Shown here: positions 1 to 64,000 of the stretch, piece by piece
Layout of the letters: each line of letters opens with the position of its first letter
How positions within the stretch are numbered: the stretch's first letter is position 1
Source of the DNA: Octopus vulgaris
Taxonomy: Eukaryota
Length of the DNA stretch: 64,000 nucleotides
Assembly: GCA_951406725.2 (NCBI GenBank)
Contig: OX597822.1
Span: forward strand, 94,178,001-94,242,000
Direction: 5' to 3'
Notes under the pieces: model-generated
The model's input: the letters and a program-made list of their open reading frames with translations, nothing else
Databases searched by the model: none
What the model was told of the DNA's origin: nothing
Translations under genes and position numbers: made by a program

Positions 1-93
1 AATTTTTTCATTCTTTAGTTTAATTATAATTTATATTTAAGTAAGGATCTAAATCAGTTAATCTAATTTCTAGTTAACATCAATAGTTAACAT

Positions 94-333
94 CAAAAAG
101 CACCAATCCAATGGTGGCCGTTGCCAGCCTCGCCTGGCACCTGTGCCGGTGGCACGTAAAAAGCACCCACTACACTCACGGAGTGGTTGGTGTTAGGAAG
201 GGCATCCAGCTGTAGAAACACTGCCAGATCAGACAGGAGCCTGGTGCAGCCTTTCTGGCTTCCCAGATCCCGGTCGAACCGTCCAACCCATGCTAGCATG
301 GAGAACGGACGTTAAACGATGATGATGATCATC
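94..333 (+). mobile_element. SINE/non-autonomous retroelement with (GAT)n tail (family D); further copies ~915-1140(-), 15447-15860(-), 37419-37700(-), 41546-41705(+), 45344-45622(-), 51399-51530(-)
   Basis: Recurrent motif ...ttaggaagggcatccagctgtagaaac...aacccatgctagcatggaaa.cggacgttaaacgatgatgat in many dispersed copies. Confidence 0.8.
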
Positions 334-1159
334 ATTAATGCTGAACCTTACAAACAAAATGACAAAAGACAGAAACACCTGGTCCCTAGCTATACTCAAG
401 AAGATCTGTCCCCCACAGCAGAAGTGTTAAGGCCGCATCCCCTGGTAAAGAGGATTGGCCTGCCTGAGCCCTGCATTGGTGCCATGTAAAAAGCACTCAT
501 GCCAGGGCCATGTTAAAAGCATTCAGCCATAGAAACCAAACCAAATGAGACTGGGACCTGGGGCTTGCCAGCACTGATCAAACCATCCAACCTACACCAT
601 TTAGAAAATAGATGTTAAAGGATGATGATGAATTGGCATTAACAAATTAAAACCAATCATTTAGAAAGATCATTACTCACTCAGATTTGTAGTAATACAA
701 TATTTTATAATTATGCTTAAATATCCATTGTCATTAGTTTCTTTTGTCTGTTTCTATAATTTACCTTATTCTTTGTTAATAATTGCCATAAATCAGCACC
801 TCACAATATCTAAATTAGGCCCTTCTTTTTCTGATAAGTTAATATTGAGGCAAAGTAGAGAAATGGTTCTTTAGCAGTTTGAATGATGTACTCAGTTGTT
901 CCATCTTCATTATCATCACCATCATCATCATCATCAACATTTAATGTCTGTTTTCCATGCTGGCACGGGTTGGTTGGCTTGGCAGGAACTTGCAAGATCA
1001 GGGGCTGCATCAAGTTCCATAGTCTGTTTTGACTTGGTTTCTACAGCTGGATGCCCTTCCCAATGCTATCCACTTCACAAAGTGTACTGGATGCTTTTTA
1101 CGTGGCACCATCACCAGTACTTTTTACATGCCACTAGCACCCACACCAATACTTTTTAC

Positions 1160-1620
1160 ATGACATCTTGGTTTTAGGATCCCAATTCTGTTGTGTTGGG
1201 TGGGTCTTCTTGAGTACAGCAATGTGCCATGTATCTCGGTCCTTTGTCATCTCCTTTGTAAGGCTCAACATTTTGAGATTGGCCTTCAATACTTTGACCC
1301 ATGTCCTCCTGGGTTTCCCTCTTCCATAACCTCCCTTTACTTTAAGCAGTTGACATTTCTTTATGCAACTGTCCTCATCCATCTACATCACATGACCAAA
1401 TCAGTGTAGTCTCCTCTCATCCACACAGCATATAATTCCTCCATTGCTCAGATTCTATCTTAAAACACCAGTGCTTTGTCGCACATGCACACAGACATTG
1501 CACATCCAACAGAACATACCAGCTTTGTTTCTCTCCAGCCTTTGCATGTCTTCCACATTCCAGGTCCACAATGCACTACCATACAGCATCACAGTTTGAT
1601 CAACTATATTACCAGCTCAT
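1160..1620 (-). mobile_element. RTE-clade LINE 3' fragment (decayed ORF2 C-terminus)
   Basis: Translation MDEDSCIKKCQLLKVKGGYGRGKPRRTW...MTKDRDTW resembles the RTE C-terminal GRP..TW / DR..WR motifs. Confidence 0.7.
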
Positions 1621-2187
1621 TGAATTAGGGTGTAAATGCCTTCTTCCTCTGTAATGAGAGTCCTGACTATCTGTACTAAACAGGTGGGCTCTTTGCCTCA
1701 TTTCAAAGAAAACTGACATGGAATTTTTGGTGCATATAGTTGAATACATGCTATTACCTGGAACTCACTTCCACTAAAAAAAAAGGCTAGTTACCTTTTC
1801 AAGTCATGTCTACTCGTAAGGGCCAATTTCCCGGTTTCCATGGTATATATATTTTCCACCAGGACAGGACACCAATCCATTGCAGGATTATTCATTTTTG
1901 CCCACTGAGTGGGCTGGAGCAATGTGAAATGAAGTGTTTTGCTTGAAAACACAATGCATTGCCTGGTCCAGAAATCGAAACCACAATCTTTACAATCACA
2001 AGTTCAACACCCTAACCACTAAGCCATGTGCCTCCATGCACTTCCACTGAACTTAACGGTCACAGTTTTTAAAACACATGTTTGCTCTCATAGGGAAACA
2101 TAGGAAGAGATTGGCTCTGATATAAAAAAAAGTTAGTATACCACAACAGCCAAAGGCACCTCATGTATGCTATATGTGTCTTCTTTA

Positions 2188-2419
2188 AGGTGGCGAGCTG
2201 GTAGAAACGTTAGCACGCCGGGCGAAATGCATAGCCGTATTTCGTCTGCTGCTACGTTCCGAGTTCAAATTCCTCCGAGGTCGACTTTGCCTTTCATCCT
2301 TTCGGGGTCGATAAATTAAATACCAGTTATGCACTGGGGTCGATGTAATCGACTTAATCCGTTTGTCTGTCCTTGTTTGTCCCCTCTGTGTTTAGCCCCT
2401 TGTGGGTAGTAAAGAAATA
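2188..2419 (+). mobile_element. tRNA-derived SINE family A; other copies 3096-3327(+), 6199-6425(-), 7128-7345(-), 24817-25049(+), 25983-26190(-), 38930-39149(+), 57903-58084(-)
   Basis: A-box/B-box-like head (tggcgagctgg...gagttcaaat); tail ...cccctctgtgtttagccccttgtgggtagtaaagaaat; 17-bp TSD TATATGTGTCTTCTTTA (2171-2187 / 2420-2436); the copy at 3096 has TSD TAATCCATTATTATTTAGA. Confidence 0.9.
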
Positions 2420-4698
2420 TATATGTGTCTTCTTTACTAAGTCTATAGAAATGTAATAGTAACGTACCTGAAAGAATGTATTTCTATCCAATGCTGTGAA
2501 GGCACATGGCCTAGTGGTTAAGATGTTTGGCTCATGATCATAAGGTCATAGGTTCAATTCTTGGATTAGGTGGCTTATTATGTCCTTGAACAAGGTATTT
2601 CACTTCATATTATTCCAGTCTGATCAGCTGTAAATACTAGCCAAGTAATGGTGTAGCCCCCACTTTCCCCTCCAGCTGTTATAACCTGAGTGTTCCACTT
2701 GCTCAAAGGTGAGGATGCCAATAGGGTGTCCACATCTGCTTGTGAATACATAGGAATGTAAAATAATTACCAGAAGCATGATGCATGTTACTAAAGCATA
2801 CTTGTTCATGAGTGATAGCTAGCTGTGATTCTTTTACTGTATAACGTTTTAGAACTGAATTTATTTTTAAAAACCTCTACACTTGTGGATGATGACTTGT
2901 GAGTTGAGCTGACGTTGACTTGTGGTTTTATTGAATGTCTGTGCATGTGAGAAAGAGAGAAAGGAGGAAAGAATAGGTGAGAGAGAAAGAAAGATAGGGA
3001 GTAAGAGGGAAAGAATGAGAGAGTGTGAGGGAAAGAGACAGAAAGAGAAGGATAAATGCCAGTATGTCATAGTTGTTAATCCATTATTATTTAGAAGGTG
3101 GCGAGCTGGCTGAAATGTTAGCACGCCGGGCGAAATGCTTTGCGGTATTTCGTCTGGCATTACGTTCTGAGTTCAAATTCCACCGAGGTTGACTTTACCT
3201 TTCATCCTTTCAGGGTTGATAAATTAAGTACCAGTTACACACTGGGATCGATGTAATCGACTTAATACCTTTGTCTGTCCTTGTCTGTCCTCTCTGTGTT
3301 TAGTCCCTTGTGGGTAATAAAGAAATATAATCCATTATTATTTAGATTACTTTGTCAAATGTAATATTTATTTACATTTTATAAAATTAATCTTGTATTA
3401 TCTCATAGCTTTGAGATTTTGAAGATGTGGTTGTTTGTTTTTAGAATGACACCACAGGGTAGCTGTGAGAGGCTGGATCTGGCCAGTTTGAACATAAAAC
3501 TGGTAGAATATTTGGGTTGGATATTCCTGGATTAAATCCTAAAGAGTTAAACCTCAGGCAAGCTGGTAGAATCATTAATATGTTGGACTGGTTACTTAGC
3601 ATTTCTCCCATCTCTTCACATTCTGGGTTCAATTTCTGCTGAGGTCAACTTTGCCTTTCAAAGTTGATAATATAAATATCATTTGAGCATGTGTGTGTGT
3701 GTGTGTGTGATGTAATTGGCTAACTCCATTCTTTTAAAATTGCTGGCCTTGTGGTAAATATGAAATGATAGTTAAGAATGTTGCAAGCAAACAGCAATCT
3801 CTTTATCAGAATATAAGTTTCTATCTAGTTTCATGTTATTGTCTTTTTCCTCTTCTCTTTCTACAGGTTGAGAATTACTATGCGAATAGTTTCTTTAACA
3901 AACGCCGACAAAAAAATGTTCAAGACAAAAATGAGTCAAAAAAACCCTGAATTTTCCTTCCTTCTTTGTGTTTCATCACATTCAGAATAAAGAGTTGATT
4001 AAAAGAATGTTTTATATCTAGTTTCCATTCATTTATATGAACACTGTTGTCTGTACACAAATTCACACGAAAAAATATCTGCATTTGTTTTGTAATAAAA
4101 TTTTGTTTACAATAAAAGGCGTCGGAGTGGCTGTGTGGTAAGTAGCTTGCTTACTAACCACATGGTTCCGGGTTCAGTCCCACTGCGTGGCACCTTGGGC
4201 AAGTGTCTTCTACTATAGCCTCGGGCTGACCAAAGCCTTGTGAGTAGATTTGGTAGACGGAAACTGAAAGAAGCCCGTTGTATATATGTATATACCCTGA
4301 TATATGGAAGCACGTCTTAATGTATTCTGAAGAAAAGTTACTCCTTTGATCCAGCTACCTGATGTCCTATTGCTTTCGCTTTATTTCCTAACTCACTACC
4401 AGTACGGCTTTTGCGGGATCAGGTCCTCTGGAGTTCCACTCTATTATGTCACTCACCTGTGGGTATTTGCCTGAGTATAGACAGGTGAAATCTGTGTTGA
4501 TACCCTTTACATGTCCTATAAAAGATAACCATGCAATACTTTTGTTTTACGTAACTCCAAAATTAAAATTTTCATGTAAAAAATATGCTCTAGTTTAACC
4601 CTTTTGAACTCACGAGTACACATTAGTAGGTGCAATTTCGTTTGAGTACATCCATTGAAGATACAAAAGCGAACAGCAACGTGGTTTTGTGTTTGGAT

Positions 4699-5080
4699 GG
4701 AAGCACTCCGTCGGTTACGACGACGAGGGTTCCGGTTGATCTGAATCAATGGAACAGCCTGCTCGTGAAATTAACGTGTAAGTGGCTGAGCACTCCACAG
4801 ACACGTGTACCCTTAACGTAGTTCTCGGGGCTATTCAGCGTGACACAGAGAGTGACAAGGCCGGCTCTTTGAAATACAGGCACAACAGAAACAGGAAGTA
4901 AGAGTGAGAGAAAGTTGTGGTGAAAGAGTACAGCAGGGATCACCACCATCCCCTGCTGGAACCTCGTGGAGCTTTAGGTGTTTTCGCTCAATAAGCACTC
5001 ACAACGCCCGGTCTGGGAATCGAAACCGCGATCCTATGACCACGAGTCCGCTGCCCTAACCACTGGGCCATTGCGCCTCC
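4699..5080 (-). mobile_element. tRNA-derived SINE family C; related copies 1790-2037(-), 7729-8053(-), 47659-48045(+), 59685-59978(-), 63660-63948(-)
   Basis: tRNA-like head ggaggcgcaatggcccagtggttagggcagcggactc...ggtttcgattccc; shared body; the copy at 7729 is flanked by TSD TTATGGCAGAAT. Confidence 0.85.
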
Positions 5081-5416
5081 TTTTGTGTTTACAGAATACT
5101 GAATAACAGAAACATCTTTTTATTTAACCGTAAACACAAATCCTTATGACCACTAGATTTTATGTCTTGCAGGGAGTTTAGTCAAACGAAATCACGCTGG
5201 CTAATGTGTACTCTCAGATTCAAAAGGTGAAAAGATTTCAGCCGCCCTCCCCCCATTTTCTCCCAAATTTGTTTATTTAAAAAAAATTTTTTTGCCAAAA
5301 ATCCCCTTTTTCGGATACAGAGGTTCCGGAAAATTGCCAAAAATTGGCATTGTGAAAATTCTTCCTCTTTTCTCCGCCCCAACTTCTTCAATTTTGACTT
5401 TTTTCTGCAAAATCTT

Positions 5417-5490
5417 AGCCCTAACACTAACCCTAAAACCCTAACCCTAACCCTAAAACCCTAACCTTAACCCTAAAACCGTAACCGTAA
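5417..5490. repeat. Short degenerate telomere-like (CCCTAA/CCCTAAAA) tract inside a putative MITE
   Basis: ccctaacactaaccctaaaaccctaaccctaaccctaaaaccctaaccttaaccctaaaaccgtaaccgtaa. Confidence 0.7.
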
Positions 5491-6811
5491 GTACAGATAT
5501 GTTTTGAAATTTTTGTCCGAATCCTGATGTCCGTATTTTTCCGCATATTTAGAAAAGAAAAAATTCTTAAAAACAAATTTTACAAAGATTTTTGGAAATT
5601 TTTTTCAGAATCATAATCTCCGTATTTTCCCGCATATTTTGAGAGAAAAAAATTCTGAAAAAAGTTTAAAATGAAAGAAATGGGGGTGGGGTTGGGGTAA
5701 TTTAGAAATGTCGATTTTTGTCAATTTTTTTTGCAGATTTGTATTTCCCGTAGCTGAAAATGGGGGCTTGTATCGAAAAAAAAAAGTAAAAAAAATAGGG
5801 TGGGTTGTTTTTTTTTTGGAGGGGGGGGGCCCAAATAGTTAATTGCCCAAATGGTTAATTACTAAATTTAGTATGAGCCTTCAAATCACTTGAACTTCTG
5901 AGATATGATAATTAGTTATCACTAATATAAGTTATTTCTAAATACTGTTTCTTTATTCCTAAATTACTAAATCTTAATCTTCCTTCACAAGTCGGGCGCA
6001 TCCAAGAATCCATTACAAATGGTCTCAAAATGCCTCTCAAAATGTTGAATTTAAAAGTTTTCGTAGGGAGAAGGGAAATGTAGGAGTTTACTGCACTCCA
6101 CTGATACCCACCCCGTTATCCTATGCCATTCGAATGGGTACGATAATATCAATTTTCACCTCACTCTTTAAAAAGTTGTATCGGATAACCTACCAACCTA
6201 TTTTTTTACTACCCACAAGGGGCTAAACACAGAGAGGACAAACAAGGACAGACAAACGGATTAAGTCGATTATATCGACTCCAGTGCGTAACTGCTACTT
6301 ATTTAATCAACCCTGAAAGGATGAAAGGCAAAGTTGACCTCGGCGGAATTTGAACTCAGAACGTAACGGCAGACGAAATACTGCTAAGCATTTCGCCCGG
6401 CGTGCTAACGTTTCTGCCAGCTCGCTAACTACCTACCTACCTACATACATGCAAACATACATATGTATGTATGTGTGAGTGAGTGAGAGAGAGGGAGAGA
6501 GAGAGAGAGAGAGAAGCTGCGTAGGCATTGCGACATGGTCATGAAGCTTATTTCCCAACCATGTGGTTTCAGGTTCATTCCCATTGCGCAGCACCTTGAG
6601 CAAATGCTTACTATTGTAGCCTTGGGCGGACCGAAGCTTTTCGGTTGTCAGGAAGGTGCATATGTGTGTCATTCCACCACCACTTGACAACCGGTGTTGG
6701 TTTGTTTAGTCCCCGTAACTTCGGGATTCAGCACAAAGAGTTCGATAGAATAAGTACAGGACTTAAAAAACAAAAATACTGGGATCAATATGTTCAAATA
6801 AATCCTTCAAG

Positions 6812-7127
6812 GGTACTACTAGCGAACAGTGGTCCCGATGCGCGCACACGCACAGTCGCGCATCCGCGCTAGCTAGTCTTTAGTAGTCGATCCTACAACG
6901 ACTACCTAGCAAAGTAAATAAAACACAATCTCAATAATTTTTTTTACATAAAGTAAATAAATTTTGTTAAACAAAGTAAATAAAACACAAAAACACAAAT
7001 TAAATAATTTTTTAAACAAAGTAAATACTCAAAAACACAAAGTAAGGATCGGCTAGTCATGATTAGCTGGCGTGGATGCGCGACTGCGTGTGTGCGCGCG
7101 CCGGGACCACTGTTCGCTAGTAGTACC
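6812..7127. mobile_element. MITE with long GC-rich TIRs (GG...CC ends, Merlin-like); second copy 9522-9798
   Basis: TIR GGTACTACTAGCGAACAGTGGTCCCG.../...CGGGACCACTGTTCGCTAGTAGTACC; second copy has a degenerate 9-bp TSD (TAAAATCGT/TAAGATCAT). Confidence 0.8.
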
Positions 7128-7521
7128 TGTTTCTTTATTACCCACAATGGGCCAAACATAGAGGGGACAGATAAAGGGAATAAATCGATTACATCGACTC
7201 CAGTTCGTAACTGGTACTTAATTTATCGACCCCGAGAGGATGAAAGGCAAAGTCGACCTCGGCGGAATTTGAACTCAGAACGTAACGGCAGACGAAATAC
7301 GGCTACGCATTTCGCCCGGCGTGCTAACGTTTCTGCCAGCTCGCTCCGGCGTAACTTCGGTATAAGTACCGGAAGTACTGGATACATTTCAAGAAAGTGT
7401 TTTTTTATATATATATATATAGGGTGTTAGGGTTAGGAGAAAAAGGGTTTCTGTTATCTTCAGAAATGTAAACAGAGCCATTTCCGGTACTTATGGTACT
7501 TATACCGAAGGATCGCCAGTA

Positions 7522-8087
7522 CCTCCTTTAGCATTTAAACCGGCCATATCCGGCCAAAAGTATTCTGTTTGTTTTATGTTCAAACTGGCCATATCTGGTC
7601 TCTCACACAAGCCCCACAATATCGTTTTAAAAATTAACAGCTACCTCATCAAATTCTCATAGCTACAAGATAATGCATGATTAGTTCAAAACAATGTGGA
7701 TAAAAAAAGCATTAATTATGGCAGAATTAAAAGACTCCGCCGGTTACGACGACGAGGGTCCCAGCTGATACGATCAACGGAACAGCTTGCTCGTGAAATT
7801 AACGTGCAAATGGCTGAGCATTCCACAGACACGTGTACCCTTAACATAGTTCTCGGGGATAATCAGCGTGACACAGAGAGTGATAAGGCTGACCCTTTGA
7901 AATACAAGTACAACTCATTTTTGCCAGCTGAGTGGACTGGAGCAACGTGAAATAAAGTGTCTTGCTCAAGGACACAACGCGTCGCCGGGAATCGAACTCA
8001 CAACCTTACGATCATGAGCTGAATGCCCTAACCACTAAGCCACGCGCCCTCACTTATGGCAGAATAATGTGAACACTAAAGGGTTAA
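7522..8087. mobile_element. piggyBac-type MITE (family P) carrying a nested SINE; related copies ~3340-3550, 17365-18560, 18884-22450
   Basis: Termini cc(c)tttagcatt.../...ctaaaggg|TTAA; shared internal sequence (catgcattatctcatagct, gattgtttatttttagaat). Confidence 0.7.
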
Positions 8088-8328
8088 GACGGTGCTCCAG
8101 CCCGGCTGTAGTCCAATAATTGAAACAAATACAAATAAAAAAAAGAGAAAAATTTATTTCTTTGTTATTGCTCTAAAAAATAAGCAATGAGAGTTCTCTC
8201 CCTTCTGCTTGTGCTCCAGAACAGGAGATGTAAATAAACTAGTTTCAACTTGGATTGTGTTCGCTTCTTTATGTCGCTCTGCCTTTGAAATGTTCTCTTT
8301 TGCTATGAATCGTTGATTCTAGTTCCAC

Positions 8329-9158
8329 ATGAATAGCGGAGACGTTACAATGTCAGCGGCAACACGATTTAAAAAGCGTTGTGAGAATTATTCGAGGAAA
8401 GACAAAGAAAAACTCCTCGAACTCGTGACGAAGAGAGTGGATATTTTGGAAAGTAAAGTTTCTAATTCCAACATGAATCTGCAGAAAGCCATGTGTTGGG
8501 TGGATATTGCCAAAGAATTCAACGAAGGATCTTCGGAAATTCGAGACGACAGGCAACTGAAGGAGCTGTGGAAACGTATGAAGTATAATTCTCGGATGGA
8601 TTTATTGCGATTCATGGAAAAAAGAAATAATTTGCGACCTGGAGATAAACCTTTGGATAGTTTAGATGAGTTTACGCTTATTTTAGTACGTTTGATACCG
8701 GATTACTTCCAAATGGACAGCGATCCGAAAGTTCGCCTCCAATGTAGGGAATTACTGTTGATTGATCCGAAGTTGTTTGAGCTTCGAGTCAACAAAATTC
8801 ACGAAATTCTCAATGAATCAGATACAAACGGATCGATAAATAATAGTAATAGTAATATCACCACAACTACCACCGCCGCCACCACCACCACCACCACTAA
8901 CAATAACAATATTAATAATAATAATATTAACTTTAACAATAACAACAGTAACGATAACAGCGTTAATTTTCAGAGAATAAATGAAAATAGTTCTGACGAG
9001 GATTTAAAAGTTTTTAGTAATTTGCAACACCAAGCTCTACATTCTTTAGTTGACGGGTCCATGGATGGAAGTTCTCAAGATCAGCAGCAAAACTTTATTT
9101 CGGATACAAATATATATGTTAGCTCCGGTCTCAGCAATGATACTACCATCAATAAACG
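8329..9158 (+). CDS. Myb/SANT-like DNA-binding domain protein (MSANTD3/Myb_DNA-bind_5-like), coding exon 1
   Basis: ATG ORF with N-terminal motif R..NYS..DKEKLLELV....DILESK......QKAMCWVDIAKEFN.....RD..QLKELWKRMK, typical of Myb/SANT-like (Harbinger-related) domains; then an Asn/Thr low-complexity linker; candidate donor CG|GTATAT at 9158/9159 (phase 2). Confidence 0.85.
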
Positions 9159-10208
9159 GTATATATCTGGGGTTTTTTTCTCTTTATTTACATATAATAT
9201 TTCTTTTTTAGTGTTCATATATAGACTCATAAGTTCATAGTCGTCGGTGCTTTGTGTCAACTGCGGCAGGTCTCTTACCTGACCCATGAAAATGTTGCAA
9301 ATTCAGGCTTTTATGGGCTGCCGGGTTCGATCCTGTAACCTTTTTGTTCGTTTTTCTTTCCTTGATTTAGTTTTATTTAAAAAAAAAGTTCTAGTTAAAG
9401 GAAAATTGAATCGGTATATAAAATACTTTTTAAGTAAATTTTTAACATTTGAATCATTCGAACACGTGTAATATTTTTGTCTTTTGTTTGCCCTGTAGTG
9501 TCCCATTCTATATAAAATCGTGGTACTACTAGCGAAGCGAACAGTGGTCCCGGTGCGCGCACACGCAGTCACGCATCCGCGCTAGCTAGTCGTAAGTAGT
9601 CGATCCTACAACGACTACCTAGCAAAGTAAATAAAACACAAAATAAATAATTTTTTTTACACAAATTAAATAATTTTTGTTAAACAAAGTAATTAAAATA
9701 CAAAATCACAAAGTAAGGATCGACTAGTCATGACTAGCTGGCGCGGATGCGCGAGTACGCGAGGGCGCGCACCGGGACCACTGTTTGCCTGTAGTACCTA
9801 AGATCATCATGATCGTAATAAAGATACCATTTTGGACTCGGCATATATTCGTCTTTTTGTAAAAAGGAATAATACGCAAGTGAAAAAAGAAAAAGGAAGT
9901 AATCTTTGATTATAGCGTACCACTTTCACGTCAACCTGTAGTTTGATAACTGTTTGGCAGCCGCAGAAGTATACATACGTAAAGAATTGTCTGTTGTTTC
10001 CGTGTTCAGTTGTGTTGTTTTCAATAGGATATGTGGTAGCAGTTAATCATTTAACGTGGATTTAATTAACCCAGTCACAACTTCAACATTTTCATGCTTT
10101 TTTTTTTTAATGGACTTAATGTTATTAATTAGTTTGAACGTAAGAAATTCACGCATTGCCAAAAGCAAAATAAAAAGCAGCTGAAATACAAATAAAAAAA
10201 ATAATTTC

Positions 10209-10619
10209 GGATCTTTTCGGTTTGACCGGCAGTTTTTTAAAATAATTTCCACGTAACTAAACACTTCTAAACTTCGTATACTGGTAGAATGTGTTTATAA
10301 AACATCTTTTTCTCTTGGCTTTATTGAGAAAATTCTATAGTTTATAAGATATTTGTTGTTTTTTTTCTTCAGTTTCTGCAATTTCAACCAATCAATGACG
10401 TCTATTGAGGTGAAAACATTCTGTGCCGTATGAATATGTCCCTCGTTTAAGAAACAGATTGGGTTTATTTACATTTGTGAAGAAAAAAAGATACCCTTCT
10501 CCCCACCCCTAACCCTAAAACAGATTGAAATGCAATAGATCGATACTAGGGTCATAATTATGGGTGACAATTTCATATGACACTGCTAGAAAAAACTGCC
10601 GTTCAAACCGATAAGATCC
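10209..10619. mobile_element. Merlin-like MITE (family M); partial copy 26449-26850
   Basis: TIR GGATCTTTTCGGTTTGA.CGGCAGTTTT; 8-bp TSD with one mismatch (ATAATTTC/GTAATTTC); internal ccctaaccctaa; lies in the Myb gene intron. Confidence 0.8.
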
Positions 10620-10882
10620 GTAATTTCCCTTTTAATTAAGAAATAGGTTTAGGTTATGGGATTTTTTCATTCTTTTTGTTTTTTGCACCTGCCTTTATTC
10701 CGTATATAAATATATTTCGTTAAGCAAAATATCTACCTACCTACCATCCCACCCACAAACACTAACACAAATACTGCAGTTGTAAGTTCTCTAGTTAGTT
10801 TCTGTGATAAGAAGCTTACTTCCCAACCACATGGATCTGGGTTTAATCCCATTCTGTGGCACTTTGGAAAAGTGTTTTCTAC

Positions 10883-11270
10883 AGAGTGGCTGTGTGGTAA
10901 GTAGCTTGCTTACCAACCACATGGTTCCGGGTTCATTCCCACTGTGTGGCACCTTGGGCAAGTGCTTTCTATTATAGCCTCGGGCCGACTTGTGAGTGGA
11001 TTTGATAGACGGAAACTGAAAGAAGCCTGTCGTATATATGTATATATATATGTATGTGTGTGTGTGTTTATGTGTTTGTGTTTGTCCCCCCAACATCACT
11101 TGACAACCGATGCTGGTGTGTTTACATCCCCGTAACTTAGCGGTTCGGCAAAAGAGACCGATAGAATAAGTACTCGACTTATGAAAAGTAAGTCCTGGGG
11201 TCGATTTGCTCGACTAAAGGTGGTGCTCCAGCATGGCCACAGTCAAATGACTGAAACAAGTAAACGAGTA
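10883..11270 (+). mobile_element. tRNA-derived SINE family B; other copies 4117-4290(+), 23280-23681(-), 24036-24438(-), 51542-51965(+), 53180-53596(-), 54537-54950(-)
   Basis: Head ggagtggctgtgtggtaagtagcttgc...ggttccgggttcagtccc; central gcaccttgggcaagtg; internal (TA)n(TG)n; tail ...gactgaaacaagtaaaagagta. Confidence 0.9.
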
Positions 11271-11329
11271 TATCCTTGGGATACTATATATATATTATCT
11301 TTTATGGGTTTCAGCACCACCTTTACTCT

Positions 11330-11660
11330 ATCCGGGGATTTTTCCAGTATTGCTTCTGGTGAAGTTGCAACTTGGACGTTGCCACTCTTCTTTGTGCCTT
11401 TTACCGCGATGTGGATTCATTCGGTATTGCAGATAAAAAAAACTGTCTTGACGTTTCTTGAAGACTTCCATGTCTTGCAGATCCCTGATGTTCTGTGGTA
11501 GGGCGTTAAAACGTTGTGTTCCCTTGAATCCCAAGCTACTACAATATTGAGTTTGTATCCTCGCTGGAGAAGATGGGACCTTTGGTACTGTGCAGTGCCG
11601 TCCAGTTAGGGGATTGTTGTAGCTTTCGATTCCAAAATTTGGAGCTAGACCCTCCATTAT
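11330..11660 (-). mobile_element. CR1-like LINE 3' fragment; a similar remnant at ~43692-43920(-)
   Basis: Translation EGLAPNFGIESY...GRHC...SLGFKGTQRFNALPQNIRD; the 43.8 kb piece reads [15 protein letters not shown]...ADSNSIIHQ, a CR1-like ORF2 C-terminus. Confidence 0.55.
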
Positions 11661-11779
11661 TTTCCATTTGTCTGATCTTCTAGTTATGTCATGAATCTAA
11701 GACCAGTTCTGAATACGATACCTTCCTACTCATGTTTTTTTTTTCCTTCTTTTTTTAACCATTTTTCTTTATTATTCAG

Positions 11780-12104
11780 GGCTGATTCTTGCAACCCATG
11801 TAACAATTCTTCAGGAGCTAAAGACTTTGAAAATTTTAGGAAGAGGAAAATTCCACTTTACCGAAGTCTATTAGAAGAAGAAAATAATGAAGATATCAAG
11901 AGACAGCTTTTAGAAATGGCACAGAAAGAGAATGAGAAAGAACTACTGCTTCTTGACATTCAAGTTGAATGTGAAAAACAACGATTGATAAAAGAAAAAA
12001 TTGAGGCTGAAAATGCAGAACTAAAACAGCGAATGTTGCTCCAAATATTAGAGAATCAGACAAACCAAAGGAACTCCTACCCACCTTTGATGTTCCATTT
12101 ATGA
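11780..12104 (+). CDS. Myb/SANT-like protein, coding exon 2 (C-terminal coiled coil)
   Basis: Polypyrimidine tract + TTCAG acceptor at 11779/11780; phase matches the exon-1 donor (CG+G = Arg, ...TTINK-R-ADSCNPC...); encodes coiled coil LLEMAQKENEKELLLLDIQVECEKQRLIKEKIEAENAELKQ; stop TGA 12102-12104; spliced CDS 1155 nt = 384 aa. Confidence 0.75.
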
Positions 12105-13814
12105 ATGAAACCGATGGTTTCTAAACAATCATAACCCATGCCAGCATGGAAAACAGACAGTAAAAGATGATGACGATATGGTCAAGGCAAGGAAGCTTAC
12201 AATGGGTTTTGTGTAACATTTGTGAATGATTTACACTCTTTTTCATTTTTATGTTTGGTCATTTTTAAAAAACAAATAGCATAGCAGCCCTCCATTCACA
12301 GGATTGCTGTTTATTTTGTTGGATCAACTAAATGTGATCAAACTAAACCTAAGAACACGAAAAAGCAAAAAGAGAAATCCAACTATATTGGCTTTCAAAG
12401 TTCTGGTAATTGATATGATACCTTGATTCATCCACTTTTCCATAATTTCATGGGTTGGACAGTATTGATTGAGGTTGATGTTTCTATGGCTGGATGCCTT
12501 TCCTGTCTCCAACTCTCACTTGTTTCCAAGTAAGGTAATATTTTCCTATGGCCAGACATGTTTTCACTGAAGATTAGAAATGCATGACATCACTTGTATG
12601 ATGTTGATGCTTGGTTGCAGCTGCAACACAATGTTGAGACAAGGTGAGACACACACATATATATAATGGGGTTTCTTTCAGTTTCCATCTATCATATCCA
12701 CTCTTGAGGCTTTGTTCGACCTCAGGCCATTGTAGCAAGGTGCCATGCAATGGAACTGAACCTGGAACCATGTGGATGGGAAGTCAACTCCTTAACCATC
12801 CTCAGTTAATAATAATTAATAATATCTCCCTGACACTTGACAATGCAACATTGTATGAAGGGATTTGATAAAATTTTTTTTAGTCTTGGTAAATTTTCAT
12901 TCATTAAGGTTTGTTAGTATGTTACCAATCATTTCTCATAACTTTCTGTTACTATTTTTATGTAGTGTATGTTTGAAGTGGAGATGTGTAGTCTTGTATT
13001 AGGATGTTGAAGATTGATTTTCTGACTTGGCGCTATGTTGTGTCCTTGAGCAAAGCTTTTCGTTTCTTGCCGTTTCAGTTGAACACTTTATGGAAAATGT
13101 GTATCAGTAGCACTTAGTGTTTTACACTGCTACAGACTGGTGGTCATGTTTAGGAGACAGTCTCATATTCTCAGCTGAAACAGTTTGTAGGCTCAGGATA
13201 GGCTTTAACATGTTTGATGTATGTATCTCAATTTGAATTACTGGTGTTATGTCGATATTTTAATATAAAATCAGTATAAATTATCTATAGCTAATATATT
13301 GGTAAATTTCATGGGTTGGACAGTATTGATTGAGGTTGATTTTCTATGGCTGGATGCCTTTCCTGTCTCCAACTCTCACTTGTTTCCAAGCAAGGTAATA
13401 TTTTCCTATGGCCAGACATGTTTTCACTGAAGATTAGAAATGCATGACATCACTTGCATGATGTTGATGCTTGATTGCAGCTGCAACACAATGTTGAGAC
13501 AAGGTGAGACAAGATTGTTCACAGTAGGATTAAAATGTTAGACATGTTGCATTATGTTGTGCAGTTTGTTTGAACATGAAAACTCCATAAGATTTTTACT
13601 CATTGTATGATCTCAAACTCAAGGTGGTTCAAACTTCAGCTGGTATAAAATATGTCTTGCCAAGTTTTATCAAACTCATGGCTGTACCATCAACTCTTAA
13701 TGTAAAACAAAACATTCATCTTGAGTTTTTTTTTTATGTCCCACTTAAGCTATCTAATCATTTTAATACTTTATTACATTCTTATGCTTAGTTTGTTTTA
13801 GAACTTCCGCTTAA

Positions 13815-14035
13815 CCCTTTCATTACTGTATTTATTTTGAGATGCTCTGTGTTTCTTTCAATTACTTTAAATATAACAAAGAATTTAATAAAATAACTTA
13901 GTTATCATTAAGCTGGTGTTAGGAACATAAATTGTGAATAAGGTTTGGTGGAAGATTTTAATTCAAAACTTATGAAAACAAGACATTTGTACTACTGAGC
14001 CAGAGCTGGTTTCAGCCAGGTTGGTAATGAAAGGG
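13815..14035. mobile_element. piggyBac-type MITE
   Basis: TTAA|CCCTTTCATTAC ... GTAATGAAAGGG|TTAA. Confidence 0.85.
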
Positions 14036-14198
14036 TTAATATTGTATCAGTGGTGAACTCTCTCTGAAGATAATAAGATCTGCTCACTCATTAATTGATG
14101 TTTCCCATCTCAAAAGATCAAGCAATATACACTATCGCATTGGTGCTATTTTCATCATATACAACACTCTAACAGCTTGTTCATCTTTCATGTATGTA

Positions 14199-15118
14199 CA
14201 AGGTGATATCAAAGGGTTCCCAGACTAGTTATGTTTAATAAACAAATAACCTATTTATCTAAGTTTTAACCTCATCTCCTTCAAAATAGTCACCTTGTGT
14301 AGCAATACACTGATTCCAGTGTGCTCAACATTTTTATGATCTGGTTTGGAAGTTGTTTTCCATAAGCGAGTCAAGGTCTTTCTGCAATTCACTCTTGATC
14401 TTGACATTGGTGTTAAGATGGCAACCTTTGAGCTGCATTTTCATCTTGGGGGAAGAGATGGAAGTACGCAGGGGCTAAATTTGGCGAATGGGGGTCGGTG
14501 TGGAAGTGAAACCATTTTGTTTTTGGTAAGAAACTCACAAGTGAGGAGAGCTTGGTGATACGGTGCATTGTTGCCCTGAGGAATCCAGTTCCTTTCACTC
14601 CACAGATCTGGTCACTTTCACCAAATGCCCTCCCTCAAAACACTTCAAAACATCATTGATTGTCCTCTGACGATCCTCATGCAAAAGCTGATGAATTTTC
14701 TCCACATTTCTTAGTGGGATGCTTGTAGCAGGTCTTCCAGATCGCTCATCGTCTTCCAGGGATGTTCTTCAACTTTTGAAGTGCCTGTGCCATTCGGAAC
14801 ATTGCGTATGACCCATTACCGCGTTACCATAAGCTTGCCAAAACATGCTCGATGTCTGTGTAGCAGACTTGCCAAGTTTAGCACAAAATTTCATGATGGC
14901 TCTTTGTTCCAACTTCCTATCCATGACAAAAATTGCAGACTCTAGTATACACATGATCACAAAATCACAAATTTCACAACATGCAAAGTAAATGCAGCAA
15001 TGTCACTCATCCACTGCCTCATGAAGGTTATTGCTAGCTCTCACTGTGCACACAACTGTGTGCTGCCATCTGTTGGTGCACAACAGAACTAGTCTGGGAA
15101 CTTTATGACACCACCTTG
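14199..15118 (-). mobile_element. Decayed, internally deleted mariner transposon
   Basis: TA-flanked TIRs (caaggtgatatcaaagggttcccagactagt / actagtctgggaactttatgacaccaccttg); fragments MDRKLEQRAIMKFCAKLGKSAT... and PHSPNLAPAYFHLFP (YSPDLAP motif). Confidence 0.85.
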
Positions 15119-17577
15119 TATCATTGTTTCATCACATTTTACATATCATGCTTTACTTTTATCTGTTTTGTAATAACAAATTGTCAGCTCTACTGAAGGA
15201 GACCTATAACTATTTGAATATTTGGTAAAAATTCCAAAGCCCCACTTTACAGATGAGCTATAGTTCTGTTAAATCTGGAACCATACTGTGCAGGGCCATT
15301 AAATAGTGGTGGTATATACCAGTCTAACCAGGGTTGTTCAACCAGGTTCTGTAGCAACAAAATTTTCCCACGTCACTTTTTCCTATCTTTGAAATGAAAC
15401 CAGATTTACGAGAGGCCTACTCCTATGTCACTGGCTAGGGGGACACTCATCATCATTTAGTGTCTGCTTTCCATGCTAGCATGGGTTGGAAGGTTCAACT
15501 GGGGTCTGGGAAGCCAGAAGGCTGCACCAGGCCCAGTCTGATCTGGCAATGTTTCTACAGCTGGATGCCCTTCCTAATGCCAACCACTCGGTGAGTGTAG
15601 TGGGTGCTTTTTATGTGCCAGACGGGGCTGGCAGACGGCCACGGTCAGATGGTGCTTTTTACGTGCCACCGGCATGGGGGCCAGGCGAGGCTGGCAACGG
15701 CCATGATTGGACGGTGCTTTTTATGTGCCACCGGCACGGAGGCCAGTCGGGGTGGCACTGGCAATGGCCACGATCGGACGGTTCACTTACGTGCCACCGG
15801 CACTGGTATCACAGCTGCAATTTCCATTGATGTTGATCGACTTCGATTTTGGTTCTGATTTCCTCATTCTGAAGAAATATTGTGCATTTGACATGAGCAA
15901 AAAAAAAAGTATTCAGCCATATTCCATATCGTAGCTAAACTGTATGCTTGTGGGCTCCAGCTTTATTTTGTCTCTGGATCTAAGGTTTCTTATTAGATTG
16001 TATCAACAGCGTCTGGTAATGAGTTTCTTCCTGATATACATTCTATCCCAAAATTCATTTATGTTCCCCATACTATTCTTCCTGCACATTGGTCGTTATC
16101 TCTGAGCTGTGAGTTAAACCTCTGCCCAAGCTCTTTCCTCCCTCATATTTATTGTTCTCTATAATTTCTCTTATTCTTCTGCTTGTGCGTTTCCATATTC
16201 ACTGGCATTCACATACGTTTGTATGTTAAATGATTCTCTCTACCCATTTGTAATTACTTCTGTAGGCCATGCAAAACAGAAGAATGATTTACTTGAGCAT
16301 TAAAGCTGCTTTATAAGCAACTAATTAATGCTGTTGATTGAACAAGGAAGATTGTTGCATCTTGTTCGAAGAGGGCTCAACAAATCATGAAACGGTCTGG
16401 CAGGAGACTCTGTGACTTTTTTCCCACAAATCAGTAGTATAGAAAAGTTGTGTTCACATTCCTATACTCACTTTACCTATGGCAAGGTTTTATGACTTTT
16501 AATTTATCACAGTTCTTGTGGTTTATATTGTGTTGTACATAAACAAACCATCAAAAGCACAAATATGCAAATTAGGCTATTTACTAATGTACTAGCTTAA
16601 TTCATGACTGCTTTATAAGCAGCTGATCTCTGCTTTTGATTGGGGAAAGAAGATGGGTATGTCTTCCCTGAGGAGTGGTCAACAAACCACCAAACAGTCC
16701 ATCAGGAAACTAACTCTTAGTTTTTCTGTACATCATTTGTATAGAAGGAGTGTTTTTACATTAGGTTCTATAATTTAAGAATTATCATATGTATATTATT
16801 GGTGGATTGTTTATGCTGAGTGAGTAAACCTAGGATCTATTATCAAAAGCTCCAGCCATGACTGTCTCATCTTAGGACTACATTATCTAATGCATTCATT
16901 TCCTGATTTAAGACAGCCAGGTGTGAGCTGAGGATGATTTGACTTGCTATTTCTTATAAACTAAAGGAAAACATTGAGGATACATCATGAGCTTGTATGC
17001 ACTGTGAATGTATGAAGTCCTGTGTATGTGTGTGTGTGCATGCAGACTTTTTATGTCTGTAGTGAAATAGTAAACATTTGTTTTAAAATAAGCTTGAAAT
17101 ATAGTGCAGAAAAAGAAAAAAAAAACAAAACAAAACAGAACAAAAATCCTAAATAAAAATTCATATTTTTTTATATTTTAATAAAATTATATATTTTGAT
17201 AGTTATATTTCTCAATTGTCAATTTCTTTCACAGTTTGTTTTTTTGTTTTAAATATATATGTTTATAAAAAAATTTGGAAAAGCAATATTATTTTTACAT
17301 ATTTTGTTGTGTTTTCAGTTTCTTTAGGTGTATATATCATTTGTGTATCTTAAATTTGCATCACTTAACCTTTTGGCATTTAGACCAGCCATATACAGCC
17401 CAAATAGTCTACTTGTTTTGTGTCCAAACTGGCCGGATCTGGCCTCTCACACTGACCCTAAAATGTCATTCTAAAAATACACAACCACATCATCAAAATC
17501 TCAAAGCTATGTGGTAATGTATGATTAATTCAAAACAATGTGAATAAATAATCTTTACATTTGACAGACTAATATGA

Positions 17578-18526
17578 TTTCAAATTTTGGCACAAGGCCA
17601 GCAATTTCAGGGGAGTTGAATAAGTCGGTTACATCAACCCCAGTGCTCAACTGCTACTTATTTAACTGAAGTGATGAAAGGCAAAGTTGATTTTGGCAGG
17701 ATTTGAACTCAGAATGTCAAGATGGATGAAACGTTAAGCATTTTACCCAGTGTTGACACAAGGGGCTAAACATAAAGGGGACAAACAAGGACAGACAAAC
17801 GGATTAAGTCGATAATATCGACCTCAGTGCATAATTGGTACTTATTTAATCGACCCCGAAAGGATGGAAGGCAAAGTCGACCTTGGTGGAATTTGAACTC
17901 AGAACGTAGCGGCAGACAAAATACCTATTTCTTTACTACCCTCAAGGGGCTAAACATAGAGGGGACGAACAAGGACAGACAAACGGATTAAGTCGATAAT
18001 ATCGACCTCAGTGCGTAACTGGTAATTATTTAATCGACCCCGAAAGGATGAAAGGCAAAGTCAATCTTGGTGGAATTTGAACTCAGAACGTAGCGGCAGA
18101 TGAAATACCTATTTCTTTACTACCAACAAGGGGCTAAACACAGAGGGGACGAACAAGGACAGACAAATGGATTAAGTCGATTCCATCGACCCCAGTGCGT
18201 AACTGGTACTTAATTCATCGACCCTGAAAGGATGAAAGGCAAAGTCGACCTTGGTGGAATTTGAACTCAGAACGTAGCGGCAGACGAAATACCTATTTCT
18301 TTACTACCCTCAAGGGGCTAAACACAGAGGGGACGAACAAGGACAGACAAACGGATTAAGTTGATTATATCGACTCCAGTGCGTAACTGGTACTTATTTA
18401 ATCGACCCCGAAAGGATGAAAGGCAAAGTCGACCTCAGCGGAATCTGAACTCAGAATGTAGCGGCAGACGAAATACTGCTAAGCATTTTGCCTGGTGTGC
18501 TAACGATTCTGCCAGCTCGCTGCCTT
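17578..18526 (-). mobile_element. Chain of SINE-A segments (one full head, three ~184-bp headless repeats, one segment with a different tail) inserted in a piggyBac MITE
   Basis: Repeated junction aatac|ctatttctttactacc at ~17925, ~18109, ~18293; whole chain flanked by ATTTGACAGA(C/G)TAATATGA (17559-17577 / 18527-18545). Confidence 0.8.
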
Positions 18527-18985
18527 ATTTGACAGAGTAATATGAATGCTAAAGGGTTAATATGTCGGTTTACCCTGCATTACAGAAACAGCAATGTTCT
18601 GTATCTTTAATTCTCTTGATTTTTACCCCTCAATTTTAACATTTATTCCATTATCTAATCTAGACTGAAAATAGTTGTTTTAATGCTTTTTTGTTTACCA
18701 TATTTCTGTTGAAATACACTGGATTTATTTCAATGAATTTTGAAAATAATGAAGGATTTAGTACCATATTTTCTTACATACAAGTCAAATTTTTCAGGGC
18801 AAAATTTACACCATGGTAACTTTATAGGACTGAAGATTCTTAGTGAAATGCAACAGAATTTCAGGTGTCACTCTGCCTCCTGTTTAACTATTTAGCATTC
18901 AGATTATTCTGTCAAATGGAATGCTTTTTTATTCACATTGTCTAGAATTAATCATGCATTATCTCATAGCTCTGAGATCTCGATG

Positions 18986-21900
18986 ATGTGATTGTTTATT
19001 TTTAGAATTACATTGTAGGACAGGTTTCAGGTACCAAATGTGTGATTGTTTATTTTTAGAATTACATTGGATTGTTATTTATCATTGTAGGACAGGTGTG
19101 TACGTGGACAGGTGCAGGTACCAAATGTGTAATTGTTTATTTTTAGAATTACATTGTAGGACAGGTGTCAGGTACCAAATGTGTGATTGTTTATTTTTAG
19201 AATTACATTGTAGGACAGGTGTCAGGTACCAAATGTGTGATTGTTTATTTTTAGAATTACATTGTAGGACAGGTGTCAGGTACCAAATGTGTGATTGTTT
19301 ATGTTTAGAATTACATTGTAGGACAGGTGTCAGGTACCAAATGTGTGATTGTTTATGTTTAGAAGGTACCAAATGGTATTGTTTATGTTTAGAAGTACAT
19401 TGTAGGACAGGTGTCAGGTACCAAATGTGTGATTGTTTATGTTTAGAATTACATTGTAGGACAGGTGTCAGGTACCAAATGTGTGATTGTTTATGTTTAG
19501 AATTACATTGTAGGACAGGTGTCAGGTACCAAATGTGTGATTGTTTATGTTTAGAATTACATTGTAGGACAGGTGTCATGTATTGTTATTTTAGAAGGTA
19601 CCAAATGTGTGATTGTTTATTTTGAATTACATTGTAGGACATTACATTCAGAATTACATTGTAGGACAGGTGTCAGGTACCAAATGTGTGATTGTTTATT
19701 TTCAGAATTACATTGTAGGACAGGTGTCAGGTACCAAATGTGTGATTGTTTATTTTCAGAATTACATTGTAGGACAGGTGTCAGGTACCAAATGTGTGAT
19801 TGTTTATTTTTAGAATTACATTGTAGGACAGGTGTCAGGTACCAAATGTGTGATTGTTTATTTTTAGAATTACATTGTAGGACAGGTGTCAGGTACCAAA
19901 TGTGTGATTGTTTATTTTCAGAATTACATTGTAGAACAGGTGTCAGGTACCAAATGTGTGATTGTTTATTTTCAGAATTACATTGTAGGACAGGTGTCAG
20001 GTACCAAATGTGTGATTGTTTATTTTTATAATTACATTGTAGGACAGGTGTCAGGTACCAAATGTGTGATTGTTTATTTTCAGAATTACATTGTAGAACA
20101 GGTGTCAGGTACCAAATGTGTGATTGTTTATTTTCAGAATTACATTGTAGAACAGGTGTCAGGTACCAAATGTGTGATTGTTTATTTTTAGAATTACATT
20201 GTAGGACAGGTGTCAGGTACCAAATGTGTAATTGTTTATTTTTAGAATTACATTGTAGGACAGGTGTCAGGTACCAAATGTGTGATTGTTTATTTTTATA
20301 ATTACATTGTAGGACAGATGTCAGGTACCAAATGTGTGATTGTTTATGTTTAGAATTACATTGTAGGACAGGTGTCAGGTACCAAATGTGTGATTGTTTA
20401 TTTTATTACATTGTAGAAGTACATTGTTTATTTTAGAATTACATTGGACAGGTGTCAGGTACCAAATGTGTGATTGTTTATGTTTAGAATTACATTGTAG
20501 GACAGGTGTCAGGTACCAAATGTGTGATTGTTTATTTTTAGAATTACATTGTAGGACAGGTGTCAGGTACCAATGTGTGATTGTTTATTTTGAAAATTGT
20601 GATTGTTTATGTTTAGAATTACATTGTAGGACAGGTGTCGGGTACCAAATGTGTGATTGTTTATTTTTAGAATTACATTGTAGGACAGGTGTCAGGTACC
20701 AAATGTGTGATTGTTTATGTTTAGAATTACATTGTAGGACAGGTGTCGGGTACCAAATGTGTGATTGTTTATTTTTATAATTACATTGTAGGACAGATGT
20801 CAGGTACCAAATGTGTGATTGTTTATGTTTAGAATTACATTGTAGGACAGGTGTCAGGTACCAAATGTGTGATTGTTTATTTTTAGAATTACATTGTAGG
20901 ACAGGTGTCAGGTACCAAATGTGTGATTGTTTATGTTTAGAATTACATTGTAGGACAGGTGTCGGGTACCAAATGTGTGATTGTTTATTTTTAGAATTAC
21001 ATTGTAGGACAGGTGTCAGGTACCAAATGTGTAATTGTTTATGTTTAGAATTACATTGTAGGACAGGTGTCGGGTACCAAATGTGTGATTGTTTATTTTT
21101 AGAATTACATTGTAGGACAGGTGTCAGGTACCAAATGTGTGATTGTTTATGTTTAGAATTACATTGTAGGACAGGTGTCGGGTACCAAATGTGTGATTGT
21201 TTATTTTCAGAATTACATTGTAGGACAGGTGTCAGGTACCAAATGTGTGATTGTTTATTTTTAGAATTACATTGTAGGACAGGTGTCGGGTACCAAATGT
21301 GTGATTGTTTATGTTTAGAATTACATTGTAGGACAGGTGTCGGGTACCAAATGTGTGATTGTTTATTTTTAGAATTACATTGTAGGACAGGTGTCAGGTA
21401 CCAAATGTGTGATTGTTTATGTTTAGAATTACATTGTAGGACAGGTGTCGGGTACCAAATGTGTGATTGTTTATTTTAGAATTACATTGTAGGACAGGTG
21501 TCAGGTACCAAATGTGTGATTGTTTATGTTTAGAATTACATTGTAGGACAGGTGTCGGGTACCAAATGTGTGATTGTTTATTTTTAGAATTACATTGTAG
21601 GACAGGTGTCAGGTACCAAATGTGTGATTGTTTATGTTTAGAATTACATTGTAGGACAGGTGTCGGGTACCAAATGTGTGATTGTTTATTTTCAGAATTA
21701 CATTGTAGGACAGGTGTCGGGTACCAAATGTGTGATTGTTTATTTTCAGAATTACATTGTAGGACAGGTGTCGGGTACCAAATGTGTGATTGTTTATTTT
21801 TAGAATTACATTGTAGGACAGGTGTCGGGTACCAAATGTGTGATTGTTTATTTTCAGAATTACATTGTAGGACAGGTGTCAGGTACCAAATGTGTGATTG

Positions 21901-22389
21901 TTTATGTTTAGAAGTACATTGTAGGACAGGTGTCAGGTACCAAATGTGTGATTGTTTATGTTTAGAATTACATTGTAGGACAGGTGTCAGGTACCAAATG
22001 TGTGATTGTTTATTTTCAGAATTACATTGTAGGACAGGTGTCAGGTACCAAATGTGTGATTGTTTATTTTTAGAATTACATTGTAGGACAGGTGTCAGGT
22101 ACCAAATGTGTGATTGTTTATTTTCAGAATTACATTGTAGGACAGGTGTCAGGTACCAAATGTGTGATTGTTTATGTTTAGAATTACATTGTAGGACAGG
22201 TGTCAGGTACCAAATGTGTGATTGTTTATTTTCAGAATTACATTGTAGGACAGGTGTCAGGTACCAAATGTGTGATTGTTTATTTTTAGAATTATATTGT
22301 AGGACAGGTGTCAGGTACCAAATGTGTGATTGTTTATTTTTAGAATTACATTGTAGGACAGGTGTCAGGTACCAAATGTGTGATTGTTT
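18986..22389. repeat. 54-bp tandem satellite, about 60-63 units
   Basis: Unit atgtgtgattgtttatttttagaattacattgtaggacaggtgtcaggtaccaa (18 codons, MCDCLFLELHCRTGVRYQ in the ORF track); one GGTACC per unit. Confidence 0.97.
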
Positions 22390-22805
22390 GAATGCTAAAT
22401 AGATGGAATATTTGGGCCAGCTTTGTTTGGTTTAAATGCTACAGGGTTTTAGTGTTTGAGTAGTCCCTAGACACCCTTGTACACTTAGCCTTAAGCAGAA
22501 TCAACATGACGCAGAGTCGGGCAAGGCTGGCTCTTTGAACTACAGCAACAGTACAATCCAATGGGCTTCCATACAGTTTCTGTCAACCAATTTCACTGAC
22601 ATGGCATTGACTGATCTGGTACTATAAGCAAAAGACACTTGCCTGTGTTGCCCCAATATGGGATTGAACTTGATACTTCATGATTGTGAAGTGGCCCTCT
22701 TAAATCACACACACACACACATATCTACTCTTGTACAATATATGTACATAGACACACATATGCAAACACGCATGTGCCTGCACACATGCACATTCATATG
22801 CATAC

Positions 22806-22841
<36 letters not shown>

Positions 22842-23473
22842 CATAATCATCACCATCATAGTTGTTTTAATGACTACTTTCCCATGCTTAAGTCACAGCT
22901 GGATGTATTACCAGCCCCGGATGTGTTACCAATCAAGGTAATATTTTCCCATGGCCAGGCATGTTCTCACAGGAGGTGGGAAAGCTTTGCTACGTCTCCT
23001 GTAAATTGTATAGCTGTGCTCTCATGTCAAACTGACATTATAATCTTCAAATGCCTAAACTAGTAGGTTGAAATTAACTAGCTAAATTGGCGTACTAGAA
23101 ACCTGTCAGTGGAAATCTCGGTCCATACAGTATTCAAGGTATATTTTAGACACACACACACACACTCAAATGTATATCTAGGGAAAAACAGTAACATTGC
23201 CTGCAAGATTTGAACCCATGTATGCTGTAAACACTTTTGCAGTGCAAATGTGCTGAATTTTTTTCTTTTTACTTAGTATACTCTTTTACTTGTTTTGACT
23301 GTGGCCATGCTGGAGCACCGCCTTTAGTTGAGCAAATCGACCCCGGGACTTATTCTTTGTAAGCCCAGTACTTATTCTATCGGTCTCTTTTGCCGAACCG
23401 CTAAGTGACGGGGACATAAACACACCAGCATCGGTTGTCAAGCAATGCTAGGGAGACAAACACAGACACACAA

Positions 23474-23504
<31 letters not shown>

Positions 23505-26500
23505 CATACATATATACGACAGGCTTCTTTCAGTTTCCGTCTACCAAATCCACTCACAAGGCATTGGTCGGCCCGGGGCTATAGCAGAAGACACTTGCCC
23601 AAGATGCCACGCAGTGGGACTGAACCTGGAGCCATGTGGTTGGTTAGAAAGCTACTTACCACACAGCCACTCCTGCGCCTATAAATACCATATTAAACTA
23701 TATCACTCTAAGCCTAGTTTATAGAGAATCTTTCTGCTCTAAATACATATACTTGGTTCATGCCAGTGACACATAAGAGGCACCTGCTCTTGGAGTGGTT
23801 GATGTTAGGAAGAGCATCCAGCTGTAAAAAAAACCAAGCCAAATCAGACTGGAACCTAGTACAGCTTCCTGGCTTACCAGTTCCAATCAACATATCTAAC
23901 CCATGCCAGCATGAAAATTGGAAGCTAAATGATGATGATGATGATGTGCATGCACATGCATATGTAGCTGTCTTCCTATCATCACCCATGTGTAAAATCC
24001 TACCAAAAATGATGTCCAGTCCCAGGATACTTACACTTTACTCTTTTACTTGTTTCAGTCATTTGACTGCGGCCATGCTGGAGCACCGCCTTTAGTCGAG
24101 CAAATCGACCCCGGGACTTATTATTTGTAAGCCCAGTACTTATTCTATCGGTCTCTTTTGCCGAACTGCTAAGTGACAGGGATGTAAACACACCAGCATC
24201 GGTTGTCAAGCAATGCTAGGGGGACAAACACAGACACACAAACACACACACGCATATATATATGTACATATATACGACGGGCTTCTTTCAGTTTCCAGTC
24301 TACCAAATTCACTCACAAGGATTTGGTCGGCTCGAGGCTATAGTAGAAGACACTTGCCCAAGATGCCACGCAGTGGGACTGAACCTGGAACCATGTGGTT
24401 GGTAAACAAGCTACTTACCACACAGCCACTCCTGCGCCATATATATATATATGCATGTGCATGTGATTATATATATGTACATTATATATATATATTTTTA
24501 TTCTTTTACTTGTTTCAGTCATTTTTGACTGTGGAGCACTGTTTTTAGTCAAACAAATCAACCCCAGGGCTTATTCTTTGTAAGCCTAGTACTTATTCTG
24601 TTGGTCTTTTTTGCCAAACTGCTACGTTACAGGGGCACAAACACACCAGCATCGGTTGTCAAGCGATGTTGGGGTAGGGGAGACAAACAGACACACAAAC
24701 ATATATACTCGTACATATATATATATATATGATAAGGTTTTTTTTTCTATTCCAAAGAAAAACGATTTTATTCACACAAATATGCAACCGAAGAGTTTAA
24801 AGTACCAGTAATGATAAAGGTGGCGAGCTGGCAGAAACGTTAGCACGCTGGACGAAATGCGTAGCCGTATTTCTTCTGCCGTTACGTTCTGAGTTTAAAT
24901 TCCGCCGAGGTCGACTTTGCCTTTCATCCTTTCGGGGTCGATTAAATAAGTACCAGTTATGCACTGGGGTCGATATAATCGACTTAATCCGTTTGTCTGT
25001 CCTTGTTTGTCCTTTCTGTGTTTAGCCCCTTGTGGGTAGTAAAGAAATAAGTAATGATAAGGCTGTTGACTGGAAGAACACAAACATGGTTTAAACAGTA
25101 AGCTTGGCAGGAAAGAAACGTGCCTTTAAGCAGTACAAAAACAACAAAAAATGGAAGGTGCAGTTATGTACAGGTTGACGGAAGAAAAGCAGGACAAAAA
25201 CGATGCATGCAAATGGGTTAGCTGGAGGTAAATCTAGATGGAAAAGCATGATGAATTTATGAGAACATACCTGGGACAATAATAAGTTTATCCAATAAAA
25301 CATTTAGGAAATCAACTTGGGGCGATTTTTGATGAAAATCAAATATACTGCATTTTGTGGTATTATTTTAAGCCAGCTGGCTTTTTTTGCACAAATTGCA
25401 CGTGCATTTTTCTCGCGTATGCGTAATATCGATCACAACAGCTGATGTACTTGCACGTACAAGTGCACGTTCCCACGGCTTTATCAATCGCATTCTCACC
25501 TGGAATCGATTTTTGTAATTTTTTTCAAGACTTATACATGCCCTGATACCGTCAGTATCTACATATTAAATTTGAGTGCAATCGGATGGAGGATGCCCAA
25601 GATCCTAGAAGACACACACACAGAATTATGTACATTTTCAGAAATCCAGTGCTGTATAATACTTGAGAAGAATGAACTAAGAGAAATAACTCACGTAGCT
25701 CTGCTAAAAAATTGACTTTCTCGTAATTATCTCCCTTCTCCTTTAAGAGTTTTAACGATTGCAACACGCTAGTTTTTTTTCTGATATATATTTCTTCGTC
25801 AAAAAAGCAAATTTCAATGCAGTGAAATTTTGCACGCCTGTCACTCACTACATCACCACTTAATTGATTTCACTGAATTCATGCCATTGGTTCCCGTGGG
25901 TTATTTCCCTTAGCTCATTCTTTACAATTGTGTCACCTTATTTCACTGGATTTGTTTTGTACTACTATTAGTCAGGCATACCTATTTCTTTATTACCCAC
26001 CACATGGAGCTAAACATAGAGGGGACAAACAAGGACAGTCATAGGTATTAAGTGCGTAACTGGTACTTAATTTATCGACCCCGAAAGGATGAAAGGCCAA
26101 GTCGACCTCGGCGGAATTTGAACCCAGAACGTAACGGCAGACGAAATACGGCTACGCATTTCGCCCGGCGTGCTAACGTTTCTGCCAGCTCAACGTTGGT
26201 AATTAGTTCCAAGACATGCGACTAACCTCGAAAAGTGACCTAACACGAAAAACATTTTAAAAACTGTACTATCTCATAACTATTTTAATAAATAATTTGT
26301 ATATATTTTCACATAGGTTTTTAGGTTTTTCTTTAAAAAAAAAAATATTGTGCTTTTAAATATGTTTACTGAGATCGACGTAAAGTTGGGTCAATCGATT
26401 GAGGTTTATTTTTTCCATTAATTCATTGATAATATGCAAAACGACATAAGGATCTTTTCCTTTTGAACGGCACATGTCAACACAATTTCTAGTTAACTAA

Positions 26501-27737
26501 ACACTTTTAAACTTCGTATACTGGTAGAATGTGTTTATAAAACATCATTTTTTCTTGGCTTTATTGAGAAAATTCTATAGTTTGTAACATATTTCCACTT
26601 TAAAATCGAGCATTTCGGCAATTTTAACCAATCAAATACGTCCATTTGGAGTGAAAACATTGTGTGCCGTATGAATATGCCCCTCGTTTAAGAAACAGAT
26701 TGGGTTTATTTACATTTGCGAAGAAAAAAAAAGATTCCCCTTCCCCCACCCCTAGCCCTAAAATAAATTGAAATGCAATAGATCGATACTAGGGTTATAA
26801 TTATGGGTGACAATTTCATACGACACCGCTACAGAAAATGGGATTCTTTTCTAGCGGTGTCAAATGAAAATGTCACCCATAATTATAGAAACTATGTAAG
26901 TTGAGATATACCTGTATAATGTTAGTTTTTAAAAATGGCAATAAGCTTTGCTACACTACCACACAAGGCCGGCCCAAGGAAGTGTGGGGCCCAGTTAGAG
27001 AATTATCAGGTGTTTGTGTGTGTGTGTGTGTGGCGGGGGGCTCTACAAAAGCTGAAGATTTATGCTTTATGCTTCGTGTAGTATGTCAGTCCCAGCCAAA
27101 AAGCTTTGAGGGCTTGAGGCTCAACCATTAGCCACAGTGTTATACTAAAAATTCATCATAGCATCCTCTGTTCAAGTGTGTGCACAGGGCCCAATTTAAA
27201 CAAATCTGTCTAACTAGTTTAAAACCTGTCCTGTCTCCACATACAGATGATCTGGCTTGGTAAAGCTTTTGTTGTGCTGTTAAGGATCCATTTGTTGTCC
27301 TTACTTTATACTGCACTATGCCAAAGACACATCCAATCAATTATTATGGAGCAACCTGTAACCTCAATAACCTGAAGTTGCTTTTACATATTTGATTATT
27401 CTCTGCTTGTACATTATTGGTATAGTAGTTGGATTTGACTCCACGTTTGGCCACATGGAAATCATGAGTTGATCCTTTATGCAAACCTCATTTCAGTCCA
27501 ATCAACGCTTTTTGTTCACATAATAGTCTGGCTGCATGACTAGGACTTTTTGTGAACAGAGCCTACAAACACAGCTCATTTTAGCACAAAAAGGGCAGAG
27601 TGAATTTGATAGAGTTCTCTCTCAACTTGTATCCGTTATCACAGTAACATATTTAACCTGGTGCAATAGATGAAAAAATAAACCGTGGCAACAAAATATG
27701 TAATGATGTTAAAAAATTAGCCTAAATGTTAAATTTC

Positions 27738-27738
<1 letters not shown>

Positions 27739-27778
<40 letters not shown>

Positions 27779-28380
27779 AATTATTGTATACAGTGCTCAG
27801 GTGCACCACAACTTGTCAAAAGTGCATATAAAGTATATGCAGTAATGTACAAATGTCTGGAAAGTGAACAGTGTAGGAGTCAGATACATGCTTGTGTGTG
27901 TATGGAGGGGAGAAAATCAGGTGTAGTGTTGGCAAATCTCAGGAAGCATGGAAGTTTTGAAGGATGCAGTGCTCCGACAACTAACAACTGATGCCGGCAG
28001 TTTGTTCTATGCTTCAGCAATTCTTAGCGTGAAAAAATGTTTCTGAAAGTCATGGGAGCTGTGCTGTTTTCTGACTTTGTAAACATGTCCATAGGTGTTT
28101 GACAGGTGGAGTTTGAAAAGGTGCTCAGAGTTATTGTTAATAATTTTATGGGTGTCTGCCAAGTCAGCTGCCAGACGTTGGAGTTCCAATGTATCCATGC
28201 CCAGGGAAGTAATGCATTCAGAATATGGTAAATGCCTGATGGAGGGTATTCTCTTGGTTGCACGTCACTGAACGGTTTCCAAATGATTAATATCCTGGTC
28301 AAGATAGGGGTTCCAGACCGGTGATGCAAATTCCAAGTGAGGTTGCACCATAGCTATATAAAATCTCAGATAGATAGCCG
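27739..28380 (-). mobile_element. CR1-clade LINE 3' fragment with (TAA)n tail
   Basis: MDTLELQRLAADLADTHKII...TYGHVYKV...KHFFTLRI; near-identical family copy at 50644-51168. Confidence 0.85.
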
Positions 28381-29149
28381 GAGAGTGGCTCCTGTACTGG
28401 TAATACACATCGCTTCATATAAAATTTACTCTTCTCATATTGTATGAACACCTTCCGTATTAACGTAGCAATAGGTAACGTATATAGACTTACAACAAAC
28501 TTTTCTTCACGATCATGCTACATTGGTCTGTGTATCAAAGTAGTTTACTGAGGTGTGGTTACTATTGTAACAAAATAGACAATGGTGGCTACTCTTTTAA
28601 TGAAAAAGTGGGTAAGCAAGAATGAAGGAGAGAAAACTAGATGAAATTTGGAATATGGAAATGGGCCATTGAGAGTTCATGTCACACCTAAATGTAGATT
28701 CCTTAGCTCTTGTCATCCATTTATTATTATCTCAATAACTTCATCCATGAAATCATTTTCCAATTCCCTCTTTTTTTTTTTATACCCTATAATGTGTTCT
28801 TGGTTTTCTTACATTTTCTACAATGTGTAAAAGCAAAAGCTCAATGTCTTACCTAAGACACCTCATGGCACATCATCCAAGACCATTTATTCTTCAGAGA
28901 TATCTATGTTTACCCCATGCTTGACATATACTGTGAGGACATTTTCTAAATACATATGTGTGATCCACTATAAATATATATACATACTAGCATTATGACC
29001 TGTTGTTGCCGGGTCATAGTGCTAGTGCATGTATATATGTGTATATATATGTGTACATATTACATGTACATCTATATATATACATCTACACATAAAATAC
29101 AAAATACAAAGTTATATCTTGATATCGCTAGTGATAACAATACTCAAAA

Positions 29150-29471
29150 TATATTACAGACTGGAATTGTAAGCCCATCTCTTGCAATTTCGATCAATTG
29201 CATCTTGTCCTCCCTCTTGTATAGAAGTGTGGCTACAATCCAGCCTACCTCTACTTCTGGGGGGACATTTAAAATTTTTTTCCGGGACGTTCTACATCCC
29301 AGTTATAAAGGTGAAAATAAAATATTTCCACTTTGCAAGTTCGAGTCGAGTACTCCCTTGCACGCTCCGTTGACTCGAACCTTGCTTCTATTGTGGCGAA
29401 TTTACCACCTCTGGTTAGATATCTTTCATAGTCGCACCAAGACACTTTTCAATGGTGCTTTCCTCCAGGTG
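29150..29471 (-). pseudogene. Decayed, diverged ORF1 paralog (host of the array), 3' part; the 5' part resumes at ~36574-36635
   Basis: Minus-strand translation across frameshifts HLEESTIEKCLGATMKD / RYLTRGGKFATIEARFESTERAREYSTR / KILNVPPEVEVGWIVATLL aligns with array ORF1 VEIAEIEKCLGDIMD / TYVSRGKKFGTVEVRCATEEIAASLATT / KIPNIPPEVKTEWLATAIL; right flank EKTIVYKVYNVEKK aligns with ENKTVTYRTQDKSTKK. Confidence 0.8.
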
Positions 29472-29713
29472 ATTTTATTACTACCCACAAGGGGCGAACA
29501 TAGAGGGGACAATACAATCGGGGAACTTAAAATAAGAAAGCGAAATGACAAGAAGGGAAAAACTAAAAATAAAAATGACAAATGAAAGAATATTTACAAT
29601 GAGATGCAAATGCCCACTCGATCCCCGGAATCGAGAGGTTACATTTTCGTCACATATAGTTCACAATTTTTTTTTTCTTTTTTCTCTTCTTTCTTCTCTC
29701 TCCTCTCACAATC

Positions 29714-31112
29714 TCACACGTATTCCATAATACTTTTCAAGTCTCTAAAGTCAATCACTGAGCCCTCAGGCAGCCGCTCTTTCACTCGAACACCCGTGTA
29801 AAAAATTACACTCTCTCCAGCTGCTCTGAGGAACTCAGCGACTCTTTCTTCGGGGATCAGAGCAGTCTCCTGCCACTGATCAGTCATCCTGTTGACCCAC
29901 ACATGTCCCTCCATACTACATGTCAATTCCTTCATTTCGGGGCTGAAATGGAAGGTTATTAACTTGTAGTAATCTTGTTTCCGTCCTACGTTTTCTCTCG
30001 TTTTTCTTTTCGGGCTTACTTCTTCCTTGTTCTCCTCTCTTTGTTTCTCTCTTTCTCTCTTTTTGCCTTCTTTTCTTTCTTCTTCCTTCTCTTGTCTTTT
30101 TGGTTCTTTGTCTGTTCTCTCTTTCTCTCGTGTTTTATGTTCCTTTTCTTTTTCTTTTGTGTGCCGTCTTTTCTTTTCGTTTGATTCTGATCTCTCTCTT
30201 GTTTTTTTCCTGTTGTTTCTTTTTCCTTTTTCTTTTCCTGACTCTGTTTTGGTTCTATTTCTTTCTTTTCTTTTATTTCTTTTTCCTTCGTTGACTTATT
30301 ATTTCCTTTCTCTTGTTGTTTTGTCTCCTTTTCTATGTTTTCTTTTTCATTTACCGTATTCTTCTTTCCTTCAATTTCCTTCTCATACTCCGCCATGAAT
30401 TCATATAACGGGCACTCTTTTTTAATGTGCCCCCTTGTCCCGCACAAGTAGCAGTTTGGCTTTCTTCCCTCTACAATTACACTGAGGGTTTTCTCGTCTT
30501 CGATTTCTATTCTATAGGGGAACCTTTCAATGTCCTCTTTTGTGGCCATCAAACACAGTTCTACCCCATATCCTTTCCAATTTACTGCATTGGACTCCTT
30601 AAAGGATTCCACCTCCACTTCCTCTTCTGCTGCTCCTAGAATAGCTGTTGCCAGCCATTCTGTTTTTACTTCTGGGGGTATATTCGGGATTTTAACCCGG
30701 ACCCCTCTTCTTCCCTTGTATGAGGGCCACATTATAAATGATTCCGCTCTTAGAACAGTGGTAGCCAGTGAGGCTGCAATTTCTTCCGTTGCACATCTCA
30801 CCTCTACCGTACCAAATTTTTTCCCTCTACTCACGTAGGTCGATTTATCCATTATGTCTCCCAGACATTTTTCGATCTCTGCTATCTCCACTCTTGCCAG
30901 TTTCTTTGTACTTTTGTCCTGGGTTCTATACGTTACAGTTTTGTTTTCCTTGTCCTCCTTTGCTTTCGCGGGGGGATTAGCTTCACGCTATCACCCTCCC
31001 TTTTGAATAGCTTTTCATATTCTTTGATTTTGCTTTTCTCAAAGAAAACATCCTTCACGATTATTGCTGAATCATTATTATTCTTTCCCGTGACCCCCGC
31101 GTAAGTCGCCAT
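29714..31112 (-). CDS. ORF1-like RRM/CCHC zinc-knuckle protein, unit 1 (one-T frameshift ~30155; G6 shift 30970-30975)
   Basis: CYLCGTRGHIKKEC knuckle; ORF pieces 30016-30891 and 29714-29935 join if one T is restored; upstream ATG at 31112. Confidence 0.7.
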
Positions 31113-31492
31113 GACTAGAGGGTCAATTCACCTTCTTCTGAAGGTTTCCAAACGTGGAGGCAAACGCCTCGCGCGATATTAATCACTTTACACAACAAAA
31201 TTTCACTGTCTAATCACAGATAACAACACGCAAATAGATTTCCTCCAGGTGATTTTATTACTACCCACAAGGGGCGAACATAGAGGGGACAATACAATCG
31301 GGGAACTTAAAATAAGAAAGCGAAATGACAAGAAGGGAAAAAATAAAAATAAAAATGACAAATGAAAGAATATTTACAATGAGATGCAAATGCCCACTCG
31401 ATCCCCGGAATCGAGAGGTTACATTTTCGTCACATATAGTTCACAATTTTTTTCTCTTTTTTCTCTTCTTTCTTCTCTCTCCTCTCACAATC

Positions 31493-32892
31493 TCACACGT
31501 ATTCCATAATACTTTTCAAGTCTCTAAAGTCAATCACTGAGCCCTCAGGCAGCCGCTCTTTCACTCGAACACCCGTGTAAAAAATTACACTCTCTCCAGC
31601 TGCTCTGAGGAACTCAGCGACTCTTTCTTCGGGGATCAGAGCAGTCTCCTGCCACTGATCAGTCATCCTGTTGACCCACACATGTCCCTCCATACTACAT
31701 GTCAATTCCTTCATTTCGGGGCTGAAATGGAAGGTTATTAACTTGTAGTAATCTTGTTTCCGTCCTACGTTTTCTCTCGTTTTTCTTTTCGGGCTTACTT
31801 CTTCCTTGTTCTCCTCTCTTTGTTTCTCTCTTTCTCTCTTTTTGCCTTCTTTTCTTTCTTCTTCCTTCTCTTGTCTTTTTGGTTCTTTGTCTGTTCTCTC
31901 TTTCTCTCGTGTTTTATGTTCCTTTTCTTTTTCTTTTTGTGTGCCGTCTTTTCTTTTCGTTTGGTTCTGTTCTCTCTCTTGTTTTTTTCCTGTTGTTTCT
32001 TTTTCCTTTTTCTTTTCCTGACTCTGTTTTGGTTCTATTTCTTTCTTTTCTTTTATTTCTTTTTCCTTCGTTGACTTATTATTTCCTTTCTCTTGTTGTT
32101 TTGTCTCCTTTTCTATGTTTTCTTTTTCATTTACCGTATTCTTCTTTTCTTCATTTTCCTTCTCATACTCCGCCATGAATTCATATAACGGGCACTCTTT
32201 TTTAATGTGCCCCCTTGTCCCGCACAAGTAGCAGTTTGGCTTTCTTCCCTCTACAATTACACTGAGGGTTTTCTCGTCTTCGATTTCTATTCTATAGGGG
32301 AACCTTTCAATGTCCTCTTTTGTGGCCATCAAACACAGTTCTACCCCATATCCTCTCCAATTTACTGCATTGGACTCCTTAAAGGATTCCACCTCCACTT
32401 CCTCTTCTGCTGCTCCTAGAATAGCTGTTGCCAGCCATTCTGTTTTTACTTCTGGGGGTATATTCGGGATTTTAACCCGGACCCCTCTTCTTCCCTTGTA
32501 TGAGGGCCACATTATAAATGATTCCGCTCTTAGAACAGTGGTAGCCAGTGAGGCTGCAATTTCTTCCGTTGCACATCTCACCTCCACCGTACCAAATTTT
32601 TTTCCTCTACTCACGTAGGTCGATTTATCCATTATGTCTCCCAGACATTTTTCGATCTCTGCTATCTCCACTCTTGCCAGTTTCTTTGTACTTTTGTCCT
32701 GGGTTCTATACGTTACAGTTTTGTTTTCCTTGTCCTCCTTTGCTTTCGCGGGGGGATTAGCTTCACGCTATCACCCTCCCTTTTGAATAGCTTTTCATAT
32801 TCTTTGATTTTACTTTTCTCAAAGAAAACATCCTTCACGATTATTGCCGAATCATTATTATTCTTTCCCGTGACCCCCGCGTAAGTCGCCAT
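31493..32892 (-). CDS. ORF1-like (Tx1/L1 gag-like, ZCCHC3-like) nucleic-acid-binding protein, unit 2
   Basis: 392-aa open frame 31493-32671 (GTG start in the track): RRM-like region (VKIPNIPPEV; FPYRIEI...VIVEG), CX2CX4HX4C knuckle, Lys/Glu-rich linker, ~85-aa C-terminal domain; likely true ATG at 32892 (gtcATGG) lies one base out of frame at the G6 run 32750-32755. Confidence 0.8.
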
Positions 32893-33274
32893 GACTAGAG
32901 GGTCAATTCACCTTCTTCTGAAGGTTTCCAAACGTGGAGGCAAACGCCTCGCGCGATATTAATCACTTTACACAACAAAATTTCACTGTCTAATCACAGA
33001 TAACAACACGCAAATAGATTTCGGACAGGTGATTTTATTACTACCCACAAGGGGCGAACATAGAGGGGACAATACAATCGGGGAACTTAAAATAAGAAAG
33101 CGAAATGACAAGAAGGGAAAAAATAAAAATAAAAATGACAAATGAAAGAATATTTACAATGAGATGCAAATGCCCACTCGATCCCCGGAATCGAGAGGTT
33201 ACATTTTCGTCACATATAGTTCACAATTTTTTTTTTTCTTTTTTCTCTTCTTTCTTCTCTCTCCTCTCACAATC

Positions 33275-34659
33275 TCACACGTATTCCATAATACTTTTCA
33301 AGTCTCTAAAGTCAATCACTGAGCCCTCAGGCAGCCGCTCTTTCACTCGAACACCCGTGTAAAAAATTACACTCTCTCCAGCTGCTCTGAGGAACTCAGC
33401 GACTCTTTCTTCGGGGATCAGAGCAGTCTCCTGCCACTGATCAGTCATCCTGTTGACCCACACATGTCCCTCCATACTACATGTCAATTCCTTCATTTCG
33501 GGGCTGAAATGGAAGGTTATTAACTTGTAGTAATCTTGTTTCCGTCCTACGTTTTCTCTCGTTTTTCTTTTCGGGCTTACTTCTTCCTTGTTCTCCTCTC
33601 TTTGTTTCTCTCTTTCTCTCTTTTTGCCTTCTTTTCTTTCTTCTTCCTTCTCTTGTCTTTTTGGTTCTTTCTCTCGTGTTTTATGTTCCTTTTCTTTTTC
33701 TTTTTGTGTGCCGTCTTTTCTTTTCGTTTGGTTCTGTTCTCTCTCTTGTTTTTTTCCTGTTGTTTCTTTTTCCTTTTTCTTTTCCTGACTCTGTTTTGGT
33801 TCTATTTCTTTCTTTTCTTTTATTTCTTTTTCCTTCGTTGACTTATTATTTCCTTTCTCTTGTTGTTTTGTCTCCTTTTCTATGTTTTCTTTTTCATTTA
33901 CCGTATTCTTCTTTTCTTCAGTTTCCTTCTCATACTCCGCCATGAATTCATATAACGGGCACTCTTTTTTAATGTGCCCCCTTGTCCCGCACAAGTAGCA
34001 GTTTGGCTTTCTTCCCTCTACAATTACACTGAGGGTTTTCTCGTCTTCGATTTCTATTCTATATGGGAACCTTTCAATGTCCTCTTTTGTGGCCATCAAA
34101 CACAGTTCTACCCCATATCCTCTCCAATTTACTGCATTGGACTCCTTAAAGGATTCCACCTCCACTTCCTCTTCTGCTGCTCCTAGAATAGCTGTTGCCA
34201 GCCATTCTGTTTTTACTTCTGGGGGTATATTCGGGATTTTAACCCGGACCCCTCTTCTTCCCTTGTATGAGGGCCACATTATAAATGATTCCGCTCTTAG
34301 AACAGTGGTAGCCAGTGAGGCTGCAATTTCTTCCGTTGCACATCTCACCTCCACCGTACCAAATTTTTTTCCTCTACTCACGTAGGTCGATTTATCCATT
34401 ATGTCTCCCAGACATTTTTCGATCTCTGCTATCTCCACTCTTGCCAGTTTCTTTGTACTTTTGTCCTGGGTTCTATACGTTACAGTTTTGTTTTCCTTGT
34501 CCTCCTTTGCTTTCGCGGGGGGATTAGCTTCACGCTATCACCCTCCCTTTTGAATAGCTTTTCATATTCTTTGATTTTACTTTTCTCAAAGAAAACATCC
34601 TTCACGATTATTGCCGAATCATTATTATTCTTTCCCGTGACCCCCGCGTAAGTCGCCAT
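33275..34659 (-). CDS. ORF1-like protein, unit 3 (in-frame 15-bp deletion in the K/E linker)
   Basis: 387-aa open frame 33275-34438; upstream ATG at 34659; G6 run 34517-34522. Confidence 0.8.
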
Positions 34660-35040
34660 GACTAGAGGGTCAATTCACCTTCTTCTGAAGGTTTCCAAAC
34701 GTGGAGGCAAATGCCTCGCGCGATATTAATCACTTTACACAACAAAATTTCAACGTCTAATCACAGATAACAACACGCAAATAGATTTCCGACACGTGAT
34801 TTTATTACTACCCACAAGGGGCGAACATAGAGGGGACAATACAATCGGGGAACTTAAAATAAGAAAGCGAAATGACAAGAAGGGAAAAAATAAAAATAAA
34901 AATGACAAATGAAAGAATATTTACAATGAGATGCAAATGCCCACTCGATCCCCGGAATCGAGAGGTTACATTTTCGTCACATATAGTTCACAATTTTTTT
35001 CCTCTTTTTTCTCTTCTTTCTTCTCTCTCCTCTCACAATC

Positions 35041-36439
35041 TCACACGTATTCCATAATACTTTTCAAGTCTCTAAAGTCAATCACTGAGCCCTCAGGCAG
35101 CCGCTCTTTCACTCGAACACCCGTGTAAAAAATTACACTCTCTCCAGCTGCTCTGAGGAACTCAGCGACTCTTTCTTCGGGGATCAGAGCAGTCTCCTGC
35201 CACTGATCAGTCATCCTGTTGACCCACACATGTCCCTCCATACTACATGTCAATTCCTTCATTTCGGGGCTGAAATGGAAGGTTATTAACTTGTAGTAAT
35301 CTTGTTTCCGTCCTACGTTTTCTCTCGTTTTTCTTTTCGGGCTTACTTCTTCCTTGTTCTCCTCTCTTTGTTTCTCTCTTTCTCTCTTTTTGCCTTCTTT
35401 TCTTTCTTCTTCCTTCTCTTGTCTTTTTGGTTCTTTGTCTGTTCTCTCTTTCTCTCGTGTTTTATGTTCCTTTTCTTTTTCTTTTTGTGTGCCGTCTTTT
35501 CTTTCGTTTGGTTCTGTTCTCTCTCTTGTTTTTTTCCTGTTGTTTCTTTTTCCTTTTTCTTTTCCTGACTCTGTTTTGGTTCTATTTCTTTCTTTTCTTT
35601 TATTTCTTTTTCCTTCGTTGACTTATTATTTCCTTTCTCTTGTTGTTTTGTCTCCTTTTCTATGTTTTCTTTTTCATTTACCGTATTCTTCTTTTCTTCA
35701 TTTTCCTTCTCATACTCCGCCATGAATTCATATAACGGGCACTCTTTTTTAATGTGCCCCCTTGTCCCGCACAAGTAGCAGTTTGGCTTTCTTCCCTCTA
35801 CAATTACACTGAGGGTTTTCTCGTCTTCGATTTCTATTCTATAGGGGAACCTTTCAATGTCCTCTTTTGTGGCCATCAAACACAGTTCTACCCCATATCC
35901 TCTCCAATTTACTGCATTGGACTCCTTAAAGGATTCCACCTCCACTTCCTCTTCTGCTGCTCCTAGAATAGCTGTTGCCAGCCATTCTGTTTTTACTTCT
36001 GGGGGTATATTCGGGATTTTAACCCGGACCCCTCTTCTTCCCTTGTATGAGGGCCACATTATAAATGATTCCGCTCTTAGAACAGTGGTAGCCAGTGAGG
36101 CTGCAATTTCTTCCGTTGCACATCTCACCTCCACCGTACCAAATTTTTTTCCTCTACTCACGTAGGTCGATTTATCCATTATGTCTCCCAGACATTTTTC
36201 GATCTCTGCTATCTCCACTCTTGCCAGTTTCTTTGTACTTTTGTCCTGGGTTCTATACGTTACAGTTTTGTTTTCCTTGTCCTCCTTTGCTTTCGCGGGG
36301 GGATTAGCTTCACGCTATCACCCTCCCTTTTGAATAGCTTTTCATATTCTTTGATTTTACTTTTCTCAAAGAAAACATCCTTCACGATTATTGCCGAATC
36401 ATTATTATTCTTTCCCGTGACCCCCGCGTAAGTCGCCAT
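35041..36439 (-). CDS. ORF1-like protein, unit 4 (one-T frameshift ~35502)
   Basis: ORF pieces 35343-36218 and 35041-35262; upstream ATG at 36439; G6 run 36297-36302. Confidence 0.7.
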
Positions 36440-36879
36440 GACTAGAGGGTCAATTCACCTTCTTCTGAAGGTTTCCAAACGTGGAGGCAAACGCCTCGCG
36501 CGATATTAATCACTTTACACAACAAAATTTCAACGTCTAATCACAGATAACAACACGTATAGCTTGGAGCCATGTGTTCAAATCTTCTTTTTTCTCTACA
36601 TTGTATACTTTATAGACAATAGTCTTTTCTTTAATTTAATTTTTTATTATCCATCTGGACTATTCCATTTCTGCACGCTAATTTTATTTTTAATTTATTC
36701 CCATTCATGTAAAACCACTTATCCAAGTTCAAGTCATTGATGCAATTTTATACCAATTGCTATTTTTACTTTTGTTATGTTACGATTATATTATACTTTA
36801 GTTTGATTTTAATTATTACTTACTACATATAATTCAATTGTTATTATTATTTTTATTGTTAAAGTGAAAGTATCTGACG

Positions 36880-37116
36880 TAAAATAGAGAAATGTTTTTG
36901 TTTCACTTTTAAAATGTAATACTGAAATAGTGGAGAAGATATGATATTGCTATGGGCTCGCCCTAGCAAGAAGTTGAACATTTTTTTGCCCATGAAACTA
37001 CATGGAGTCTAAGTAAGGCATGTGTAAAATTTGAATGAAATTGGTTGTGTAGTTCTCAAGTTTTAGGGAAACACACAGACAGACAGATACACATTCTCAG
37101 TTTTATATATATAGAG
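36880..37116 (+). mobile_element. Possible Helitron/Helentron-derived non-autonomous element; similar piece ~25320-25630
   Basis: ...aaatttgaatgaaattggttgtgtagttctc...acacacagacagacag...ttttatatatataga, resembling DINE/HINE-type ends. Confidence 0.4.
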
Positions 37117-37723
37117 ATTTCCTTTTTGTATTTGGTTTACAAGATTCTTTATGTGAATTTGAGTGTTGAAGCATAATTTATTTTGTCTGAGTAGAGTCAT
37201 TGTCTTTTAGTGCCTTAAAAATTAACACACTCACTAGTTCAATTTCCACTCATTTACTTATCTATTTTTTCTAAAATTACCATTGCGTCTTGCAACCTTT
37301 TCAGCAACTATTGAAAAGGTTGCGAGATGAAAAGAAAATTTTAAAAAAAATAAGTAAATGAATGGAAATCAAACCAGTTAAGTAATAAGGCACTAAAAGA
37401 GAATGTCTCCCCAGATACATCATCATCATTATCATCCTCATTATCGTTTAATGTCCATTTTCCATGCTGGCATGGGTTGGACAGTTCGACTTTGGTCTGG
37501 GAAGCCAGGAGGCTGCACCAGGCCCCAATCTGATCTGGCAGTGTTTCTACAGCTGGATACCCTTCCTAACACCAACTACTCAGAGTGTAGTGGGTGCTTT
37601 TTACATACCACTGGCACAGGGGCCAGAGGAGCTAGCATTGATCACGATTGGATGGTGCTTTTTACGTGCCACCGGCACGGAAGCCAGTCAAAGCAGCACT
37701 ATATTTATATATATATATATATA

Positions 37724-37959
37724 CAGGGTGGCCCAAAAGTAGATTTATAGTTATTACGTAGGCACTTGAAATTTTTTTAAAAAACATTTTATTACATTTC
37801 AATTTCTATGTTACAAACTGAAAAAGGTACATGACAAAATTAACTAAATTAGCATAGAATAATGGTATCATATTTTTTTATAATTAAGATCTAACCTGTA
37901 CATATATGAATATGACAGGGATAGTTGAATAACTATAAACCTACTTTTGGGCCACCCTG
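37724..37959. mobile_element. Tc1/mariner-type MITE
   Basis: TA|CAGGGTGGCCCAAAAGTAG ... CTACTTTTGGGCCACCCTG|TA. Confidence 0.9.
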
Positions 37960-38019
37960 TATACATATATACACAGTACACATAGATGCATACATGTGTG
38001 TGTGAGTGTATACACATAG

Positions 38020-38112
38020 ATACATAGATACATAGATAGATAGATAGATACATACATACATACATACATACATACATACATACATACATACATACATACA
38101 TACATACATACA

Positions 38113-38145
<33 letters not shown>

Positions 38146-38341
38146 GTGTGTGTGTGTGTATACACACACACATGCACAAGCATATATCATCATCATCATC
38201 ATTTAACATCTGTTCTACATGCTGGAATGGGTTGGATGGTTTGATAGGAGCTGGCCAGCTGGAGAGCTGCCCAGGTGAAATTATTAATTAATTTATTTAA
38301 TTATTTAATTAATTAATTTGACCCTTTTATTATTAATTGGA

Positions 38342-38373
<32 letters not shown>

Positions 38374-38484
38374 GCTTGGTAATCTGCTGAAATGTTTCTT
38401 ATGTCTATCTACCTGGTTATCTGGACATCTGGACAAGTGTCTTCAGCTATAGGCCCCTGGCCACCAACGCTTTGTGAAAGAAGC

Positions 38485-38570
<86 letters not shown>

Positions 38571-38787
38571 ATCAATACCATGCACTCAGATTACTTTGGA
38601 ACAAAGCAAATCACTGGTCTGGGACTTAGAAGCAAATAGAATGAAGTGTATTTGCTGGTGCATTTTGTGAATACATATGTGTTTTTTTTAAATGTGTGTG
38701 TGTGCATGTGTATGTGTATGCGCATATGCACACGTATGTGTGTGATGCACCAAAACATTTGATATTTTATTTATGTTATGTTATTAC

Positions 38788-38838
<51 letters not shown>

Positions 38839-38850
38839 TTTTTATTATCA

Positions 38851-38930
<80 letters not shown>

Positions 38931-39194
38931 GGCAGAAACGTTAGCATGCTGGGCAAAATGTGTAGCCGTATTTCGTCTGTCATTACGTTCTGAGTTCAAA
39001 TTCCGCCGAGGTCGACTTTGCCTTTCATCCTTTCGGGGTCGATAAATAAAGTACCAGTTTCGCACTGGGGTCGATGTAACCGACTTAATTCCTTTGTCTG
39101 TCCTTGTTTGTCCCCTCTATGTTTAGCCCCTTGTGGGCAGTAAAGAAATACATTATTATTATTATTATTATTGTTATTGTTATTATTACTATTA

Positions 39195-39292
<98 letters not shown>

Positions 39293-39579
39293 TTTGTTCA
39301 TCATATTATTATTACGAGTATGTGTATTCATCATTATTTTATTTATTTTATTCAACTTTAGAAAAATCGAAGCATGTCTTTGACAATTCTGAGCATATTC
39401 AACTTACTTTGTCTGTGAATTTTGGCCCACCTTGTACACCTATCTGTTTATCAAACCATCTATCTATCTATCTGTCTATCTACCTACCTACCTGTCAGTC
39501 TGTCTATCAATTCACATATGTGTGTATCTATCTATCTATCTATCTATCTATCTACCTACCTACCTACCTACCTACCTAC

Positions 39580-39662
<83 letters not shown>

Positions 39663-39665
39663 CAC
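38020..39665. repeat. Microsatellite cluster (CATA)n, (TA)n(TG)n, (TAT)n, (TATC)n
   Basis: Direct reading; source of the spurious poly-I/Y/L/N ORFs. Confidence 0.95.
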
Positions 39666-40329
39666 CAACACAACTACTATCAACACCAAGACCAATATAT
39701 CCATTGCCATTGTCAACCCCCTGATGTCTTTTTATGACAAGATAAAAGACTTCCTCTGAAATAAAAGACAATGTACATAAGATAATGTGGTGGCTTAGTG
39801 TATTTTAAATGAAATATCTTTGATCTTAGGTCAATGAAGATTGACTTGAGACCATGCGGCAACATCAATACAATTAACAAGGACAATACAACCACTGCCA
39901 CTACCATCATCACTACTATCACCAATATCGAAATCAATATTGCCACCACTACCAACCCATCGACTTTTGAATACAATACATTGCATCAGGCATGATAGCA
40001 ATGTCTGTAGCTACATAAGTTGTATGTCAAGGCAACAGAGTATGAGTGTGTGTGTGTCTGAAAGGGAAAGAGAGGAGGGAGAATCAAAGGTGCAAAGATG
40101 TAAGTGGTCATGAACCTTGCAACCTTTACTCCCGCCTCATTCCTTCACCCTTTCTTCTCATTTCAATTCTTACAGCTTAGGAAACATGGCAACAATTTTT
40201 TTACTCTCACAAAACAGTTCTCTCCTGGTACTTTCTGTTTCACTACATATTTTTTGCAGATAATTGTTGATTGCTATTGCTGTTGGATTTATCTACAATT
40301 TAAGATGTTTGGAAGGAGGCCATTGAACA

Positions 40330-41330
40330 GAACTGAAGAAAGTTATGCAAAAAGCAACCATAAAAGGATTGCACTGGATATTAAATTGATGGTTGAAGAA
40401 TACTTGATGTGGGATAAATATTAGCCACATTTCCCAAAAAACATTTTTAAACTTGCAATGTCTACAATAGGAACAATTAAGTGCTCAAGAAGCTATTTCA
40501 TTAACTTCTTGGACCATCTTTTTTCATAGATCTAGTGTGATGCTTAAAATGGAGTGGCTCTTGAATGTATTGATCATGGATAAAACTTGATGCAATGTGC
40601 CAACAGGCATAATGGTAATTTAAAAAAAACAAAAGAAAGAAGAAAAGAAAATTTAAAAAACCCAAATGTTTGTATGGCAATTTTCAGAAAAAGGAAGGTG
40701 AAACTTCTTACAGTTTCTATAGAAAATGGTTTTTGGCTGCTTTGAATATGCACAATATAAAAATGACTGGTAAAGCTGCCAGTGCTGAAACAGAGGTTGC
40801 TGCTAATTATCCTGAGCAGTTGAAGATGATTACTGAAGGGGACTACACAACAAAGCAAATATAATAATGTTGATGAAACTGCATACCCGTAAGAATTTAT
40901 TATTTCTTGAGGAGAAAAATTAACATCAAAGTTTAAAGCTTCCAAAATTTGTCTGATGCTGTTGGGAGGAAATACTGCTGGTGATATGAAATTAAAGTCC
41001 CTATGTATGTATTACTCAAAAATCAGAGAACTTTCAAAATTTAACTCTGATTCAACATTCAAATAAGAAGGCATAGCTGACTAAGAGCCTTTCCAAAGAG
41101 TTGGTTACAAACATATTTTGTTCTGCTGTAGAATGGCCAGATTGTAGTTGTGACTTTACAAGTTTTCTACAAGCAGAAAGTTTATGTCATATCTGGTAAG
41201 ATATTATGACACTTGCTGATGATGTGGGATTTGAAGAAGTGTTATACAACTAAACTTAGTAGCTATTTAAGCAATGAGTTCGGAGATGGTTAAGCGGTTA
41301 GTTGTGGTATTGAAGAAGGAGCAATAACTC
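40330..41330 (+). mobile_element. Decayed Tigger/pogo-like transposase remnant
   Basis: Fragments HKRIALDIKL, KWF...NIKMTGKAASAETEVAANYPEQLK, then YNVDET (DDE_1 motif) and LLGGN.AGD.KLK. Confidence 0.75.
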
Positions 41331-41475
41331 CTGAAATATGCATATGACCCAATTACCTAATTTTCTATCTTTGGCCACATTGTTTACACTGATGTATTGA
41401 TATACAAAATTTTAACTTTCAGTGTTGGATCTAAATTCTTTAAACTATCTGTAGAGATAACTAAAAAATAATATA

Positions 41476-41544
<69 letters not shown>

Positions 41545-41744
41545 CATACTACACTCTCGGAGTGGTTGGCGTTAGGAAGGGCATCCACCTGTAGAAACAC
41601 TGCCAGATCTGACTGGCCTGGTGCAGCCTTCGGGCTCCCCAGACCCCAGTTGAACCGTCCAACCCATGCTAGCATGGAAAGCGGACGTTAAACGATGATG
41701 ATGACATACATGCATACATACATACGCTTACATATATATATATT

Positions 41745-42567
41745 ATGGCTGCCCCCTCGTTATCGAGTATGGCCATTGCACGAAGCTTAACTGTTACTGG
41801 TGCTGTGATCGAATGTAACTTTTTAGCCCAGCTAAAGATCTACAATGTCTTGCACAGAATTGGCAACTAAAACCTTTACTGGTAATAGCCGGCTGCAGTT
41901 GTAACTGGGCTTCATGTACCTTTGCATGTCGTTTAAGTCCTCCTGCCGAATTACACTCTCTTCCACATGCCCGACAGATATGATTAGTATGGTGTGTTAC
42001 ACCACCACTAGTGGCCAGGTCGTCACTCATCTGTCTTGCTTTATGACTACGCAGATGACTCATGAGTCCAGCTTTACTGAGGCAGGGTCTTGCACAGACA
42101 TTGCATGTCAGCATCAAAGGAAGACCTTTCCCTTCTGGAAGTGTAACAGCAATGCCCTTCCTGACATCCCTCCTTACTTTCTCATGTGCAACTCTTCTCT
42201 ATGCGACCTTAAACAACTGGAACGTTTCCATCAGATGTGCCTCAGACGGATCTATGGCATTAAGTGGAAGGACTGCATCAGTGATCTTGAAATATTGGAA
42301 GGCTCTTGGTGTGAAAGTATAGAAGCTCTTGTGTTAAAGCAAAAGCTCAGATGGAGTGGTCATCTGGTCAGGATGAAGGATTCAAGGATGCTAAAACAAC
42401 TCTTTTATGGAGAGTTAGATAAAGGAGAACGACCTCCACATAAACCAAAAAAGAGGTATAAGGACTTGCTGAAGGCTTCCTTAAGAGATGCTTGCATCTC
42501 TCCTGACACATGGGAAGGCATAGCTATTGATCGTAGCAGGTGGCGAAGGATTGTGCATGAGGGACAC
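41745..42567. mobile_element. RTE/BovB-like LINE 3' fragment with 5' inversion (41745-~42200 minus; ~42200-42567 plus)
   Basis: Plus part LERFHQMCLRRI...SIEAL..KQKLRWSGHLVRM..KQLFYGEL..KRYKD..DRSRWR; minus part continues with three C2H2 fingers (CNVCARPCLSKAGLMSHLRSH) and 3' UTR; embedded in (TA)n. Confidence 0.85.
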
Positions 42568-42817
42568 ATATATATATATATATATATATACATATAGATA
42601 TATACACACACATATATATATACACATATACATATATATATATACACATGTATGTATACATATACACACATATATACATATATACATATACATAAACATA
42701 CACATACATATATATATATATACATATACATATATACATATATATATACATATATACATGTATATATATATATACATACATATATACATGTATATATATA
42801 TACAAATATACATATAT

Positions 42818-42857
<40 letters not shown>

Positions 42858-43342
42858 CAAATGTGAGGATAAAATTCTTTTTGAAAAAAACTATTTTCTC
42901 GAAAAAAATTTTATCAATGGCCAGCATATTAAAAAATACCTTTAACGGTTAAATTTATAAATAATTCATAAATGAGGGCAAAGGAAAAAAATTCTAATAC
43001 CAAATATGCCGAAAAATTGGACATATTGTCCATTAACCATATAACTTTTTCTTCACAATACGCATGCTACTCGAAAAAAGGTCGACAGAAATTTCTAAAA
43101 AATTCCATTATTACCATATATTATTACCATTTCTAAAAAAAGATAATTTTTAATAATTTTGATATATATTTAAAATAATATAAATTAATTAATCTTATGT
43201 ATTAGCTTAAGTTTTTCATTGTATGATTTGCCTAATAGTGGTTTTATCTCTAATTTAATATAATATAATATTTTACTATAAAATTGGATTCAATCCTAAA
43301 TCTGATTTTTCCCTGTAAGTTTGGATTTATTCCCTAATATTT

Positions 43343-43390
<48 letters not shown>

Positions 43391-43515
43391 ATACATAATC
43401 ATTACAGATATAGGGTGAAAAATTATTAATTTAATTATTATTGGTCAAGCATCTTGTTACTAAATCCTTATTGTTATAATTATATATACATATATATATA
43501 CACATATATATATAA

Positions 43516-43558
<43 letters not shown>

Positions 43559-43953
43559 GACATACATATATATACATAAGCATATATATTCATATATATA
43601 TGTATATATGTATATATATAAATATATATGTGTGTGTGTACATATTTATATATAAAGATATATATATACTCTTTTACTCTTTTACTCATTTCAGCCTTGT
43701 GGGCGTGGTTTATCCTGGTGCACCACCATGGTCTCTCTGACTTCCTCAGACTGGGTGTTTCACATCTCCACTCCTGTATGTGCCTTTACCCCAGCTTTTG
43801 GTACATTTGGTGTATAATGGAGTTTGAGTCTGCTTTCCCTCTCTGTACCTCATGTTGGACTGTTGGTTCATCTGATATTGTGGAGAGGAAGGTGACTAGT
43901 TCCTTTTTGATGACATCTACTTCCATACACAAACACACACACACATATATATA

Positions 43954-44025
<72 letters not shown>

Positions 44026-44082
44026 TATATATATTCATATATATATACATATATATACATACACACACATATATATATATAT

Positions 44083-44630
44083 ATGGTGGCTGCCCCTCGT
44101 TATCGAGTATGGCCATTGCACGAAGCTTAATCAATGTTGTTATCGTGCAATGCCTATGCAAGAAGATTTTTTTAAAAGTGAGGAAAGGCTGTGCACTGAG
44201 TCAATCCCACTCACTAAGCAACAGCAGCCATAATCCGAAAAGAAGAAGTCAACATCATCGGTAACCACTGAGCCGCAGGCTTTATGTCCGAGTTATCCCA
44301 GTTACCTGAGTTACCTTCTCCTAGAAGTATGCCCTAACAAAGGCTAGGAGTCCTTCACTCCCAATGGTTTAACCGTGCGATTGGGTATTCAGTCCGATTA
44401 TTTCTATGTCCCCGCACATGATACAGCATTAAGACATTTATTGGATGGCTGTTGACTCTCAATAGTTCCTCCGCCCTTTGACGGATTTTGTTTTTCATCC
44501 CGCAGGGTGTCCAATAAACACCCTCCTCACCAAGCAAGCTTGGTGGGGTTGCCGGTTTAGTCACCAACGACCCGACCATGCAACAGGTTGTACTGGGTTA
44601 CATGTTACCAGTAGCACTCGAAAGTGACCT

Positions 44631-44632
<2 letters not shown>
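44083..44632 (-). mobile_element. RTE-related short non-autonomous element; 5'-truncated copy 46530-46935
   Basis: 3' ~45 nt (ggctgcccctcgttatcgagtatggccattgcacgaagcttaa on +) nearly identical to the RTE end at 41747-41790; both copies lie in TA/CA microsatellites. Confidence 0.75.
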
Positions 44633-44675
<43 letters not shown>

Positions 44676-44825
44676 GTATATATATACATATATATATATA
44701 CATATATACATATATATACATATATACATATATATACATATATATACATATATACATATATATACATATATATACATATATACATATATATACATATATA
44801 TATACATATATACATATATATATAC

Positions 44826-44858
<33 letters not shown>

Positions 44859-45289
44859 CATATATATATACATATATATACATATATACACATATACACA
44901 TATATACATATATACATTCATATATATACTTTTATGAATTTCTGTTGCAAGATCCCTAATGGGAAGTTGTTTGTTGAAAGAGATCTTGTTGTATTTTATG
45001 GTGGTCATGTTTTTTCCCAAAGAAACACATGCACTATATATTTTTTTCATCACTTGTTTGTTACTGTTCTTATTCTAACTCATGTCCATTGTTTGGAAAT
45101 CTTTCGTCACACACCAGTGGCCTCCTCAGTGATATTTTCAGTGTTTGTGTGTGCTCTTGCTCTGCTTATGCCATTCTCTGGAATGGAAAAAGGTAGTGTG
45201 TGTGTTTATTGCGGGGGGTGGTGAAATAAATAAATGATTGTCCCAAAATACAACAATATATATACATATATATATTATAGATATTTATA

Positions 45290-45344
<55 letters not shown>

Positions 45345-45792
45345 CATCATCATCATCATCATCGTTTAACGTCTGCTTTCCATGCTAGCATGGGTTGGAC
45401 GATTTGACTGAGGTCTGGCGAACCAGATGGCTGCACCAGACTCCAGTCTGATCTGGCAGAGTTTCTACAGCTGGATGCCCTTCCTAACACCAACCACTCC
45501 AAGAGTGTAGTGGGTGCTTTTACGTGCTGCTGGCATGAGGGCCTGTGAGGTGATACTGGCAATGGCCACGCTCAAATGGTGCTTTTTATGTGTCACCTGC
45601 ACAAGAGCCAGTCCAGCAGCACTATATATATTTATATATAAGAGGGATGACCACTAAGTGGACATCCATTATGCTAGAAGTCGACCCCCTATAGTCTTAT
45701 CACTAAAAAAGGAATGTTCTCAAGAAAATTTAGCAAACGCCAGAACGTAAGTGAGCAAGACAAATGAAAAGATACAAAATATACAGATTAAT

Positions 45793-45859
45793 CATAAACC
45801 AGTTTCGTTGTTACCACCTATGTAATCACTTATGTAGATGTCTGCAACTCGTCAGTATG
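45793..45859 (-). ncRNA. Minimal type I hammerhead ribozyme motif
   Basis: Minus strand cata-CTGACGA-gttg...caac-GAAA-ctgg-TT-tatg: stem I cata/tatg, stem II gttg/caac, short stem III, NUH = GUU. Confidence 0.75.
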
Positions 45860-46321
45860 ATCGTCATAGCAAAATATAATTTGCAGAACTATACACAAGT
45901 CGTCTGCATGAGATTGAACATGTACATAGTTCTACCCATTACATTTGGGGTTATATCTCAAAAGTCTTCATTTTGGTGTGCTAAAATATCAGAGATAATT
46001 CTGCAGAATATTATTCTCTGCAGTGAATTTTGCCGGTTAGAGAACATAGTTATTTAAGTTTAAATTTAAAATAATAAGGGTGAAAAATTGAATATTAATT
46101 TGATTAATATCAATTTAAAACCAGTGGTCCAGCATACAGAAAAATCTGAAGATTCAGAAAAATTATATTACATACATATAAGAGGGATGACCACTAAGAG
46201 GACATCCATTATGCTAGAAGTCAACCTCCTATGGTCTTACCACTAAGAATTCGATCCCCTATGGTCTTACCACTTAGTCCACAGGTAGTAAAACTTTCTA
46301 AAATCTTTATTACTCTGATAT

Positions 46322-46408
<87 letters not shown>

Positions 46409-46455
46409 GTTTAGCGTCCGTTTTCCATGCTAACATATATATATATACACATATT

Positions 46456-46488
<33 letters not shown>

Positions 46489-46970
46489 ATGTGTGTGTGT
46501 GTGTGTATATGTATGTATATATATATACATGGTGGCTGCCCCCTCATTATCGAGTATGGTCATTGCACGAAGCTTAATCAATGTTACTGTGCAATGCCCG
46601 TGCAAGAAGATTTTTTTTTAAAGTGAGGAAAGGCTGTGCACTGAGTCAATCCCACTCACTAAGCAACAGCAGCTATAATCCGAAAAGAAGAACAAGTCAA
46701 CATCATCGGTAACCACTGAGCCACAGGTTTTATGTCGGAGTTATCCCAGTTACCTGAGTTACCTTCTCCTAGAAGGATGCCCTAACAAAAGCTAGGAGTC
46801 CTTCACTCCCAATGGTTTAACCGCATGATCGGGTATTCAGCCTGATTATTTCTATGTCCCCGTGCATTATACAGCCTAAAGGGTTTTTAGTAGGATGGCC
46901 ATTGACTCCCAAAAGATCCTCCACCCTTTGAGGAGGATATATACATACATATATATATATACATACATAT

Positions 46971-47111
<141 letters not shown>

Positions 47112-48383
47112 GAGTCTGATAAAATAAGTACCAGGTTTAAGAATATATATATATTGTGTGCGTTTGTGTGTGTGTGTATATGTGTGAGGATGTGTGCGCA
47201 TGTGTATATATATATATATTCATATGTGTATTTGTTCATGTATATGTGTGTATGTAAGTACATGTAGATGTATATCTATGGTCACATAAACAAACACATC
47301 CAAAATATTTCCAAGCTGCTATGATAATGTAGACCAGTCAAATTTCAATATATCACAAGCTTATTTGATCAGTACGGCATATATAAATATTCCAGTAAAA
47401 TGTCCATTATTCATGATTGGTGCCAACTACTTCTAAACTGGTTCTCAGTATTGTAAAGCCATTCCTTATCTCTCAGGAAATCAACACAACAAGAATGATG
47501 TATTACTAAATTAATGCAAAACACTTAAACATAGAATTCAAAACAGTCCTTGGCGCTACAATTTTTGACCTAAAAATGAATCTAGTTATTGATTTTAGAC
47601 ATTGAAGAATATTTAGATGTTATATACTTACTTATATGTCAATATTTATTTCATTCGTGGAGGCACAATGGCCCAGTGGTTAGGGTAGCGGACTCGCAGT
47701 CATAGGATCGCGGTTTCGATTCCCAGACCGGGCGTTGTGAGTGTTTATTGGAGTGAAAACACCTAAAGCTCCACGAGGCTCCGGCAGGGGATGGTGGTGA
47801 TCCCTGCTGTACTCTTTCACCACAACTTTCTCTCACTCTTACTTCCTGTTTCTGTTGTACCTGTATTTCAAAGGGCCGGCCTTGTCACTCTCTGTGTCAC
47901 GCTGAATATCCCCGAGAACTACGTTAAGGGTACACGTGACTGTGGAGTGCTCAGCCACTTACATGTTAATTTCACGAGCAGGCTGTTCCGTTGATTTGGA
48001 TCAACCGGAACCCTCGTCGTCGTAACCGATGGAGTGCTTCCATCCATCCATTTATTTCATTCGTTTTTATGTCTGTTCCATCGTGCTAGCATGAGTTAGA
48101 TGAATATATTAGTGTAGCATTGTTTCCAGGTTGAATGTCCTTCCTGTTGCTAATGTCTTATTTATTTATCAAGTAAGGAATTTCTTATCCTACATGTCTT
48201 TCAAAGAGGCAAAGCCAGTAGACGATTGGTTGACAGAGAAAATGACAACAATGGCACTGCTTGTAGTTGAACAATTTTTTGAAAATATCAAATGTAAGTA
48301 AACACACATACGCACACATAGACATACACATACACATGCACATACATACTAATATCCAAATATTTATCTAGGTATCTATCCAC

Positions 48384-48451
<68 letters not shown>

Positions 48452-48499
48452 ATGTATATATATATATATATATACATATGTCTACATACATACATACAT

Positions 48500-48912
48500 A
48501 TATAAAATAGTGTACATTTAAACACAAGAGAAAACTACCTTTAACAGGTAATTTTTACACGCTAGAAGAAGCAGTCAAAACAACCAAAACCACATTTAAT
48601 AGCGATTTTCAAAGGGAATGAAAAATAAAAACTTTTACCTTGTTATTTTTTGCGGTTATACCTAGGTTTCATATTTCTTTAGCAAATAAAATTATTTGCT
48701 AGAATTCGCCTAGCTAAAGAAATTATTTGCTAAAGAAATCTGAAACCTAGGTATAACTGCAACAAATAACAAGGTAAAAGTTTTTATTTTTCATTCCCTT
48801 CGAAAATTGCTCTTAAATGTGGTTTTGGTTGTTTTGGCTGCTTCTTCTAGCACGTAAAAATTACCTGCTAAAGGTAGTTTTCGCTTGTGTTTAAATGTAC
48901 ACTATTTTATAT
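48500..48912. repeat. Long inverted repeat (~190-bp arms), Penelope-derived-like fold-back
   Basis: 48500-48690 is the near-perfect reverse complement of 48722-48912; each arm carries GAAA-cctagg-TA (3' half of a hammerhead). Confidence 0.85.
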
Positions 48913-49328
48913 TGAGAATATGTTGTCTACTGACTTTTTATACATGCTAGGCCACTGGTGGTGAAATTTCTAAGAATATTTGCTACTCAATATCTATATA
49001 CATACATATATAATAACAAAGGGTTAAATTAATTAATTAAGAAGTAATCAATAATTTCACCAAGTAGAATTCGGCATGAAAAAAGGACCATTTCATGGAT
49101 TGTGGATTGTTTTCAAGTATTTTGTTTTTCTGGGAGTCCCTTTTTAAAGTAGAAGAAATAGCTAACGTTTTTTGGCTGCTATTTCTAAACTTCGGTATGT
49201 GGTAAAGCAAATCTTTGCTGAACCCTAATTATTTAGTATTACATGCATATATATATAGGTTAAATAAAATGCGACAACAAAGCCAAGGCAGTGTGAAATT
49301 CCTAAGACATTTTATAAAGAGAAGGGTT

Positions 49329-49376
49329 GTCTTACAGCTGTTTCGGGGATATAAAAGATATTCCATTATCAGAGAC
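49329..49376 (-). ncRNA. Degenerate type I hammerhead motif
   Basis: Minus strand gtct-CTGATAA-stem II-GAAA-cagctg-TA-agac; palindromic stem III; core G8 replaced by A. Confidence 0.6.
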
Positions 49377-49639
49377 GATGTGAGAGAGTTAAATAGAAGG
49401 AAATAGTAGAGTTCAGTATAAGAAGTTATTCTGGAAAGGGAGAGATACAGGAAGTATAAACGGAAATATAAAAATAAAAATAAAGATATATGCTGGATGT
49501 TAAACTTACTGTTTCATTATCCAAGGAATGTGTTGTGTAGAATGGGTAAAAGACTTCTTGTCCATGGTATGTAAGTTCCAATGGGAGTTCATATTTTATT
49601 ATATACATACATGGCAGATGTCAAACGGTGAAATGAAAG

Positions 49640-51366
49640 TTTATTTTACTTTATCTCAACAAAAATCAATGCAGTTATTCAAAGTATGCACCTAAATTAT
49701 CAATAAAATTTTGCTGTTTTATCGGTAGCTCATTTATGCTGGCAGTGAAGAATTCTGGAGAGCAAGAAGTGATGAACTCACAAAAGGCTGTTTTGGCAAC
49801 TTCTTCAGACTTGAAGTGTTTTCCTTGCGAAAAGTTGTCTAATGCTTGAAAAATGTGATAGTCAGCTGGTGCAAGGTTTGGTGAATATGGTGGAAGACAG
49901 AGTATTTCCAAGTTCAATTCCTGTAACTTGAGTAGCGTCCTTTGTGCAACATGTGGTCGGGCATTGTCTTGAAAGAGAATTTGCCTGTCTCTATTGACCA
50001 ATCTCACTTGTTTAATAGCAAGTTCACTCACCATTTCATCAAATTGGTTGATGTATACATCCACTGTATGTGACTTACCAAGGTCTAATGAAGCTGTAGT
50101 GGATGACACCAGCACTGAACCACCAAACAGACACCATTAGCTTTTTTTTTTTTGGTGAATATTCTTTTTAGATTGCTATTGTTGAAAGGAGTCCATTTTT
50201 CACCACATGTAGCAATACGCTGCAAAAATGGTTCACTTTTATGCTGTGACAACAAATAACAACAAGTTTCAAGACAGCGTCTCACTTGATGCTCGTTCAG
50301 TTCATGTGGTACCTACTTGTCCAGCTACTTTACCTTGACAATTTGTTTCAGATGGTCCAATACAGTTGCAATCAAAACATCAAACCTTGCTGCTATCTCA
50401 CGCATAGTTCGAGATGTATCCGCTTCCACTACAGTCTCCAGCTCATCATTATCCACCTTGGTCTCAGATCTACCACAGGACTTATTTTCAGGAGTAAAGT
50501 CATCAGAGTGGAACTTCTCAAAACATCGATGTACAGTGTGCTCATTCGTCACATTTTCATCAAACACCTCATTGATGTCTTGAGCTGTTTGGGATGCGTT
50601 GGTTCCACGATGGAACTCATATTCATAAACAACACAAATTCTTTAATAATAATAATAATAATGAAATTACTGTATACAGTGCTCAGGTGCACCCCAACTT
50701 GTCAAAAAGTGCGTATAAAGTATATGCAGTAATGTACAAATGTCTGGAAAGTGAACAATGTATGAATCAGATACATGCTTGTGTGTATGGAGGGGAGAAA
50801 ATCAGGTGTAGTGTTGGCGAATCTCAGAAAGCATGGAAGTTTTGAAGGATGCAGTGCTCCGACAGCTAACAACTGATGCCGGCAGTTTGTTGCATGCTTC
50901 AGCAACTCTCAGCGTGAAAAAATGTTTCCTAAAGTCATGGGAGCTGTGCTGTTTTCTGACTTTGTAAATATGTCCATGGGTGTTAGACGGGTAGAGTTTG
51001 AAAAGGTGCTCAGAGTTATTATTTGTAAGATGGCTGATAATTTTATGGGTGTCTGTCAAGTCAGCTGCCAGACGTCGGAGTTTCAATGTGTCCATGCCCA
51101 GGGAAGTAAGGCGTTCAGAATATGGCAAATGCCTGATGGAGGGTATTCTTTTGGTTGCACGTCGCTTAACTATCCATGGGTTCAGAAAAATTGATTTACA
51201 AAAGAAAACTAACATTATATTCAGACACCATGAATTAAATTTCGAAAAGTGACAATGTAACTCTTCAATGTTGTAAAACAAAGAATTGTCAGGATAAAAC
51301 ATCAGAGTTAACAACTGTCAAACTTGGTGCATAAGAAAATTGGACATTTCATTCTGAATGACCCAA
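49640..51366 (-). mobile_element. Decayed mariner transposon interrupted by a CR1 fragment (50644-51168)
   Basis: Frameshifted transposase: F..FHSDDF..EN..GR, RIATCGEKW, LFQDNARPHVA, PPYSPNLAPADYHIF. Confidence 0.85.
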
Positions 51367-52149
51367 TATATATTTGCAAGTGTGTGTGTGTGTTTGAATC
51401 ATCATCATCATCATTGTCGTTTTACATTTGCTTTCCATGCTGGCACGGGTTGGATGGTTTGACTGAGGGCTGGCAAGCCAGAATGCTGAACCAGGCTCCA
51501 ATCTGGTTTGGCAAAGTTTCTACATGTATGTTGAAAAGAAAAGGCACAGGAGTGGCTGTGTGGTAAGTAGCTTGCTAACCAACCACATGGTTCCGAGTTC
51601 AGTCCCACTGCGTGGCATCTTGAGCAAGTGTCTTCTGCTATAGCCCCGGGCCGACCAATACCTTGTGAGTGGATTTGGTAGACGGAAACTGAAAGAAGCC
51701 TGTCGTATATATGTATATATATATATATATATGTGTGTGTGTATGTGTTTGTGTGTCTGTCTTTGTCCCCCTAGTATTGCTTGACAACCAATGCTGGTGT
51801 GTTTACGTCCCCGTCACTTTGCGGTTCAGCAAAAGAGACCGATAGAATAAGTACTGGGCTTACAAAGAATAAGTCCCGGGGTCGATTTGCTCGACTAAAG
51901 GTGGTGCTCCAGCATGGCCGCAGTCAAATGACTGAAACAAGTAAAAGAGTAAAGAGTAAAGAGTATGTCGTCTTTGGAAAGATTTATTTAGATTTACTTA
52001 GATAAGTGTAGATAAATCCTTTTAAAGACACCAAGTGCATTGCAACTTCCTTTTATACCCTTTTTTCTTGTAGAGTTTTCATTTACCAGCTCCATTCACA
52101 AGGCTATGATCACTCCAAGGTGACCATCACCTAAAACAACATCTCCATG

Positions 52150-52329
52150 ACAACAGATTCTACCACCATCCTTACCACCACCACCACCACCACCACCACT
52201 GTAATCACTATAAGGATAACTGCAAACATTCTTACCAGTACCACAACTACTATCAACACAACCACCACTGTCATCACTATCACAATGACCACTATCCCCA
52301 TATCAACAATCATTACTACTACTACTACT

Positions 52330-52410
<81 letters not shown>

Positions 52411-52860
52411 GCTGCTGCTGCTGTTGCTGCTGCGACTGCTGCTACTGCTGCTACTGCCGCCGCCGCTGCCGCCACCGCCACTACCACCACCACCATTACT
52501 ACTACTACTACTACTACTAATCATTATCATTCATCTTTACCACAACAATCAATCATGATCATTGGCAGCAGCATCATCACCACAACCACCACCATTAATC
52601 ACCATCATCACTACCATCACTACCATCGCTACCATTATCACCATTACCTTCACCTCCATCATTACACCATCACCATCGCTTCCATTCACCATGATTACCA
52701 CCACCACAACCGCCACCACCACAACCTCCACCACCACAACCGCCACCACCACATTTACACCAACGACACCATCACTGGTGCCATGTGCACCACCACCACC
52801 ACAAGAACCACCATCATCACTACTACCAACCAACACTACCATGAACATTCAATCTTATTT
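52150..52860. repeat. Compound trinucleotide low-complexity tract (ACC/ACT/ACA/GCT/CAT)
   Basis: Direct reading. Confidence 0.9.
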
Positions 52861-53391
52861 CACACATTCCTTCTTTCAGTTGTATTTCATTCAGATAATT
52901 TCATTCCACCTGCTTCAACATCTCTCAAATGTTTCTCATCTGCTGTCTTTCATTACCATAGGCCATCATTCTCTGTAAGGCCCCTTTCGATGGGAACATT
53001 TTGTTATCTTGGAGAGAGATAACACCTTCTTTCAGTGAGCCATCTGCTAGGCTCTCCCTAATGAGCACCTGGCAAGAGGAATGGGGGGAACATTACATGG
53101 GAGAGCACAGCTGGTAGAGAATTGTTAAGTCTTTCACTAACCCTTTTGTTACCATATATCTTTCTTTTCTTTTATTCTATTATTCTTTTATTTGTTTCAG
53201 TCATTTGATTGCGGCCATGCTGGAGCACTGCCTTTAGTCAAGTAAATCTACTCCGGGACTTATTCTTTCTAAGCCTAGTACTTATTCTATAGGTCTCTGT
53301 TGCTGAACTGCTAAGTTACAGGGACATAAACACACCAGCATCGGTTGTCAAGCGATGTTCATGGCACAAACACTGACACACAAACATATAT

Positions 53392-53425
<34 letters not shown>

Positions 53426-53571
53426 ATATATACGACAGGCTTCTTTCAGTTTCCATCTACCAAATCCACTCACAAGGCTTTGGTCAGGCTGAGGCTATAG
53501 TAGAAGACACTGGCCCAAGATGCCATCCAGTGGGACTGAACCCGGAACCATGCGGTTTGTAAGCAAGTTAC

Positions 53572-54050
53572 TTACCACACAGCCACTCCTACGCCTATAC
53601 CACACAGCCACTCCTACGCCTATACCACGCAGCCACTCCTACGCCTATACCATACAGCCACTCCTATGCCTATACCACACAGCCACTCCTACGCCTACAC
53701 CACACAGCCACTCCTATGCCTATACCACACAGCTACTCCTATGCCTATACCATACAGCCACTCCTACGCCTATACCAGACAGCCACTCCTACGCCTATAC
53801 CACACAGTTACTCCTACACCTATACCACACAGCCACTCCTACGCCTATACCATACAGCCACTCCTACGCCTACACCACACAGCCACTCTTATGCCTATAC
53901 CACACAGCCACTCCTACAGCTACACCACACAGCCACTCTTATGCCTATACCACACAGCCACTCCTATGCCTATACCACACAGCCAGCCCTACGCCTACTC
54001 CTCACAGCCACTCCTATGCCTATACCATACAGTCACTCCTACGCCTACAT
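53572..54050. repeat. 25-bp minisatellite (~19 units) made of the SINE-B 5' end
   Basis: Unit ccacacagccactcctacgcctata = reverse complement of SINE head ggcg(c/t)aggagtggctgtgtgg plus flanking TA. Confidence 0.9.
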
Positions 54051-55259
54051 CATAGAATTCAGTAAAATGATAACGCCATATGAAGAATTTGGTAAAATAA
54101 TAATGATTCTATTCATTCTTAAAATGTTTTAATAGATTTGATCATGAATATCTGATCATTGCTGGCTGTCTTGATTGAAGAACACCTGCTCCCTGTAGAC
54201 AATGTTTGTCCATAATACACGTGATTCACCGATGTAAATGGACTTTAAAACACTGCAATATTTTGATATGTTCTTGTTTGGATTCCCACTGTTCCATGTA
54301 CCCTTTATGAATTAATAGCTGCATCAGTAAATAATTTGTTAGCTGATTCCTATAAACAAGAGTTTATACACTTGTTAGATTCATCTGTTTGTGGAATAGC
54401 TTTGACTGAAGAGACACACAATGAGGTTGAAACACTGCATTGTCTAAAGGGCAGAGGGGATCTCCAATGGTGTGAGACAACTGTGATCACATAAACATGT
54501 TCAAATCTGTGAGAACATATCAAGAATGAATAGATATACTCTTTTTACTCTTTAACTTGTTTCAATCATTTGATTGCGGCCATGCTGGAGCACCACCTTT
54601 AATCGATGAACTCGACCCCAGGACTTATTCTTTTGTAAGCCCAGTACTTATTCTATCGGTCTCTTTTGCCGAACCACTAAGTAACGGGGACATAAACACA
54701 CCAGCATTGGTTGTCAAGCAATGCTATGGGGACAAACACAGACACACAAACACACACACGCATATATATATATATATACATATATACGACGGGCTTCATT
54801 CAGTTTCCATCTACCAAATCCACTCACAAGGCTTTGGTCGGCCCGAGGCTATAGTAGAAGACACTTGCCCAAGATGCCACGCAGTGGGACTGAACCCGGA
54901 ACCGTGTGGTTGGTATACAAGCTACTTACCACACAGCCACTCCTGCGCCTATAATAATATGATATTATTTTATGGAATTCTTCGTAAATACTGAGCACTG
55001 TATACAGTTAGAACATTGGACAAAATGCCATGCGGTACTTTTGGTTCACTACATTCTGAGTTCAAATATCACCACATTCAATTCGCATTTCATCCATTCA
55101 AGGTTGATAAAATAAGTACCAGTCATGTACTGGGATTGATGTAATCAACATACCTTAACCCCTCAAAATTACTGGCTTTGTGCCCAAATTTGAAACAATT
55201 ATCATTATCATTATTATTATTATGATAGGGCATACAATTTTAGTTTACAGGTATTCTAT

Positions 55260-56570
55260 CATAATGTCTGATTACAACAAGTCTCCTCAAATCTCAAGAA
55301 ACTTTCTAAAGAAGATTCTTGCAGAGTATTGGATGACACTTTTCAGTGGGTTGACCATGTGAGTTTCTGTTCCAATTTCTTTCAGTCTTTTTAGGTAGCA
55401 TTTTGGGCTTTGTGCCAAGTGTACCAATTACTATTAGAGTAATTGTTGTCATGGTCTTCCATAGTCTCCTCAGCACTCTGGCTAGATCCTGATATTTCCC
55501 AATTTTTTCAATTTCTTTGGTATCGATTCTACTATCACAGGAAATTGCAAAATCAATGATCATACACTGTTTGTTTATTTTGTCCTCTATAATCATGTCT
55601 GGTATTTTTTCCTCAGTAGTATGGTCGGTCTTTATGGGAATCTAGTGATTCGCATTTTCTATTAGAGCTGCTGATTCATGTCTATGCCAATTTTCTGTTG
55701 CTTTGAAGTCACATACTCAGTTAACATCCCAATGCATTCTTTTGTTTTCACAGTCATGTCTGCACTTATACTCCTTTTGTGCTAGCGTACTGCACTCAAT
55801 CAAAAATGTGATTGATACTCTCATTTCATTTCATGCCAATTCTACATTTGCTATCTGACTGAGTTTTGTCAATCTTTGCCTTTATCAGACTTCTAGAGGC
55901 TTGCTCCTGAGCAGCTATAATTAGCATTTCTGTTTCTTGGTTTAAGTTCCCATCCATCAACCAAAGCCAACGATCTTAGTTTGTTGTATGCATTTGCCAT
56001 GTAATTCCATTTTTGCCATTTGTTTATTCTGTTGTTCTGCCTTTTCTCTTTGAATTCTCTTACTGTTTCAATAATTTTTTTTGGGTATCTCTGGCTGCTG
56101 AAAGTATTCTTTCTTTACTTTGCACAACATAATTTTTCAGACCCAGTATCACAGTACCAAGAATGTCTTCTGTGTTCAGTAATCCTCTACCACCTTCTCT
56201 TCTTGGCAAATAGAGTCAGTTGGTATTACTTTTAAGATGGTAAGCATTGTGCAGTGTTTGCAGCTTTCTGGTTCTTCTATCCATATTTTGCTGCTCAATC
56301 TTTGTCCATTTCAGAAAAGGAGCAGAGGTTCTCACTACTGGCTTTAATGAGGTTCCTGCCATTTGACTTTTCTTAATTCTACTCTTGTACTCGTTGGTGA
56401 CATTCTCCCTCATTTCTCCATTGCAGCACTCCCAGGTATTTGCATTCCTCATTATTCTCCAGCCATCCGATTACATTGTCTTGTAGTAATTTTATGCCAT
56501 CAGACTTTATCTTCCAGACTCACTTCATAATTAGTACCATGCACTTATCTACCTCAAATTGCATTATTAT
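55260..56570 (-). mobile_element. Decayed R4/Dong-like non-LTR retrotransposon (restriction-like endonuclease C-terminus)
   Basis: PD-(D/E)xK region (PD)MIIEDK..KQCMIIDFAI..D....KEIEKIGKYQDL...L.RLW...IVIGTLG; upstream zinc-knuckle remnant (LAQKEYKCRHD) and MDRRTRKL. Confidence 0.75.
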
Positions 56571-56869
56571 TTGAGCTGGCAGTGTCATTAGTGTGCTGGG
56601 CGAAATGCTTAGCAGTATTTCACATTTTATGTTTGACTTTTGCTTTACATTTGTACAAGTTGGTCCCAAGTCTCACCCAGAGACCTCAAGAGACAACATG
56701 TTGGAAGTTCCTGTTGGTGTTATGCCTAGGGTGCCATATAATTGGTTTTGTACATAGTGTTGTTCTAGAGAATGCTTAAGAAACCATAATAAAATTATGT
56801 TTGTGTTAAAACTTGAGATTACATAGAAAGTATTTTGTGTAGGATATGAGCAGTTCCCATGAGCACTAT

Positions 56870-56885
56870 CTTTTATTATTATTGC

Positions 56886-56933
<48 letters not shown>

Positions 56934-56944
56934 CATCGTCATCG

Positions 56945-56975
<31 letters not shown>

Positions 56976-57016
56976 TATACTTATTATTATTATTATTATT
57001 ATTATCATTATTATTA

Positions 57017-57101
<85 letters not shown>

Positions 57102-57205
57102 CATCATCATCATCATCATTATACTTATTATTATTATTATTATCATCATCATCATCATCATCATTATACTTATTATTATCATCATCATCATCATCATCAT
57201 CATAC

Positions 57206-57275
<70 letters not shown>

Positions 57276-57277
57276 AC

Positions 57278-57370
<93 letters not shown>

Positions 57371-57374
57371 CATT

Positions 57375-57427
<53 letters not shown>

Positions 57428-57435
57428 TATTATTA
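56870..57435. repeat. (TAT)n/(CAT)n microsatellite
   Basis: Direct reading. Confidence 0.95.
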
Positions 57436-57826
57436 AGGTGGCGAGCTGGCAGAATCATTACCACATTGGGCAAAATGTTTTGCAGTATTTTGTCAGTTTT
57501 TATTAATAATTACAACTTCCACTTCATGTCCTTTCAGGAAAGATAAAATAAGCACCATCTGAGCACCGGGTTTGATGTAATCAAATAACTCTCTTCTCTA
57601 AAATTTACAGGCAGTGTACAAAAAATTTGAAACCATTATTATCATTATAGTTTATGTTTTCTTTTAATGACATTGTCAGTTAAGTAATTATTGCGAGTTA
57701 AAGAATAAATATTTAGAACTAAAGATTATCTGTATCCATGCTGTATGCTTATTTGTTGAAAAAATTTACATTATAGATACATACATACACACACATACAG
57801 CATACATACACAAATACATAATGCAT

Positions 57827-57879
<53 letters not shown>

Positions 57880-58164
57880 CACATACGTATACATTCATAT
57901 ATATTTCTTTACTGCCCACAAAGGGCTAAACAAGGACAGACAAACGGATTAAGTTGATTACATCGACTCCAGTGCGTAACTGGTACTTAATTTATCGACC
58001 CCGAAGAACCCAGAACGTAATGGCAGACGAAATACGGCTACGCATTTCACCCGGCGTGCTAACGTTTCTGCCAGCTTGCCGCCCTATACACACACACACA
58101 CACACACGCATGTATGTATATATATGTATTTATATATGTGTGCATATATATATATATATATATA

Positions 58165-59005
58165 AATATGTAAAGTTAGATAAGGCTGGTTTCACCATGG
58201 GTTTCACTCCATAACGCGTTTAACTTTAGTGATTCATCAGATCCCAAAACCTGTTGGCTTAAGGCCTCACTAGCGAGTGGCCTCTCTAGAATATGGAGGA
58301 GGAAAGGACCTCACTATTCAAAGACAACAACAGGGTTGTTTCCTTTTGGTTATCGATTGTCAGAGACCCTCGGCAGTGACGGCACCAACAGTAGTACCAA
58401 CAACAGCAGTTGCAGCAACGCTAAAACCAACAGACACAGCACCGCCAACACCCGACTACGGAGATATATATCAGCCGCTCTGGGAACACGTTCAAACAAT
58501 GCCTCTACAACCACAGATCCTCCTTCAGAATGCCGGATAGGAGATACGTTACGTCATTATAGCCATCCATGTAGGGCAGCTGGAAATCGACGGAATTCTA
58601 TACACAATATCATGGAGAATCCTAGAAAATCCAGGCCCCTACATGGGATCATGCACTGTAAATTATGCACAGTGGAATGGGCGAGGATTCTAAAGGACTC
58701 CCTCAACCCGGGGAACATCTTTAACTCCTGAACGGAGGTCTTCGGACAGTGCTTGCCTTTCAGAAAATACCTGCTGGCCTATTGGAACCCACAGGATAAC
58801 AGTGCCACTGGCGATCGATAGCCGAAGGGAGACAATCCCTTGTTGTTTTCTTTGAGTAGCGAGGTCCTTTCCTCCTCCATATTTTAGAGAGGCCTTAAGC
58901 CAACAGGTTTTGGGATCTGATGATACACCATAAAGCTACCCGCTTTATGGATGTGAAACCCAGGGTAAACCCACATACTGGCCTTATCTAACTTTATTCA
59001 TATAT
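58165..59005. mobile_element. Element with ~170-bp imperfect terminal inverted repeats, each containing a hammerhead-like motif
   Basis: 58165-58335 is approximately the reverse complement of 58835-59005; TA-microsatellite flanks. Confidence 0.65.
58911..58973 (+). ncRNA. Type I hammerhead ribozyme motif
   Basis: tgggat-CTGATGA-stem II (ccataaagc/gctttatgg)-GAAA-cccaggg-TA-aaccca; NUH = GUA; one mismatch in stem I. Confidence 0.7.
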
Positions 59006-59267
59006 ACTGCTTTATAACTTAGAGTGTGCTTCTTTTTCAGATTTATGCTTTACCAACGATATATATATATATATATATATATTATCAATATAATGAATCT
59101 ATATTTTGATCTCATTTACTAAACAGTCAGTTAGTTTATTCCTTATCACATAACTAATTGGTCAAACAATTGGCCCTGCTATATTATATACAAGATGATT
59201 TATAGTTTATTTTATTTTATGATAATAAATAAATAAATGATTAAACAAATAAATGATAATAATAATA

Positions 59268-59302
<35 letters not shown>

Positions 59303-60345
59303 AATAAATGAACCAGCAACAAGCTCACCCACCCAAAACAAAAAAAAAAACCCCGCATCAGCAGCAGCAGCAGCAGCAACAACAACATCAATAACAGCAA
59401 TACAACAATAAAAAGGAAATAAAAAGCGATTAGTTGATCCTTCCAAATCATTTTTGAGCCAGAAGTTGTCAACAATCAATAATGCCGCACAGTCCAAAAT
59501 TCAGTAAATATACAAGTTTGAATATTAACAAACGAGCTGCTGGGATAATAGATAAAGCTTGACCCTGATTGGTATGAATCAACACTAGTTCGCTGATGGT
59601 AGAGAAGGCCTTAAGCAAATGTTTTGTAATTCTTTATTTTCAACACCGATTGCATTAGATTCATTTTTCTTCTTTATTCCATGTTCACGTGATCATGTGA
59701 CCGACCAGACCATCAGATGTTGTTACACATCGCTGGTCACAATGCGTTCACATTGTTTTAGTCCTTGAATGACGCCACCCCGCTGGCTAAGCGAGCAGGC
59801 CAACAGAAGAAAGAGTGGGAGAAAGAGAACAGCAGGGATCACCACCCCCTGCCGGAGCGTCGTAGAGCTTTTAGGTGTTTTTGCTCAATAAACACTCACA
59901 ACACCCGGTCTGGGAATCGAAACCACAATCCTACAACCGCGAGTCCGCTGCCCTAACCACTGGGCCATTGCGCCTCCACTTATTCCATGTTAATATAGTG
60001 AATTGGTAGAGTGATTATAGCATTGATAGGATGCTTTGCATTCTGAGTTCGAATCCCACTGAGGTCAAGCCAGCCTGTAATCTTTTTGGAGTTGATATAT
60101 AGGGTGCCAGTCCAATACTAAGTAAGTCTTCTTTTCTCTGTCTTTCTCCCAGGAAGAAATCACAGATGTGTATGCATGTACAAACTTACGTGTATGATTT
60201 GTATGTATGTGTATGCATATTTATAAGAATGTATATACAAATACATACATACATACATACATACATACATACATACATACATACATACATACATACATAC
60301 ATGCATACATACATACATACATGCATGCATACATACATACATACA

Positions 60346-60379
<34 letters not shown>

Positions 60380-60396
60380 CATACATACATATATAT

Positions 60397-60452
<56 letters not shown>

Positions 60453-60898
60453 ACCACCACATGGATTCTGTTGAGACCAGTAAGAAACAATTATGAACTT
60501 TTTTATTACATTTAACTTTTTACAATATTTTTGATAAGGTTCGTTTTTTTCAAGAAGAACCGAAACATGTAAAATTTCTAAGAAAATTAAAATTTATCTT
60601 ATATAGTGGCGTTTTCAAACTTCTTTTTTATAAATATTTATATATTATATAAATTTATATAAATAAGGATAAGATCGTTAATTTAAAATAAAATAACGAA
60701 TTTATCAAGTGGTCAGCATGGAAAAAATAACCTTCAAAGGTAATAATTATTAAAATTATAAATTAGGGTATCTACGAGATACCACCATGCTGAAAATAGC
60801 AGCCATGAACTGACTCTAAGACCACCTTAAGTTTTCATATAGTAACACGGAGAAAAGACAAAGAGACAAGATGAAACTAGTAAAAAAATGACTGGATA

Positions 60899-60957
60899 AT
60901 TCTAGATCCCAGATTTCTGACTTTGCATTTAGAAATGCTTTGCCTCGTCAGTAGAAT
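60899..60957 (-). ncRNA. Type I hammerhead ribozyme motif
   Basis: Minus strand attcta-CTGACGA-ggc...gcatttctaaatgc...gtca-GAAA-tctggga-TC-tagaat; 6-bp stem I; NUH = AUC; imperfect closing pair of stem II. Confidence 0.65.
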
Positions 60958-61284
60958 ACACCCAGAAAGAAACATAAATACATAGATATATATATAAATA
61001 CAACATACGAATACTTACATATACGAATGTACACATACATATATATGCACGTATGCATCAAGGCTAGTTCAAAATACCTGCTAATTCCATGTGCTATATG
61101 GTAAAATATCACCGCAGTAAATACAGTGACGAAATAAATTTAAATTTATATAAATAAGGATAAGATCGTTAATTTAAAATAAGCATTGAATTAGCGGGCA
61201 TTTTGAACTCGCCTTGAAGCATACGTGCATATATATGTATGTGTACATTCGTATATGTAAGTATTCGTATGTTGTATTTATATA

Positions 61285-61321
<37 letters not shown>

Positions 61322-61362
61322 TTATGTTTCTTTCTGAGTGTATATATCAATATATATCAATA

Positions 61363-61692
61363 TACAGGGTGCGGTGAATAAACTGCCGTATAAATTAAGC
61401 AAAAGTGAAAATAACATTGACATCTCATTTTAAAAGATATATTTACCAATATCACATAAAAATATTTTGAAATACTAAAGAGTAAATATATTCAATAAAA
61501 TCGCCATTGGCTTCAATCACGGTCTCCATGCTGCTATAACCCTTGCCTTCAGTTCATCTTTGGTGTTACATGGAATTTTGTTGTTCTCTCGCTCAACTGC
61601 ACCCAACATATATTAATCAAAGGGGTTGTTAAGTGGCCAGATGTTAGGGGTTATGTGGTCGCAGAAATTATATGACAGCCACGACTGGGTCA
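61363..61692 (-). mobile_element. Tc1-like transposon 3' end, truncated by the Penelope-like element
   Basis: TA|CAGGGTG terminus; minus-strand remnant IWP..NPFD (WP..SPDLNP.D motif). Confidence 0.55.
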
Positions 61693-62950
61693 TCCTGCTT
61701 GTGCGACTTCCATCCATCTATATCTGTTAAAGGCACTGGACTTCGCTAGGGCCCATACTGAAGTCAACGACGAGGACATACGCATTATTATGCACGCCAG
61801 AAGAACCCTACTCTTCAGTAAGGGGTCCACTTCGACCAAACGACCTGACGCAGAGGACTCCTTCGACGTGGAAATTGGTGCTTCTGGAAATGCGGACGTA
61901 TGCGACCTAGTCGGTCTCTTCATCCTAGACATACTAAAAGAGAAATTTCCTTCAACTAGCTTTGGCGTATACAGGGACGACACGCTGGCAATATCAAGAA
62001 GGGCTAACAGCCATACGCTAGACAGGTTCAGAAAGGACCTCACAAGCACCATGAACTCACTATAGAAACCGACCTGAAAACGGTAGATTTCCTTGATGTG
62101 ACCCTGGACCTGGAATCAGCTGCCTATAAGCCCTTTAGGAAACCAAATATGAAGTTGTCATACATTAACACAGGTTCCTGCCATCCAGCCACAGTGTTCA
62201 GGAATCTGGTTAAGGGCGTCAGCAGGAGAATCTCCAGCTTGTCTTCAAGCAAAGAGAACTTTGATGCTGCCACCTCGTACTACAACTCGACTCTGGCTGC
62301 CAGCAGTTTCAAAGATTGTATTAGTTACATGCCAGACCCTAGCCCCACCAAAAGCAAGCGCCACCGGAAAGTACTGTGGTTTACACTGCAATTTTCTTTA
62401 AACGTTAGGACCAGAGTAGGTAAGATCTTCCTTAGTTTAGTTGATAGACAATTCCACCGTACCAATAGATTCAACAAAATATTTAATAGACATAAGCTGA
62501 AATTATCCTTTAGCTGTGCACGTAGTGTAAAAAAGATTTTAGTCGGTAGTCCCAGACTCGAGACTGAGGCAGGGTGCTCATGCAGAGGTAACACAACTTG
62601 TCCACTAAGTGGCCACGACAATACGGATATAGTTGTTTACGAGATAGAAGTAACGACAACAGGACCCAATAGACAATAGACAACCGAGCGTGCGGACAAC
62701 CAATAGACAACCGAGCGTGCGGACAACCAATAGACAACCGAACGCGTGGAAATATGTGGAGGCAGCGGAAGGCTCCTTCAGAACACGTTTTAATAACCAT
62801 AAGTTCTCATTCAAAATCCCAGAGAGACGTAACGCCACAACCCTAGCCAAGCATGTCTGGGTTTTGAAAGAAAGCGGCACGGAGTACAGCATAAAGTGGA
62901 AGATCCTAGAAAGATGCAGAAGACCAGATTGGGTTGTTAAACTAAATCAC
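61693..62950 (+). mobile_element. Penelope-like element (Neptune-type) RT + GIY-YIG endonuclease, decayed
   Basis: RT motifs GA....VCDLVGLFIL, GVYRDDTL, FLDVTLDL, YKPFRKPN...S.HP; Cys linker CSCRGNTTCPLSG; GIY-YIG-like VVYEIEV...YV..AEGSFRTRFNNHK.SF...TTLAKHVW.LK; a 27-bp triplication at ~62675-62750 breaks the frame. Confidence 0.85.
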
Positions 62951-62993
62951 TAAGCGTGATTATTGAAAGTTTTTAGAATTTTGTAGTTTCAAT

Positions 62994-63410
62994 GGAGCTT
63001 TTCGGTTTGAACGGCAGTTTTTTCTAGCGGTGTCATATGAAATTGTCACCCATAATTATGACCCTAGTATCGATCTATTGCATTTCAATCTATTTTAGGG
63101 TTAGGGTTAGGGGTGGGGGAAGGGTATCTTTTTTTCTTCACAAATGTAAATAAACCCAATCTGTTTCTTAAACGAGGGACATATTCATACGGCACAGAAT
63201 GCTTTTTAACTCAATAGACGTCATTGATTAGTTGAAATTGCAGAAATTGAAGAAAAACAACAACAAATATCTTACAAACTATAGAATTTTCTCAATAAAG
63301 CCAAGAGTAAAAGATGTTTTATAAACACATTCTACCAGTATACGAAGTTTAAAATGTTTTAGTTACCTAGAAATTATTTTTAAAAACTGTCGTTCAAACC
63401 GAAAAGTTCC
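62994..63410. mobile_element. Merlin-like MITE (family M)
   Basis: GG...CC TIRs; perfect 8-bp TSD GTTTCAAT (62986-62993 / 63411-63418). Confidence 0.9.
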
Positions 63411-64000
63411 GTTTCAATTTATTTTCACTTTATTCTGTTTGTTTAATAAATTTTCATCTGTTAGTAATATTCCCTGATCTTTACGAGTGCATAATCTATA
63501 TCGTTGTCTACCCCACCAGGAAGGCTTAGTCGATTACAGAATAATCATTCTAGTTTAAATTGGATGGCCTCTGGTTTCAAATTCCATACAGACATTAATT
63601 TCGGGTTATAAAAAAAATTATATACGGTATACATATTAAAAGAAATCTATTTGTAGAGTGACCTCTAGCTGGCACTCTCTCGGCTATGACGACAGGGACC
63701 CAGTTGGCTCGATCAATGGAACAGCCTGATCGTGAAATTAACGTGCAGATAGTTGAAAACTCCTCAAACATGCCTACCCTTAAAGTAGTTCTCAGGGAGA
63801 TTCAGCGTGACACAGAATGTGACAAGGCTGATTGGACTGGAGCAACGTGAAATAAAGTGTCTCACGGACACAACACACCGCCAGGAATTGAACTCACAAC
63901 CTTAAACCACGAGTTGAATGCCCTAACCACATAAGCCACGCACCTTCACTCAGAGGGACCGATATAATACTGTTTCCAGGTTTTACAACTACACACTACT

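Follow-up and report, generated by a model that had tools for sequence, protein, structure and literature searches.

An array of young ORF1-only elements at one Helitron site in Octopus vulgaris, likely copied in trans by a LINE

We analysed a stretch of 64,000 nucleotides from Octopus vulgaris (GCA_951406725.2, contig OX597822.1, positions 94,178,001 to 94,242,000), called here the window. Four units of an ORF1-only element (HAL-A), each of ~1.78 kb, lie head-to-tail on its minus strand between 29469 and 36573, flanked by the two parts of a Helitron. The features are as follows.

28987..29468, minus strand: 3' part of the host Helitron, with a decayed ORF1-like fragment, a subterminal palindrome and a terminal CTAG followed by T
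29459..29468, minus strand: host target box CTGGAGGAAA, which is the target-site duplication on the downstream side
29469..31248 (1780 bp), minus strand: HAL-A copy 1, the 3'-most; ATG 31112, stop 29714; its head CTGGAGGAAA equals the host target box
29474..29520, minus strand: 47-nt 3' tail of copy 1, with AATAAAA at its end and 94% identity to the LINE 3' end
31249..33028 (1780 bp), minus strand: HAL-A copy 2; ATG 32892, stop 31493; CCHC knuckle at ~32192-32233; head CTGGAGGAAA
33029..34795 (1767 bp), minus strand: HAL-A copy 3; ATG 34659, stop 33275; head CTGTCCGAAA
34796..36573 (1778 bp), minus strand: HAL-A copy 4, the 5'-most; ATG 36439, stop 35041; head ATGGCTCCAAGCTATA
36574..37117, minus strand: 5' part of the host Helitron, beginning A/TC
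36587..36605, minus strand: upstream A-rich motif TACAATGTAGAGAAAAAAG, with 13 nt between its end and the insertion point; putative targeting determinant

A preliminary description of this DNA had reported a tandem array of four nearly identical ~1.78 kb units lacking an ORF2. The coordinates and the distance between neighbouring copies (0.2-0.5% substitutions) confirm the array, and no ORF2 was found inside the four units. The array had been started at 29459; positions 29459-29468 are the host target box and lie outside the unit. Every copy carries the same 47-nt tail, and the 3' end contains AATAAA and no poly(A). The stem-loop that had been described beside the AATAAA could not be upheld, since folding of either tail tested was no better than that of shuffled sequences (z -0.46). 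A ribozyme or other known RNA at the junction was considered and rejected, as Rfam returned sub-threshold matches to TA repeats only. Individual copies can be told apart: the linker of copy 3 is shortened by an in-frame deletion of 15 bp, the box GTGTCGGAAA separates copies 4 and 3, and the head of copy 4 recurs at C3:52.2 Mb, where it forms a 15-nt match to the head of the next element. Copy 1 has its closest relative on another chromosome (0.23%, compared to 0.52% for its window neighbour), and the closest relative of copy 2 is on contig C4 (0.06%). The differing 5' heads, and the fact that copies 1 and 2 resemble elements on other chromosomes more than their neighbours, show that the array did not arise by assembly stutter.

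The full ORF, seen in intact natural copies at other loci, encodes 466 aa, in which two RRM-like folds are followed by a CCHC knuckle, a charged linker and a C-terminal domain. In a correction to the earlier description, translation begins at an upstream ATG (31112, 32892, 34659 and 36439). A structure model and Foldseek support a tandem RRM fold for the region that had been called RRM-like (top match IMP3 RRM12, E 2.7e-5), and the CX2CX4HX4C knuckle scored above the Pfam cut-off (PF00098, E 7.5e-5). For the C-terminal domain (aa 372-466), no match was obtained in the Atlas, a single-sequence model had a pLDDT of 44, and comparison of the domain in the full model with ferredoxin-like folds gave Z values of 7-7.8, which is within background. 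HAL-A is predicted to encode an RNA-binding protein only. The window copies appear frameshifted at a G run (30970, 32750, 34517 and 36297). The shift is most likely a homopolymer error of the assembly, because all four public sequencing runs examined (4/4) showed one extra G there in copy 1. The frame of copies 1 and 4 is shifted once more, at other homopolymers. HAL-A ORF1 is under purifying selection, with a dN/dS of 0.17-0.19 overall (~0.18) and of 0.09-0.17 in the RRM-knuckle core, over five comparisons. Public octopus gene annotations carry these ORFs as host genes.

In the sequence examined, 91 near-full-length HAL-A copies were found at 37 loci, with arrays at 15 loci, the longest of which (22 copies) is on C7. 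The copies have precise 3' ends, 5'-truncated members and target duplications, and an ORF2 directly behind the ORF1 of relatives was seen in none of 50 (0/30 and 0/20 in two sets). At least four ORF1-only families share one insertion site, and arrays combine distinct ORF1-only families with a full LINE. HAL-A is thus a young ORF1-only element that spreads as a family of its own and bears the marks of retrotransposition. The further copies, and homologs with no RT ORF2 behind them, uphold the earlier reading of a young protein-coding retroelement in tandem arrays. What that reading lacked is that the element and its partner are site-specific, with several ORF1-only families on the same Helitron site; the arrays likely arise because HAL-A and the partner LINE re-insert at this one site.

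Helitrons have a 5' TC, a 3' hairpin followed by CTRR, and insert between A and T with no target-site duplication (TSD). We examined 20 empty copies of the host, which is 1.0-1.2 kb long. The 3' end was located in 18, with T following in 18/18 and a CTAG ending in 17, while the 5' motif was located in 19, most of them with an A/TC start. The subterminal palindrome forms a hairpin with a z of -4.77 relative to shuffles, and the host is therefore a non-autonomous Helitron by these marks. The insertion site lies inside a captured ORF1-like fragment, and ORF1 likeness was detected in other Helitron copies by tblastn (E 3e-5 to 6e-4). The genome contains 304 exact empty target sites. Divergence was 3.9% between hosts and 1.3% between inserts; because hosts were the more diverged in 78/78 pairs, insertion appears to have come after the spread of the Helitron. 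Target duplications measure 10-15 nt, with wide variation in the first ~6 nt of the box. An identical 10-nt box was present at both ends in 48/86 copies, and outside the 22-copy array boxes matched in 35/64, compared to 6.8 by shuffling (maximum 18 in 10,000).

A search for an autonomous element with the same 3' end, which had been proposed earlier, identified a 5.26-kb LINE whose final 47 nt are 93.6% identical to the HAL-A tail. This LINE encodes an endonuclease and RT, with an intact 1132-aa ORF2 containing Exo_endo_phos, RVT_1 and zf-RVT domains; the nearest solved structure is human L1 ORF2p (E 6e-65), and R2 also matched (E 5e-26). Its organization (ORF1 and ORF2, N-terminal APE, RT nearest to L1, C-terminal zinc domain) places it in the L1 group. 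Its RT motifs presumably resemble those of Tx1. Membership of the Tx1 clade is probable, as judged indirectly from the CCHC ORF1, the lack of poly(A) and the target specificity. L1-Tx1 is listed among the recently active elements of O. vulgaris (PMC13282606). The ORF1 proteins of HAL-A and the LINE are 26-27% identical and fall in separate clades, and the tail alone aligns at high identity. Among the 40 LINE-type ends examined (of 140 in the genome), 30 adjoin the Helitron site, six a LINE-type head, one a HAL-A head and three other sequence; the partner thus prefers a repeat target, the seven ends at LINE-type or HAL-A heads lying against an array member. For HAL-A-pattern ends (107 examined of 118), 51 adjoin a HAL-A head, 30 a LINE-type head and eight the Helitron site (89 in all). 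The shared tail and site suggest that the 5.26-kb LINE is likely to mobilise HAL-A in trans. An abundant tRNA-like SINE carries the same tail, which points to the LINE as its likely mobiliser too.

A natural deletion in the Helitron allowed the position of the cut to be considered. Intact Helitrons contain the sequence of a second site 686 times and the deletion variant contains it 114 times, yet all 13 second-site arrays with a readable 5' junction (a count that leaves out five loci with no such junction and one other) lie in the deletion variant. These arrays start 13 nt after the same A-rich motif, two being off by one. The motif-to-insertion spacing is the same in the normal and the deletion-variant Helitron, while the cut-site sequences differ. 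Since the deletion shifts the insertion point and the 13-nt spacing is kept, the cut may be anchored upstream of the insertion point. Fixed spacing is not universal: the junctions of the HAL-B/C families fall upstream of the main site by ~11-13 nt, and insertions into a second target repeat have varied positions.

Arrays with an age spread were older toward the 3' end in 8/9 cases, the older subfamilies lying on that side. Adjacent pairs were ordered 12:1 (older-3' to reverse) at a depth threshold of 0.01 that was set after the data were seen, age being taken from rooting with ~90% copies, and 29:15 with 10 ties with no threshold applied (p 0.049). Terminal branch length and nearest-neighbour distance gave no polarity (25:20 and 23:23), and no age gradient was found in the window's own array. 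Growth at the 5' end is likely, as judged from these orderings. Of 69 copies in multi-copy arrays, 30 had their nearest relative within the same array, and the C7 array includes several identical neighbours; hence local duplication or assembly collapse contributes to some arrays.

These last observations, and the fact that the host is a Helitron, would also be expected if the arrays were mainly tandem amplification at the DNA level, by unequal crossover or Helitron rolling-circle replication, of a unit inserted once or carried along. We regard this as very unlikely: divergence of the hosts consistently exceeds that of their inserts, distinct families and the full LINE are mixed within arrays, neighbours are up to 7.6% apart, and the window copies have different heads, with copies 1 and 2 best matched on other chromosomes. 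Amplification is largely refuted for the window and would at most account for parts of long arrays. Less credible still is an artefact in which a dispersed or single-copy repeat was misassembled into an array. Homopolymer errors are evident in the window copies, but the copies are distinguishable by their heads and the 15-bp deletion, arrays recur at 15 loci, and a contig of run X1, which may come from the same animal, joins the tail to a HAL-A head, with 27 letters on the short side (under the 31-letter bridging rule).

The element and site could instead be as described, with another, unsampled LINE, for example one with a HAL-A-type ORF1, as the mobiliser, and with specificity residing in the cut-site sequence and 3' microhomology and not in an upstream motif. 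The distant, separately grouped ORF1 of the co-resident LINE would be consistent with this, as would the match of each element's last 1-2 nt to those of the target, and the protein search scored 150/12,864 candidates. This alternative is nevertheless improbable, though less so than the other two, given that no relative of 50 has an ORF2 directly behind it, that HAL-A and the 5.26-kb LINE have tail and insertion point in common, and that normal and deletion Helitrons keep the spacing although they are not alike in sequence at the cut site. Tail/head mimicry had suggested site-specific recombination of a circle; we rejected this, since target-primed reverse transcription (TPRT) agrees with the precise 3' ends, the 5' truncations and the duplications, and the partner has an APE-RT.

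We therefore consider it highly probable that the locus is an array of a young ORF1-only element at one Helitron site, likely copied in trans by the 5.26-kb LINE, with the newest copy probably at the 5' junction. HAL-A RNA would associate with the ORF1 protein that it encodes, and the LINE ORF2 protein would recognise the shared 47-nt tail, read the upstream A-rich motif, nick ~13 nt downstream and prime reverse transcription. A second nick 10-15 nt further on would duplicate the target box. As the upstream motif would remain ahead of the newest copy, the next insertion would land in front of it, giving a roughly time-ordered array. The differing end boxes in 38/86 copies call for an extra step, in which the RNA 5' end would include the box of the donor locus and sometimes replace that of the target. 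Local duplication may add to some arrays. A bolder reading, which we offer tentatively and rate a little short of an even chance, is that at least four protein-coding ORF1-only parasites, with old, non-cognate ORF1s kept under selection, track nothing but the tail of a single active LINE, that ORF2p acts as a 13-nt upstream ruler and cuts any sequence found at that distance, and that the sites are polar, time-ordered records of insertion, like the leader end of CRISPR.

The system offers young, multiple families for the open question of why ORF1-only elements retain a protein, and bears on whether ORF1p acts in cis, co-assembles with the partner ORF1p or competes against it. For an APE-type LINE with site specificity, the natural deletion would put the sequence that determines targeting upstream of the cut, a point that can be tested directly, and the arrays may serve as an insertion chronology of subfamilies. 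If true, the mechanism would be relevant to site-specific RNA-templated insertion in cephalopods, with hundreds of empty sites in a dispensable Helitron. The literature covered holds no ORF1-only Tx1 elements, no Helitron-targeting LINE and no such combination; it did not extend to Repbase/Dfam, to subscription journals or to supplementary files such as the PMC13282606 repeat library, where these families may already be present.

Each ingredient has a precedent, in HAL1/HeT-A, Tx1 in Tx1D, Tx1-Mar and the Drosophila R1 tandems. HeT-A and TART build head-to-tail arrays in which ORF1-only elements are mixed with autonomous ones and which grow at one end; the octopus arrays differ in being interstitial and in arising by endonuclease-type insertion with TSDs, not by addition to chromosome ends. 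HAL1, HeT-A and Ag-Sponge resemble HAL-A in encoding an ORF1 protein alone with no RT, having a LINE-type 3' end and needing an autonomous partner (PMC5786205, PMC5753468, both in part); their clades of origin are L1, Jockey and CR1, and PMC5786205 describes them as internal-deletion derivatives. In contrast, the partner of HAL-A is probably Tx1, its ORF1 is non-cognate (26-27%), only the 47-nt tail is shared, poly(A) is lacking, the elements insert site-specifically and a single site is used by at least four ORF1-only families. HAL-A falls outside the strict definition of HAL1 (internal-deletion derivative, cognate ORF1). Xenopus Tx1 targets Tx1D, and crocodilian Tx1-Mar and SINEU-3 target Mariner-N4_AMi, so that here too an APE-type LINE enters a non-autonomous DNA transposon and its target is also used by non-autonomous riders, with a TSD sandwiched between tandem copies of SINEU-3 (PMC4494074, in part). 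The octopus system differs in that the target is a Helitron, the riders are protein-coding, and arrays reach 22 copies with families mixed. Drosophila R1, in 28S rDNA, likewise forms tandems when a further copy enters the 14-bp TSD at the 5' end of one already present, and its RNA 5' end sometimes includes flanking target sequence (PMC2718515, in part). R1, however, is autonomous, belongs to the R1 clade and resides in rDNA, whereas in the octopus a natural deletion suggests that the determinant lies upstream, and the duplicated box is highly variable over its first ~6 nt.

The preliminary description proposed four nearly identical head-to-tail units, and the array proved real and close to that proposal. 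The units, copies of the ORF1-only retroelement HAL-A, occupy 29469-36573 on the minus strand of the window.

29469-31248, minus strand, HAL-A copy 1, head-to-tail unit
31249-33028, minus strand, HAL-A copy 2, head-to-tail unit
33029-34795, minus strand, HAL-A copy 3, head-to-tail unit
34796-36573, minus strand, HAL-A copy 4, head-to-tail unit

Neighbouring copies diverge by 0.2-0.5%. Each unit has a single ORF between a leader of ~135 nt and a 3' UTR of ~245 nt that ends in AATAAAATCAC, and poly(A) is absent; folding analysis gave no support for the stem-loop previously suggested at the unit end. As assembled, the ORF is broken near codon 48 at a run of six Gs in all four copies. This break is most likely a homopolymer error of the assembly, because reads over 30400-32170 carried one extra G at the copy-1 run in 4/4 public runs (depths 31.4/31.4, 143.6/143.6, 26008/38063 and 20457/31059) and natural copies from other loci (n = 4) have an uninterrupted ORF of 465-467 aa. 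The anticipated CCHC knuckle was detected in the protein, and the RRM-like region is predicted to be a tandem RRM (structure model pLDDT 60.5); the C-terminal domain (aa 372-466) had no counterpart in Atlas. The top Foldseek match of the model was IMP3 RRM12 (E 2.7e-5), Atlas neighbours were CCHC and ZCCHC3-type RNA-binding domains (0.89-0.92), and protein matches carrying a name were from Octopus vulgaris. Measured against five older copies, dN/dS was 0.17-0.19 overall and fell to 0.09-0.17 in the RRM-knuckle core. In a public O. vulgaris gene set, HAL-A ORFs (P0001, P0375-P0379) are annotated as host protein-coding genes, and the C-terminus of the related HAL-B is fused into other gene models.

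HAL-A is a family rather than a one-off at this locus. Across the genome, 22 of 1316 candidates were scored and yielded at least 46 matches, and the exact tail pattern gave 118, at least 10 of them LINE ends. The sequence examined contained at least 91 near-full-length copies at 37 or more loci; 15 of 37 loci hold two or more, and the largest array holds 22. Ranked from 90% to 100% identity, the subfamilies nest within one another for the most part, with homoplasy in places. The kin ORF1-only families HAL-B, HAL-C and two HAL-D types (26-62% identical) are co-resident in the same arrays, and named ORF1 relatives occur in O. bimaculoides, O. sinensis and Argonauta, one O. bimaculoides protein clustering with HAL-A/D (98/95). 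Among the relatives inspected, an ORF2 lay directly behind in 0/50 (30 top and 20 more hand-picked, from 150 matches). The 22-copy run (C7:100087135-100131547, L121-L125) is followed by one full LINE; several adjacent copies are identical, which suggests that local duplication or assembly collapse added to serial insertion. Local duplication contributes to long arrays.

A likely autonomous partner with a matching 3' end was found: a 5.26-kb LINE that terminates many arrays. It encodes an ORF1 and an intact 1132-aa ORF2 with endonuclease, RT and zf-RVT domains, whose nearest solved structure is human L1 ORF2p, and it probably belongs to the Tx1 clade. The two elements share a 47-nt tail at 93.6% identity. 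Their ORF1 proteins are 26-27% identical and fall in separate clades, and derivation of HAL-A from this LINE by deletion is therefore ruled out. A 184-bp tRNA-like SINE with a B-box-like motif has nearly the same tail as HAL-A and the LINE and may owe its mobility to that LINE group; it forms 3.9 tandem copies at 17759-18476 and recurs at 2395, 3303, 6206, 7135, 25025, 39126 and 57909. Of the window's 14 tail matches, 10 belong to this type of SINE. The window also contains a 54-bp minisatellite (19106-22389, ~60 copies, strong GC skew) and a short interstitial telomere-like (CCCTAA)n tract (5419-5490).

On both sides the array is flanked by parts of a single repeat of 1.0-1.2 kb, whose ends are those of a Helitron (A|TC ... 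hairpin CTAG|T) and which contains a decayed ORF1-like fragment. The insertion site lies inside this captured fragment (29160-29468, 36574-36640), and the original target may therefore be the ORF1 of another retroelement. The empty site has 304 exact genome matches. Ends adjoined this Helitron site or an array member in 37/40 LINE-type cases examined (of 140) and 89/107 HAL-A-pattern cases examined. At 13 loci picked for likeness to the query, divergence was 3.9% for hosts and 1.3% for inserts, and hosts were the more diverged in 78/78 pairs, indicating that insertion came later than Helitron dispersal. An identical 10-nt box following the junction was present at both ends of 48/86 copies (shared stretches 10-17 nt), and in 35/64 once the long array is excluded, versus a shuffle mean of 6.8 and maximum of 18; the shared box is a target duplication. 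The remaining 38/86 copies have a different 5' box. Because these boxes often match heads (5' ends) at other loci, element RNA probably carries the box of its donor locus. One such match is the head of window copy 4, which is also found at C3:52.2 Mb. Across 86 copies the duplicated box begins with ~6 hypervariable nt, in 23 variants (for example 31239-31248, 33019-33028 and 34786-34795), and element bodies are 90-100% alike.

With age taken as the depth at which a copy attaches to a rooted tree, 8/9 arrays with an age spread were older toward 3', and adjacent pairs showed the same polarity (29:15 unthresholded, 12:1 above 0.01, 10:0 above 0.02). Two other age proxies showed no trend in polarity, and the four copies in the window differ too little to be ordered. 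A Helitron deletion variant lacks ~300 bp, normal insertion site included; its insertions use a different site sequence, still 13 nt past the same A-rich upstream motif. Counts of this second sequence are 686 in intact Helitrons and 114 in the deletion variant. From 22 element ends at it, 16 loci were retrieved: the 5' junction was seen in 10, all deletion variants, five had none within reach, and one was retrieved on the wrong side; three further loci were likewise deletion variants. The readable cases (13/13) favour a targeting determinant upstream of the cut, which would account for array growth at the 5' end. Counter to a general fixed spacing, HAL-B/C junctions lie 11-13 nt further upstream and a second target repeat is entered at varied positions. 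That repeat hosts LINE variants and ORF1-only copies (L136 at C3:38.18 Mb, with a 14-nt target duplication; L255-L257; L272).

ORF1-only LINEs on record include HAL1 (L1), HeT-A (Jockey) and Ag-Sponge (CR1) (PMC5786205, PMC5753468). Tx1 elements whose targets are DNA transposons, and whose riders stand in tandem about the target duplication, have been described (PMC4494074, PMC4640811), and Drosophila R1 tandems arise by re-insertion into the 5' duplication (PMC2718515). A repeat annotation of O. vulgaris from 2026 counts 13 L1-Tx1 families as recently active; in its main text the terms 'ORF1', 'nested' and 'non-autonomous' have zero occurrences (PMC13282606). PMC4758252 and PMC11203168 held nothing further of relevance, and the literature searched (Repbase not covered) yielded neither an ORF1-only Tx1 element nor a LINE that targets Helitrons. 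HAL-A resembles HAL1 and HeT-A as an ORF1-only rider; its likely partner resembles Tx1-Mar as a site-specific LINE, and its arrays are probably built in the manner of Drosophila R1. It does not qualify as a strict HAL1. Against the literature searched, three features are new: an ORF1 that is non-cognate, combined with a tracked tail; the queuing of several families at a single Helitron site; and genomic evidence pointing to upstream-anchored cutting.

Follow-up and report, generated by a model that had tools for sequence, protein, structure and literature searches.

ORF1-only retroelements in tandem at a single site of a Helitron-like repeat of Octopus vulgaris, with junctions that likely combine local and donor-carried letters

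Tandem arrays of a site-specific LINE have been described for R1 of Drosophila, which inserts into the duplication at the 5' end of a previous copy and leaves a 14-bp duplication between copies, and some transcripts of which are described as including letters of the upstream target, by which annealing takes place at the 5' junction (Stage and Eickbush, 2009; PMC2718515). The octopus system presented here resembles R1 in its APE-type site-specific LINE and in forming arrays through a 5' duplication. However, R1 targets 28S rDNA and, in the part of that study drawn on here, varies at the end of the duplication (PMC2718515), whereas the octopus junctions vary inside it, and unlike in R1 this variation appears to be heritable and to pass between an autonomous LINE and ORF1-only families. 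Insertion into non-autonomous DNA transposons is known for Tx1L in Tx1D of Xenopus and for Tx1-Mar and SINEU in Mariner-N4_AMi, and Tx1-type partners are reported to nest beside each other and to carry heritable 5' extensions, one of which resembles the target transposon (Kojima, 2015; PMC4494074; PMC1950540). The octopus system likewise combines an L1/Tx1-group LINE and non-autonomous partners within a non-autonomous DNA transposon, but its target is Helitron-like, its partners are 1.6-1.9 kb long and code for ORF1, and they form ordered chains of up to 22 units of the family termed A here. HAL1 (half-L1) is described as a non-autonomous LINE derivative that codes for ORF1 alone (PMC5753468). 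Unit A shares with HAL1 the presence of ORF1 only, a 3' end common to the autonomous partner and truncated copies with duplications; it differs in being site-specific and tandem, in an ORF1 that is 33-36% identical to that of its present partner, in the lack of a poly(A) tail at insertion and in the frameshifts of most copies. Unit A works like HAL1 but is not HAL1 proper, which is defined by mammalian L1 descent: the closest named relative of the partner's reverse transcriptase (RT) is from Argonauta hians, at 63%. HeT-A elements of Drosophila telomeres are also ORF1-only and build up polar arrays, 3' end against 5' end, with short carried 5' sequences; the octopus site, unlike that of HeT-A, is internal and endonuclease-cut, with a duplication, and is found at many dispersed loci, while the elements belong to the L1/Tx1 group rather than to Jockey. 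Recently active L1-Tx1 and Helitron families have been reported from an octopus, in a text whose examined part makes no mention of targeting (PMC13282606). Each ingredient of the system has a precedent, in R1 arrays, in Tx1 targeting of transposons and in HAL1; a Helitron target, the exchange of alleles inside the duplication and the combination of these ingredients were not found in our searches of open-access text.

The window analysed is the whole 64,000-nucleotide (64-kb) stretch of contig OX597822.1 (assembly GCA_951406725.2, positions 94,178,001 to 94,242,000 of the forward strand), in which four units of about 1,780 bp, with their sense on the minus strand, follow one another in head-to-tail order at a single precise position within a small transposon (Table 1). 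The junctions reported in an initial annotation of this sequence are exactly placed (TTTCCTCCAGGTG at 29459 and 31239, TTTCGGACAGGTG at 33019 and TTTCCGACACGTG at 34786), and its observation that they differ more than the unit bodies also holds, the six-letter cores differing by 2-3 letters and the bodies by 0.11-0.74% in pairwise comparison. The motif proposed for them, TTTC-NNN-CASGTG, indeed has only four matches on both strands of the window but is too narrow, with AT, GT and CT found at the 'AS' position too, and the variable zone extends beyond the three or four letters to which it had been confined, taking in about 10 letters to the left of TTTC. The two letters of the core that lie far from the element, termed distal here, read AG, AG, AG, AC and AT along the window, changing in the last two of the four junctions, a point that counts against the hybrid model favoured below.

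Table 1. Features of the array and its target in the window.
Feature	Position	Strand	Remarks
Target repeat, 3' half	28987..29470	-	Non-autonomous Helitron-like repeat of ~1,030 bp, judged by its ends; degenerate hairpin and CTAG at 28990-28987, host T next on the minus strand; contiguous with the right half in at least 1,002 empty copies
Intact target TTTCCTCCAGGT	29459..29470	+	Every element starts after 29470; first nick presumably on the plus strand
Unit 1, ORF1-only, family A	29471..31238	-	Closest relative on C1 (0.23%); 0.63% within its own array
Junction 1	31239..31250	+	Core CTCCAG, an exact copy of the local target core
Unit 2	31251..33018	-	Start codon ATG at 32892; frameshift within the G run 32750-32755; 3' ~50 nt common to the LINE
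Unit 2, downstream frame	32767-31493	-	CCHC knuckle and K/E-rich tail
Junction 2	33019..33030	+	Core GGACAG: GGAC allele (5 loci, A and LINE junctions combined) with local AG
Unit 3	33031..34785	-	15-bp in-frame deletion in the low-complexity tail
Junction 3	34786..34797	+	Core CGACAC; allele at 6 loci
Unit 4	34798..36559	-	Likely the last added, given the polarity deduced for the arrays
Terminal 16-nt junction TAGCTTGGAGCCATGT	36560..36575	+	Recurring allele, common to LINE and A copies
Target repeat, 5' half, short form	36576..37117	-	Begins TC at 37117 after host A

Neither flank of the array is unique host DNA. The 480 bp to its left and the 540 bp to its right are the halves of one dispersed repeat of about 1 kb, and these are found joined, with the core CTCCAG or CTCCAT, in the empty copies of Table 1 (control 0). 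Judged by its termini the repeat is probably a non-autonomous Helitron-like element: the window copy has a 5' TC and a 3' hairpin followed by CTAG, lies between A and T and has no terminal duplication, and among empty copies the left end was matched in 12 of 30 and the right end in 25 of 30. The target is cut at a single base, TTTCCTCCA[G/T]GT^GTTCAAAT, and it is at this same base that the 3' ends of the LINE (79 sites), of A (10 sites) and of B-type elements (34 sites, of which nine were checked, all family B) are located. The 123 intact target-side junctions read CTCCA[G/T] or single-letter variants of it. The 13-bp duplication of host sequence noticed earlier around unit 1 is real as a duplication, but the duplicated site lies inside the dispersed repeat. 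Left target halves from 56 filled loci differ from one another by a minimum of 2.8% and a median of 7.4%, compared with 7.9% for empty copies, and filled and empty halves are interleaved in a star-like tree, while many of the LINEs are 99-100% alike. Since filled loci are no less divergent in their target halves than empty ones and interleave with them, the insertions are independent. The units are, as had been suspected, not only copies made by unequal crossover but retroelements inserted at a specific target. The target is of the short size form in 47 of 48 filled copies compared with 14 of 30 empty ones (P 1e-8). A long form (e.g. L079, L095, L100), with an insert of about 570 bp placed 75 bp to the right of the cut, was seen in 16 of the 30 empty and 0 of the 48 filled copies. 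Long donor-derived tracts in the right target half find no support, few derived letters being shared among 47 filled loci, and a seeming mismatch between the target halves is accounted for by a minor subfamily with 58 empty copies.

Unit A presents a single ORF with a CCHC knuckle (zf-CCHC only) and neither a reverse transcriptase nor an ORF2. Its 26-nt 3' end has 86 exact copies in the genome, chiefly in tandem arrays, and an unbroken frame of 465-469 aa from the first ATG is retained in five of 95 A copies and in none of the four window units. In the majority of the other arrays, a 5.25-kb LINE adjoins the units on the left. It has an ORF1 and an ORF2 of 1,131 aa, the latter containing APE endonuclease, RT and zf-RVT domains; of the 51 full copies, 20 have an ORF2 that is open over at least 1,100 aa. 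The ORF1 of unit A matches that of the LINE at 36% over 186 aa (E 2e-39), and the two elements have a 3' tail of 47 nt in common at 91%. The best PDB match of the LINE is L1 ORF2p (E 4e-65, against 5e-26 for R2), which places it closer to L1 than to R2, in line with its assignment to the L1/Tx1 group; the Tx1 part of the label is provisional and draws on architecture and target specificity. Among the 100 of its 132 3' ends that were listed, 81 lie at target-type sites (64 at a left half, 16 in tandem and one at a duplication). Further ORF1-only groups, B/C and D/E, occupy the same arrays, and the order LINE, D/E, A, B/C is kept in 51 of 55 class changes (three LINE rows were offset by the parser in the table of frames and family order). 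A founds 10 arrays at virgin targets, as against at least 19 full-length pairs in which it follows a LINE, while empty targets far outnumber LINE-filled ones. At least seven loci that end in B/C (e.g. L053, L074, L188, L189) have a common 5' joint at which about 13 nt of the right target half are gone. The longest chain, at C7:100.09-100.13 Mb (L044-L048), consists of a single LINE followed by 22 A units, and its junction alleles change stepwise along the array. An A copy at C2:150.14 Mb (L040 3037-4791) has A-to-G in sense as 52 of its 68 private changes, as expected from hyper-editing of RNA before insertion. A scan of 28900-33100 against Rfam for a self-cleaving ribozyme returned only microsatellite-driven miRNA matches below the gathering score.

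The core lies inside the target-site duplication, since two truncated on-target LINEs have on either side a 16-bp duplication, GTGCTTTCCTCCATGT, that includes it; four off-target truncated A copies have flanking duplications of about 13-18 bp. Diversity across loci is 0.44 for the core and 0.042 for the body (33 loci, one unit each), and 0.49 as against 0.007 among the 803 pairs of bodies less than 1% apart. Over the whole genome the core exceeds the body in diversity by a factor of 10-60, and its changes are mostly transversions, both of which we count against the model favoured below. Consensus error was checked as a source of these variants: the same alleles are found on other chromosomes, a contig of 198 nt from run X1 covers junction 2 without any alternative letter, and the GGAGCC allele is present in run X6. 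These recurrences, on several chromosomes and in independent runs, show that the junction variants are real. Seventeen of the 18 core alleles can be linked to the target allele and to one another in a network of single steps. The sharing of cores falls only weakly with body relatedness, from 22% in the closest pairs to 4% in distant ones, which likewise counts against the model favoured below. The '16 extra nt' at unit 4, which had been taken for a loose copy of the target, are a recurring allele, TAGCTTGGAGCCA[T/G]GT, present in nine copies at eight loci and always as the 5' junction of a LINE or an A; at C3:52.2 Mb it stands on both sides of an A behind a LINE, as expected if the duplication hands the allele between families. 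Another common 5' allele, ACGTGGGTAAATTTC (e.g. L035, L066), contains GTGGGTA, which is the 3' end of the element itself in inverted form, and is possibly a fold-back product. A reading of TTTCCTCCAG/GT as a splice acceptor was discarded, the AG not being kept, as was RNA editing behind the core variants, where A>G in sense makes up two of 39 changes. The pattern GATTTCVGACANGT, with 141 matches as against 148 in the control, is uninformative.

The initial annotation suggested that the junction spacers may come from other donor loci, a view not supported by the extensive local copying: of 96 A units, 58 have a 5' core identical to the one that borders them 3' (permutations gave a mean of 10 and a maximum of 23), and the same identity holds at 86 of 136 junctions of A and LINE together (10 junctions skipped), although junctions within one array are not independent and gene conversion can imitate local copying. 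The match also holds between neighbours of different lineages or families. Where the core changes, the distal two letters remain those of the local site in 30 of 42 events (expected 16; 0 of 10,000 permutations), while the near letters switch to alleles common to several chromosomes and families; GGAC, for example, precedes AG where the site has AG, and AT where it has AT. The first element at a target keeps AG in 10 of 10 cases and AT in 28 of 36. Changed cores are present at another locus too in 28 of 38 cases, and in this part each junction does behave as the carried tag that had been suggested. The joints are thus likely to be mixtures of local letters and letters brought from earlier donor copies and, as such, would record the order of chain growth, which agrees with the early proposal that the array records a history.

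The more diverged unit adjoins the left target half in 13 arrays as against two, with one tie (P=0.007), and a distal pair that departs from the target persists rightwards in 15 of 17 units unlike their neighbour (two rows offset in parsing). The arrays are likely to grow on the 5' side, that is, on the side of the right half, as Drosophila R1 arrays do. In these comparisons units were projected on one unit, and C15:65.7 Mb, a duplicate of C10:43.6 Mb, and truncated units were left out of the counts; loci were found through exact 3'-end patterns, so that older copies are under-sampled. Divergence from the majority is moreover an imperfect clock, given that the 'old-type' A array at C1:64.2 Mb has at its head a LINE that is very young, at 0.19% from its nearest relative. 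Some runs of identical units also expand locally.

The one cut position, the common 3' tail, the duplications, the local copying, the polarity of the hybrids, the shared alleles and the independent insertions, all of them shown by the sequences, support a reading that we consider probable: that a site-specific L1/Tx1-group LINE in a Helitron-like repeat has these units as its ORF1-only partners, and that each junction is a duplication of about 16 nt, in part from the local site and in part from the 5' end of the donor RNA. The ORF2 protein of the LINE would nick the target at GT^GTTCAAAT and copy the partner RNA in trans via the common tail, while a second nick about 16 nt away would provide an overhang. 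Full-length RNAs would begin inside the donor's own junction, so that the end of the cDNA could anneal to the overhang through TTTC. The mismatch in the core would then be settled either wholly in favour of the local site or as a hybrid, with donor letters next to the element and local ones at the distal end. Further insertion would take place at this fresh 5' junction joined to the right target half, and the chain would thereby grow on the right-half side. Carriage of junction letters by the donor is inferred from contigs, which weighs against the model. A bolder extension, which we offer tentatively, is that the junction of about 16 nt serves as a heritable, fast-mutating barcode exchanged by the LINE and its ORF1-only passengers via the target overhang. 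Passengers would prefer docking behind a LINE because the filled site matches the passenger 5' end over a greater length than does the virgin site, and would so build polar, ordered chains that log insertion history in the manner of a CRISPR array.

Whole read-through trains (B-A-A-LINE) could instead have been reverse transcribed in one piece, with all internal junctions derived from the donor and the LINE coming last through cis preference. The order of families described above would fit such trains, as would a trio of loci (C11:56.5, C14:73.4 and C19:0.06 Mb) in which the LINE and the next A are both within 0.2-0.4%. However, across 19 pairs the distances between LINEs are barely related to those between the neighbouring A units (Spearman 0.17, Mantel P 0.11), the neighbours of near-identical LINEs lie up to 5.8% apart, units 1 and 2 of the window have different nearest relatives, and B also inserts alone (34 sites), while the loss of about 13 nt of target at the B 5' joint means that B can come last without trains. 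This account is therefore unlikely, and the whole read-through multimers of the initial annotation would explain at most a minority of cases. Nor do we find it likely that there is no carriage from donors, the duplication being miscopied at each insertion and the same alleles arising repeatedly before spreading in arrays by unequal crossover or gene conversion. Runs of near-identical units at C7:100.1 Mb and C22:41.9 Mb, mosaic bodies and the weak tie of alleles to body lineage would be in keeping with miscopying, but alleles three steps from the target are reached in one step (CTCCAG to GGACAG in four parsed events, CTCCAT to CGACAC in three) and the 16-nt allele, at least four changes from the target, recurs at eight loci.

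The initial annotation had preferred a third reading, in which the spacers are remnants of other genomic target sites with a loose CACNTG consensus, captured at donor loci. The recurrence of alleles across chromosomes and the existence of some off-target insertions with duplications speak in its favour. Insertion is nevertheless at one site of one repeat family with at least 1,002 empty copies, all 14 of the variant cores joined to a right target half follow an element 5' end and none follows a left target half, the alleles xGAC, CTCG and AGCC occur in 0 of the 123 intact target-side junctions, and all nine copies of the unit 4 allele are element junctions. As the alleles form a single-step network from the target and none was seen in an empty target, they do not represent remnants of other target sites, and this reading, to which we attach a very low probability, is largely refuted in this assembly. 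That the filled Helitron moves as a composite, or that the junctions are coupling sequences of a tyrosine recombinase, is hardly credible, despite one duplicated pair of loci and a 6-bp variable core between conserved arms that resembles a recombination site, given that filled target halves are as diverged as empty ones and interleaved with them, that the partner encodes an APE endonuclease and an RT, that truncated copies carry target duplications and that the likeness of the duplicated pair runs into host flank beyond the repeat. The pair in question, C10:43.6 Mb (L051) and C15:65.7 Mb (L064), has a right-half deletion and outer host flank in common and represents a duplicated segment.

Under the favoured reading of local and donor-carried letters, the octopus arrays bear on the priming of the second strand by LINEs, which is still hard to see. 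More than 100 natural junctions have distinguishable donor and target alleles within the duplication, making the crossover point readable letter by letter, and the system offers a young and precise LINE, a harmless landing site in a thousand copies and several families of ORF1-only passengers.

The 3' tail of the elements (TTA.T.CCCACAAGGGGC) is shared by a very abundant short repeat, which forms four 184-bp tandem copies at 17759-18476 and is dispersed in the window at 6206, 7135 and 57909 and, on the minus strand, at 2412, 3320, 25042 and 39143; depth rises several hundred-fold over the common tail. This repeat is likely to be a SINE that uses the same LINE group and has no target preference. 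A 54-bp minisatellite of about 60 copies extends over 19106-22389, and its unit starts with GGACAGGTG, the nine letters of junction 2, a match that is probably due to chance because the junction 2 allele occurs on several chromosomes. A short interstitial run of (CCCTAA)n is present at 5419-5490 of the window.
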